A DNA stretch of 64,000 nt from Takakia lepidozioides. Lineage: Eukaryota; Plantae; Bryophyta. The notes beneath the pieces were generated by a model. It was given only the letters and a program-made list of their open reading frames with translations. It ran no database searches and had not been told where the DNA came from. The first letter of the stretch is position 1. Each line of letters begins with the position of its first letter. This document shows positions 1 through 64,000 of this stretch, piece after piece. The stretch is taken from assembly GCA_030704615.1 (NCBI GenBank), contig CM060731.1, positions 74,896,001-74,960,000 of the forward strand, given 5' to 3'. Made by a program: the position numbers and the translations under genes.

Positions 1-8
1 AGACTGAT

Positions 9-656
9 TTGAGTGGAGAACAGTTGGACGAGTTGATTGCATACTGGGAGTCAGGCATTAGCAGTAGACAACAGACTGCTGTAGTTGGCATTGAGGGCCT
101 CAATATTGCCTTGGACAGTCAGAACTCTGTTGGAGCTAGCAGTTCTGCAGCTGTAGGTGAAATACCAAAGTGGGTGAGAGCTAGGCTTGGAACACAGCCA
201 AAGACAGCCCCGAGGACCAAGGTGTTCAGCCACAAGGCCGTGGTGTACTGGAGCAGAGGAGCAGGAGCTACACAAGTTTGTGCAATCAGACATGGTTGCA
301 GCCGGATACGCTCTGCACATGGCAACCACGAGCGGGGGTTCATCAGCAATGACATGTTTGTTGTGCGTGAAGGAGATGCAGTCATTCGCAATGAGGACAC
401 CCGCAACCGTCTCAAAGCTTTCGAGTTGAGAGACTATCAGACCCTACCTTTGTTTTCTTTAGTGTTCAGTGAGCGGGAGATAGGGGAGTATTGCTTTGTC
501 TCTACCTGGCAGAAAGAGGAGGAGGGTTGGTTAGAGCGAGCTACTGTAGCTTGGGACAAGGGTAGTGGCAGGTTTCTGGACATAGATATACCTCCTACAC
601 CTTACCATCATGCAGAGCGAGGCACTTTGAGAGAAGTCTGGCAGTTGATAGCATAG
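9..656 (+). CDS. Open 215-aa frame of unknown function, probably TE-derived and possibly 5'-truncated by the window edge
   Basis: Stop-free frame. It is followed by an LTR-like T-rich tail ending ...GTAGTTGCCACA at 744. No recognisable domain. Confidence 0.3.
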   Translation: MSGEQLDELIAYWESGISSRQQTAVVGIEGLNIALDSQNSVGASSSAAVGEIPKWVRARLGTQPKTAPRTKVFSHKAVVYWSRGAGATQVCAIRHGCSRIRSAHGNHERGFISNDMFVVREGDAVIRNEDTRNRLKAFELRDYQTLPLFSLVFSEREIGEYCFVSTWQKEEEGWLERATVAWDKGSGRFLDIDIPPTPYHHAERGTLREVWQLIA

Positions 657-802
657 ATCAGGATTAGATCTTGCTTGGTTGGGCTTCTATTCTTCCCCTC
701 CATCTCTGTACTATTTTCATTACCTTGTACCTGTAGTTGCCACAGCCTCTCTTGGTGGAGGCCAGCCAGTTTCCTGATACAACTCACAAGAATAGTTGCC
801 TA

Positions 803-1080
803 CCTTGCAAGTCCTGGCGACCACCGCCGCACGAAGTTGGCAAGTGCGAGGTTCAGTATAGCGACAGACCAAGGCTCACAGGCACCATGCGGAGTCCATC
901 GACGATTGGAAGTCGCACATTGAAGTGGAAAGTATTGTTTCAAGCTACAGGTGGGAGGTGTGATTCCATAGCCAGTAAGTATGACAATTATGGCCGATTC
1001 GGCGACGAAATAACATCTCCTGACAGTTTCTCTTGAGGGTGGATCCAGCAGTATTCTCGGTGCAGACAGGAACGTTCGCA
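803..1080 (-). pseudogene. Possible exon of a MULE cargo gene, weakly resembling a Ulp1-like protease Q..C motif
   Basis: Open frame bounded by ttgtcAG and aagGTaggc. The peptide FPLQCATS...GACEPWSV gives only a weak resemblance. Confidence 0.2.
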
Positions 1081-1231
1081 CTGACAAATGCCAGTACTGT
1101 TAGTTAAAACGGTCAGACAACCAAATTGTGCTCATGAAAACTGGCCGCAATTGTGTTGTTTCGGAACAATGCAACCCCTTCAGGTTCAGCATGCGGAAAT
1201 GAGGTTCCAGATTTCCCGTCCCGAGTGATTC

Positions 1232-1881
1232 TGTCGCGGCCCTTTGCCTTGAGGGCAGGGGGGGTCGGGACACAAGAGGGGCTGCCCCTGTGGTGGGGGC
1301 AGTAGCAGCGATAGGTACGGGGGCTGAAGCACCCTTGAGTGCCCAAGGCACTCAAGGAGGCGGAGGCGCTCACTAGGTGGAGCCCCGCACACCGGGTTGC
1401 GGTGGGGGTGGCTCCACAAGGGGTGGTGGTAGCTTAGCGGGACTTAGTGGGGGTGGCATAGGACTCACCATGGGGTGGAGACCTCGAGGTGGGAGTCGTG
1501 GGGAGTCTTGGGACTCATCACGGTCCATTGGGGCCGCGGTGAGTGGGCCAAGACTCACCGCGACTCACCACCGGGAATCGAGGGTCTTCGTGGTGGGTTC
1601 GCCATAAAATGGCATGGCTGGTTGTGAAACCCCCGCGGACAGCTACAGAAGTATAAATAGGGAGTAGTAACCCCAAGAACGGTGCAAGCCCGTTGGTGAC
1701 CAAAAACTAGTGAGTAAGCGAGCGAGCCGGAAAGCGACCAAAGAGTGGGGAGCTGTTCCGGACTGCCAACTACAAAAGGGAATTCCCGCTGGTTCCAAAT
1801 CGGTGGAGGGTTCTTTGGGAGAACAAAGGGGGACCGTTATGCCCCGGTGACGGGGAGCTTACCGAAGGGAGGTGCGCGACA
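1232..1881 (+). repeat. 5' LTR (650 bp)
   Basis: Nearly identical to 11163-11889 apart from a few substitutions and a ~78-bp indel near its 3' end. TATAAATA at ~1652. Confidence 0.95.
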
Positions 1882-1883
1882 CT

Positions 1884-1895
1884 TGGTATCAGAGC
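1884..1895 (+). promoter_or_regulatory. Primer-binding site (tRNA-iMet)
   Basis: TGGTATCAGAGC 2 bp after the LTR end. Confidence 0.95.
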
Positions 1896-1936
1896 TTAGA
1901 GTTCAGTACGCGATCATCCTTGGGATTGGCCTCATC

Positions 1937-4900
1937 ATGGGGTCGGGCAAGCCAAAGCGAAAGCGGAACGGCCCAAAAGATGATGATCCTGGTGAGCCCG
2001 ATGGGGGCGACGTGTCACCGAGGCGGCCATTTGAGGAAGCGATGAATGTCTCCGAAAACGAGGCCGCTCAAGAGCGGGAGGAATCCGAGGAGTCGGAGCC
2101 CGAGGAATCCTGGAGAGCTCCGACAAACCAAGAGATGCCTCCCATGCCGGCAGCCTTTTGGGAAGGGTTGTTGGCGCAGTTTGGCGGGACGTTGAAAGAC
2201 GTGTTGAAGGTGGCTAATGTCACTTCCACTAAGGCAAAGTTTAAGGTGAAGCCTAAGGAACCCGGCACCTTCAAGGGCGTTCAAAATCGGAAGGCACTCA
2301 ACACCTGGCTCCTGGAGCTAGAGCAGTACTTCCGGGCGGCCAAGTTGAGTGATGAGGATCGGGTGGAAGTGGCTCCCACCTATTTGAGGGGCTATGCTCA
2401 ACAATGGTGGCAGAAACGCCTTCACGACCGAGGCCCAAGCCCGGAAACCTTGAACTGGAGTGGGTTCAAGGAATTGATGAAGAGACAGTTTGTGCCCCTC
2501 AACGCATCCTGGCTTGCCCGGGACAAGATGAGGAATTTGAATCAAACAGATGACATTCGGGGGTATGTCCAGGCTGTCAATGTGCTGTTGCTCGAAGTCG
2601 CGGACATGACAGAACCAGAAATGGTCTTCAACTTTGTGGCGGGACTGGCCCCATGGGCCAGGCGGAAGTTGGAGGAGAAGCCACCCAAGACTTTGAACGA
2701 GGCAATTGAGAGGGCTGAATGTTTCTCGGATGTCCCTAGGGGTGAGAGACAAGGCCGTACGGAGCTGAACCACAAGAAGACCCGGCGGGAAGGTGACTCC
2801 TTCCGACCGGAAAAGAAGTGGGATAGGCCACGCGGCGACAATGGCATGTGGAAATCGAAGGGAGGGCCTTCACACGTCAAGGCGGCACCCGGTGCTTCGA
2901 AAGGAAAAGCGGGTGGAGCGGCTTATGGCGGACAAAAGGCAACCTTTGATGGAGTGTGTTTCAATTGCGGGGAGCCCGGGCACATGGCCAAGAAGTGCAC
3001 AAAACCTCGACAATTGAACATGACTCGGGCAACCACAGAGCTGTCGGAAGATACCATCAGTCGCTTGGCTCCGAATTCCTACGCTATAGTTTGCTGTCCT
3101 CCGCAACTTGGGAGAGCCTGGATCCCAAATGAGGGAGGACTTTGCAGAGTGACTGAAACTTACCTTTGTTCCAAATTCAAGCTCAAACCGGGCACAGTTT
3201 ATTTGGAAGAAGAAAGAAAGGATGTTCTTGGACAGGTTGACGAGACCATTGTCGTGCTAGGTAACGACGGAGGTTGCGGAATCGAATGGCACGTACCCCC
3301 ATCAGACACCATCCTGTACCGAGCTGTGGGAATGCCCATTCCCTTTCCGAATCAGTCGCTGCCCACACCATCCACAAAGGAGTCCGGAAACCGACAGGCG
3401 GCCACTGCCAACAAAGAGGTATGCAACGATAATCATTCCCGACCTGGACCGTCAAGACCCTCCATAGCTTCTCGTGTGGACGTATTCGACATTTCCGAGG
3501 AGGAAGATGATTGCATTGAGGTACCCATGTCCTCCACACGGTCGTTCAAATCCGGCATGGACGTCTCTGTAGGTGCTACGCATGTGCCCTCGAGCATAAC
3601 TCCAACCCGGTCCATTGTGCAGCTCCTACGACAACATCACCTCGATGGTTCTCGCTCCGAGCTGGCTGCTCTCGACTATGCCAAATTCCCAGTCAGAAAG
3701 GTAACGTTTCTGCCTCCCGAAGTCGATGGCAATGTCATCTTCGAGTTTCCACCTGTTTCTTCGTCAAACAAAGCCTCCGGGATGTTAACAGACATGGATC
3801 GAAAGCATGACGGACACCCCTGGTGTGTGACGAAGACCAGTAGCACGAAAATTGCTGATGGTGTTCGTGTACGATATGTCCTCTGTGCGGGGAAGCTGAG
3901 GTGCCTCAATCCCACCTGCTTCCACTTTCTCTCCAAAGGAGGGCGGAGAAACGAGACGGATTGGACTGGCACAATGCATCATCCATTCATTGTCTCCAGC
4001 CAAGCTCCTGCGGGTTCTTTCAAGTGTGCACATTGCAAAGAACCACCGACGTGCATGTCCATGTGCAGAGCCAAGCAATGTTACGTAATCCATTTGCTCC
4101 CGGACTTGACTAGAGCTTGCATACACGTTGGGGTCCACTGCCACCCCTTGGCGAGAGGCAACATGCGTGAGGCTGTGCAGGAAGCACACGACATCATAAA
4201 AGAGGAGGTGAAATTGAGCCCCGGAGCCAGACCAAAGCAGATTCAGCTGAAGGCAGCCCACAAGATTGCTCTTGGCAAAATCATGTCTGAAGATGGTTCC
4301 GACCGAGAGCCCTTGACCGAAGACGAGATGCGTGACCTCTTGGAGTCCGTCTCGCACGTTTGTAGTCCAAATGTGCGGAATCACATCGTATCTTGCAAGC
4401 AGGAGTTTGACAGGGGGTCGGATATGTACTCAATCCTGGAGGTGAAACGAATGACTGGATATGACTACATCCAAGGTAGCAGGTTTCCAGGGCAAGGCAG
4501 CGAATCCGATCGTTGTTACATTTTCAAAATGTCGACGTGTGGGCCTGGGAGCGGAGTCGACTTGGTCACTCGCATGACAACTGGAAACTTGTCGAATGCT
4601 TGGGTGATGTTTGATCACATCAAGCGAATTACAAACCATCAGTGGGTGACTATGGGTGCGCATGTTTATGACTATTACTCCAAGAGGCTCATGACGATTG
4701 CAATCTGCGAGATGAAAGGGGAGGACACACAGTCCGAGATGCATCTGTGGGAGGGCATAAACGAGCAGATGGCAAGGGCGGGATTGCCAGAGCCCAATTT
4801 CAGGGGATTCATGGCAGACAACGCTCAGGCCAACTGGGCAGCGGTGCGGCGTGTGTACGGTGAGGACCCCAATGTTCCAATGGAGGGGAAAGAGAGATCA

Positions 4901-6672
4901 TGTGGATTCCATTGGATGCAGAGTCTTTCTCACTACACTTCCAAATTTGTTGCTAGCTCATTCCAGGCTGAACACCGTGTCCTTTGTACGGCGTGGAAGG
5001 ATGCACCCACATTTGATGACGCGGAGGTTAAGTTTGCTATCATCGAGGCTTGGTGGAACACGTCAGGTGCAGTGGAGACAACCAATCTGGGAGCATTGCA
5101 CAGCTGGTTGGGGTGGTGGCATTTTGGGTATCGACAGTTCGGACAGTACATGCGGGAGGTAGGCTGCTGTCATTTTCGTTCATTTGTCTTTCTGTTACGG
5201 ACATTTCGATTGGTCCCTCACCATTGTTTTTGTCCTTCTAGGAGCGGTGCTTGGATTCCGACACGGACATGCCGAACACGAATATGGCAGAATCGGTCCA
5301 CTCCTCCTGGCGAGCGTCTTCTATCGCACATCTGGTGGACGTAGTGACGGCCATAATGGAGGACATCGACAGAGCAATCATGCAGCAAGCCATGTACTAC
5401 AAGTTCCTGAGCGGCAAACAATGGGGCTTTGGGCCGGACAGGGAGGAATTGTTGGTACGAACAGCTTCGAGGTCTAAGAATCCACTGAAATGGGCGACAG
5501 CATTGCGAGAGAAGATCAAAGGGACGCCTCTGCACCGCAGAGGTGAACACCTAGAGGGGGACGTCCGGACTCGCCCTATGAGGCGGAGGATTGAAGAGGA
5601 ACCCGGGTGCGAAGAGGATTCCTGGAGATCCGACAGGAACATTCGGACAGCACCTCGAGGTCCCATCATGTTGCCGCACAATGTGTCTTCCAGCAGTGGA
5701 AGCCCAAGAAATTCCAGATCGTCGTCGCCTTCAACCGGGGATTTCGTGCGAGAAATTCCCACCGCTCCCTTGCCCCAGATTCCGCCCGCTGTTATGCAGT
5801 ATGGCCAAGCCATTGTGGAGACGACTGTGTCTGCATCACAGTGGAGAATTGCTCGCACAAAGCCGTCGTTTCGAGGAAGGTGTTCCGCAATTCGTGTGGA
5901 TACACGGCAACGTTGTTTAGAGATGATAAGGAGGAATCCAGATGGGGCTGTCCCTGCTCCTACTTTTACAGGAAGATTTGTCCATGCAAAGTTTGCGGAG
6001 GCGACAACCACCCAGTTCTGGTTCTGCAGGCACGACATTATGACTTGCGTGTATGGAAAGCCCAAGTACGGCATACAAACAATGCCAGAGGCTCCCCCGG
6101 TGTGGCCGGTGGAACCAGGCTGCGATCTGAGTCAGGTTGAGGCCGACGCCCTTACCGCCGCAGGATTTCGGATGGTGCAGCGCACTGACGTCCCCAGACA
6201 ACCATTTCCGCTTCCACAGCCTCCACCACCGACCCCTGTGAGAGCAAGAACAATGGGACACGACAGCTCTAAGCATCCTACACACCGTTGGGGGAAACCG
6301 AAGAGGTGGCGACCTCCCTCAAAAGTGAACGAGACAAGGATGGGGAATGCACTTCGGATGAACTGTACAATCCAGAGCTCGACAGAAGTGCCCATACCAG
6401 GATTCGGGCGTGTGTATCAGATGGCCACGACAGGCTCAGCTGTTCGCAATGAGGTGTACACCATCACCATTTCAGAATTACCCACCTGCAATTGCACCGA
6501 CTTCCAGATCATGGCGAACAAGGGGGCATCATACTGCCCTTGCAAGCATTTGTACTACGTGTACCTAAAGAGACTCCGTTGTAATTCCACAACTCATCAC
6601 TTCATACATGCACCAGGGTTGAGCCCCCAGGAGGTTCACACTCTTCTGAATATGGATCCAGGGGACCAGTGA
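1937..6672 (+). CDS. Gag - GCM-like Zn domain - MULE DDE transposase - SWIM fusion protein (~1550 aa; exons 1937-5158 and 5242-6672)
   Basis: Contains retrotransposon gag and a CCHC knuckle (CFNCGEPGHMAKKC). GCM-like pattern DGHPW...CAGKLRCLNPTC...CAHC...HVGVHCHP. MULE motifs VMFDH, FMADNAQA, CGFH and TNMAESVH. SWIM CNCTDF...CKHLYYV. A phase-0 GT-AG intron at 5159-5241 joins the two ORFs in frame with no stops. Confidence 0.85.
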
Positions 6673-6919
6673 GCTTGGCTTGCGGTCCCAATACAATGGT
6701 ACGCCCATCCTTTTCGGATAGTAGAACTGTACTGTTGCCAGTACCTCAGACTCTGGCCACAGAAAGGTCCGACATATGTCTTGCCTACCAGTAACCTGTT
6801 TTGCTCGAACTAAGATATTACTATATCGTTCACTTGTTTCCACGTGCATGTATTTTTGTATGTTGGAGGGTTCATGTTTTTCTGCTTTCCGAAAACTTGC
6901 TTTCCTCATTCGACCTCCG

Positions 6920-7518
6920 ACAAGGAAATGCGGCGTCGCATTTCCAAGTATCGTCGTAGGTATTGGTAGAGGCGGCCTTCGCCAACACCAAACTGCTCCG
7001 AAATTTCGCACGTGCCAACCCTAATGCGGCACCTTATTTCCCAGTTCAGTGGCAAATCTTTCCCGCCGAATACCCGAAGAAGACAGAATTGTGAAGTACT
7101 GCAGACTCTATTGGTGCAGACTCCATTGGTTCAATCGCGGCAAAAGGGTCAGCTTCATTCCAATGTTAAGGCATGTAAAACCGCGGAATACTCTATACAA
7201 GCCAGTATGCGACGTCCTTTTGCAGTGGTATACTGGATTTCCCGTTGCACGGTCACTTATTTCCATGAGCGGATCTAAAAAACCATGAGTGGACTTGTTA
7301 CTGACGACATATCTTCGCCGCATTACATGATCTGGAACGTCCAAAAACGGCAAGGTCAAATAAAAAAACTATTATTTTAATACTTGTTTAATCTGCCGCA
7401 TTTCCAAATTTGGAGGAGTCCGCTCATGAAATCCGCGTATCTTAGACTTCGGCTCACCGCTCATGCGGCTCATGCGGCTCATGGCTCATGGTTTCTGCTC
7501 ATGAAATAGTAAACCTCC
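6920..7518. repeat. Right subterminal region and terminus of the captured MULE
   Basis: Palindrome GGAAATGCGGCGTCGCATTTCC at 6924 plus partial copies. GCTCATG(CG) repeats end CATGAAATAGTAAACCTCC at 7518. Confidence 0.75.
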
Positions 7519-8411
7519 ATGCATATAGACTAATTTACCAAACCTAACTAAGTTCCGTTGTAATCAAGCGCTATACCGCTACACCTGCACAAAGGGCGTC
7601 CATTCAGTAGAGGTTGAAACTTGACTTGGGCATCTCAAAGTAGACTCCTAACCTATCATGCCAAGTGATACCATTCATCATCATACCTATCATACCTATC
7701 ATCATCATGCCAAGTGTAAGGTTGTTGACCACTTATGTGAGAAAAACAAATGTTACATGGAAGCAAAAAAATTCTACTTTGTGGTTGTACAGGCTACAAG
7801 AGTGTTCCAGAACCTGGAGAGATAGACCTCTCGGTGGCTATGGAAGCTATACAACAGTTGGAGAAACCATGACTCCAATCAACAGAACACAAGTTATCAG
7901 ATTTGAAACTCAAGCTACATGGCATATAAGAGACAAGGGTGCAGCTATAAGTCCTGGTTGAATATTCATGTCTCCATGAGTGTATATTCAGATTTTTATT
8001 ATTGTATGCAAAATTCTTAGATTATGAATAGAGGGTTCTTGAAAATGAGGCAAGTTGGTCATCATTGTCTCATATGTGGGGTGGACAAAGATTGTTGGAG
8101 ATAAAAGGCGGCCTCATCAGCCTCACGCTGTGCACTTCCCAATGAAACCCAACAATTTCACAACCCTCCAGAGATCGTGCAGCCCAGGCCCTGCCCCCAA
8201 GTAGTATGGTTGGGAGATGATAATGGTTTAGGGTGTATGGTTCAATATGGACAATGGATATGATGAAGGGAAAAGATGACATTTATTTAACAGAAATCCT
8301 CAAAGTACATGACATAAAACAATTATCTTTGAATGTGATTGTCCCACTTATTCACTTAATCACAATTACATACAAGAGCTTGTGTAATTAAAAGTTGGAG
8401 AGCTTCCCTAC

Positions 8412-9560
8412 TTAACACGGTATTACCAATGAGGTCCAATTGATCAAAATATCTATGTTCATGCGTTGCCAAACCACAATACCGAGACATGTAGTAGTGG
8501 AGATGAAAACAAGAGATCGAATCCTTCCCAACCTTTCCAATTTCATAAGCTTGTGCACGGACACGAACCATGTCAGGAATGAGTTGAGCTCCTTTGGTGG
8601 GAAGGTCATGCAAACCACCTGCACATCGCCATCTTTGATTCCCACGAGGCCCCAAGTCTTGGTTACCAATGTGTTGGGGGTCTTCCCTAAATCGTGGGTC
8701 ATCAATAAGGTGGCTGGTCCATCTACATGATCAAACACATCACTACATTATAATAACATTCCAATGTAAATTGTAGCTTAACAATGAAAGTACAAACAAG
8801 AGAAAACCATGAGCTTACCCATGCAAACGTTCATACTCGCGAAAGAAACGAGCAGGAACATGTGATCGACGATATCGACCGTTTTCATTAATCGTGTGAA
8901 CTCGATGTCCATTCCAAATCTTCACGTATTCATCAACAGCTTCTTGTACTATGGGCATATATACGTCAATAAAAGATTTTCGTTGCCACGGATCGTCCAT
9001 ATCCAATAATCCATCATTGACCATTGCTTGGAAGCAATTTTTGTAGTAGAACATTACCTTCTCCCATAGATGCCGCCAAAAGTGTTCAATCCTCTAACGT
9101 GGTGATTACACCACACAAAATATTAGAAATATGCACAACATTACACACTCAATGATTAATAAAGATGAACCAAGAAATATGACAGAAATGTAAAGTTGAT
9201 ATGCAAGATAGAATTGTATAGAGCACTAACCTGATTGTGTGTGGAAGACCTAGTCAAGTACGGATTGGGTGTTTCAGAACGTGTGGCTTCAATGTGTTGT
9301 TTTATAAGAGAGTGCTCTACTGCAAAATCAGATCGAATTCGTAAAGGTGCTCCAAACTTGGAAACTGCATCGTGATATCCTTTGAAAATGGTTTTTTCTT
9401 TCTTGTTTCTTGCAACGTTCGCCCATAAAACAAAATGAGAGGCCCCATCAATGCCAGCATGTACTCGAAGACCAAACATAACCAATTTGTCATAAGCTGC
9501 ACCACGAATTGCATACATGTTTTAGTTTGCCTACAATTTTGTGCGATATGTAATGCAAGA
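8412..9560 (-). pseudogene. Degenerate intron-containing integrase-core (IS481EU/rve-like) DDE transposase fragment
   Basis: YDKL..GLRVHAGIDGASH...PLRIRSD...SSTHNQ, then intron 9094-9230, then RIEHFW...WNGHRV. The usual WHxD motif is deleted. Confidence 0.7.
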
Positions 9561-9601
9561 AAACGTCTTGCATGTGCATCTTCAAAGAACATTAAAGCGT
9601 C

Positions 9602-10257
9602 TCGATGGAATTCATGACTGCTATGCCGCTGTCAAAAGGATTCGATGCAATCATGGTGGTGGTGGATAGGTTCAGTAAAATGGGCCATTTCATCCCCACC
9701 AAGGAGACGGCAACGGCGCAGGAGACAGGGCGACTTTACTTCGCCCACGTCTTAAAGCATCATGGAGTCCCGAAGGCGAATCGGAAGCGAGGGAAGTGAA
9801 GTTTGAGGCAAGCACAGAGGTCTGGTTGAACATCAAGAATTTCCGACTACCTCCGGAAGTGAGTCCGAAGTTCGTACCTCCGTATGCGGGACCCTTTCGC
9901 ATTCGGAAGGTTATGAATGAGGATGTGTATGAATTGGAGCTGCCGGCAAACAACAAGGTGCACCCAATATTCCATGTCTCCCTTTTGAAGCCTTACTTCA
10001 AAGATGAAGCGCGTCCGAATCGACATCAAGTGTTGCGTCCGCCACCTATGCTGTTGGATCATGAAAATGGACCTGAGTACGAGGTGGAGGCAATACTTAA
10101 GTCGAGGAGGTTCAAGAACCGAGAAACGGAGTATCTCGTCAAATGGAAGGGCTATCATCATGTGGAGGCATCTTGGATGCGTGCCTCAGAAATGGGAAAC
10201 GCATCCGAGGCGGTTGCAGCTTTCGAAGGGCGACCTCAAAAGCGGAAGAAGCGTTGA
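9602..10257 (+). pseudogene. Chromovirus integrase remnant with internal deletion, plus chromodomain
   Basis: SMEFMTAMP...VVVDRFSKMGHFIP...HGVPK is joined at ~9776 to the GPF region. Chromodomain EYEVEAILKS...YLVKWKGY...ASW. Confidence 0.9.
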
Positions 10258-11162
10258 TGGGGACATCAACCTTGGAGCGTGGGGGAGGAAATGCATGCTT
10301 AGCCCGGCTTAGCTAGCTTAGGAATCCGATTACAAAAACTTGTATTGTACAAAAATTTGTTATAAAGGAAATGGGTTCCAAATGTTGTGCGTCTATTTTG
10401 TTTGGAATGGTGATGCATGGTATGGTTGGCTAGTGTGTAGAATGCATGCTAGCTTATAAAAGTGGGAGAGGTAAATGGGGTTAATCGTGTGTTTGCGTAG
10501 TGCCGAAATTCGGTGACCCCCATCCAAGGGGCAAGGAAACTTGCGACTTCTTTGGGAGTTCACGTGCTAGTGCGCACCTGGCGCGTGCGCGTACTATAAC
10601 TGCGCTACCGAGGGGGTTGCCTTGTAGTGCGGGCTAACGCGGAAGCTACGTGCTTCCGTTCACGTACTATAATCGTGTAGCCTCGGGACGAAGTCGTAGT
10701 GCGGCTTCGGCGTGTTCCCATACCTCAGGCCAGCATTCCAAGGCGGACCCAATTGTAGTGATTGGGGCGCACGGTTGGTTCAAGGTTATCTTCCTAGTCA
10801 AAGAGGGTTCCAGGTGAACCCTTGCTCAAGGTGATGCCAAAAGCGACATCATGAGCAGTTGCAAGCAATGTTGTTGCAGTAAGGTGATTCGATCCTCAAG
10901 GAGGATCGTTCCTTGGCCTTGAAGTAGGCCAAGAAGAGTGCACTGGGAGGAGCTGGAGAGGCTCCACCCTTGGCCGGGACTTGGAGGAAGTCGGCCGAAC
11001 TAGCTAGTGGAGAGTAGAGTCAAGTGTGGGGTTTGGTTCTTTGCCATGGGACGCCATGGTACGGAAACAAACTCCTTGATGTGGGACGCCACAACTTGGA
11101 TGTTCGTTTCTACAAAATGGACAAGTCGATGAGGACATCGACTCCCTGTTGGTAGGGGTGTG

Positions 11163-11889
11163 TGTTGCGGCCCTTTGCCTTGAGGGCAGGGGGGGTCGGG
11201 ACACAAGAGGGGCTGCCCCTGTGGTGGGGGCAGTAGCAGCGATAGGTACGGGGGCTGAAGCACCCTTGAGTGCCCAAGGCACTCAAGGAGGCGGAGGCGC
11301 TCACTAGGTGGAGCCCCGCACACCGGGTTGCGGTGGGGGTGGCTCCACAAGGGGTGGTGGTAGCTTAGCGGGACTTAGTGGGGGTGGCATAGGACTCACC
11401 ATGGGGTGGAGACCTCGAGGTGGGAGTCGTGGGGAGTCTTGGGACTCATCACGGTCCATTGAGGCCGCGGTGAGTGGGCCAAGACTCACCGCGACTCACC
11501 ACCGGGAATCGAGGGTCTTAGTGGTGGTTCGCCATAAAATGGCATGGCTGGTTGTGAAACCCCCGCGGACAGCTACAGAAGTATAAATAGGGAGTAGTAA
11601 CCCCGAGAACAGTGCAAGCCCGTTGGTGACCAAAAACTAGTGAGTAAGCGAGCGAGCCGGAAAGCGACCAAAGAGTGGGGACCTGTTCCGGACTGCCAAC
11701 TACAAAAGGGAATTCCCGCTGGTTCCAAATCGGTGGAGGGTTCTTTGGGAGAACAAAGGGGGACCGTTATGCCCCGGTGAGCAGCCGAAGCTCCAAGTTG
11801 GCCCGGCGGCCAGGTTGGGAGTCAGGCGCGCGCATCAAAGCGAGTAACTATGACTTGAGGGGGAGCTTACCGAAGGGAGGTGCGCGACA
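11163..11889 (+). repeat. 3' LTR (727 bp) preceded by PPT GGTAGGGGTGTG
   Basis: Matches the 5' LTR; TSD GATTC follows. Confidence 0.95.
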
Positions 11890-11912
11890 GATTCTTTCGA
11901 TTGCTCCTGGAC

Positions 11913-13430
11913 GAAAATACGGCGCCGCATTTCCGTATTGCATCTTGGTCATGCACCAGAGCGACGGAAATGCGACACCGAGTTTCCGTCCGGGGGAAAC
12001 CTTTATACTCTCCAGAACGGAAATGCGGTAACGCATTTCCATCCAGCAAGCACGGTAGGTGAAGGTGGTACGGAAATGCGGTACCGCATTTCCGTTCAGT
12101 ACCGCATTTCCGTTCTGATTGAGAATTATGAACAACGGGAACAGAAATGCGGCACCGCATTTCCGTCACAGTCGCACATTCCGACATACCAGAACAGAAA
12201 TACGGCGCAACATTTCCGTTTTATATCTGACGCATGGAGCTGAGGGATAGAAATGTTGCACCACATTTCCGTCCTCACAAGACATTCATACTCTCCAGAA
12301 CGGAAATGCGGTAACGCATTTCCATCCAACAAGCACGGTATGTGAAGGTGGAACGGAAATGCGGTACCGCATTTCCGTTCTGATTGAGAATTATGAACAA
12401 CGGGAACAGAAATGCGGCACCGCATTTCCGTCCGAGTCGCACTTTCCGACATTCCAGAACGGAAATGCGGCGCCGCATTTCCATTTTGTATCTGATGCAT
12501 GGAGCCGATTGCAATTCCGACCGCTTGAGACATTCATACTATCCAGAACGGAAATGCGGTACCGCATTTCCGTTCTGACTGAAAATCGTGAACCATCGGA
12601 ACTGAAATGCGGCAGCGCATTTCCATCCGAGTCGCACCTCCCAACATTCCAGAACGCAAATGCGGCACCGCATTTCCGTTCTGATGAAAAATCGTGAAAC
12701 ATCGGAACTGAAATGCGGTACCGCATTTCCGTCGGAGTCGCACCTTCCGACATTCCAAAACGGAAATGCGGCGCCGCATTTCCGTTTTGTATGTGAGGCA
12801 TGGAGCTGTGGAACGAAAATGCGGCACCGCATTTCCGCCAGGGTCAGACCTTAATACTCTACAGAACGGAAATGCGTCGTGAACAACGGGAACAGAAATG
12901 CGGCACCGCATTTCCGTCGGAGTCGTACCTTCCGACATTCCAAAACGGAAATGCGGCGCCGCATTTTCGTTTTGTATGTGAGGCATGGAGCTGTGGAACG
13001 AAAATGCGGCACCGCATTTCCGCCAGGGTCAGACCTTAATACTCTACAGAACGGAAATGCGGTACCGCATTTCCGTTCTGACTGAAAATCGTGAACAACG
13101 GGAACAGAAATGCGGCACCGCATTTCCGTCCGAGTCACACCTTCCGACATTCTAGAACGGAAATGTGGCGCCGCATTTCCCTTTTGTATCTCATACATGA
13201 AGCTGTGGGATGGAAATGCGGCACCGTATTTCCGTTCAACAACTAAGGTATGTGAAGGTGGAACGGAAATGCGGTGCCGCATTTTCTTCCAACAAGTATG
13301 GATGTGTAGCTTCGTGATGGTACTTAACGGAAATGTGGCGCCGCATTCGCATTTTCACTCCAACTCATCAGACGCTGGGACGGAAATGCCTTGAAATGTG
13401 AACACGTGGAGCAACGGAATTGCGGCACAT
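11913..13430. repeat. Array of ~28 22-bp palindromes GGAAATGCGGnnCCGCATTTCC on a 53-bp period with about five recurring spacer types
   Basis: Starts at 11913, 11966, 12019, 12072 | 12143...12461 | 12550...12868 | 12894...13265, each run in steps of 53. Confidence 0.95.
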
Positions 13431-13781
13431 GTCTGCACTCTATCTGACTAAAGTGGCATGAGGCGGCGCGGCCTGACCGTTGGATAATGATGTTTGTTTT
13501 TCGGACGGCAGGCGTACCCTGAACGATTCGAATTTCGTAATGACGCAAAGGCCACGAGGAGACACTTTCGTCCAACCCTTTCGAACTGGTGCATCACCGC
13601 CGTTTCATCTACTTTTGTCGTGTCTCCTCAGTCACCCCTCTCGCGCCCTTTCCATCTGCACTTTTTGCCCCTTTTCCCTGTCTCTGTTCTTCTTATGCTC
13701 GAACCTGAGAGGGGGGGAGTTCGGGCACCAGACAGGAGACCTCGTCGCAAGCTCCGAAAATTATACTTCGGACGTAGGCCA

Positions 13782-16700
13782 ATGCCGAAGGGGAGGAAGC
13801 AGATGCGTCTACAGGAGGAGATTGCCATCTCCGAGCAGCAGGCCACTCAGGCAACCCAGCCACCAGTGAGAGCTCCATGCGATCGGGCTGCGCGCAGCTG
13901 ATCGAGCACCGAACCCCCCATTTTGCTTCTGTAATTCTTAGACTGAATGCTATGAGACTTGAATGCAGAACATGTTTGCATGCCTAACAGGAAAGGTGGA
14001 CGTGCTGGAGGGATCGCAGGAATCCGAAGAGCCGCAGGAAGAGTCCGTGGAGCTAGCTGCAGCACGTACACCCACCCGATCCCCGAGCGCGGGTATTCCT
14101 GCCGGGCCTAGCCCTGTGCGTTTCAAAGACGCGGCTTCGAAGGGCAAGTTCAAAGCCCCAGAGATCGACTCGCGTTCTTCGGTCATGGAGAATTGCCAGC
14201 AGGGGTCAGGCCCTTCTCCAGCAAAGTCGAAGAAGAAGCAGCCCGTCCCTCTACTGGTTTCTGAACCGGCTCAGGCCGTTTCACCCCACCAACGCGAATG
14301 AAGCAGCAGGGTAAAAGACAGATTCAATTGCAGCAGACACCTTCACCTGCAAAGATGAGGAAGTAGAAGGCAATCAGGGCGACGGCCGAACAATCTCCGC
14401 AAAACCGCTTCCACGAGCTGAAGCTCAATTCCTGGAGGATTTCCCGCCTGCAGATGTTGGGGCCGTCTCTGCTGCAGCGAAGGCAATGGGATCGACCGTT
14501 TATGTCGATTTGGTACCGGAGGAGGGTGCTGCCGCTCAATGTTCGCAGCAAGACCTCACCACCGATGAGCAAGCAGGCCCGGAGGAGGCCTCTGCAATGG
14601 CAGAATTGCCCGCAAACAGGCCCCAGAATGCAGCTCCAGTTGAGGATGCTCCAGCTGCTCAGCCACTACCGGCACCTACAGACATGTCTCCGGAGGATTT
14701 CAAAAGTGCAGCGGATAAAATGTTGGAGGAGACACACAGTAGCATTGGCAGAGTTCTGGGCAGCAGGGTATTCCAGCGGACTCTTCGAATCCCACTCTGT
14801 CGCATGGTCTCCCTTCCCATCGTCAGGCAGGCCCTTCCCGGAGATGTGGATAAGCTGAAGTTCGCATTTCGAGAAGGGTACTGTCTGGGATCGGCAGCGT
14901 TTTACGTTTCCATTGAGAATGAGGACGGCGAAACTCGTGGACCCACTGCCGATGAATTGTCAACGTGGGATACCCACTGGCACACTCGCAACGACGAATT
15001 CGAGGCGACGCTGAAGGGTGATCCAGACTTCGGCCATATGTCGGGTAAAATGTTCTTTGTGTGGGACGGGAATCACCGACTTCTTGCCTGGTGGGAGTAC
15101 ATCAAGCAGAACCATGCCCAGCACATTGGCTGGCATTACATGGTGGAGTGTGTCATCCTCAAGGTGAAGGCGGCAGACTCCTCCCTGCTCAAGAATGCCA
15201 TGGCGGACCTCAACTCGTAAGATACTCATACCCTCCCTAGCACGTTCGAAATGCGGTGCCGCATTTCGGTTTCCATTCTGGTTTGTTTCCGTGCTTCCGT
15301 GTACTGAACTGGAGAGTGTGCCTTGCAGGGTCACTGAGAATGCGTACGTGCATACCCACATGGCACATATGCTGTACAGGGTGAGGAAAACTGGTCTCAC
15401 TGATCCGCAGATGTTTGCAGAAATGCTGGAGCCCGAGCTCATTCAGAAAGCCGTTGCAAAAACAGACCGGACATGGTATCGTCTCACTATGGATGGAATG
15501 GTGTAGGTGATATACGAAGTAAGTCGTCCTCCAATTTCCCTCTGCTCATCCTTCCCCAATTTCCAGTAATCTTTCCACATGAATCGAATGTAACGCTTCT
15601 GCATGTTTTTGTTGGCAGTCAAACATCAAGCTGGATTTGGCCCATGCCAAACGCTTCTTCATGGAAAGTGAGGGGCAGGTCAAAACGTTGCAGTCATTGA
15701 CTGAGCACTTGAAGGAAGCCGGTGTCAAGTCCAGAACCAAATACAAGTCAAAGCTTGTGAAGCTGGTGGCAATTGCAGATCCGGCACTTGGAAAGGACTT
15801 CATCCCCGAGATTGCAAAACACTATTCTCGGGCCATGCAGCCGACCATGCAATTGGAGAAACTGCATCACCTCTCAACGGCATGTGTTGAGGCGAAAGAG
15901 AAGGTGAGGTTTCAATGCACTGAAGTTCCTTCCTAGCAATAGCCACTCTCTTCCAGCTCCTGACATTGGATCGGAAATGGCAGACACGGTGGCTGTCGAT
16001 CTGGAATGCATCCGAGAGCATAAGGACAATGTGGTCTTTTCCACTCGAAGTTTCCGACCCTGCAGTAGATGTGTGGCTCAACCGCATGACTTGGTGGTTC
16101 CAGGTAATTCAAGGTACTTCCCCAGATTTGCTTTTCTGAAATGAATTCCCTGAACTGCTACGTGACAATGCATTTGGGAATCGCAGGTAATGTCGAATGC
16201 GAAGGAGCAAGTCGTAATGCACACAAATTCGTTCGGCTTGTACGTCAAATGGGATGGAACACAGACATTGGAAGACTACGTGACACATTTCAGATGTGCG
16301 TACAAGGACAACCTCTTCGCCAGAGAGCTACAGACAGCAAGAAGGAGCGTGGAGTTTACACATCAGGAGGGAGCGGGGAAAGCTGCAATGCGAATTGTTT
16401 ACAGGTGAAGCACAGCTGCCCTTGTATGCGAAGCCTGGTTACGAGGTTTGTCTCGGAAATGCGGCACCGCATTCGCATTTTATGTTTTCGGTGGCACTCT
16501 GCGAGTAGGTTCGTCCAATCTTATGCTCACGCATGCTGACTGCCTTGCAGGTATATGAAATACGTGCTCCTTCAGACAGGGGCCCTGGCTCAAGAGCCCC
16601 CGTTCTTCATGGCTTGGACCGTGGCGGGCCCAAGCTGTGTCTACACACCCGAGATGCAGAAACAATGGCATCCCGCGCATCTCGTTGGATGCCCTGGTAC

Positions 16701-18738
16701 CTGGATATGTTGGCGGTATTGTTGACGAGTCTGAGAAAGATCTGCACGCCTTGGCAGAAGAGAAGAGAAAGGAAAGACGTGTCCCTGCTGGGCCAAAGTC
16801 GGCAAAGGAATCTGCTGCTCTGGAAGAATCCAGAAAGGCAGCTGAGATGGCACAAAAGACGGTGGATGCAGCTGTGTAGGCCCAATAGAAGGAGTCGAAG
16901 AAGAGGACTTGCCAGCAAGGAGCAGCTGTTGTGACACCCGCCACAACGAAGAAGCAGAAACAGCCTGTTCAGGAAGAGGGTGAGGAAGAGGACTCCGATG
17001 GAGACTTTGCAACCAGCCCACCCCCCAAACGCAGGCTGCCTCCCCTGTGCCCACCGTTGTCACGAGAGGCACGAGAACTGGCTCGGCAAAGAAGGCATTC
17101 TTCAACCCCCCAGGGGGTACCCTTTCGAGCCGGTGGAAATGAAGAGGCCGAAAGTGGCTCCCGAAACAGTAGTCCAGTGTGTAAATGAGAGTTTCTTGGC
17201 GGCTTTGGATGGACGGGCAGCCAAGTTGGCATACATGAAGACCATGGAGGGTCTGAAGGGCAGAGCACTGAAGAAGGCGACTACCGAAGAGCCTTCCGAC
17301 ACCCCAGGATTTCAGAATATGGTCTCGTTCTTTGAGAGGGTGTGTGCAGACAAGGATTGTAGGAGGGGCGGAAATGCCACCGAGTGGTCTTGCGATATGA
17401 TCATCTTGGATATTCCGGACGGAGAGCCTGTGGAAGGACTACAAGCTTTGCCATCTTGGAACAGGTACTCGGAGGACTTTTGGAAGAAAGGATTCGGGCT
17501 TGCCCGCATGGTGTTGGACGACAGAGGCTGTGTGGTTGTCCTGGCGAGCAGAGGAAAAAACACTCAGACAGGAATTGCGAAGTGGACCCGCAAGAGCGCC
17601 GTCCCGATTCTGAAAAAGAAGTGGACGTGCATCAACACACTGGGCCTTCGGTCGGAAGGGAAGAAGGTGATTACGACACTGGCACTCGTCCATTCATTTG
17701 CTTGGGTGTTTTCAAATGCGGTGCCGCATTCGGTTTCTAATCGTTCCCCCCTGTGTATGCAGACGAAGCAGTTCGATGCATACTGCTTTGTGAAGGAGAA
17801 CTCCACCTTTGCTTTTCGGAAGGAGGGAGGAAAGGTTGACCCGAACTGCGACCCCCTCGATTACGACGTTCTGTTCAACAACGTTCCCAAGGAACTTCTC
17901 CCTCATAGCCTCACTTCAACGGAACCCCTGCGGTACTCACGGACTCGGAGCTACAATTATGGAGACATGCACAGACGTGGAGGGCACAGTGCTCGACCTC
18001 ATCTGTGGGACAGGTATGCAAAATCTTGATCTATGCTGTTCTGCAAATTCTCGTTAGGATGTAGTTCGCAACATCTGAAGCGCCATGTTGTAATGTGTGG
18101 ATGGCATTGTAACAGGTGCCTCAATGTGGGCTGGGCGGTTTTCCGACCGGCACCTCTTTGCCTACGAGGAGGACTCATCCGTGTGGGGATCCCATCTGGA
18201 AGGGCTGCAACGGAATGTTAAGGCTCCCAACAGAGCGGAAGTCTCCTCGGATTCGTCGGAGTCGGAGGAAGAGACAGTGGACATTGATGCGGAGGAGAAC
18301 CCGGAATACGAGTGAGTGCAAACATTGTAAGTTTGCAAAGCCTTCTGGGTCATTTTTGTCAAACGAATTTCCGGACTGTGGTTCTCATTAGTCTCGTTGA
18401 TGATTGTCATGTGCAGGATTGCAGGGTCCGGGTCGAAACATGTAGGGCCTACACTTCCTGCCAGGAAGAATGTCCCGTTCTTTGCGAGGGCCGACTTCAT
18501 GACGAGCCCGGTGAGGGACTACTCCCTTCCTAGTTATGCAGCTAAACTCGCAAATACAGCGATTAGAAGAAGTGAGAATCCCAGTAAAGTAGAGCAGATT
18601 TTGGAGAGGGCTAGGGAGGACAGAAGGATAAGAAAAGAGTTGCAGCAGCTCAGACAGGTAGACGGGTACGAAAGTACATATGTGATTCAGCGGATGAGAG
18701 CGACGCAGACAGGGAGGAAGACGACCCAACGGAGGTGA
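13782..18738 (+). pseudogene. Multi-exon ParB/Srx-domain plus beta-class N6A/N4C DNA methyltransferase-fold gene (MULE cargo, disrupted)
   Basis: ParB-like FFVWDGNHRLLAW at ~15050-15090. MTase motif IV-like CDMIILDIPDG at ~17391 precedes motif I GTVLDLICGTG|ASMWAGRFSDRHLFAYEED (intron 18014-18115). Other GT-AG introns include 15217-15328 and 18312-18416. It has in-frame TAGs and frameshifts, and the 3' end is uncertain. Confidence 0.75.
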
Positions 18739-19019
18739 GATGGACAGTTCCGCAAGGGGAAGATGGGATTTTCGAAAGCCTGGCCAACGAGCAGTCCGCT
18801 GGAGATGAGAAAGGCAATGAGGGGTGGAGGCGGAGCAGGACAGTCTAGAACATGATGAGGATTCGGATGATTTTCAAGATTAATAGAATTTTAATGAAGT
18901 CTCTGTAAATGTAAATTCTCTTCCAGAGTATATAAAGGAAAATCTCCCCGACATTCGTGACCCCTCTCCAGTGTGCATTCCAGCCATACAATCGCCCAAA
19001 CCACGACGCTCCCAAAATC

Positions 19020-19740
19020 AGAAATGGGGCACCGCATTTCCAAAATTTTGGCAACTCTAAAAACCTCTTTTGGAAATGCGGCACCGCATTTCCAAAACAG
19101 GGGAGGGACTAAATTTTCCATTTCAATGTTGGCATAGTAAAAAGTAATCGGCCGATTGGAAATGCGGTGCCGCATTTCCAAAATTTCCTTTGTCCACACG
19201 CCAGTTTTGGCCTCTCCCGCTCATTGCATGGGATGCCACCACGCTTACAGAGGTCGAACAAGGAGGTCGAACAAGGAGGTTGAGATGGCGGAATTGGAAA
19301 TGCGGTGCCGCATTTCCATATTGGGGATGGTCGTTGTTCGAACTGCAGGCCCATCAGCAAAAATTGGCACCGCATTCCATTGTCAAAAAAAAGTCGATGA
19401 CGGACATGGAAATGCGGCGCCGCATTTCCAGAACGGACATCGCAATTTGTCCCATTTGCAGACCCTCTCACGGAAATGCGGTAACGCATTCCATCGAGCT
19501 GGTCGGAAATGGGTGCACTTTTCGAAGTGTTCGACGGAAAGCGGCAACCGCATTCCCTTGTCCAAAAAGAAGTTTCCATTGCCAAGCTGGAAATGCGTCG
19601 CCGCATTTGCAATGCCAACCTCGTTGTCTGTCCAATTTATAGACCCGTGTGGGTATTTCGTGTACCTGGACGGAAATGATGCACCGCATTCCATTGTCCG
19701 ACACTGAAATGCGGTTCATACATTTCCATGTCGCATTTCA
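19020..19740. repeat. Second cluster of the 22-bp palindrome, irregular spacing
   Basis: About 12 full or partial copies, e.g. 19073, 19158, 19296, 19408, 19472, 19589. Confidence 0.9.
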
Positions 19741-19996
19741 ATGTCCGACGTGGCGTTACTCTGGTATATTCTTGACACATGACTCTCATACCGGTTACTC
19801 TGGTATATTCATCCGGACAGACAAATTGTAGAAATGAGACATCAAATTGTAAACAGTGGGCCAATTCCGACAGTTATTCAACAGAATGAAACACAATCAC
19901 ACAGAAGTGAGGTACGATGGGTTTATTGATCGGACACGATGTCTCACATTTACCAACTGCAGACAAAACTAAGCCCTTCCTCCTTCTACATGGGCT

Positions 19997-20620
19997 TCAC
20001 CAAGTCGACGGAACTTCGATACCCCTCAAAACAAGCTCATTACTGCTGCGGCACCTCGAGGTAAACTGCAATTCGGTCGTTCTGCTGCCCTTGCTGGAGC
20101 CGACAACAATGTCATGTCCATCAATGATACCACCATCATACATTGACAAGGTCACTGTGGGCCTCATGTGCCCGTGCGATTCGTCTTCGCAACTCAGCCG
20201 AATGTCTCCATACACTGGAAGAGCGGAGTGATCTGCACGTATATAGTTTTCCCCGGTGCCGTCCTCCTGGTCCACTGGCAGCAGTTCCAGCGCCAAAGCG
20301 AGGCCGTGCATGATCTGTCCGGCATCCTTTCCAGCTTGGTATATCGAGGTCAACAATTTTCAGGACCCACGGACCGCATTGACCCTCGCCCTCACCTCGC
20401 TCAAAGCGAATGATGTCTCCTGATTCTGGTTTGAACATAGCATAATCGTGGCCATGATAAGGGCAGTCGCGTGGAGTTCGGTGGCACGACATCCTTGAAA
20501 GGTACCGGAGTACTGGAGTACGCTCAATGACAGCAGCTTCCGGATGGAGGAGGAGCAGCGCGGTGGCTGGAAAAAGTTCAAGCTAACGCTGCAATTCCTC
20601 ACAAACACTCCAGGGCACAT
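19997..20620 (-). pseudogene. Frameshifted unknown gene, paralog A
   Basis: DCPYHGHDYAMF..SGDII; PVYGDIRL; LSMYDGGIIDGHDIVV. Colinear with 20874-21585. Confidence 0.6.
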
Positions 20621-20873
20621 TTAAATTTCCCCCCTACAGGATCCTGGACGGATGAAGATTGGCTGCTCCATGAATGTAGCCGTTTCAGTTTCCTACCCTG
20701 CCATGCAAACTATGGGCAATGACTGCCAGGTGGGCCGATAGCCACTCGACACGACAAAGTCCATCCCCCTTCGATGTAAATGCGGCGCCGAATTTCCATC
20801 CGGGGATGGACTTCGGTGGCATATCTCATGACCCGGTAAGAGGGATGGACGTCATGAACACGTTATCTCAACC

Positions 20874-21585
20874 TTGGAGAGAAAAAGAGGTATGGGCGTC
20901 ATGAACACGTGTCGGTGGTGCGTGGGACCAGATGCTCCATTATTTGAGCCCGGACTGCTCTTCCGCTTTGCATCAATTCCAAAATCTAAGGGCTTCGTTG
21001 CTGTCCGCAAGGTCATTGTCATCGGCATCAAAGAGTCCTCAGGTCCTCCTTTGCAAGGATCGTGCTTCCGGAACCGGGACGACTGCCCTTATGGAGGCAT
21101 CGATTATGCAATGTATTTGGCCACATCGGGAGACATCGTTATCTGGTACACAGATTACAAAGAAGATACTGGTTCAAATGTGAAAACATTGTCCGCTTTT
21201 GAGTATATCCCAGGCCAGTACGCCTTCGAGCGGGGTGACGATCTTGGTCTGAGGAGTCCGTGGCTCCTGCGCACTCATTGATTCCGATTTTCCCAGCTAC
21301 GACGGGCACCCATGCAGAAGAATGCGCACTGCTATGCTGTTGCGGTGGAACTGCTGCAAGTGGACGTGGGTGGACTCCATCGGAGAGACTTATACTCCTG
21401 AAGGAGTGCGCTCATCTTCTCCATTGTATGGGGACCTTCGCATTGGTGTAGAGGACGAAAACGTGAAGCTTTCCATATACGATGGTGGTATGATTGAAGG
21501 GCAGGACATTGTGGTGAAACATCAACAGGGGCGGTACAACGGCTGCAATCGACTTACCTGGAGAAGCCGAAGACTCATGAGCTAG
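20874..21585 (+). pseudogene. Frameshifted unknown gene, paralog B, divergent from A
   Basis: DCPYGGIDYAMY..SGDIV; PLYGDLRI; LSIYDGGMIEGQDIVV. Confidence 0.6.
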
Positions 21586-21992
21586 TTCTGAGAGCAGTCG
21601 AAGTCCATTGACAACGTGACTTGTATTCAGTGGCACAGGGCTAACGATTTCTTTGCACAATCAGCACAGTAGACGTGATTCAAATCAATTCATGTGGATC
21701 AATAAAAACCTCATTGTGCCCTCTTTTTATTCTATTCTGTGTCCATCGTCCCAGAATGCGTCATTGCTCATTTCGTTTGGGATTGGGAGTGTGGGAGGAT
21801 TTTGCAAGTGGCTGTTAGGCTGAAATGGGCCCCCATTGTACGAGCAGTACCACCCTACATTCGCGAAACATTGCCATTCAATATATAATTCTAAAAAACA
21901 TTGCCGAACCTCCTTCATTGGGAGGTCCTTCTCCCCCTATGACCGTGGCACCCTTAACCCTATTCCCGCGGACACATATTTCCGGAAAATAG

Positions 21993-22076
21993 TCTGCTCA
22001 TGTTTTTTTTCACACTTACGACTCTGCTCATGGCTCATGCCGCTCATGGCTCATGGCTCATGAAATAGCAGCCCCC
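21993..22076. repeat. Right terminus of the giant MULE (GCTCATG repeats)
   Basis: GCTCATGGCTCATGCCGCTCATGGCTCATGGCTCATGAAATAGCAGCCCCC. Confidence 0.75.
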
Positions 22077-22740
22077 TATGAAGGTAGAGGTATCGTCATT
22101 GGGTACTAGCCCTGTTTGGTATACTCACAGAGGTACAACGTGATTCCAAAGAAACCTAGTCAAATAGACTATATGTAGGTAAGGGTATCGTTATGAGGTA
22201 GGTTCCCTATTGGTATACCTACAGAGGTATAGCGTTTGATTTACAAATAAATTTGATGTCAAAAACAGTGTATATTTATGTAGAGATATTGTCATGAGGT
22301 AGTAGCCTTGATTAGTATACCGACAGAGGTATAACACTTGATTGACAAAGGAACTTAGTTATATATACTAGTAGAGGTATCTGTTTGATATATCTACAGA
22401 GGTATAGTATTTCATTTTACAAGAAAAGTGGCCAAATTATCTATATTTATGCGGAGGTATCGTCATGAGACAGTAGCCCTGTTTAGTATACAACCAGAGT
22501 TATAGCGCCTGACTTACAAAGAAACTTGGTCAAATGAGCCTATGTGCAGGTTTGAGGTATCGTTATGAGGTAGTTGCCCTGTTTAGTATACCTACAGAGG
22601 TTATAACGCATGTAGCAAAGAAACTCAAGATAAATCAGGTTGTATTTATGTAGAGGTATCGTTAAGAGGTAATAGTAATGTTTGGTTTACCTACAGAGAT
22701 ATAGTGTCTGGAGACAAAGAAACCTAAGATATTCAGTCTA
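22077..22740. repeat. Degenerate ~97-bp tandem repeat, about 7 copies
   Basis: Recurring AGAGGTATCGT..ATGAGG and TACAGAGGTATA motifs at ~22087, 22183, 22282, 22373, 22454, 22554, 22653. Confidence 0.8.
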
Positions 22741-23949
22741 TATGCCCCTGGTCGCAGCTGAAAAAATGACTTCCCTCACAGCAAAAGCTCAGACATATCT
22801 GCATAAGACCATAGGAGTGCCAAAATTAATGAACACATGTTACCTTACCCACTTTTCTTATTGCCAACTGTGTGATGCTGTGGATGTTTCTATAACCTTA
22901 ACATGGCATTGGATAAACCCTAAACATGTGTGAGATTTCACTAGCTTTCAAGGAAACAACAGGGCATGACCAATTGATCAAAGAAGACAATCTTGAACTG
23001 TGATACTTCTCATGTTTTGATATTTACAATGTAATAATGTCTTGAAGCTTTACAGAAATCATACGGCAGGTGGGCCTCTCTCCCACCCTCCCCCCAAGAC
23101 TAAAACATATAGAGCACTTCATATAGCGCATAGAAAGTAACACTAGCTAGTAAACATTTTATGTAGAGTACTCAACTTACCATATAAATAGGCAGTATAG
23201 CAGCATTCCATTAATGGGTTGCAAGAAGATAGGGACCGCAGCTATACCTCAAAATCCTCATCCATTGATGACGTCTGTGAAAAAGTCACCAACAGCTGGA
23301 AATGTAACAACCGACAACAAAAATGGATTCCCATCCTTGGGCCACAACAAGATGGCACTCTCCAAAGCCAACACAAACAAAAGGGGCAACGACATTTGCC
23401 CCAATGTTGAACCCGTCTCTTTTCCTTCTTGTTGAGCTCTCTTTCGGTCAGGACGAATTAAGAGACATATTCCCACCTCCCCTCCTTTTGACCTATTGTG
23501 TCTCTCTTTACTTCAATCCTTTCTCAACAGATATAAACAAACATAATCAATGGAAGACAAGTTCCCTCCATCTCTCTATCATCTTCCTTTGCATCTCTTT
23601 GTTTTCATTAACCCCTTCTCATATTTATTGATTTGCTTCGTTCATAAAAATCTCATCCTTTCGCCACAAGGCACCCGTTGCACACACGCTTGTTCCCAAC
23701 TTGTCAATTCTCTAACACAGGATGGAATCTGCCGGACTCCATGGAATCTTCAGATTCAAACCCTCTATAATCTCCCAAATTGCACTTGAACTCGCACTCG
23801 AACTGACCTTCCAACTTGTCTTTAACTCGCCACTCAAACTCAACTTCGCACTCAAACTTTCACTGCATTTGAACTTGCACTTGAATTCTCCAAATTTACC
23901 ATGATTTTACTCTCACTATTCTCAGCGAACTTGTAACACTTAACATTCA

Positions 23950-26740
23950 ACCAGATGTCCACTCACAGTACACTCCAAGAGCATTCCAATTATCTATGAT
24001 ACCACAACATCAACCCCTATGTTGAGCCATGAACTCACACCTTCACCTCCACATGTCATGCACGGACCATAACTACTATCCATGGTAGAATAGTTAATCT
24101 TCGTCATCAGCATTGAGGCATCGTTGTATGGGGGAAGATAGAGGAACTTGAAAGAAAGTGCTTGCTTGAATGCAGGGATAGTCGTGTCGATTGAGAAGTT
24201 GTATATTGATGTCTTTGCCGCCAAAGTACTCCAATCCAGTGATAAAAATAGCCAATCGAGACCTCTCAGCATAGGTCATTTGATCCACACAATCTCGAAA
24301 CCTTTTTGTTGGAGGGGCAATATAGATACATCACATATGCATTCCTCAAGAAATCATTTGCTTCAATGCAAACAGACACCATTGAATACAACACGCATTG
24401 TATCGGAGATATGCCATTCAAACCGTCTTTCATTCGATCCTTTATGGTGGGTGCACATGGTGCTTGTTCCACAGCCATGTAAAAACCCCTCTATGCATTG
24501 CTTTCACAATCAATCTTGTGCTCAACTTCAGATTCCCAATTTTTCTGTCAGATTGAATCCAATTGCCAAGCCAAGATGATCTCTTGGAGTCTTCGATTTT
24601 CTAAGGCAATTTAAGATTGACCATTTTGCAGCCCAGCCCAATCGAAAATCACGTTCTAAATCCTTTTTCATTTTGGACTCCACACCAACGGACATGTTTT
24701 TGGACTCGGGGACTTGGTCACAAAACATGACCAAAGTTGCGAATGAAAAAGGTCTTGAGACTTCCAATTCGTTCGATGCGAGCATGAAGATCAAATGCCC
24801 TAGCATTTTGGCCTGCCAATATACACAAACAAATAGTAAGAATCAACATGATACCTAACATTCAAACACAAGAAATGACTGTCCTGGGTGTATCATTAAA
24901 TACGATCATGACAGTGCATGAACTCACCGGAATCTTGGTAATAGTGATGTTGGAAAGCCCAACCATCTTTTGTACGGCTTGAAAACAATTTGACTCATGT
25001 AATACCGTTGGTATTTCAATATGGCTTCATCAACCTTCTCTCTTGATTGCAAAAGTGTCGCCTCATCTTGGTGAGTCTCAATTTTGTCTGAGCAACCCAT
25101 AAGCTCAAGGTGGGCCCTTGAAAATTTGATAAAAGCACATAACTTCAATGTCTCATGGATTCTTGACTGAAGGTGTGATCTTCATCACCTAGAGAACCTC
25201 CATTGATGCTGTAGTTGTAGAATCTCTTCTCCTGTTGGATACATAGACCAACATTCGAGGACTTAGAGATAGCTAGATCCCATGCATCCCAATCTTTCCA
25301 AAAAGGTCGCGCCATGAGCTCAAACTGAATTCGAATATCGCCAGGATTATACATGCTCATGGAAGGGTGCATAGTAACCCTACTGAGGTTAGCCTCAGAT
25401 GTAGTGGAACCCCTACGAAGCTCTTTTCTTTTAAAGAGCTCGTTACCAATAGTCTCAACACTTCATCATTGAAAGAATCTATATGGAGCTCAACTTTAAA
25501 CATGTCAAAAGCTTGGGATCCCTGTTCATCCTTGTAGACATCGAGTGCTTTATATGCAGATTTAACATCACGTTCCCCCAATGCCTTGAAGTATGCCTCT
25601 TGATGTTTGATCCATGTCTCTGCCATCTGTTGAGAAACTTCATCTTCAGTTGCCCCCCATGTACAATGAGTGGGTGTTGAGGAGATTATGTCCATCTCAT
25701 TAACAATCATACTAGATGAGGAGGACATACCAACATGTGTTGTTGTGATTGGCGGTGTAGGTAATGCCAGATGTAGTGATCTTGGACATCCCCCGTTGCA
25801 CGTTCCTACATCCACCTCGAGGCGGCTCACTCATAAAATCAGAATCAGAATCTCCAAGGCTACTAGTCGGAATATTGCCACTTGATTGTTCCATCAATCC
25901 AAACGAAGACACATCACTGTTTAATCCCGTGGTGTGCAGGGTCGTAGAAGGCCTTACCCCATTTGAACCTCTGACACGCTTTGGTACTTGTGACGTACTA
26001 TCAGCTTCAATGTGAGAAGTTGTCATACCATAAGGCCTTTGGACCCTTCGAACATCTTGGGGCACTTGGGTGACATGAACATCTTGAACTTGTGATGGGG
26101 CCATATGAAAAGGTTCACCATCGTTTGATGAGGACAAAGATTGAGAATCTTCAATCTCATAGGTCTGATTGTGCCACTACCACATCGCCATCCATGGGCA
26201 TTGGACCTTCTTTCATTGTCAACCTCCCTACACCTTCTATCCCTCTTCTTAGGTGGATTTCTTAGGAATTGTTGATAAGCAACAATTCCATCACTTGGGA
26301 CTGTGCTTACATCAGGAACATATGAAACCTCGCTACTATCAGGGATGTAAACAACAAATGTTGTTGCTGGCAATCGGCCCATAGAGCCCCACGTTTTCGG
26401 ATCAATGGCTCGAGAAAATATTTGCCTGTTGCTCTCCTGGTCCGTTTGAAAAAACACCCTGTCACACGTGGTGTAGGTGTTTGACGATGAGGCTCAAGTT
26501 GTGCAAAGTGGGCAGCAATCTGAAACTCCACTGTTCCAAGACAGAATGGCTCGGGATAGATTTGCCCACCCCACTGAAGGTTTGCTTTGAGAGAGACCAA
26601 AACAACTGGGTTGTCTAGAACCCAGTTGGAAATCAATGGCATTAAAGCCTCACGATAGGTTGACCACTCTGTTGACCTTGGGCTTTCAATAATGGGCTCC
26701 ATTCCCCTTCTAACATCTTCAAAATAACCATAATAACGGT
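23950..26740 (-). pseudogene. Long decayed coding region of unknown identity, probably TE-derived
   Basis: Chain of consecutive minus-strand ORF pieces (26307-26702, 25712-26137, 25357-25830, 25145-25372, etc.) linked by frameshifts. No motif recognised. Confidence 0.35.
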
Positions 26741-27202
26741 AATTTGGTGTGTTAAGTTGTCACTAACACCCATCCAAAATTATGTTATGTATTTCCATCT
26801 ATTTTCACCCTTTTTATTTTGCCAACTTAACCTTAGGTGAGTTTTCAACCCACAATGCAGATTTGTGCTTGCTGGTCTTGCATCGAGGAGATATGACGGA
26901 GCGACATATTGTTGGCGAGACAGATGCAATTGTAAGTCCATTGCTATGCGAACTTCAGGAATTGACAAGGTCTTGTTTTGATTATGTTCTGGATGTTATG
27001 TTTGGGACTGAGCTTCGGGGAATCCTTGCACTTCCTCTCTTTTCTCCCGGTCTGGTTTTCCTTCTTGTACTATTTTATCCTCATCTCTGCAGTTTTCTAT
27101 ACCTTTATCTTCTATGTATTGACATTTGATTGAAATTGTAGACCAGCAAGCCAGGAGAGCAAGGATGGGCTCTCTCCTTTCTAATCAGCATGTGTTTGGC
27201 AG

Positions 27203-27753
27203 AAATTACGACATCTTTTTGACCCGGGACTGCCTTGCATATTCAAAGATTAAGCTAGCATCGAAACCTATCCTTACTTCCAGCGTGAATCATTGGTGAA
27301 TTTCTACCAGAAGCATGGGATAGCTGTCATTGCCCACACGCCATTGGGTGGTGGGGTTGATAACACGGAATTTGTTGGGCTCCGTTTCGTGTCTTGATGA
27401 CGCTGTTCTTCAGGTTTGCATCTTCCCTAAGTGCTCCCTTATGAATTATTGACTTCAGTTGTGATTCACTACTCTATGTAAGGCGTGATCTCTTGCTTCC
27501 CTCTCTCTCTCACACACACTATAAACACACTACATGGATTGCCAAGAAAGTACAACAAGACACCGACACAAATTGCGATGCACTGGGGCATTGAGCACAA
27601 GACAATTGTCATTCCTAAGTTAGACAAGATGGAGAGATTGAAGTAGAACCTTGATGTCTTTGACTTTGAGTTGACCGATGATGATATCAAGCCCTTGACA
27701 AAAGCCTGCGCACCAACGACCCTGAGAAATTTTTGTGTATCAATCTCTTCTGA
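27203..27753 (+). pseudogene. Aldo-keto reductase (AKR2A, sorbitol-6-P dehydrogenase/mannose-6-P reductase-like) 3' exons
   Basis: NYDIFLTRDCLAYSKIK..IETYPYFQRESL..AHTPLGG..SCLDD, then intron, then KYNKTPTQIAMHWGI..VIPK..FDFEL. It has a deletion, a stop and a mutated acceptor. Confidence 0.85.
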
Positions 27754-30700
27754 GGATGAGTTTGACTGGTGGGTGTTGCTTACAATCTAAATCTGTTGTT
27801 TCATCTGCACCTTGAGACACTAACCAATTTCATACTGCCAAGCCCTTATAGTGCCAATATATGGCTATGTACATATACCAAACATGATACCACTGTAAGA
27901 GTATCAACGTCTAAGAGTTGATATATTAAACTCTCTATCAAACACACAGCCCAATTGCAGCATGATACCTTTGTAAGGGTATCGAAACAAGATTATTATT
28001 GATAATTCTCGAAATGAACATGTCATTTGTTTTCTCTGGGGTTGTGTCATGGGGGCCAGATACTAGTGCCAGGGGACTACATGATGATGCAGGGGAAGCC
28101 ATTCATCAATTGTCAGGTTTGAAATTATCTGTTTCTTTCAGAGCTAGCCATATTTCTTTTGCCAGTGAATCACAGGAAGCTGAAGCACTTCTGAGTAAGC
28201 CATCTGTCTCCCAAAGGGTCCCCAAAAAAATGAGATGGAGCTAGCCCTGGCATGCACATCAAACCCATTTAGCTCACAAGCAGTTTAAGGAGGTTTGCAT
28301 AAATATTTGGCCAAGGTTTGAGGGTTTTGGCTCATTCCAACAACAGTATTTACCAAAGCACATAACGTGCTTGTAATAACACTCGGGCTGCATGTGGGGT
28401 TCATGGGATGCTGAATGGAAGTTGAGGAATTTCAAAGGCTAGAGTGGGAATCGAGAGCATGAATGCTGAGTTCTGCAATAGTGATGAGATTATGGTTGTA
28501 GTGCAACGTTGTAGTGGGTTTGTTATTGGCAGCCCAACACTTGCAAGCCACATGCCCACTCCTATGAAGGTGTGACTGGTGATCTAGTGACCAGTCACTT
28601 AGTCAAACCAGCGATAATGGATTGTGATGACAATATAGGGATCCGACATGCCAGCCTTGGCATTCCTGGCAAGGGATGTGCACGACGTAATCGCAGGTGC
28701 GGGAGGGCTTTTGTGCGTGGAAGGGGGCCGATAGCCAAGGTCACATGCAGACGAGAATGAGAGGATCATCAATTACCTCAAGTGGGTTAGTTGATGCCAA
28801 CACGAAGGACGAGTGAGCAGGGTTCATAATAGGCAGTTCGATGGACTCTCGAGGCTCCATAATCTGTTCACTTAGCCCTCCAACAGCAGAGTAACTCACA
28901 TTCCTTGCGTCCTCGCATGGGCCTTGAGAACTAAAGAATGTTCGAAGTACATGCTCGAGGGGATTATCAAACATGATCTGCAAGTTTCTGGTTATACCTC
29001 AATCCCACCTCAATAACTCCTCGGACCACAGATCTCTCTAGCTACACATACTTGACTTCAGAACTAGGTCCTAAGTATCACCCAATCAGGAATTCCCAAT
29101 GAGACGTTTAAACCATAGTACGATGTCCGATGATCTGCATGCCAAATTTCCTGCCAGGAGCAGAAAAAAGGTGTGTAGATTCATCCGACACTACTGTAAG
29201 TACATGGAGTGCCGTCAACTTTCTTTTATGGTAAATGACATGTGAGGTAGCGTTGGTTGTGGATGCACCAAGTGATTTTGGTCAAAGCACATCACGTGCT
29301 CCACACATGAGGAGAGTGGTATTGATCCAGCACAAGCAGTCTGAAAAGCCAAGCTAAAGCAACTATGCTCTTCAGGTGGTGCTCAGTACACTGCATGAAC
29401 CAATATTCAGCAGGTATGAATTTTTCCTGGATTAAGATTTGATAACGTCCAATAGAGTGAGGGGAGAGAGATGGTGAGTGCAGAGTTAAGCCACATCTGC
29501 TTGAAGAATGGATGCTAACAATATGCCTTTATTGCATTTAGGTGAAGAGTTCCATTGTTATTTATTAAGGGGATGGTTGGGAAGCATTGTAGATTTTGAG
29601 ATGGTCATTTTTAACTCACAGTTGTGGGTATTTTGGACTTGCAGGCAGTGGGTAGAGTGGTGGATGAGCAGCACATGGAGAGAGGTCTGCACATGGAAGA
29701 TCAATGTCAAGTCCATATCAGCCCCTATGCCAAGTTATATTGCTTCCCCTTGTGCTCAATACCTCTACATTCTTTTGTACTGGAACCAAAGATTGATTGA
29801 AAAGCACATGGACAAAGGTCTGCACAGGAAGATCACTACCAAGTCCATATTAGCCCATACGCAAGTCACCACTTGTAGCAGACCTCTAACCTGCTTCATG
29901 ACTGGTGATTCCCTTGTTCCTCAGATGTGGGAATCATGCAGAACATAATTCATCAACCACTACAACAGATGAGCGTTTTTATGACTGCACATATGACTAT
30001 TTTTTCAGTCCTATATGCGTTCATGACTATATCATTCTGCAGTGAAAAAAACCTTGTCATAGCGACTAGTCTTTAGGACTGCGTTTTGCACGTCATAGCC
30101 GTGACTGCGTGCGTGGCACCTAGAATCATGCTGTAGAGATGATGTAGTCACAACTATATGATTTATATATGACTAACTATATGACTACATATCTACAAAG
30201 TATAACTCCATTGGAGAGGCGTCAGAGAGACATATGTAGCACTCCGGATGTGACACTTGTCCACATGGACAACATATATGACCCACACGTGGGAAAGAAT
30301 ATCGTATCATATAATGCCACGTTGCCATGATGTAGTCATGAGTATAACTTCATGACTAAAGAGGTTTTTTAATAATATTTTAATTTAATAAATTAAATCA
30401 TACAATTATAATATTTAGATTATTAATTGATTTAAATTCTCATTAGGTTTCTAGGAAAATAGAATGGAAGCCATTGTTGTCTTTTTTTATTATTTTTATT
30501 TTTGTTAACAAAGAGGGACAGTGGGGGACAGTGGCCTCTAGAACTTTATAGGTAATTGACATAAAATGTCCTTGGATACAAAGAGGAAAAATAACCTCTA
30601 GATAGAGTGCCATAGAGGCTGAAAGAGAACGTACCAAGACAAGAAAGAGTAGTAAGAAGGAAGGCAAGCAAAGAAGGGGGTCTGCATAGAGCTAAAGAGT

Positions 30701-31076
30701 CTAGCAGGAAAAGAGACTGCAGCCAGAAACTACTGCCATAACTTGGAAACAGAAAGGCACCGAGCTAAGGAGAAGAACTGAAAATCAGCTAACAATGTCA
30801 TAAGAAAGCTGGGCCCTAGGCCTAGCCTTCCACTTCCTAAAAGATCTACAGATGGAGAGACATCCCTGCAGGGGTCGTGCTCTTCAGCTCAAGACCAACC
30901 AATTGATCATCTATCCATGCAGGTTTCTTGTAGCTATCCTTCCACAGGGAATCATATGTAATCTGGAGATTGAAATCCGGCCCTCTTGGATGAATCTGGA
31001 CCCATGCACTCTATCCCTGCTCCTTCAGCTATCCATGCCTCTGCACAAATCATGTATATATGTATCATGTATCAGA

Positions 31077-31077
31077 G

Positions 31078-31112
<35 letters not shown>
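31077..31112. repeat. (GA)n microsatellite
   Basis: Direct reading. Confidence 0.9.
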
Positions 31113-31116
<4 letters not shown>

Positions 31117-32729
31117 TTACCATGTCACATTCCCAAACCCTTGGGGGAGCTTAAGAATACAGTTCGTAATAAAAAAAGCCCTGTAAAAATACTGGCTTGG
31201 TAATTCTTGGGTTCAAATAGCTTAAACAAGTATGTTGTAAGCTCAACAGGTCTTTGAGAAAACCATTCCAGCAGGCCTAAGAGTGAGAGCTTTGATGAAA
31301 ACAATTCCCTATTACAGCTTTAAAGGACTTGTATGTTCCTAAAAGCACAAGCTGAACTGATTGTACTTCCATAAGTAGATGCAGGGCTATGGTATGTATC
31401 CCAGGGCCTTATCCAGTCACTCTGCCAAGTTTTAGAGAGATCCTCAAAAATACCAGTCTGTAATCAGGTTATAATCTCCATGGGGGAGCCTGAAAGAATG
31501 TATGTGTTCTTAAAAAGGCTTACCCAATGCCTTACTTAATACATTCTAAACTGGTGAGGCATAAACAACACTGTCTGACTCTCCAAAAGGCCAGAAAACA
31601 GGTCTGGAAAAATGCATCCAATGTCACACTTGCATCACCAAACCCTTGTCATCACAACCAGCCCGAACATTCACAATAAGGTCTAATTTCTAGGAGGCCC
31701 AGCCCATTTACTTCCCTGACTTAACAGATTTGGTTACCAAGAACCAGAAATCAAAGTAAAGGTTTAAGGCATATCCCCCTTGAAGCAGCTTTGAAGCAGA
31801 AAATTGCAACAACGGCAGCTTGCAACATATCTTATCCCTCCTGCAGTAACCAGATCATCTGCAAGCCAAAGAGTTCATGCCAAGTGAAATCCCTCACCTG
31901 CGCCCGTCCCAAAAACAAACAAATAAAATGTTTTGTGCGTTAGTGAGGATGCGCGAGGTGAATTACAGGATTTCACAGTTGCTATCCATGTCAGGTATGA
32001 GCCATAAAGCATGCAAAGATCACAGAACCAGCAGAAGAAAGCATAGATGTGACACCACAAAGAACCTCAATCTTTTGTGGAGTAGGACGCTGCAGTGTTC
32101 ATCATCTGAATTTGAACGAGCACAACAGAATGCAAGGGGAGGAGAGTTGAGGACAGGTTGTATCTTGTAATACAAGCCGCTTCCCCACCTCCATTAACCG
32201 CCGCTGCTTCATCAATGAGGAAAAAACGTAGGCAAACATAACAGTATGTCATTTGCCATCGCAGGAGTGTCTGCCGTCATCGCGCGTTCAAAAAACAAGA
32301 ACACACCCGTTCGGATCTTGTTGCTCGGGCATTCAGCCGCCATCGAGCATTCGTCCGCCATCGCCCTCTTCCAGAGAAAAAAAACACGCACGATATCGTG
32401 CTGTGTCTAGGGCAGAGAGACACTTAAAGGAAAACCACCCGCGATTTCATCCACCATCCGGTATGGATGGTATCAGACCAGGATGAAAAATGGGCATTCA
32501 ATAGGTTTAAATCAAAGGAGCATAAACCTAAAATGCATTGAAATGCATATCTGCCTATTAATCATCCAGTTATGGTTATAACAGAAATTTCATTCAGTAT
32601 GGATGAAACCTTAAAAATTGGGATTAAAAATATATAGTATTTCCAAAATAAGTATTATGGAAAAAAATTGATAATCCCAAACAAGTAGTTGGAGAGAGGG
32701 AGAGAGAGGGAGAGAGAGAGAGAGTCACC

Positions 32730-33180
32730 GGGGAAGGTGGTCATCATGGTACTCCAAGACACCACATCTTGTCCAGCCATGTTGTTGAACACTCCCTTTG
32801 CATCCTTGCTACACCTACATTTGACATACATATTGTCCACCAGGGGAGTGTTCAAAATGACATCTGGTACATTTGCAGCTTTGACGATGCAACCATAGAC
32901 CTTTTGCCCTTTTCCAGGGGTGCCAGGCTTGCACACGCATTGCAAACACATACACACGTTATGTGGTCGGGCTTCAGTATCCCTTCCCTCATAATTTGCT
33001 CATAGGTCTCCAAAGCCTCCATCCCACGCCCCTGTTGTGCATACCCTGCAAACATCGCACTCCATGACACCACATCTCATTCAGCCATAGTGTTGAACTC
33101 TCCCTTTGCATCCTCGATGCACCCACATTTGACATACATGTCCACCAAGGCAGGGGCAGTGTTCAAAATGACATCTGGTA
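32730..33180 (-). pseudogene. PLS-class PPR fragment captured in the CACTA
   Basis: VSWSAMFAGYAQQG.GMEAL..Y.Q...EG..PDHIT; LVDMYVKCG.IEDA..F; QDVVSW. Confidence 0.9.
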
Positions 33181-34248
33181 ATTTGACAGGTATTCACATT
33201 TTTGCCTTGGTTGTCCCACCAATGACTGGGGTCAGAAAAGTATTCATTCCAAAGCTTCTCCTCATCTCTATTACCTCTTTTGGATACTTTCCTGTTGTCA
33301 CATTGGCAATATCATATCAAAGTCACTCCAAACTATTCTAGGTTCACTAAACCAACTAACTTGCAGAATTCAACATGGAAATTTAGGGCCGATTCTGATA
33401 AGAGGGAAAAACATGGTGAAATGTGTTGAAAAACGTGCTTTCATTAGCAGACCATTTTCTCATTAGCAGATTTCTTGTAGCTATTGATCCACGGGGAATC
33501 AGAACTAATCTTGTGTTTGAAATCCGGCCCTCTTGGATGAACCTGGACCTCTATCCCTGGTCCTTTAGCTACCCCTGTCTGTGTACAAATCATGAATACT
33601 TGCATGGAGTCATGGAGTCACAAGATTCCATGAAACGTCGTCCACGTCTAGTCAAACATATCACACTAGTCATAAAACCATCTTTGTCATCATGGTCAAC
33701 AATGTTTGACCAATGCTCCCTAATTTTCCGGAGTCATGTAGTGATATCCATTACTATAAAGTGATAAAACTATGACTGCAACGCATTTCAGCGCTCTGTA
33801 GTCGTATACCTAGTGCCGTTTTTATGACTCCGCCAAATCCGTAGTCCTAAAAACGCTCATCTCTTGTAGTGAACTAAGTTCTTTAAATCTTCCTCTTTGT
33901 TGCGGGATACTCAGATTGCAAACAACACGAGCAAAATGAAAACACGGGGCTATGAAAAGAAGTAAGCAGATCGGATGGTCGTCCAGGACCATATTCAAAT
34001 TCCAAAAGCTGCAAGAAATGGAAAACAACAAAATGCAGGTCAACTTCTCATGTATCCAGGCATTGCCGTGGACTCACTCACTCAATCACTGAGATTTAAA
34101 TTAACTTAAGTCTGCAATATGACTGGTTACTCAAAATTTGGTTCTCAGTGTGAGTAAAATTAATTAAATTGATGCCCCTAAACCGAAACTCCAGGTCAAA
34201 TAGATATAAGAGCTGGTTTAAGGCACTGTGTACTGGAGAAAAACCAAC

Positions 34249-34368
34249 CACATAGTCACAAAGGTCTAGATCGGCCACATCCTGAAGCATCGACTGCCTG
34301 TTTCGCAGCTGTTGAATGGCTTCTAGTGGGTTTGGCACAATCACGTCTGGATACTTCTGCTTAAAATC
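34249..34368 (-). pseudogene. Isolated exon of inositol-tetrakisphosphate 1-kinase (ITPK)
   Basis: DFKQKYPDVIVPNPLEAIQQLRNRQSMLQDVADLDL flanked by ttgcAG and GT. Other exons were not found. Confidence 0.75.
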
Positions 34369-34762
34369 CTGCAAATGCACAAGCACCAGATCAGCAACAT
34401 GGCCAAAGAGTAAGTGAATTGGACTCCCAATGTACCCATTTACATGCTTAATCCTAAAGCAGTCACTGTATCCACAGCCTCAAAATATGTACATAGCCTC
34501 GGCCTACAACTTTTATGTTGTATGCACCCATTTAGCAAAGGTTCCCGGGAGCTATACTTGAGGCTAGGAAAACCACCTGGCGCCTACACAGCCTGCAAAC
34601 CACATTCCTCTAGGTAGGACAATAGCGACATAGCCTCCCTATAATGGAGTAGTGTAGTCCGTATCTTTGTACCATTATTTGGGCACTTTTCTTAGGCAAC
34701 TAGAATGTCAAAAAGAGAGTAAGAAGAAACATACAAACAAGTCTCAGAATTTTCTCCATACT

Positions 34763-36643
34763 TACAAGGTGAAGGTAGCCAAAAAAGAGGCCCTGATTCG
34801 ATTTGTTCTACATTCCTTCCTCTTCATCATCATCATGCTCCTCCTCCTCCTCCTCCTCCTTGTCTTTTAATGTTGCTTCATCCTCATCTGCATCGTCGTC
34901 ATCTGTTTCTTCCTCCTCTCCCTCATCTCCTCCATCATTGTTTGTCCCTTCTTCATCCTCCGTGTTTGCATTGTCGTCATTGTCTAGTTTCTTGTCTACA
35001 CAACATGGAAACAAAGTACACGTCTTAGAGTCCAATTTGCATGTTGAATAGAAACATAACATGAAATATTTGACATGTGAACACTCACACTTTTCACTTT
35101 TCTTGTAGCGCTCGGTCGCTAAAGCACATGCTTTGGCACGAAGGGGATCCACGAATCTCCACTTCTCCATCTCTGCATTGACGTACGTCTTGACAAACTC
35201 TGCCTTTGTCAATGTCAACGCCACCGATCTACAAAATATTTAGTCACAAGGGTTAGTTTGATGAACACATGTACGATACAAACAAGAAGTATGCAAAGAC
35301 AGAATAATACCTTAGTTTGCAGCTTTCTTCCTCATGGTAGGTTAGCAAGCTGTTTGCCACCTCTTTTCGCAACTTGCGACGAGGCATCTTCCAGTAATCC
35401 TTGCCATCCCTATAGATTTTTTTCATCCGTGCCAAGTCTTGCTTATAACCCCTAATCGGTTTGTACTGAGCAAGTTTTTTCCTCACCCACTTACCAGTCG
35501 CATTCGCACCCACGATATCATCCAAGGTCTTAGCTGATAAATCGCCCCTTCCCCATTTGTGAATCCCGAAGTGGTCGTACACATCTTTATCGAACAATGT
35601 TGCCAACAAATGGTGCTCGCTTGTTCTTGCTTTCCATGGCCATAGAACCACCTTGTACCATTTCCCACATTCGCTCTGCTTTCAAATTGAACCTGTAACG
35701 CGCCTTGTTGTCGTACACCCTCTTTCTCTTATCTGCATCCCCATAGATCTTCATGTTCGTTCTATGGTAATTCTGTTTTCTCTTCTTCCCATCCGTAGGG
35801 CGACCAGGCTTACCTGGAAGGAGGCGAGGACCTCCACACTTTACCACAAGGTGGTTTTGGAAGTTATGTTTGTCCTTCCAATCCATGGAAGGTCCTTCGC
35901 CGCAGATCAAACAAAACCAATGTCCATTCTCCCGTTTGTAGTGCACCCCCTCTTGTCCAAACAATCCACCTAAATAACATAGATAGTGGATGTGTGAAAT
36001 TAGGCATACCAGGGTTTTAGAAATGGAGATTCACCTACATGATGATACCTTTGTAAAGATATTTGTCTCTAGGCATCTATTATACTTCTGTGTTATAGCA
36101 CTACACCTATCCTGCACATAATGCTGATACCTCTGTACAGAAAAGACACCTTTTAATACCTCTGTGGAAGTAAAGACGTTGCATACAATCCAAGCAATAA
36201 AAGAATGAAAATGTACTTGAAACTAGGAATCCCCTAGGAGTCCCAAGAGTTGTAAATAAGCATGAATTTACTTCCTTGCCCTCCTAGCACTCCTTGCCCT
36301 CCTCCTGTTAGCGCCAGCTCTGTCGAGGTAACAGGAGTTGGTACGACGTCACTGTTTGCTACAACAGACATAACCAAAGATGAAGGGGCTTCATGACGTC
36401 TTGACTTCACTTTGATACGCTTCCCTGTTTTGTTGGATCTTCCCATATTTAGATACCTTTCTGTCTCCTGAAAAAAACAATGTTGTTTGAAAAGCTCGGT
36501 GCTCCGAGCTCGTAGCACTGGACCCCTATTCCTATCTTCACAAAAAGACAATGTTGTTATAGGGCAGAGAACACACCCTGAAGTTGTCTACTGCTACCTG
36601 CAAGCTCTTGAGATGTGGCTCTTTTTTTAGCAGATTGGCCAGC
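34763..36643 (-). pseudogene. Spliced unknown gene with C2HC zinc finger, GRP (AT-hook-like) motif and acidic tail; frameshifted, with an upstream exon split by the Ty3 insertion
   Basis: WFCLICGEG...HNFQNHLVVKC, PGKPGRP and a D/E-rich C-terminus, with GT-AG boundaries. A putative exon continues at 46068-46075 across TSD CCAGC. Confidence 0.5.
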
Positions 36644-37448
36644 TGTTAGAGGACTGTCGGGGACTTAGACACTTATATGGGATCTGTAGGGTACCCTTAA
36701 TTTTTGCACAGACTGAGACCAACACTGAGACCAACAGGAGCCTTAGGGGTGACAGCAGCGCACTGTAGGGGGGGTTACACAGCCCGGCACAGCCACACAG
36801 CCAGTCACAGCCCGTCACAGTCGTCACAGCCGACACAGCCAACACAGCCCGTCACAGTCGTCACAGCCGACACAGCCAGTCACAGCCCGTCACAGTTTCA
36901 CACAGCCAGTCACAGCTTGACACAGCTGTCACGATCATAGGGAACGAAGAATAGGACAGGGAACGACTATGGGGAACAACACCTGCGAAGGGACATGTTA
37001 GTTCACAGACGACGGTTAGTGAGGGAAACGGTTAGAACCACGGATAGGAAGATAAAGGGAAGAAACGGGGAATTAAGGGAGATCATTCGGAGAAGGACTT
37101 CTTGGTCATGAAGGAGAGGGGATCGGGCAGAGATGAAGAACGGAAGTGAAGATAGAGAGATGATGAGTAGATGCTTGATATATGCAAGGCTGTAATGATA
37201 TTGTAGAGCAGATTAGAGACACAATGGCTTCGGCCTGATACCTGATAAATCATAATCGGATACTTTTACGATACAATCACACTGTGTAGAGAGATCTGAG
37301 TGAAGCTATGAAATGAATGGATGAGCTGATGGAATCCAATAGATTGATAAAGCAAACTGATACTTAATTATCAATGGTAAGATAGCTAACATGAATACCA
37401 AAAGGGAAACAAATAGGAAACACCCCCATGATACACTAGCTGTAGGTC

Positions 37449-38144
37449 ATGACTGATTGTTCTGCGCGGGCTGAGTACTTAGAGATTTCCAACTCTTCTA
37501 TCTTGGAGTTTCCGCCTCGAATAGCGAAGGGATGGGTGAGTAAAAGCCGCGCGACATTTGGCGACCATACTGGGGACCTGAGACATGAACAACCAGATGT
37601 GACAGGCATCTGGTGGGATCATGGTGGTTGGACCATTAAAGAATTTGAAGTGAATCAAATTCCCTGTGGAACGAAGGAAGAAAGATTGTCCAAACAATTC
37701 TTTCAAAGGTTCTTGGAATTGCCAGACGGTTGTAAAGAAAATATTCTTAAACGAGTGCATGATGCTGATCCAGAATGGGGTCCGGAGAAAGGAGTGATAA
37801 AGATTTATCAGGTAGCCTGTAGAGGAAGAGCACGTTGGTTACCAACATTGGTTTATGTGATAGCATTGCTATCCATTAAACGAGTAGAGTTTGAAGGCTG
37901 GGAAAAAAGAAAGGTGAATGTTTATACTCATATGCATGAAGAGCTTATACTGGTAAAGAATTGGATTCCAAAGGATATTTTGTGGATCAAACTCACACCA
38001 AGAACAGCTTTTCAGACTTGTTTGCCATATGGTTATATGGTAATGGAGACTTCAAGTATAGCCAAGGGTGCATTGAAGCTTGAAAGAAACCCAGGCATAT
38101 ACGAGAGATATTACAGAAGAGAGTTTTGGTTATTGCCACATTAA
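37449..38144 (+). CDS. Extra 5' ORF (231 aa) upstream of gag, unknown function
   Basis: Stop-free frame that begins in U5 and reads through the PBS; same frame as gag-pol. Confidence 0.55.
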   Translation: MTDCSARAEYLEISNSSILEFPPRIAKGWVSKSRATFGDHTGDLRHEQPDVTGIWWDHGGWTIKEFEVNQIPCGTKEERLSKQFFQRFLELPDGCKENILKRVHDADPEWGPEKGVIKIYQVACRGRARWLPTLVYVIALLSIKRVEFEGWEKRKVNVYTHMHEELILVKNWIPKDILWIKLTPRTAFQTCLPYGYMVMETSSIAKGALKLERNPGIYERYYRREFWLLPH

Positions 38145-38165
38145 GAGAAATGAAAGACATGGGAC

Positions 38166-41100
38166 ATGAGTGATGAAAGAGAAGCTAGACGACAGAGATA
38201 TTCAGCAAAAAGAGAAAGCTATCTGAAAGCTAATTATCCATATCTTTGGGAGAGAGGAATAGACATAGGGGAATCATCTGGACCTCTCACACCATTAAGA
38301 TCAAAGAGTGCATCACCTATACCGGAAGAACTAGAGTTGGATGCCACTCCTTCTGTTTCTTTGCAAGAAAGATTAAGGGAATTGGTACAGGAAGAAGATC
38401 AATCACGAGGTGAAAGATCTGAGGTACATCCTTGGATAAAAGACTTGACAGAAATCTTTGATAAAAGTTGGCATGGAACACCAAAAGCAGGAACTCCAGT
38501 TTCTGAAGCAGAAGGTGAAGAAGGAGAAGAGGATGTGGCAGAGCCAACGGAGAGTTCAGACTCTCCAACACCATTACAGTTGAGTTACATGAGTGAAGAA
38601 GAAACCCAAGGGCAGAACTTGGAGGATGAAAACAGAGAGAAGAAATTAGAAGAGGAAGAATATGAAGAAGTAGACCCAACAGCTGAGGTTGAGACTACAA
38701 CCAGGACATCCCAACCCGTTGGACCTGGATCAAGTGGAGCACTTGGATCACAGGCCAACGAAGGTGTCGGCTCAGGGGGATCAGGCGGGCTGCCTGGATC
38801 TGGCTCTGGGGGGACAGGGAGTGTGGGAAGTAGTGCAACTGAAGCTGGGAATACTGTGAATATCGTGGGGCCAGAAGCAAGGAGTGCTCAAGGGCCACCA
38901 CTTGGTGGAAGATCCACCACAAAAACAACAGGTCCAGAAGGACCAGCACCAGCAAGGGTGCCAGCACCTGTCAGTGGGCAGAAGGTAGGGCCACAGATGG
39001 CGTTACAACCAACACGGGCAAAACCACCATTTCCAATATATTCAGGAAAAGGGGATCCCGATGTACACATTAGCCAATTTGAGCACATGTGTATAGTGAA
39101 CAATGAGAATGACGATGATGCCAAGATGAGACTGTTTCCTTGTTCACTTATCAAGAAAGCAAGTGAATGGTATGCAAGATTCCTTGATAATCATTTCCTA
39201 ACCTGGAATGGCTTGAATACAGCATTTCGAAATAGGTTCAGGACAAGTAAAACTGAGGATGAAGTGTATGGAAGTTTACAACAGCTGAAGCAGAAGAAGC
39301 ATGAAACTGTTGAAGAGTATATGGAGAAGATGGAATTGATGATGAAAAAGCTGGCTGCAGTACCAGCGCCCGGGTTACAGAAGACTTGGTTTGTGAGTGG
39401 ACTAAGACCAGAGTTGCAAAAGAAAGTGGATATGTTACCCCATAATACAGTGGAGGAGGCATTTGAAACTGCGAACAGAATTGAGCAATTGGGAATGCTC
39501 AGGAGAGAGAAAAAAGAAGATGAGGACTCTGAGGATGAGTCAGATGAAGAAGAAGAGCAAGAACTAAAAAGAAAGAGTAAGAGAAAGGAGAAGTTGAAGA
39601 GGGATAACTATGAAAAAAAATTGGAAGAAATCTTGAAGAAGTATGCCACAGAGGCTGCAACACATTGGAGGAAGGGTGTATGGTGTGCAAAGTGCCAGAA
39701 TGAAGGCCATACCACCACAGAATGCCACATGAAGGAGAAACACTGTACTATCTGTAAAATGGATAACCATTCTACTGAGAATTGTTACTACAACAGAAGG
39801 ACAGCTGCAAGAGAACCTAGGCAAGTAAGGGTGCATCAGGTGCAGCCCCAGCCAAGAAGAAACAATGATCAGGACCACTATGGTAGGTCTGGTGGTTATA
39901 ACAATGGCATGGAAGGGAGAGGTAATTCAAGAGGGAATTACCAAGGAAATTCCAGAGGCAACTATCAGGGTAATCCAAGGGGGAATTACCAGCCCGGGAA
40001 TCAGGATTATAGAAATAATCCAAGAACAGACCAAGGGCGAGGACCCAATGGTGAAGAGCTATGTTACTATTGTAATCAGCCAGGACATCGCAAGGCAGCC
40101 TGTTCATTCTGGATAAGACACCAGAATGAGATGAGAGCTCCTGTGAATGAGGGCCCAGTGGTGGTAGCTCACATGGTTAGGCCATGTGTTGTACCAGAAG
40201 TAAGTACAATGATAGTAACAAGAAGTAAAGCCAAACTAATACCTCCAGTAGAAGAGGAAGAAGATGAGACTGGAAGTGGCAATGATATGCCTGAAGATGA
40301 AGAGACTTGGAAAGATGAGAAGGAACTGCACAAGGAAGTGGCAGATACTATAAGGGAAATGCAAAAGAGTACTGATATTCCTGTGGCAGATTCCTCTGAT
40401 TCGGATGGAGAAAAAGAAGGGAGTGAGGAAGAAAGGAAAAAAGAAGATGCAGACATGCAAAGTAATGAAGAGACTTTGGCTGAAGTAATATGTCAGACCA
40501 AAGCAGAAATTACCATTGGACAGCTATTAGCTGTGGCACCTTATTGTAGGCACAGGCTGTATCAAGCAATCAATCGAATTGCCCAAGAGACAGGAAACAC
40601 AGACCTGAATAGCAAGGTGACCAGTTATAATGTGAAGCCGGAAGGGCGAGAAACAGTCATGGACTTTGATGATTCTATGCCAGTAATCCAATTGAGAATT
40701 GGAAGCACAGAACTAACGGATGTACTGATAGATGGTGGTTCTGGAGTAAATATCATGACAGACCAATTAAAGAAGAAGCTTGGTCTAAGTAACATGAAAC
40801 CAGCCCCATTTACAATAACAATGGCAGATCAAAGAAGTGTACAACCATTGGGATTAATAAGAGGAGTTAAGATACAGATACAGAAGATGATCTTTATGAT
40901 CACAGTAACTGTATTAAAAATGGATGAAGTCATGGAGGCTTACTCCTTATTATTGGGACGTCCGTGGCTGAAACAGGCCAGGGTATTCCATGACTGGAAT
41001 TCTCAGTTACTAACCGTGCATAATGGGATACAAGAGATACAAATTACCACAAAGAAATCTAGTAGATTTCCTGCTACAAGAAGACCTCGAGGAGTCAGAG

Positions 41101-44100
41101 AGTATGACTGGAAAGGAGGACTGGATGAGGAGCAGGAAGCTACCCTATTTGCTGCACACCCAGAGTGGGAGCAGGTTGCAGAGATGCGGCTGGAAAGCCT
41201 AAGTTGTTTGAGAGGTATCTGCTGTGGTGTAGTGATAGCAACACCAACTGAAGAGGAAACCAGCATTTACCCATCACATTTCTATGAAGAAAGAGAAGGA
41301 GAAATAGAAATCCTAGAAGAACCAGCCACTGTGAGCTTACAGGATGAAGTGGTGACTGGTTGGACAATCACAGCTGATAAGCAGGTGAGGGAAGTAAATG
41401 TGGGAACTAAAGAGGAACCGAGGATGGTGAAAGTAGGAGCTGATTTGGAGCCGGAATTCTTCGAAGAAGCTAAAAGCTTGTTCATCAAATACAGAGATGT
41501 ATTTGCTTGGAGCTATGAGGATCTAAAAGGGATACCACCTGAAGTCTGTCAGCATAAGATTGAACTGGAACCAGGGTCAGTACCAATCAAGCAGGCGAGG
41601 TATAGAATGAATCCCAACTACGCACAGAAGGTTGGAGAAGAGATAAAGAAGTTGGCTGAGGCTAAGTTTATATACCCAATAGAGTATACAACTTGGTTGT
41701 CACCCATTGTTATAGTTCCCAAGAAGAATGGCAAACTAAGAGTATGTGTGAACTATAAGAAGCTGAATGCTTGTACGAAGAAAGATCTTTTCCCTTTGCT
41801 ATTCACAGAAGCAGTATTAGACACTGTGGCAGGCCATGAGATGTACTCATTCATGGATGGCTTCAGTGGTTATAATCAAGTGCAAGTGGCAGAAGAAGAC
41901 CAAGGGAAAACAGCTTTCATCACAGACTGGGGGGCTTATGCATACAAAGTCATGCCCTTTGGACTTTGTAATGCACCAGCGACCTTTCAGAGAGTGATAA
42001 GTGAATCTTTTCATGAGTATCTGGATGATTCCATGCAGGTATTCTTGGATGATTTCAGTGTGTACAGCTCTAAGAGTGAGCACTTGCATAAATTGGAGTT
42101 ATGTTTGGCCAGATGCAGGATGAGAGGTCTGGGCCTGAATCCAGAGAAGTGTACTTTCTGTGTGAACTCAGGGGTGCTGCTGGGACACATTGTGTGTAAG
42201 AAGGGACTCCTTGTGGATCCCAGAAAGACAGAGTCCATTAAAGCCTCTCCACCACCAGTGAATGTTAAAAGTCTACGAAGATTCCTTGGGCAAACCAGTT
42301 ATTACAGGAGATTTGTCAAAAGGTATGCACAAATAGCAGCACCATTGAACAAACTACTGAAGAAAGATGCAGTGTTTGCCTGGACAGCGGAATGTCAACA
42401 TGCATTTGAGGAACTTACACTGTCAGTAACAATTACACCTGTGCTGATTAACCCTCACTGGCATGTAGTATTCCATGTTCACTGCGATGCATCAGGAGAA
42501 GCGTTGGGAGCGGTGTTAGCCCAGAATGTTACAGGGAATATAGATTCACCTGTGTACTATGCTAGCCGGTTGATAAACAGTGCTGAGAGGAACTATAGCA
42601 CAACGGAAAGAGAAGCATTGGCAATGATCTATGCAGTGAAGAAATTCAGGCATTACCTATTGGGCAAGAAGTTTATGTTCTATGTGGATCACCAGGCTCT
42701 GATATACCTGGTAAACAAACCTCTGATAAGCGGAAGAATAGCAAGATGGTTGATAATCTTGCACGAGTTTGAGTTCGAGGTTGTTTACAAGCCTGGGAGA
42801 CTGCATCTTGTGGCGGATCATTTGTCACGATTGTCAACAGGAGAACCAGCCACAGGAATAGATGATCAATTACCAGATGCGAGTCTCTTTGCAGTGGAGG
42901 TGCAGGGAAGTACAGATGACTGGTTAGATTGGCAGTGGCCAATCAGATACTACCTTGTTCATGGTCAGTGCCCACCTAGTTATGGTAAGGAGCAGAGGAA
43001 GAGAATCGCTATCAAAGCTTTACCTTATACTATGGTAGGAAGCAGAATGTATAAGTTAAGACCTGATGGAGTACTAAAACGATGCTTGTACCACCATGAA
43101 GTAAATAAAGTTTTGGCGGAAGTTCATAAATGAGTGGCTGGAGGTCATTTTGGAGAAGAGACTACCAGTAGAAAGATACTACTCGCAGGATACTGGTGGC
43201 CTACTTTGTTCAAAGATGTACACGAGTATTGTCAGAAGTGTGATGAATGTCAGAGGCTAGGACCTTTGCAGAGATCTGGAAGGATGGCCTTGCATCCTAC
43301 AATGCCTACGGAACCATTTCAGAAATGGGGACTAGACTTTGTTGGACCAATTAACCCACCATCCAAGAATACACGAAACAGGTACATAATTACAGCCACT
43401 GATTATACTACAAAGTGGGTGGAAGCTAAAGCTTTGAGGGACAACACAGCCAAGTCCACAGCAAGGTTCCTGTACGAGAACATACTTACACGATTTGGCT
43501 GTCCCTTAGAATTTATCAGTGATCAAGGAAGTCACTTCATGAATGAGACCATTGAGTTGTTGACTAAAGAGTTTATGATTGTGCATAGAAAGAGTACAAC
43601 ATATTACCCACAGGGTAATGGGCAGGCAGAGGCTACCAACAAAATACTATGTACTATCTTGGCTAAGATAGTCAATGCAAACAGAACGGATTGGGATACA
43701 AAGCTGCTGACAGCTTTGTGGTCATACAGGACTTCATATAAAGTCACCACTAAGTATACACCATTCCAATTAGTTTATGGTATGGAAGCCTTACTTCCAG
43801 TGGAATTCCTGTTACCTACCATGAGAACGGAGTGGGGAAAAAGAATGGAATTGCAAGACTCCATCAAGGTCAGGAAACATGAATTATACCATGTGGAAGA
43901 AGTACGTGCTGATGCAGCTGATAATATGACCAGAATTCAGATGAAGCGAAAGGAACAGTTTGATGAAGGCAAGTTAAAGACTTTTAAGTCGGGGGATTTG
44001 GTTCTATGGTTGCAGAAGAAAGGAAAGATTCAAGCTTCTAAGCTTAAATCACCATGGAAAGGACCTTATGTCATACAAAAGATGTATGATAACAACACCG

Positions 44101-44246
44101 CCATGTTACAAACCATTAACAAAGAAATGCTGGGAAGAGTCAATGCAAATAAGTTGAAGGGGTACAGTGGTATCCATGACAAACCCTTGCAGCATGATTT
44201 GCATGTTGAACCGCAAGAGCAGTCACAAGTTGCACCAGTGTTATGA
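38166..44246 (+). CDS. Gag-pol polyprotein (gag, Zn knuckles, PR, RT, RNase H, integrase) with one premature TGA at 43131
   Basis: LIDGGSG (PR), FLDD (RT), CDAS..ERNYSTTEREALA (RH), GHF..CQKCDECQ, WGLDF, SDQG, PQGNGQAE (IN), GPY. Confidence 0.95.
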
Positions 44247-44309
44247 ACGGAGTATGGAGCACTTGTCGCTAGGCCCAGCATATATGACCAGGGCGGGCAA
44301 AACAAACGT

Positions 44310-44580
44310 GACACAGCCTATCACAGCCCATCAAGGCAAAGCACAGCCTATCACAGCCCATCACGACGTGACATAGCCTATCACAGCCCATCAAGGCAAA
44401 GCACAGCCTATCACAGCCCATCACAACGTGACACAGCCTATCACAGCCCAGCACGGCGCAACACAGCCTATCACAACCTACCACAGCGTGTCACAGCCTA
44501 TCACAGCTTACCACAGTGCATCACAGCCTATCACAGCGTAACACAGTATGACACAGCCTGTCACAGCTCAACACAGCCTA
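44310..44580 (+). repeat. 30-bp tandem repeat built on CACAGCC(TAT) in the Ty3 3' UTR
   Basis: CACAGCCTATCACAGCCCATCA... repeated. Confidence 0.9.
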
Positions 44581-46969
44581 CTAAAGTTACACGATCCATA
44601 GAATCAGTGACAAGTGGACGCATAATAACTTCAGGAAAATGGCTGACGGAAGAGAAAACGGAAATTACTTTAAAAATAGACACGTGGAGGTCAGGGCGCG
44701 ACACACAGCCGAGAAGGAAGTGCAAGAACAGGTGTCAAAAAGAAAGAGGACAAGAACGGCCGTCAAAAGGGATGAAAGGCGGGCCCATTAATGAATACGG
44801 AAAAAGGGAAACGGAACGAACGGCAAGTACAGAAAAGCGGAATTCTTGTCACATGTGTGATCCTAGTGGACTATCCAACAGGGAAAGTCCACTAAAGAAA
44901 ATAAAATCTAAAATCCAGTCACAGCGGATACAGCCAATAGAAAACCAGAGACAGACCTCGGGCTCGTACACACAGTCCACCACGAAACTCTCAACGTCAA
45001 AAAGGTGCTCACTCACAAAGGTTTGCTAGTCGAAATCAGTAAACCGTGAGGACAAGGCTTTTTGAGGGGGGAAGGGGTAATGTTAGAGGACTGTCGGGGA
45101 CTTAGACACTTATACGGGATCTGTAGGGTACCCTTAATTTTTGCACAGATTGAGACCAACACTGAGACCAACAGGAGCCTTAGGGGTGACAGCAGCGCAC
45201 TGTAGGGGGGGTTACACAGCCCGGCACAGCCACACAGCCAGTCACAGCCCGTCACAGTCGTCACAGCCGACACGGCCAACACAGCCCGTCACAGTCGTCA
45301 CAGCCGACACAGCCAACACAGCCCGTCACAGTCGTCACAGCCGACACAGCCGTCACAGCCGACACAGCCAAACATAGTCGCACAGCCAGTCACAGCCCGT
45401 CACAGTTTCACACAGCCAGTCACAGCTTGACACAGCTGTCACGATCATAGGGAACGAAGAATAGGACAGGGAACGACTGTGGGGAACAACACCTGCGAAG
45501 GGAACATGTTAGTTCACAGACGACGGTTAGTGAGGGAAACGGTTAGAACCACGGATAGGAAGATAAAGGGAAGAAACGGGGAATTAAGGGAGATCATTCG
45601 GAGAAGGACTTCTTGGTCATGAAGGAGAGGGGATCGGGCAGAGATGAAGAACGGAAGTGAAGATAGAGAGATGATGAGTAGATGCTTGATATATGCAAGG
45701 CTGTAATGATATTGTAGAGCAGATTAGAGACACAATGGCTTCGGCCTGATACCTGATAAATCATAATCGGATACTTTTACGATACAATCACACTGTGTAG
45801 AGAGATCTGAGTGAAGCTATGAAATGAATGGATGAGCTGATGGAATCCAATAGATTGATAAAGCAAACTGATACTTAATTATCAATGGTAAGATAGCTAA
45901 CATGAATACCAAAAGGGAAACAACTAGGAAACACCCCCATGATACACTAGCTGTAGGTCATGACTGATTGTTCTGCGCGGGCTGAGTACTTAGAGATTTC
46001 CAACTCTTCTATCTTGGAGTTTCCGCCTCGAATAGCGAAGGGATGGGTGAGTAAAAGCCGCGCGACACCAGCAACCTAAGCTTGCAGAGACAATAAACAC
46101 TCAACACTCACACTGACCATCAACCTAAACTTAATTCCAAGCATTACAGACCAGCCATGACACAAACACTAACCCCTTCACTCCAATTGTTCTTCATGTG
46201 TTTTGCTCACAAACTAGTTTACCAGTTAGGGCCTTCTTGCTCACATCTTCAAAGAATACAAGCACTGCAAACACATGTTGCTGGCTATCAAGGTTCAAGT
46301 CACACCCTTCCAATGGAAATGACACCAGAAACAAAATGAAGCCAACCAACTCCCTAAACTCATTTCCTAACATTGTTAACCATGCTAAGCACCACATCTG
46401 AAATAAGCATGTCTCAGATTGATTTAGATATGTACCTTGTCACGAGTGGTGCATGTAGCTTCCCTGTACCCACAGTAAACCCTGACTATTGTTACAATTT
46501 GCACAAAAACTTGTCAAGTAACTTTCATACCTACTCTTACCCAGGCAAGTCTTTTTTCACTAGAACGGGAACGGTTCCCTTCGTCCTAAAGCAACAGAGC
46601 TACTTCTCAGATTACAAAAGTATTTAACATTTATAGTGTGTTTGCCTTACCAGGAAGTGATGCAGGCCACAGTCTCTACAAGTGTCAGAATATGAAATCC
46701 TTGAGGTACACATGCCCTGTAGGCTTGGCTCATAGGTCCCAATGGAAGTCCTAGGAGCACAATCCATAACAGTTTAAGTCACAGTGGACAGGGTCATATT
46801 TCCTATCGAAGTTTCCCACTCGAGTCCTTGCACATTGGCAAAGCTGCCCTGTGCTCAGCCTTCAATATGCAATAGTTCATGGCCAAAGGTGTTTGAGTAG
46901 GGCAGTATAATTGCTAGGGTCTTACCACACAACCGGCAAAGGGGACCTGAAAGTTAGAAATCAGTGGAC

Positions 46970-47830
46970 TCAAGCCATATTGTCAAACACTCCATTTTGC
47001 ATCCTGGATACCCCCACATTTGGCATACGTGTCCACAAGGGCATTTTCAAGAATTATACTTGGTACAATCCCAACTTTCCAGATGTTAGCATAGACCTCT
47101 TTGTCCTTTTCTACGGCTGCTATGCATTGCGAAGGCAAACAAATGTTACCTAGTTGGGCTTTATCCCTTTCAGCATCATTTGCTCATAGGTCTCCAAAGA
47201 CCACATCCACTGCCTCAATCTTTGAGGTTTCCACCATAGTCAACGTTTCAACAAGAGGGAGGGCATCGGCCTCCCCTAGATGATCCAAACAAAGCTCAAG
47301 AATCCGAGTGTCTTTGCTGGCTTCTTGTACTCTCACCTGCACATCTCAGAGACACAATCTTAGCTCTTAGCTCTGTTAATGAAGACTACACTTGGGACAT
47401 TGGTAGCCTAAATCAGCTTTGTATTAACACCTTCAGCTGAGGGGCCATAAGCAAGTACAAGGCAAGCAACAGAAAACAGTAGTGCCTCCAACAGCGTATA
47501 TTCTTGTGTCTTACACTATCACAATCTGAGTTGTAAACCACAACTTACCATCCCACAACCATGTTTGGCATATCCTGCAATCAGTGCACTCCACGACACC
47601 ACATCTTGTTTAGCCATATTGTCAAAGACTCCCTTTGCATCCTGGATACTCCCACATCTGGCATATATGTCTACTCGGGCATTTTCCAGAATAATATTTG
47701 GTACAATCCTAGCTTTCCTGATGTCAGCACATAGACTTCTTTGCCCCTTTCAGCACCATTTGCTCATAGGTCTCCAAGCCTTCATCCCACAACCATGCGG
47801 CATATCCTGCAATCATTGCACTCCATGATA
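46970..47830 (-). pseudogene. Degenerate PPR fragments
   Basis: LVDTYAKCG.IQDA..VFDNMA; QDVVSWSALIAGYAKHGCG motifs, broken. Confidence 0.8.
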
Positions 47831-49715
47831 CCACAACTTGCGGTAGAAGACCTTAGTTCAAAACATAAGAGAAATAGAGACATACCCTTTGAGTTGGGAT
47901 CATGCCGCTCGTAGCCCACCACCTTGCACACCTGCTGTTGTTGCAATGTCTGAGCTCAGTAAGCATAAGCTTAAGCTCGCTTAAGTAACTCTACTTCTCC
48001 TCATAATGCATCCTCAGAGCAGCAGGATAGGAGCAAGAATCTCAAGGATCTGCACAGGGGCCTGTCCATAGCACTGCAACCATAAGTTCACTTGTTGGAA
48101 TACTTGTGATTGTAGATAATAAAGCAATGTTTGATTGTTTAGGGGACCCAGAGATGCAAGACACACAAGATTACTGAGAGGTTCTCCTACTACTTTAGGC
48201 TTGATTCTTCAATTGTAGACAAAGTTCATGACTAGTTAGCATTTTCCAGCGAACTCATTGAGTAGATAATTTTTTTGAGAGTCAACTAGACCTAGTGAAG
48301 CAGCACATTGAACCACTAAGTATACTGGACATACTGCTAAATCTCCTCTAGTAAAATTCCGAAGGGTTGTCCAAGTCTTCCACTTGGAAGGGAAGTCCAA
48401 CTTAGAAGCCCTTATAAGCTTGGACAAGTTAAGTTTTGGAAATGATAAGATAACACACCTCACAGATATATAGTGACTATGCACCATACCACCAACCTAA
48501 CAGATTGGAAAAATCTCATAGTATAGTCAGATCAGAGGCAACCCCCTCTTATGGTTATTCTTTCCTAAAGTCCTCTCATAGGTAATGGCACTCCATAAGT
48601 AGCATGTCCGAGGGAATACGACCAACCTACTTGGCTACCATTATGTAAGGGAGTCAAAAGTGTAGACCACTTGAGCCAAAATTCACCTAAGTGTCTGTGT
48701 AGGAAGGGGCTGTCAAAATTTTCAACACGGCTGAAGCCAACATCACTGGTTCCTTGGGAAGATAGCACATAGAAGACACCTTAAAGTCTCTTCTTCCTAG
48801 AAAATGTGACAGTAGCCATTCTTTTGCTATTTCTCCCTAGTTCATGTAGTGCAAAGGCAGCAGCTCATTTGCCAGCATTGAACATTTAGGGTAAACCATT
48901 TGCATCCTCTTCTATACATGACATGATGAAAAAGCTTCTCATCAAAGCCCTCGAGACATTTTGGAAACATTGGTTCGAAACTACAAAAACCTAAATTGCT
49001 TCGAGGAACAAAGCCTAGGCTCACTTTGAGAATCCACGTATTGATCGACATCAGACTTGAGGGCGCTCAGCTGACCTTCCGACGCAACTTTGATCTTGTC
49101 ATCATTGATAGTTATCAAAACTTTGGCCTGGAATGCAATTGGGTTGCAAAATACCTCAAAGAAAACACCATCATCTCCTGTCTGCCGGTACTCCATTGTG
49201 TCCCGTTTCCGTGGCCTCGTGGCCTTCTCCTGCTCTTCAAATGTCGTCAGGAGGCCGACAATGGCAAAGCTTAGACCCTTGGCTGCGTCTACCGAGAATG
49301 GCAGAGTGAGTAACGTCTCCCCGATTTGGAAGGTGATGGGGGATTTCGCTGCGAGAATGAAGTAGATTCTTCCGATCAAAATTGCGGAAGGCCGAACAAA
49401 ATCCAAGCCTAAGACCAACTAAGAAAAACACAACTACCTTAGAATCCACCGAAAACTTTGGATCAATTGCACTGTCCCGGGGCCTCACTTCCCTGCTCAC
49501 AAGTCTCTAGAAACAAATTCAAATCTGTCAATAAATACCATGGCTCCATTCGTAGTACTCACTGTCGATTTATTTCCCCTGTCCCATTCCTGGACGGGCA
49601 GCAGGAATAGTTGTATATTCAGCTTATACTCTCGTATGTGTATGTATATACGATGAATATATATATACATATATTATATACATTATATACAAAAATCCGT
49701 AAAAATTTATAGTTT

Positions 49716-49830
49716 GCAATTCAATTGAATTGTGAGTTGACAATTCAATTGAATCGTGTGTACCGACAATTCAATTGAATTGCAAATTAGGGTTCTTTTC
49801 AAGCTGGTTTTTGCAATTCAATTGAATTGC
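49716..49830. repeat. Four copies of the 16-bp palindrome CAATTCAATTGAATTG
   Basis: Copies at ~49717, 49741, 49767, 49814. Confidence 0.85.
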
Positions 49831-49985
49831 TTGCGCATTTTTAGGGGGGGTGATCAAGTGAATTGCGATGTATTTCACATCAAGGCCTATTTGGAATTCC
49901 CTACACTTGCACATGGTATATACAAGCCAAGGTGTGAGGTAGGTAGCAGTCGGACTGGATGATGGGTGGTAGACTAGCTAATAAC

Positions 49986-52821
49986 TCAGCTCGTGTGTCG
50001 ATCGAGCTTCCTGACAAGAAGCTGCACTCCACATTCGGGCATAAGGGCTTGTCCTATGCCAGGCGCATGGCGGTACCCCGGTGACAGAGAGAAGCTGAAG
50101 CTCTGCAGCAGCATGCAGAGAAGAACCTTGGCCTCCATCAATGCGAAGTTCTTTCCCAAGCAGATGCGGCTCCCGCCACCAAAAGGCAGGAAGGCGTCTG
50201 TGCGCGCCATTGACTCCCAACGATCAGGTTTGAAATTAGTGGCATCTTTTCCCCAAAGCTCCTGGCTCTGATGAATGAGAGCAATAGGAATCACTATGGT
50301 TGTACCAAGAATTACGGATATGTCTCCCAGCTCATGTGCCTCAATGCAGTCTCTTTCAATTGCTCCGGCAGGCGGGTAAAGCCGCAATGTCTCATTTAGT
50401 ATCATCGCCACCTGGGTGCCATCACGATAGTCAATTCTAAGTAGATGCATATTAAACATAAACCACTTCTCTTGGTACTAACAATAAGTAGTATGTGAGA
50501 CCCTGTCACTTCATCTCAACCTAAAAACAGCTCTCAGCAGGCATTGTATGTAATGAAGGTGTACACTTGCCCGGTTTACAGTCCATGGAACGGTTCAACA
50601 TTGAGCTGAGAAGCCTTTTATGAGATTGGAAAAGCATGCTGTTTACTTAAAGCGGCAAAGCAAAGCTTACTAACCGATTTGAGGTTAGCAGTGTTTTCAG
50701 CATCAGGTGGGGCATCCCCCAAGACCTCCTCCACCTCTGAACGCGCCCGATGCTGCCACTCGGGATGCAATGACAGCATCGTTAGTGTCCAAGTCAAAAG
50801 AATTGAAGTGGTTATGTTTCCAGCAGCAAAAATGGTTTTGCATTCATGCAGGAGCTGGGTTCTGTTCATGGTGGCACTGCCTGCCTGCATCGCCTCCATC
50901 ATTATTCCCAACAAGTCGTTGCCGTACATACTCTCGCGTGGCGACTTGGTGTGTTGAATACCTTTGCTGGCCTCAAGGCGTGCATCCACAATCTCTTCCA
51001 GTATAGAGTTTATGACCTTTTGGTATCTCCAAGCTTTCCGATTGCTGGCGATTGGAAGGAACCTGCATTGAAATGCACAATTTTTTCACACATCCAATTG
51101 AAGTGGCATCTTGACCAACGTAACGTTGAGAACCAACAAATTCTCAAAGTCGAGGCAGTCAGTAAGATTGTGGACATAGGTCTTAAACCTCAGCAACGCT
51201 CCGTGAAATGAGAGATTGATCTAACCTTGATCTCAATAAAAGCTCTGGAGTCCTTGTTATGTGCATGTGACAGTGAGAAAACGGCTGTAATTAACATTCA
51301 TGAATAGTGCACCTGGAATATATGAGACAGGCTAGAGAGAAATGAAATTAAGCGCACCTGAAGCCAGGTAGGAGGCGGCCATATGCAAACGCTCTGTCAC
51401 TGGTTGTAGTAGACAATGCTTTCATAGCCTCAGCGGCCATGCCTCCTTTGCTGACTTGGTCATTTTCTCCAGCCCTCACTCTTGTCGAGCCAAAAGTGGC
51501 CCTGACAACTATGTCCACCGTTGTTCTGGGAATGTCCAAGTCAATAGTGATCTCTGCGCACTTCCCATCCAAGGTGTTGCTAATTTGAGTCTGCCATTTT
51601 TGGACTAGCTCCTCCCCACAGACCACAATATGATGAAAGACACGGTCCTGCGTGTATTTTGGGTGATCAGTGCACTGGTCGACAAATCTGAAATTGACAC
51701 ATATGAGACAGCGTGCAAGCTTATAACCCTGCATCACTACATTTATAAGATGTACATCTAGAGATATGTACAGATCTTAATTACATTGCTCTTCAATGTG
51801 GATTTATGACGTATGGCTTATGTATACACTAGCAAGCATTATCGTGCAGAGGAGGGCAGGACTGATTGACAGAGAGCAACAATTGTCAGTCTACAATTGT
51901 CTCACACACTGAAATAGTGAGGATGAAATTACTTGCAGTCTCTTTACAGCACAGCGGCCAGATTTAGCCTGCAATCCTGTCCAAAACATGTCCTCGTTAA
52001 GCAGGAGTGAGTTTAGTACCTTCAGGTAGTTCAGACGGAAAGAAGGGCTGATAATTCTGTGCTGTTCCTTCCAAAACGAACCTTCAGACATGAGAAGGCC
52101 CTTCCCCACCAAAGGGCCAATCGCCTCGTTACTCAGCACAGATTTGTTGTAGCATGAACTTTTCGACAACAAGACTTGTTTCACCAGGATTGGATCCGTG
52201 ACCTCAATCCGTGTTGACGATCCCACTTCATGAATTGAGACATTGCCTGTATTCAAGACCAGATATCCAAAACATTTAACAACTAGGGCATCTGTGATTG
52301 TGTAGACCAGCTTTAGGATCTCGTTTAATGTGGTTTATGAACATAGTCCTGATAAGGCTCACTACATATAATACTGCAAAGAAAGATAATCGGTTCACGT
52401 ACGTACTTTTCATTACATCTGAATAGAAATTTAGCAACTGTTTCATATATCCCAATTCAATTAATGCCCATGCTCCGGGCATGCTCCCAGATCATAAAGT
52501 ACCTTGACATTCTAGTAATCTGCGAGATACATGTGTACAGAAAACATGGATTATACCATACTCCCTGGCAAAGGCGACCAGGAATGGAATCGTTCGAGTG
52601 GAGGTGGGATCTGTAAACTGGAGACTGCGTGGGATGGAACTCCGGAGCTGGTGAATCTCTGGAAGATTCCCGATGAAGGGCCTGAAAACTGGCCCACGAA
52701 TGCCTTGCTTCTCGTAGAATCTGCGTCTACTGTAAGGTGTCCACCATCGCCAAAACAGTATAGTGGCTACCCAATATACACACAACGCTGCGCACAATGC
52801 TGGAATCCCCCAATTTGTCAT
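49986..52821 (-). CDS. Cytochrome P450, CYP72 clan, 5 exons (52821-52557, 52246-52020, 51647-51358, 51062-50675, 50411-49986; ~531 aa)
   Basis: N-terminal membrane anchor, QGIRGP..RPFIGN, ETLRLYPP, PDRW, FLPFGGGSRICLG. All GT-AG introns keep the frame. Confidence 0.93.
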
Positions 52822-53347
52822 CTAGCCAATATTGGTCGATCTGGGCGCCCTCTTTCATGCACCAGACCTCAGTGTCGATGGAGAGTCGATAGTGTGTGTA
52901 CTACGTGTGGCGGTGCTAGAATTCCTCCTCTGTTGTGCGTCTAACAATCGTGCTGGCTCTTATATACACACAGTTTTCAGCCGCCACGAAGGGGCTTTCT
53001 AATCCTCATGTGTTACACTCACTTCGGATTCCTTGGAACACAAGCTGTCGTGTTGTTGTCGGGAAGTTTCTCTGCAATGATTCGTGAAGATCCCGCGCAA
53101 CTCTCCCTGCACTCAATCGGCAGCTTCTTTTTTCTTTTTTCTTTCTTAGTAAACAAGCCTCAAACGGCAATTGGCTCTTTTGCTTTACTTTGGCACAACA
53201 TAAGACTAGGGAGCATGACTCAGCACAACACACCAATCAGCGCCTTGACATGGTGTAAGGTACTTTGACCACATTTTCTCCATTGACTTGCATGTCAGGA
53301 GAGCCAATAAACACCCCCAAGAGACCGCCAGGGCAAAGGCCTCTTAA

Positions 53348-53999
53348 CCCTTAAACGCCCAGTAGCCAGTTTCGGGCTTTTGGGTTTAGAAAAATCTGAA
53401 TAACTTTTTGCATTCTCCATGGAGTTGTGTGAAAAAAAAATATAGTGTTCTTGGTCACCTGGCACACCAAGATTCATTGCCCGATTGCCTCGGATCTGCC
53501 AAGTTGCAAAGAGGTCTCATCACGCAAGAGGGGGTCACGATTTGATAAAGGTAATTCTCGTTGTTTCATTCTTCACACGTGTTGTGTGAGAGGGAGAGAA
53601 ACATGGGATTTTTTCCAGGTTTGACCAAGTGGCATCATCACATGCATTGGCCAAATTGGATACTTTTTGGCTTGTTGGATGAGGGATCTCAAGGGGATGA
53701 AACCATGCTAATTTCGCCTCAATCCCATTTGATCCCATCACTCAAATCTTTAAAAAATTACCAAAAATGGATATGTTTCTCAAAAGGGCCCCAATAATGG
53801 AACCCACATTCAAACGGTGGCATTTTGTGAATCTGGGGCTGATTGGCCTCAAATTCGGCAGTGGATGCAGGAGGAAGGTACGCACCTAATGTGCGGTCAA
53901 GTTCTTTAAAAAGTTAATTTTCTGAAAGTTACACCTTTTTTTCACTTAAGGGGTCATGTTTTCTGAAAAAGTCAAACTATGGCACTGGGCGTTTAAGGG
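53348..53999. mobile_element. piggyBac-like MITE (652 bp)
   Basis: TTAA|CCCTTAAACGCCCAGT ... ACTGGGCGTTTAAGGG|TTAA. Confidence 0.85.
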
Positions 54000-54003
54000 T
54001 TAA

Positions 54004-54461
54004 TGTTAGAGAAGGAAAAATAACCTATGTTCAAGGCTCCAGTGAAGGGGAAGTGTAAGATATACCACACCCAATAACAAGGTAGCATGATTTCGACCCA
54101 GAATTGCCTAGGTGGCACTCAGTGCACTATCCAACTAAGCTACCAGCTGGAGAGAGAGAGAAGACTCCAGCCAAAGCCGGCGTAGCTAAAAGCCACTTCG
54201 TCTTACGGCTAATGCCCCTTTTGGGGGGTGGCCCGCTCATGATAGCTTCTAGAAGCTAGTTGTTGGCAGTATTGCTGACGTTAGTATTAGGGACCGGACC
54301 TGCCCTGCATTTCCCATAATTTCTGACCACATTTCACCTAGGCTGCTTTCTATAAAGGAACGGCAGCCTTTGATCTTGTCAAACTTGTTAGAAATTCATC
54401 CAATAAATTAGTAAGTCAATATTAGTAAGGGAACTTGACGGTTACAACAGTTCTCCTAACA
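54004..54461 (-). mobile_element. Solo LTR containing a tRNA-like A-box/B-box segment (54081-54147)
   Basis: TGTTAG...CTAACA ends, with flanks CTTAA/CGTAA once the MITE is removed. Minus-strand TAGCTTAGTTGGATAGTGC ... GGGTCGAAATC. Confidence 0.55.
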
Positions 54462-55620
54462 CGTAAGAGACAAGCTCGACTTATATGGTAGTGAGGAGAG
54501 CTTATTTTATGAATATATAATCTACAATTACATTAGTCTCTATCTATTATTTCTATGATGGTATCAGTGCTTCGATAGGTGATAGATAGAGCTTTCTTGA
54601 TCTTATTGAAATGGGTTTAAATAGGAGAGAGACTAGCAAATCAATGAGATACAAGATAAATAAGGCAGATTTATGCAAGTCTAAATGTTAAACATGACTT
54701 AGAACTTTGAAGTCCTCAAGATGGCAGATCAAACTCGGAATATAGAGAAGTTGAATGGTCCTAACTTCTCCACTTGGAAAATCAGAATGTCATATTTGTT
54801 TTTAAAAAACAATTATGGGATTTAGTGATAGGCACGGAAATTAAACCTACAAGTATTGTATCTCCCGGAGGAACAAGAGTCAATCCTCCTACTATTGGAC
54901 AAGGATCAATCTTAGACTGGGATGATAGAGATAGATTTGCTCAAATGCTAATTGTGGATAGCGTTAAAAATTCACGTCTAGTTCATGCTACATCAAGTGA
55001 TACTGCTCATGAAAATTGGTCAGAAATACACAAGATGTATCAAAATTCAGATATGATGAATAAACTTTCTACGTAAAAAATATGTTAACTTTGTTATGAA
55101 TGAAGGTGGTGATGTCCTCACCCACATTCATGAATTTAAGTTACTCATTGAGCAATTGGCTTCATACTAATGAAGATAAGGTTCAAACTCTCCTTGGGAG
55201 TCTTCCCGATTCTTTTGATCTAGTAGTCATGAGTCTAGAGAACACCATAGGACTGACTTTTCAAAACGTGTTAGCTAGGTTAATGCAAAAAAACATGCGT
55301 CGAAATAAATCTAAGAATTCCACATACAGTGAGGAACCACAACATTATGGGTTGGCAAAAGACTTCCATACAAGGGTCAGTCCAATAAACCTCATGGTGC
55401 AAACACCAGGAGGACGAATGAGAATTATACTTCATAAATAAAACCAAATTATACTTAGCCGGCCAGATTAGGCCAGAAAAGATGGATCACATGTAATTAC
55501 TACAAGACACCGTATCACACCAAAATGAGTGAAGTATTTAAGGGATCTCAAATCGGGAAAGGTCAAAGCTAGTCAAAACCAAGTTGGTCAAAACCAAGCA
55601 GGACAAGTCCCAGAAACCCA
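54462..55620 (+). mobile_element. Ty1/copia 5' remnant (LTR end, PBS at 54558, decayed gag)
   Basis: TGGTATCAGTGC; IEKLNGPNFSTWK..LWDLV.G.E; LLGSLPDSF. Confidence 0.8.
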
Positions 55621-55649
55621 TTAATTATTTATGACGTTTGCGTAATCAA

Positions 55650-58360
55650 ATAAAAAATGGCTCTCTGAGTCTTCTTTCCTTGTATAGTCTCAATGAGCCT
55701 TTCCGGTTTCTTTCTCTGCCTCGGAGTACTCCACTATTTCATCATATGGCAAGTAAGACCCAGATTGTTGATCTCCACTGGGAGATGAACTAGTAGCTAT
55801 GAGTGGTGCTCCCACTGTTGAACTAACTCCTGAATTACTCACTGTTGAGCTAATTCCTGAATTACTTGGTCGTGATGCTAGGACTATTTCAGCTGGGGAA
55901 ATCCCACTACTGGAGGCTGTACTTGGGATTGACCTCTCAATGGAAGTCTCATGTCTATTCTTGGATATTGTCTAAAGAAGGTGAGATCCAATACTAACTC
56001 TTGTTCTTCTCTTAGACCATTAATCCCTGATTCTTCTGACTATGAGAATGTATCGTCTTCTATAAACTTAACATCTCGGGAAATTAGTACAATGTTGTCT
56101 TATTTCTTTAACAGTCTATACCCTTTGCTTTCCTCGCTGTACCCCAAGAATATACATTCTACAGATCGCAGGTCTAACTTCTTTCTTAAATCCTTATGAA
56201 CTTGAGCATAAGCTTTGCACCCAAATACCCTTAAATGAGAAAGGTTTGGTTTTAATCATATCCATTTATCTATAGGTGTTTTATGATCCTCTATTGCTTT
56301 GGTAGGAGACCTATTTTGTAAGTAACTTGCTGTAAGAATGGCCTCTCCCCAAAAAGACTTACTAAGACCTGAATGGTGTAACATAGACAATACTGCCCCT
56401 ATCAAGTGTGTCCTATTCTTTCTTTCGAAGACACCGTTCTGTTGTGGGGTCCTTGCTTATACACTAAACTGCCTTTTTATCCCATGTTCTTGACAAAAGA
56501 TATTAAATTGTGTAGACCTATATTCGCCTCCATTGTTTGACCTCAAGACTTTTATCAGAATTTATCTTAGAACTTACTAGTTTGGTTCTCTACCAACTGT
56601 TTATAGAGTTTAAATTTTTTGAAAACCTGAGATTTATGTCTTAATAGATAGACTACTATGTATCGGGACCAATAGTTAATAAAGGTAGCAAAGAACTTAA
56701 ATCCCCCCTGTGTGGCGTTTTACAACGGGCCACATATGTCAGAGTGAACTAATTCTAATAGGTCAGACGTTCGTGTTCCTCCCTCTGTTGGAATTTTCTC
56801 TCGTGTCTGACGGTTTACCCTACATTATGCATAACTGACAAAAAGGAAGAGTCTTTACATCATATTTATCAATTCCCTCTACCATGGAGTTTCGCATTAA
56901 TTGATGCATTCTCTCTGGTTTATGTGCCCTAATCTCTTATGCCAAAGATCTGTGCAACTATTAGTTAGAACTGTCATAGCTTCGTGGTGTGTGACTTATG
57001 CGGACTCTCATAATTTGTACAAGTCACTTTCTAATCCACACTTTGCTATCTGAATTCCTCCTGAATTTCTTAGCAGACAATATCCCTTTTTGACAGTCAT
57101 CTCTCCTCATGATGAATCAACTGCTTAATCGAAAATAGGTTTTTCTTTAACCCTGGAACATGTAAGACCTTTGGAATTTCTTTTGTCTCTCCACTTCAGT
57201 ATAATAATTAATTGACACATCTCTGTGACCCTCTATTTTATGAGTTGTATTATCACGCAAATAAACTACCTGTCCATTCTGACAGGACTGATAGTTTGTG
57301 AATGAGGTTATGTTGTAGGCTCTGTGACCCCACTATCTATGTACCAACTTGTCTATGCAACACTGATGTAGTCATTGCAATGACCACATATAGCTTATTA
57401 TCTGTTACTGCTATGTTACAATGTCTGGCTGTAGGAGCTTCTTTCTCTAATCTTGTCCTACAATCTTTAATCATATGACCATAGTTCTCGGCACTTGCAA
57501 AGAAACATTTAATTTGATTTTTTTTTCCCATAATTGTTATTATTACTAGTTTTGCTTACAGTGTCAGCACTGCCTTGAGAAGAGTTAGATTGGTAGGTTT
57601 TCTTATTCTTAAACCCATACCTCTTCCCTACTAACAAACGAGTTGACGATCCAGAAGGTGCTTCTAAGTTTTTCATTAGAAATTCTTCATGCAATAGGTC
57701 TGTTATTAAATATTGAAGAGAGAGTCCAAGTTGTCTACGTAACGAACTAATGAGTGTTGTGTAGTTTCTAACGCTATGAATATGTTTCGTGACATTCTCT
57801 CCTTCTCTCATCTTTAATGTTTGTAGCTTATCTTTAAGAAACATCTTAGTCACAGCATCGTGGGATTCAAAGAGCCTCTTTAGCTCTTCCCATGCTTCAT
57901 GAGAAGACCCACATGACATGACATGAGACACAATGCTATTTTCTAAGCAGTTGTTGATTATACAGAGACAAGGGACATCCCTTTCCTCCCAATGGTCGAC
58001 ACTACCAGCCCCAGTGGCTGGTAGAGCTGTAGCACATGCGGCCGCAACGAGTTTCACTTCTTGACCATCTATTGTCTTGGCTTGCGCCATTGATCTAGGC
58101 ACCCGAAGCTTCTCTAGTTTTTCATTTTGTGACCTTCGTCTATTCTGGCAGTATGTGACAAATGCTAAGTTAAGACTATTAACCCGCTCTGATACCATGT
58201 AAATAATATACACAGGTCTTATCCACTATAGAACTGAACTCAGACTCTCATCAGAGACAATGTGTAATCTATATATTATAATCCATCGGAGAAGAAGCTT
58301 ATACCTCTTAATATCTTTAGAGACTACCTTTAGCTATCTAGGTCTTCATATTTTCTTTTA
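55650..58360 (-). mobile_element. Truncated Ty1/copia (5' LTR 58198-58360, PBS 58186-58197, gag-PR-IN decayed)
   Basis: TGGTATCAGAGC; gag with LQTLKMREGE; LWHKRLGH; HSDICGP; PQQNGV; FWGEA. Confidence 0.85.
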
Positions 58361-58789
58361 AAATGGATCCATCCTTCTTCAAGCAATCCCCGAGTCAAAA
58401 TGGACCCACAGTCAGGGGGAGTTCGACCTCAACAACTTCCGCCACCTGTTGTGGAATAGTCATCCCTTCCATGCTTTCAATGAGCCGTGAAGGGGGGGTT
58501 TTCTTTGTCTTGTCTCCCGGCTGGGAGAGACACTAGGTTCTATTGGAGACCAGCAGGGTTGACGAAAAGGTCGAACTGATGACTGTTATACTGGACATCT
58601 TAAAGAAAAGTCTTCATGTTCTCCCCCTACAATAGTATCTTCTACTGCAGCCAAGCCTAGAGTAGACCTAGCGGCTAAGGGGACAGAACCCACAATATGA
58701 ATGTGTGAGAGGGTTCAAAGACCCTACAGTTATAGAAGGACCAATAGTTGGAAGTGGTGTCTGAAGCCTAAAGCACTTCGATTAACTCG

Positions 58790-59530
58790 ATCTTATTCAT
58801 TAGATCCAGTCATATGGCCAGAAGCTCTAGAAGGAGCTGGAGCCAATGATTGGAAGAATGCAATAAACAAAGAGTTGAAGTCATTGGAAAAGAATCAAAC
58901 CTAGAAATTGACAATCTTGCCTCACAATCGAAAGGCAGTTGGTTGCAAGTGGGTATTTAAAATCAAAGCTCAAATCCAAAGTTGTGAAACTTACTTCTAT
59001 AAGAGTACTATTAGCCTTTGGAGTATATCATGACCTTGATATTCAACAAATGGATGTCAAAACAGCCTTTCTGAATGGCCAACTTGACGAGGAAATTTAT
59101 ATGGAGGTTCCCAAATGACTTCCTCCAAAACAAAGAAGTCCAGGTTTAGTGTGCAAGTTGCAAAAGACATTATATGGTTTACAACAGTCACATGTATGGA
59201 ATCTTTACTTCACTTGACTCAGCACCTTCAAGTCATTGCTGACTAATGTTGAGTCATCTACATAAACTGCAATTATTACAAACTTGTCTTCTCTTACTTT
59301 AATTTGACATAGATATTGTCATGTGCAGAAGATGTCACAAAACCTTCTGACTTGAGATATCCATTAAATTTCTGAAACCAAGCTCGGTAAGATTGTTTTA
59401 ACCCGTAGAGAGTTTTCACAAGCTTACACACCAATTGTTCTTGTCCTCTAGCAATAAATCCCGTAGGCTGCTCCATTTAAACTTCCTCTTCTAAATCCTC
59501 ATTTACAAAGGTAGTTTTCACGTCCATTTG
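58790..59530. mobile_element. Two opposed Ty1/copia RT fragments
   Basis: Plus strand: QMDVKTAFLNG..EEIYM..VCKL.K.LYGL. Minus strand: MEQPTGF..VCKLVKTLYGLKQS. Confidence 0.85.
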
Positions 59531-60219
59531 ACATGAAAACATGTATCAAAAGCTTACCCAGAGAGAAGCACGAACTTTGTATGCGATGGATGTGAATTGC
59601 AGATCGCCCAACAGATTAATGTTGTTTAGAAGTGGTCACATCGAGCGTAGCTCAGAGTTTGTTGTTTTATCTCTAGCTAACCCTAATCAGAGGGAGTGTA
59701 GGGAATAGATCAGGGTTAAAGCCTAGAATATCTTACTGGATAGTAGGTGAAAGATCACACTTGAAAGAACATGACTCTACATAGGATTGCACCTCTTCAA
59801 TGTGAAGGGACTTAAGTGCTTAGTAGCACTTCTTTAATTAGAAAGAGATTTACTTCTTCTCTCATCTCTCTCATGCACACTCTTGTATGATCTCTGTTAT
59901 ATCAGACACTATGTGCTTTGGTTTTTATTTCTCTTGAATTTGCCCTTACTTTTAGCAAACAAGGCAACATTTTTACCTGAAGAACTTTTTCATGTTTGTC
60001 TCATGGTGGACTCCTGTAATATTTTGCCAAGTAATTCAACAAGAGTTTAATATGGAGTAACTACTACTATGAGTAATAACAAATGGTCGCCAAGAAGGTG
60101 GGAGTGAAGCAAGGAACAACGTAACCGGCATTAATTTAGGGATGACTAGTCCTGCCACAACAGCCTCATCTAACGCACCTTACCACTCTTCAAGGAAGTC
60201 AGTCACAAAAATAGAAAAG

Positions 60220-61339
60220 AAAGATGGATTAAGCTCAGTCAAGAGAAATACTTACGAGAAGTAGTGCATAAATTTAAGATGAAAAGTTGTAAACCAATAA
60301 ATACACCTTTCGAAGTAGACATTAGATTGTCTAAAGAAGAATGTCCAGCCACAGAGAAGGAGAGACTCACAATGGTAAACATTTCATATGCTAATGCCAT
60401 TGGAAGTGTCATGTACAGTACAGTCTGTACGAGATTTGATTGTGCCTTTGCCATCGGCTGTTTGGCGCAATTCCTATCGAATCCAAGTCCGAGCCATTGG
60501 ACCAAAACAAAGAGAGTCCTAAGATTTTAAAGTACCAGAAAGTTGAAGGAGGGTCCGACATCTTGCAAGGATATTCTGATGCTGATTAGGCGGGAGAAAT
60601 CGATACACAAAGGTCCACTTCCGCTTATTGCTTTACAATTGCAGGAGGAGCCATTAGTTGGGCACGTAAAAAGCAACGGTTTGTAGCATTATCGAGCACA
60701 GAAGCTGAATACATGGCTTTATCAAAGGCAACAGCAGAGGCTATTTGGTTACGACGCTTACTGAAGGATTTGGGGTTTCCACAGTTGTTGCCAACTATAA
60801 TTAGGGCAGACAATCAGAGTGCCATAGCACTTAGTATAAATCCTAAATTTCATGCAAAAAATAAACATATAGATATCCAAGATCACTACATAAGGGATCA
60901 AGTCAAAGAAGGAGAAATCATCTTGAAGTATGTTTCTACTACGAAGATGGTAGGTGGTTTTTTTTACCAAAAGCGTCAATGCAGAAAAACACTTGTTCTG
61001 TGTTCAGAAGTTAGGTCTTTGGATGAAAGCTAGAGAGGATGACCAGAATGCTCATGAAGAATGACATATGTCTAATTTACCTATCTAAGTTTTAGTGGGA
61101 GTAAAAGAAGATATGAAAACCTAGATAGCTAAAGGCAGTCTCTAAAGATCTTAAGAGGTACAACCTTTGAAGTAGTGTAGTCTTTCGTATTTGGATAGAG
61201 GTTGCATAAAGGATTCGCTTTGATTGTAAGGAAGAACTTCTTCTTTGATGGATTATAATATATAGATTACACATTGTCTCTGATGAGAGTCTGAATAGAT
61301 TCAGTTCTATAGTGGATAGGATCTTGTATATTATTTACA
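60220..61339 (+). mobile_element. Ty1/copia 3' part (RT end, RNase H, PPT, 3' LTR 61102-61339)
   Basis: YANAIGSVMY, ALSSTEAEY, DNQSAI..HAKNKHIDI. The LTR is homologous to 58198-58360. Confidence 0.9.
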
Positions 61340-61705
61340 TGTTGGAGGTGTCAAGGCTATAGCCCTTACACGACACTCTGAGAACAGAAGAGGATGGGAA
61401 GCTCAATGGTAGAGCACCCCACCAGAATGGGGGAGGTCCTAGGTTCAATCCTTAGCCCGACCGTACGCCGGTGGTTTTCCAACATGGTATCAGAGCCAAG
61501 GTTGTGGCGGTGGTCAGAATGGGTGGGCATTAGTTATAAGGGCTATGCCTTGAGGGGGTGTGTTGGAGATGTCAAGGCTATAGCCCTTGCATGACACTGT
61601 GAGATCAGAAGAGGACGGGTAGCTCAGTGGTAGAGCACCCCACCGGAATGGGGGAGGTCCTAGGTTCAATCCCTGGCCCAACCATACGCCAGTGGTTTTC
61701 CAACA
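61340..61705 (+). mobile_element. TRIM (366 bp) with tRNA-derived Pol III promoter in both 145-bp LTRs (Cassandra/Helenus/Ajax-type)
   Basis: LTRs at 61340-61484 and 61561-61705 (TGTTGG...CCAACA). PBS TGGTATCAGAGCC, 76-bp internal region with GGCAT..ATGCC hairpin and PPT. A box TAGCTCAGTGGTAGAGC, B box GGTTCAATCCC. Confidence 0.93.
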
Positions 61706-62490
61706 TATTTGAAGTAGGTGGTCATGAGTGAAGCCATCGTCCCCCTCTCCTTTATATGTCATATCTGTCATCTTACCAGTTTCCTGAAAGATGACATCTC
61801 TGGAGATGACAACCGTCCGCATCAGCCTGTAGCCTTTGCTTTCCTCACTGTATCCCAGAAAAACACATTCTTCGTATTTGGAATCTAGCTTCTTTCAGGT
61901 GTCCCCAGGGATAAGTGCAAATGCAACACAACCAAACACTCGAAGGTGTGTCACACTTGGTTTGCATCCGTGCCATAGTTCATATGGAGTCTTATTAATG
62001 TTGACTGCCTTTGTGGGCTGCCTATTTTGTAGATATGCAGCCGTAAGCACTGCCTCCCCCCAAAAGGCTCCAGACAAACCTGCAACGTGTAACATGCTCA
62101 AGACAGCTTCCACAAGCGTTCGATTTTTCCGTTTTGAGACACCATTTTGTTGTGGTGTATAAGAAACATAAATTGTTTTAAGATGCCATGTTCTTGGCAA
62201 AACTCATTGAAGTCATTAGACTTGTACTCGCCTCCGTTGTCACTTCGTAGTGTTTGGATTCGTCTTCCCACTTGATTTTCAACCATGGCCTTGTACTTTT
62301 GAAATGTTGAGAAGGCTTGTGATTTGTTCCATAGAAGGTAAATCACGGTGTATCTGTAATCATTAATGAATGTGATGAAGTACATGAATCTTCTGTGTGT
62401 GGCTGATTGCATTGGACCACATATGTCCGTATGCACCAGCTCAAGAGGAAAACTAGCTCTTGTTCCTCCCTCATTCGGGAATGTTTCTCT
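61706..62490 (-). mobile_element. Ty1/copia integrase fragment
   Basis: HTDICGP, LRSDNGGEY, TPQQNGV, FWGEAV, HLRVFGC. Confidence 0.9.
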
Positions 62491-62499
62491 AAATTAAAG

Positions 62500-62765
62500 G
62501 AGGGAATTGCTTATTGTCCAAAAATGGGCATTTGCTTGCAACCTGCAAGATGGAAAGTGACTTGTACAAGCTAGGGATCTCGAAAATGCCAAGCGAGATT
62601 CATGCTAATGTTGTAAGCTCAGACTCTACCGCAAATCTATGGCATGAAAGGTTAGGGCATGTAAGCCAAGGCCGCCTACAAACTTTGATTCACAAAAATA
62701 TGGTCAATGGACTAGATCTAAGTGACATCAAGACTTTTCAGTTTTGTAGGTCTTGTGACGTTGTT
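62500..62765 (+). mobile_element. Ty1/copia GAG-pre-integrase fragment
   Basis: ANLWHERLGHVS...FCRSC. Confidence 0.8.
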
Positions 62766-62769
62766 TGAT

Positions 62770-63240
62770 GGATTTGCGCATCAGTGGTAGCTTTGGTTTG
62801 CCAGAAGTGGTTTGAGAGTTTGTGGTGCAACACTTTGGATTTGGTCCATTTTTGAATATGGACCTTTGTATGGCTAATTGAATCAGCAGCTTGTTTATTG
62901 GCTTCACCGGTGAGAGTGGCTAAGAGATTACGTATTGGTCGGGGTGCAGGGGGGTTTGGGACAGGGTGAATAAACCAGAATGGGTGAGTGTGGGCAATGT
63001 GGATAGGGTCGTCCGTAGGATAGACTTTGGGTTTAGTGGCGCCAAGTTGGGCGAGTAGATCCGCTTCCTCATTACCTTGGATGCTAGTGTGGGAGCGGAC
63101 TTTGAGGAATTGGATTGTGTCCCGAAGTATTACTAGTCCTTATAGGAAACGCAAATGCGATAATGAGACATAAATGTTGTGCATGTTCAAGGGGTGTCCG
63201 TCTAGTGGTTTGTATAAGTCGATGATTATTACATTTATTT
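62770..63240 (-). mobile_element. Non-LTR retroelement RNase H fragment
   Basis: IQFLKVRSHTSIQGNEEADLLAQLGA read on the minus strand at ~63040-63120. Confidence 0.65.
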
Positions 63241-63249
63241 TGCTGCTGG

Positions 63250-64000
63250 AAATTGCCACCCATATGTGGACCATGCGCCTATCCTTGCCAACTGGCAGAA
63301 CCCTGCGTTCCCACTTGATTGACGCCCAACTAGTCTTGTGGAGCTTTGAATGATCCCTATCGCCGCCTGAAGATTCCAACACTGCAACATGGAATGGTTC
63401 TTCCCCCAATAACCACATTTATTATCCACTGTGTTAGATACAATTTGAGGTGAAGGACACTCAATAGTAATATGCCCAATTCTTCAAATTTCCTCGCCAA
63501 TGCCATGATCACATCCTCCTGAGGTCCTAGGGCTGGTAATGCCAACGGTTTAAGTACCTTCTCCTCCACTGACACCGGGGCATACATGCCTATAGCTGCA
63601 GTTGCTATGGGGGGGGGGTACGGCCTAAGGTGACCCTGCTCCAAAGTAGGCATCCCAAGTTCCTCCAATCATGGATGAAGGAGGCGCAGGCATATGCTAA
63701 GTTGTGACATGAATTGTTTCCCGTTTGGCTCGATTAATATAAGCTTGGAGGTCATCTGGTGCAGCCTCTTTCACAAATCTTACCAACTCGTGGGGACGCA
63801 ACCCTTCAATGAATAAACCCATCTGCATATGGTCAGGGATTGCATGATTGTTCCATCTCCTCAGAATATCCTCCAGCCTTCCGGCATAAGAATCAATAGA
63901 CTCTCTGGGGCAATCTGAATCCGAGTGAGCTGCTCCCTAAGTCGATCAGCAAATCCCAAAGGTCCAAACAGTACCTGCACAAAGGCGGTCTTCAATGCAT
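63250..64000 (-). mobile_element. Decayed Ty3 gag fragment
   Basis: LKTAFVQ..LREQL..IDSYAGRLEDILRRW..FIEG and a Cys/His knuckle remnant. Confidence 0.6.

Follow-up and report, generated by a model that had tools for sequence, protein, structure and literature searches.

How did a DNA transposase gene come to be read in one frame with the gag gene of an LTR retrotransposon? The locus that raises this question lies in the 64,000-nucleotide stretch of DNA analysed here, which we call the window. A preliminary description had proposed a class I/class II chimera, and we found that the chimera is real: an LTR shell encloses a gag gene fused to a full-length transposase. Gene capture by plant LTR retrotransposons is already known, but the present chimera is unusual, and full-text literature searches turned up no account of an entire class II transposase gene joined in frame to Gag.

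Structure of the retrotransposon

Positions 1232-11889 of the window form a chromovirus-type (Ty3/gypsy) LTR retrotransposon that is a non-autonomous derivative. The 5′ LTR (650 bp, 1232-1881, delimited by LTR alignment and blastn) and the 3′ LTR (727 bp, 11163-11889) both lie on the plus strand, have TG...CA ends, and stand in direct orientation, abutting a 5-bp target-site duplication that is identical on both sides and was read directly in the sequence (GATTC at 1227-1231 and at 11890-11894). LTR alignment and blastn gave an identity of 98.9% over 619 aligned bases, with six mismatches and one 1-bp gap. The near-identical LTRs and perfect duplication noted in the preliminary description are thus upheld, except that the near-identity applies to the aligned bases only, since a 76-bp block (11781-11856) of the 3′ LTR is missing from the 5′ LTR. 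The LTR divergence corresponds to an age of approximately 0.4 million years if a grass-like substitution rate applies.

The 12-nt primer-binding-site motif TGGTATCAGAGC was read in the sequence 2 nt past the 5′ LTR (1884-1895, plus strand); we take it to be the complement of the 3′ end of the plant initiator tRNA-Met, and the window holds no initiator tRNA-Met gene against which to align it. At the other end, a purine-rich tract (11146-11162) directly precedes the 3′ LTR. Because the direct, 98.9% identical LTRs with TG...CA ends occur together with an identical target-site duplication, a candidate primer-binding site and a purine-rich tract, we ascribe this copy to a single retrotransposition event. 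An Rfam search of positions 1-22000 gave no match.

Neither an ORF nor a Pfam match for PR, RT or RNase H was found anywhere in 1232-11889, in agreement with the loss reported earlier. Because these functions are absent, the copy could not have moved by itself. Remains of the chromovirus integrase are present at 9596-10257 on the plus strand and consist of a core fragment (9596-9778) and, beyond an internal deletion, an SH3 domain and a chromodomain (9796-10257; Pfam SH3_Tf2-1, E 6e-14, and Chromo, E 1e-12). The integrase core had been described as deleted, and most of it is indeed gone, but the surviving fragment holds the first catalytic region; because the SH3 domain follows directly after it, the rest of the core must have been deleted.

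The fused reading frame and its transposase

A single plus-strand ORF extends from 1745 to 5344, with its first ATG at 1937, and begins with gag (1937-3019), which comprises a capsid at approximately 2228-2719 and a CCHC knuckle at 2954-3004. In the first 420 residues of the ORF, PF03732, PF19259 and PF00098 scored above threshold (Retrotrans_gag, E 1.7e-13; Ty3_capsid, E 2.3e-09; zf-CCHC, E 1.1e-06), and a basic KPKRKR cluster occupies gag residues 5-10. The transposase follows on the same strand as exon 1 (713 codons, 3020-5158), a GT..AG intron of 83 nt in phase 0 (5159-5241), and exon 2 (5242-6672), in which the frame is joined through 5242-6669 to the stop codon at 6670-6672. As previously proposed, gag reads in frame into the transposase, yielding a spliced frame of 1074 + 476 = 1550 codons that neither a stop nor a frameshift interrupts. 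Left unspliced, the frame runs from the ATG at 1937 for 1135 codons, up to the stop codon at 5342-5344. With a TATA box (TATAAATA, 1652-1659) in the 5′ LTR upstream of the fused ORF, LTR-driven expression would be structurally possible.

The intactness of this ORF is no evidence of selection: at the observed LTR divergence, the neutral chance that no new stop has arisen since insertion is approximately 0.4, and a conditional indel test on the ORF yielded a p-value of only about 0.05. The intact ORF is therefore compatible with neutrality.

Protein searches and fold predictions were run exon by exon, not on the joined 1550-residue protein. A search of representative proteins with exon 1 returned 1026 proteins at E ≤ 0.001. 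Exon 1 is 37% identical to the free homologue P0001 over 94% of the length, P0001 ends exactly at the intron donor, and residues 17-713 align to the free copies. Exon 2 aligned end to end with exon 2 of the free relatives and retains all nearly invariant residues; a word-indexed protein search with exon 2 gave no match, a blank that reflects the method rather than absence. In total, 56 of the 59 family-conserved columns are kept, including the DDE triad, the CxxH motif and the zinc ligands. Judged by these alignments, the transposase is full length and keeps its tested catalytic and zinc-binding residues.

Predicted fold and family motifs both support the GCM-like domain that had been described. 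This putative zinc DNA-binding domain of the WRKY-GCM1 type is located at 3626-4162 (plus strand), with its conserved Cys/His ligands at 3884-4144, and all ten of the ten conserved Cys/His residues are present. The model of this region (pLDDT 87.5) matched the GCM domain bound to DNA (1odh_A) with a Foldseek probability of 1.00 and a TM of 0.49, and VIA aligned 127 residues of 1odh_A with model residues 43-221 at a Z of 6.0.

Of the RNase-H-like DDE core, exon 1 encodes the N-terminal two thirds (4442-5140, plus strand), with aspartates at 4613-4615 and 4817-4819 and a CxxH motif at 4901-4912; the catalytic glutamate (5290-5292) is in exon 2, which also has a central region rich in Cys and a SWIM-like CxC...CxH motif (6487-6549). 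D 4613, D 4817, CxxH 4901 and E 5290 are each conserved in relatives. Foldseek matched the core to the ISCth4 (IS256) transposase with a probability of 0.96-1.00 (VIA Z 7.9), the Z against Hermes was 6.8, and the Atlas fold and feature clusters nearest to the core carry MULE, FAR1 and SWIM. The predicted core is thus closest to IS256/Mutator and hAT, although middling Z values of this kind indicate resemblance and are not proof. The earlier assignment of a complete MULE DDE core is supported by the predicted fold, the D/D/E and CxxH residues and the family motifs, but not by Pfam, whose MULE domain PF10551 gave no match at E values up to 10 in the transposase pieces or in 24 homologues. In the candidate SWIM finger, all relatives that extend over the CxC...CxH motif have kept it, but the Pfam SWIM score stayed below threshold (E 0.02-0.06), and in the 24 homologues SWIM likewise reached only sub-threshold scores. 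The exon-2 model (pLDDT 63) had no PDB match, and when PDB was searched by sequence, neither the protein nor the family profile gave one. The gene can serve as a clean, full-length reference sequence for a large clade of transposases, for which Pfam has no model and which counts more than 1000 members among the representative proteins; the fold prediction suggests that this clade has a true GCM-like DNA-binding domain.

Free relatives, the gag/transposase joint and the extent of foreign DNA

The free relatives belong to a 'GCM-MULE-SWIM' family of DNA transposons, in which the transposase gene is accompanied by a divergently oriented ParB-methyltransferase gene and by a palindrome array. The ParB-methyltransferase gene was found upstream, in divergent orientation, in five of the related loci. 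At the intron position, the free relatives L003, L004, L006 and L013 show a gap of approximately 100-130 bp, and the intron is thus conserved in the family. Gag was absent from the relatives' loci (0 of 82), and none of the 24 homologous proteins that were scanned had a Pfam gag match. Because no relative's locus has gag and the sampled relatives start no more than 14 codons from the junction, the fusion is head-to-tail.

The joint itself lies within 3006-3047 (plus strand). The CCHC knuckle ends at 3004, the ATG at 3020 is the likely native start of the transposase, and the start of the free relatives (MATIR..) aligns to residues encoded from 3047. A junction at approximately 3020-3060 had been reported; its location just past the knuckle stands, and the interval is corrected to the one given here, which is as fine as the placement can be because no intact relative of the chromovirus was found. 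The GC skew switches sign at about 3000. The left joint has no terminal inverted repeat, and its sequence is without an inverted partner anywhere in the window; therefore, it is not a transposon end. Inverted repeats bracketing 3020-9590 were also absent, and no terminal repeats link the left flank of the window with the neighbouring transposon at its right end.

A word-indexed protein search with the gag/junction region gave no match, which again reflects the method and not absence. No relative was found in the JGI metagenomes with the junction-spanning protein as query, and public gene calls held no record of the exact ORF product. Among the protein searches, JGI metagenomes, public gene calls and free relatives' loci that we compared, there was no second copy of the junction.

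The preliminary description had let the foreign part end at 6672, but it runs on to about 9590. From 3020 onwards, it forms a contiguous, composite block of approximately 6.6 kb that exceeds the ORF and has only two joints with chromovirus sequence. Beyond the ORF, the block contains a transposon 3′ region (6924-7405) with a full palindrome (6924-6945), a degenerate palindrome (7021-7042) and two half-sites (7316-7324 and 7395-7405), the motif being the same as in an array at 11913-13350. AT-rich foreign DNA follows (7500-9590, GC 38-43%) and includes a decayed antisense integrase relic on the minus strand (rva_4, 8815-9518). On either side of both joints, the sequence occurs only once in the 64-kb window. 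The retrotransposon as a whole is placed exactly between two palindromes of the array of the same transposon family, and when we removed it in silico, the palindrome spacing was 55 bp, near the 53-bp phase of the array.

Origin of the chimera

We favour, with about even confidence, a capture event of the kind known from retroviral transduction (maize Bs1): a non-autonomous chromovirus took up a single contiguous piece of the genome and was then inserted, by enzymes supplied in trans, within a palindrome array of the same transposon family. The foreign piece would have replaced everything from the gag zinc knuckle to the first catalytic region of the integrase core. It would start at or just before the transposase start codon, span the conserved intron, the stop codon and several palindromic sites, and continue through approximately 2 kb of unrelated AT-rich DNA with the decayed antisense integrase. 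The chimera may have originated from a chromovirus located upstream of a 'GCM-MULE-SWIM' transposon, the 5′ joint being made by deletion or aberrant read-through and the 3′ joint by a template switch back into normal chromovirus RNA; enzymes supplied in trans would then have reverse-transcribed and integrated it, leaving the 5-bp duplication. If the promoter of the 5′ LTR fires, unspliced RNA would encode Gag plus a transposase that ends before the catalytic glutamate, and the spliced form would give the complete Gag-transposase of 1550 residues.

Capture is supported by the intact gag, the in-frame fusion, the full-length transposase and its gag-free relatives, and by a contiguous composite block with only two joints and no transposon end at the left one. 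The layout is of the Bs1 type, with sense foreign sequence in frame with gag, a truncated pol and intact LTRs. Passage through RNA usually strips sense-strand introns, and here the sense-strand intron is still present at 5159-5241, which counts against capture because the loss expected for a Bs1-type element did not occur. Because the intron was kept, the chimera either was copied from unspliced RNA or came about in DNA. Together with the additional 2.9 kb of foreign non-coding sequence, the kept intron fits an accidental capture better than an evolved hybrid. Retrovirus-like transduction has been described for plant LTR retrotransposons, in which such products typically number one or a few (PMC7264820). 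Should other copies or transcripts exist, the locus would represent a natural case of a DNA transposase gene that is reverse-transcribed and expressed from an LTR and would give a direct handle on the exchange of parts between transposon classes. If it is a dead single copy, the element would still document retrovirus-style transduction in an apparent non-seed land plant.

The same intron would be expected if no RNA passage had followed the fusion, as in the main alternative, which we regard as possible but clearly less probable: a complete chromovirus inserted, the transposon and another element jumped into its pol, and later deletions took PR-RT-RNase H and the 5′ part of the transposon, leaving a dead single-copy relic that is in frame by chance. 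Nested insertions are frequent in plants (PMC7264820), and the surrounding palindrome array of the same transposon family makes a nearby donor and a local hop plausible. A sense joint falls in frame by chance approximately 1 time in 6, and the intact ORF requires no selection. Such a history would nevertheless need at least five or six separate events (two insertions, three deletions) while the LTRs gained only about 1% divergence. One deletion would have to end no more than 14 codons from the transposase start, neither joint shows a transposon terminus, terminal inverted repeat or inner target-site duplication, and the AT-rich block with its decayed integrase would be a second, already dead insertion that is itself truncated at 9590.

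The chromodomain of chromoviruses targets heterochromatin. Chromoviruses are therefore expected in repeat-rich chromatin anyway, and the location of this copy is weak evidence for a third explanation, which we consider improbable, namely that the element is a working hybrid. An LTR-driven, alternatively spliced Gag-transposase would then serve the ParB-methyltransferase/palindrome transposons or steer chromovirus integration into palindrome arrays, putative binding of the GCM-like domain to palindromes tethering chromovirus particles or cDNA. All tested catalytic and zinc-binding residues are kept, gag has its N-terminal basic cluster and the LTR its TATA box, and removal of the element restores a spacing of 55 bp against the 53-bp phase. 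However, no further copy was found in protein searches, JGI metagenomes or public gene calls, there is neither a protease nor a protease site to free the transposase, and 2.9 kb of junk DNA is carried along. If this explanation were true, a retroelement would be spreading a DNA transposase gene through reverse transcription, and the position of the copy exactly between two array palindromes would thereby be explained. Should other copies or transcripts exist, the locus would represent a natural case of a DNA transposase gene that is reverse-transcribed and expressed from an LTR and would give a direct handle on the exchange of parts between transposon classes.

Least probable of all is an assembly artefact, that is, a false join of two repeats at the gag/transposase joint or at approximately 9590, which the repeat density of the region would favour but which would need to keep the frame and fall no more than 14 codons from the start codon, whereas both sides of each joint are unique in the window and the outer LTR pair and target-site duplication are coherent. 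An inversion moving the transposase of the neighbouring transposon into the retrotransposon was rejected, as direct LTRs abutting the target-site duplication cannot result from a single inversion.

Comparison with known systems

Acutely transforming retroviruses produce Gag-Onc fusion proteins, are replication-defective and need a helper. The element shares their architecture, in which two LTRs enclose a truncated gag joined in frame to a captured gene and, after it, truncated pol/env, but differs in its plant host, in having no envelope and in the intron kept in the captured gene. Elements of the TR-GAG and BARE-2 type are gag-only, non-autonomous and mobilised by an autonomous partner. As in the present element with its candidate primer-binding site, they keep gag, the primer-binding site, the purine-rich tract and the LTRs and have lost pol, but they carry no foreign gene.

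Maize Bs1 is a transducing LTR retrotransposon that carries intron-less host gene fragments (Elrouby and Bureau 2010, as summarised in PMC7264820). As far as that summary goes, Bs1 and other gene-transducing plant LTR retrotransposons resemble the present element in missing their own pol and in carrying sense foreign coding sequence in frame with gag, and Bs1 likewise needs enzymes in trans and is present in one or a few copies. In contrast to Bs1 as summarised there, the cargo here is a complete transposase gene from a DNA transposon, and its intron, its stop codon, its 3′ binding sites and adjoining DNA have all come along with it.

Mutator-like (MULE) transposases that combine WRKY-GCM1 zinc fingers with SWIM, FAR1/FHY3 among them, have been described (PMC1702500; PMC6446971). 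They share with the present transposase the domain order, in which an N-terminal zinc DNA-binding domain of the WRKY-GCM1 type precedes an RNase-H-like DDE core with CxxH and, as far as the motif goes, a C-terminal CxCxnCxH finger. Unlike in known MULEs, PF10551 is unmatched here, the predicted DNA-binding domain is more like GCM itself than like the FAR1 or MuDR type, and exon 2 contains an extra Cys-rich region. Transposase-related sequence inside an LTR retrotransposon is also found in Retand, in which ORF4 with a transposase_28 domain lies antisense between pol and the 3′ LTR in most copies and pol is kept (PMC7264820); in the present element, the transposase reads in the sense direction as a fusion to gag and takes the place of pol.

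Structure of the chimeric element

The element is bounded by two direct repeats on the plus strand that begin with TG and end with CA, the 5′ LTR at 1232-1881 and the 3′ LTR at 11163-11889. As the preliminary description had claimed, the LTRs are near-identical and the target site duplication (TSD) is perfect: identity is 98.9% across 619 aligned bases, and GATTC stands outside both LTRs, at 1227-1231 and again at 11890-11894. A 76-bp block (11781-11856) is found in the 3′ LTR and not in the 5′ LTR, which is an indel younger than the insertion. The 5′ LTR contains the TATA box TATAAATA at 1652-1659, and a 12-nt primer-binding motif on the plus strand (1884-1895), which we take to be complementary to the 3′ end of the plant initiator tRNA-Met, starts 2 nt past this LTR. 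A purine-rich tract lies immediately upstream of the 3′ LTR.

Because Pfam recognised an integrase SH3 domain (Tf2-type) and a chromodomain near the 3′ end (9796-10257), the shell was assigned to the chromoviruses. Chromovirus sequence restarts at 9596 with an integrase core fragment that includes the first catalytic region, and at ~9780 it skips directly to the SH3 domain; the integrase core, first described as deleted, is mostly gone but retains this fragment. No ORF for PR, RT or RNase H was found in the element, in line with their reported loss.

A single ORF spans 1745-5344, with the ATG nearest its start at 1937, and contains Retrotrans_gag, Ty3_capsid and a CCHC knuckle (2954-3004) but no other Pfam domain. 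It runs into an intron of 83 nt (5159-5241; GT..AG, phase 0), beyond which the frame resumes at 5242 and continues to a stop codon at 6670-6672. The 1074 codons of the first exon, counted from the ATG, and the 476 of the second agree with the spliced product of ~1550 residues proposed earlier; without splicing, the frame ends at 5342-5344 and its product would stop short of the catalytic glutamate. Gag residues 5-10 (1949-1966) form a basic cluster, KPKRKR, that resembles a nuclear localisation signal, and any Gag-transposase product would carry it over.

The foreign DNA extends past the ORF and has only two joints with chromovirus DNA, neither of which has the appearance of a transposon end. 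On the 3′ side of the transposase stop lie a full copy (6924-6945) and a degenerate copy (7021-7042) of the 22-bp palindrome of a ParB-methyltransferase transposon family, followed by two half-sites that reach 7405. Past the palindromes the GC content drops to 38-43% as far as ~9590, and the minus strand at 8815-9518 carries stop-interrupted rva_4-type integrase fragments (Pfam rva_4, E 3e-13 and 3e-07), a decayed relic that is unrelated to the chromovirus integrase.

Identity of the transposase

Searches and folds were run separately for each exon. In the sequence following gag, Pfam found no MULE domain with the cut-off relaxed to E 10, and SWIM near the C-terminus was sub-threshold (E 0.02). 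An exhaustive HMMER search with 3500-5158 yielded 1026 representative proteins at E<=0.001, mostly fragments, and no recognised Pfam domain was present in the 24 homologues that were scanned. The transposase is a member of a large clade that has no Pfam model.

The AlphaFold model of the 3500-5158 region, for which 110 of the 1026 homologues entered the input alignment, was confident (pLDDT 87.5). Its residues 315-547 resemble ISCth4, an IS256-family transposase (Foldseek probability 0.96-1.00, VIA Z 7.9), as well as Hermes (Z 6.8) and the cores of retroviral integrases, and residues 43-221 resemble the GCM domain on DNA in 1odh (probability 1.00, Z 6.0, 127 aligned residues). The Atlas clusters nearest to it, both in shape and in language-model features, contain MULE, FAR1 and SWIM. 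With Z values that are middling, the model supports a resemblance, that of a MULE-like transposase with a GCM-like DNA-binding domain, which is consistent with the WRKY-GCM1 fingers that MULE transposases use (PMC1702500). In exon 1 (3020-5158), 56 of the 59 family-conserved columns are retained, among them ten Cys/His zinc ligands, D at 4613, D at 4817 and CxxH at 4901; exon 2 (5242-6672) retains the catalytic E (5290), the Cys-rich middle and the terminal CxC...CxH; its fold was poor and had no PDB match. Support for the GCM-like and MULE-like DDE domains of the preliminary description comes from the predicted fold and the conserved residues; Pfam recognises no MULE domain and leaves SWIM below threshold.

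Free relatives and position of the joint

We compared 82 loci, comprising the metagenomic homologue P0001, 80 JGI metagenome loci and one locus on a eukaryotic chromosome (L002; GCA_046195345.1, CM100801.1). The JGI samples are presumably from peat moss and bog, where the clade would be abundant. P0001 is 37% identical across 94% of exon 1, and its end coincides exactly with the intron donor. Many related loci show exon 1, a gap of ~100-130 bp and then exon 2, which makes the intron a feature of the family and the window gene complete at both ends.

The MATIR.. start of free copies aligns with the residues encoded from 3047, nine codons downstream of the ATG at 3020. With the end of the CCHC knuckle at 3004, this places the joint within 3006-3047, which confirms a gag/transposase junction near the ~3020-3060 first reported but shifts the interval, and the fusion is that of a whole gag to a whole transposase, head-to-tail. 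At none of the 82 loci does gag adjoin the transposase, and the gag fusion is unusual among members of this family.

A divergent ParB-methyltransferase homologue lies upstream in five metagenomic loci and likewise in L002, where it is nearer to the transposase. L002 also carries tandem palindromes at 1786-1963, with the core ...CATGCGGCACATG... and an ATGCG motif in common with the window palindrome.

Open frame and origin of the chimera

The LTRs differ by 6-7 changes in 648 bp, which corresponds to roughly 0.4 million years if the grass rate of 1.3e-8 applies. This divergence predicts ~22-25 substitutions in the 4650-bp coding sequence, and with a stop-creating share of ~4% the probability of no stop is ~0.4. 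Two indels occurred in 1.4 kb of LTR versus no frame-breaking one in 4.65 kb of coding sequence (conditional probability 0.05). The open frame is compatible with neutrality.

As assembled, gag and a complete transposase share one LTR element, and the class I/class II chimera proposed earlier is real in this sense. Full-text literature searches returned no report of a Gag-transposase fusion of this kind. In its order LTR - gag-X - truncated pol - LTR, with the foreign gene in sense and in frame, the element is built like a transducing retrovirus and like maize Bs1. Plant elements of the transducing type exist, usually in one or a few copies (PMC7264820).

We give an even chance to the capture of one contiguous genomic piece, comprising the gene, the transposon 3′ end and flanking junk, followed by mobilisation of the chimera in trans; two joints and a small integrase deletion would suffice. 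The retained sense intron counts against capture because RNA passage normally removes such introns, and it points instead to the transposon and the other foreign DNA having nested in place inside the chromovirus, with deletions later. We consider nesting rather unlikely, as it requires two insertions and three deletions while the LTRs diverged by ~1%, one deletion having to end <=14 codons from the start codon. Set against a functional hybrid element, an accidental capture is the more probable reading.

Insertion site and neighbouring repeats

Directly after the 3′ LTR lies a 1.4-kb phased palindrome array (11913-13350) of a neighbouring ParB-methyltransferase transposon, whose own transposase was not found within the window, and a degenerate palindrome (1195-1216) lies 16 bases upstream of the 5′ LTR. 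When the element and one TSD copy are excised in silico, the flanking palindromes are 55 bp apart, and because the array phase is 53 bp, the retrotransposon inserted within the array. The co-location of element and array is weak evidence, since chromoviruses are expected to insert into repeat-rich chromatin and the window is rich in repeats throughout.

Elsewhere, two inverted-repeat pairs at 58240-58360 and 61102-61294 (58 nt, 97%; 66 nt, 91%) enclose ~2.8 kb that is possibly a small DNA transposon. Just outside it, ARAGORN made an odd tRNA-like call at 61613-61684.
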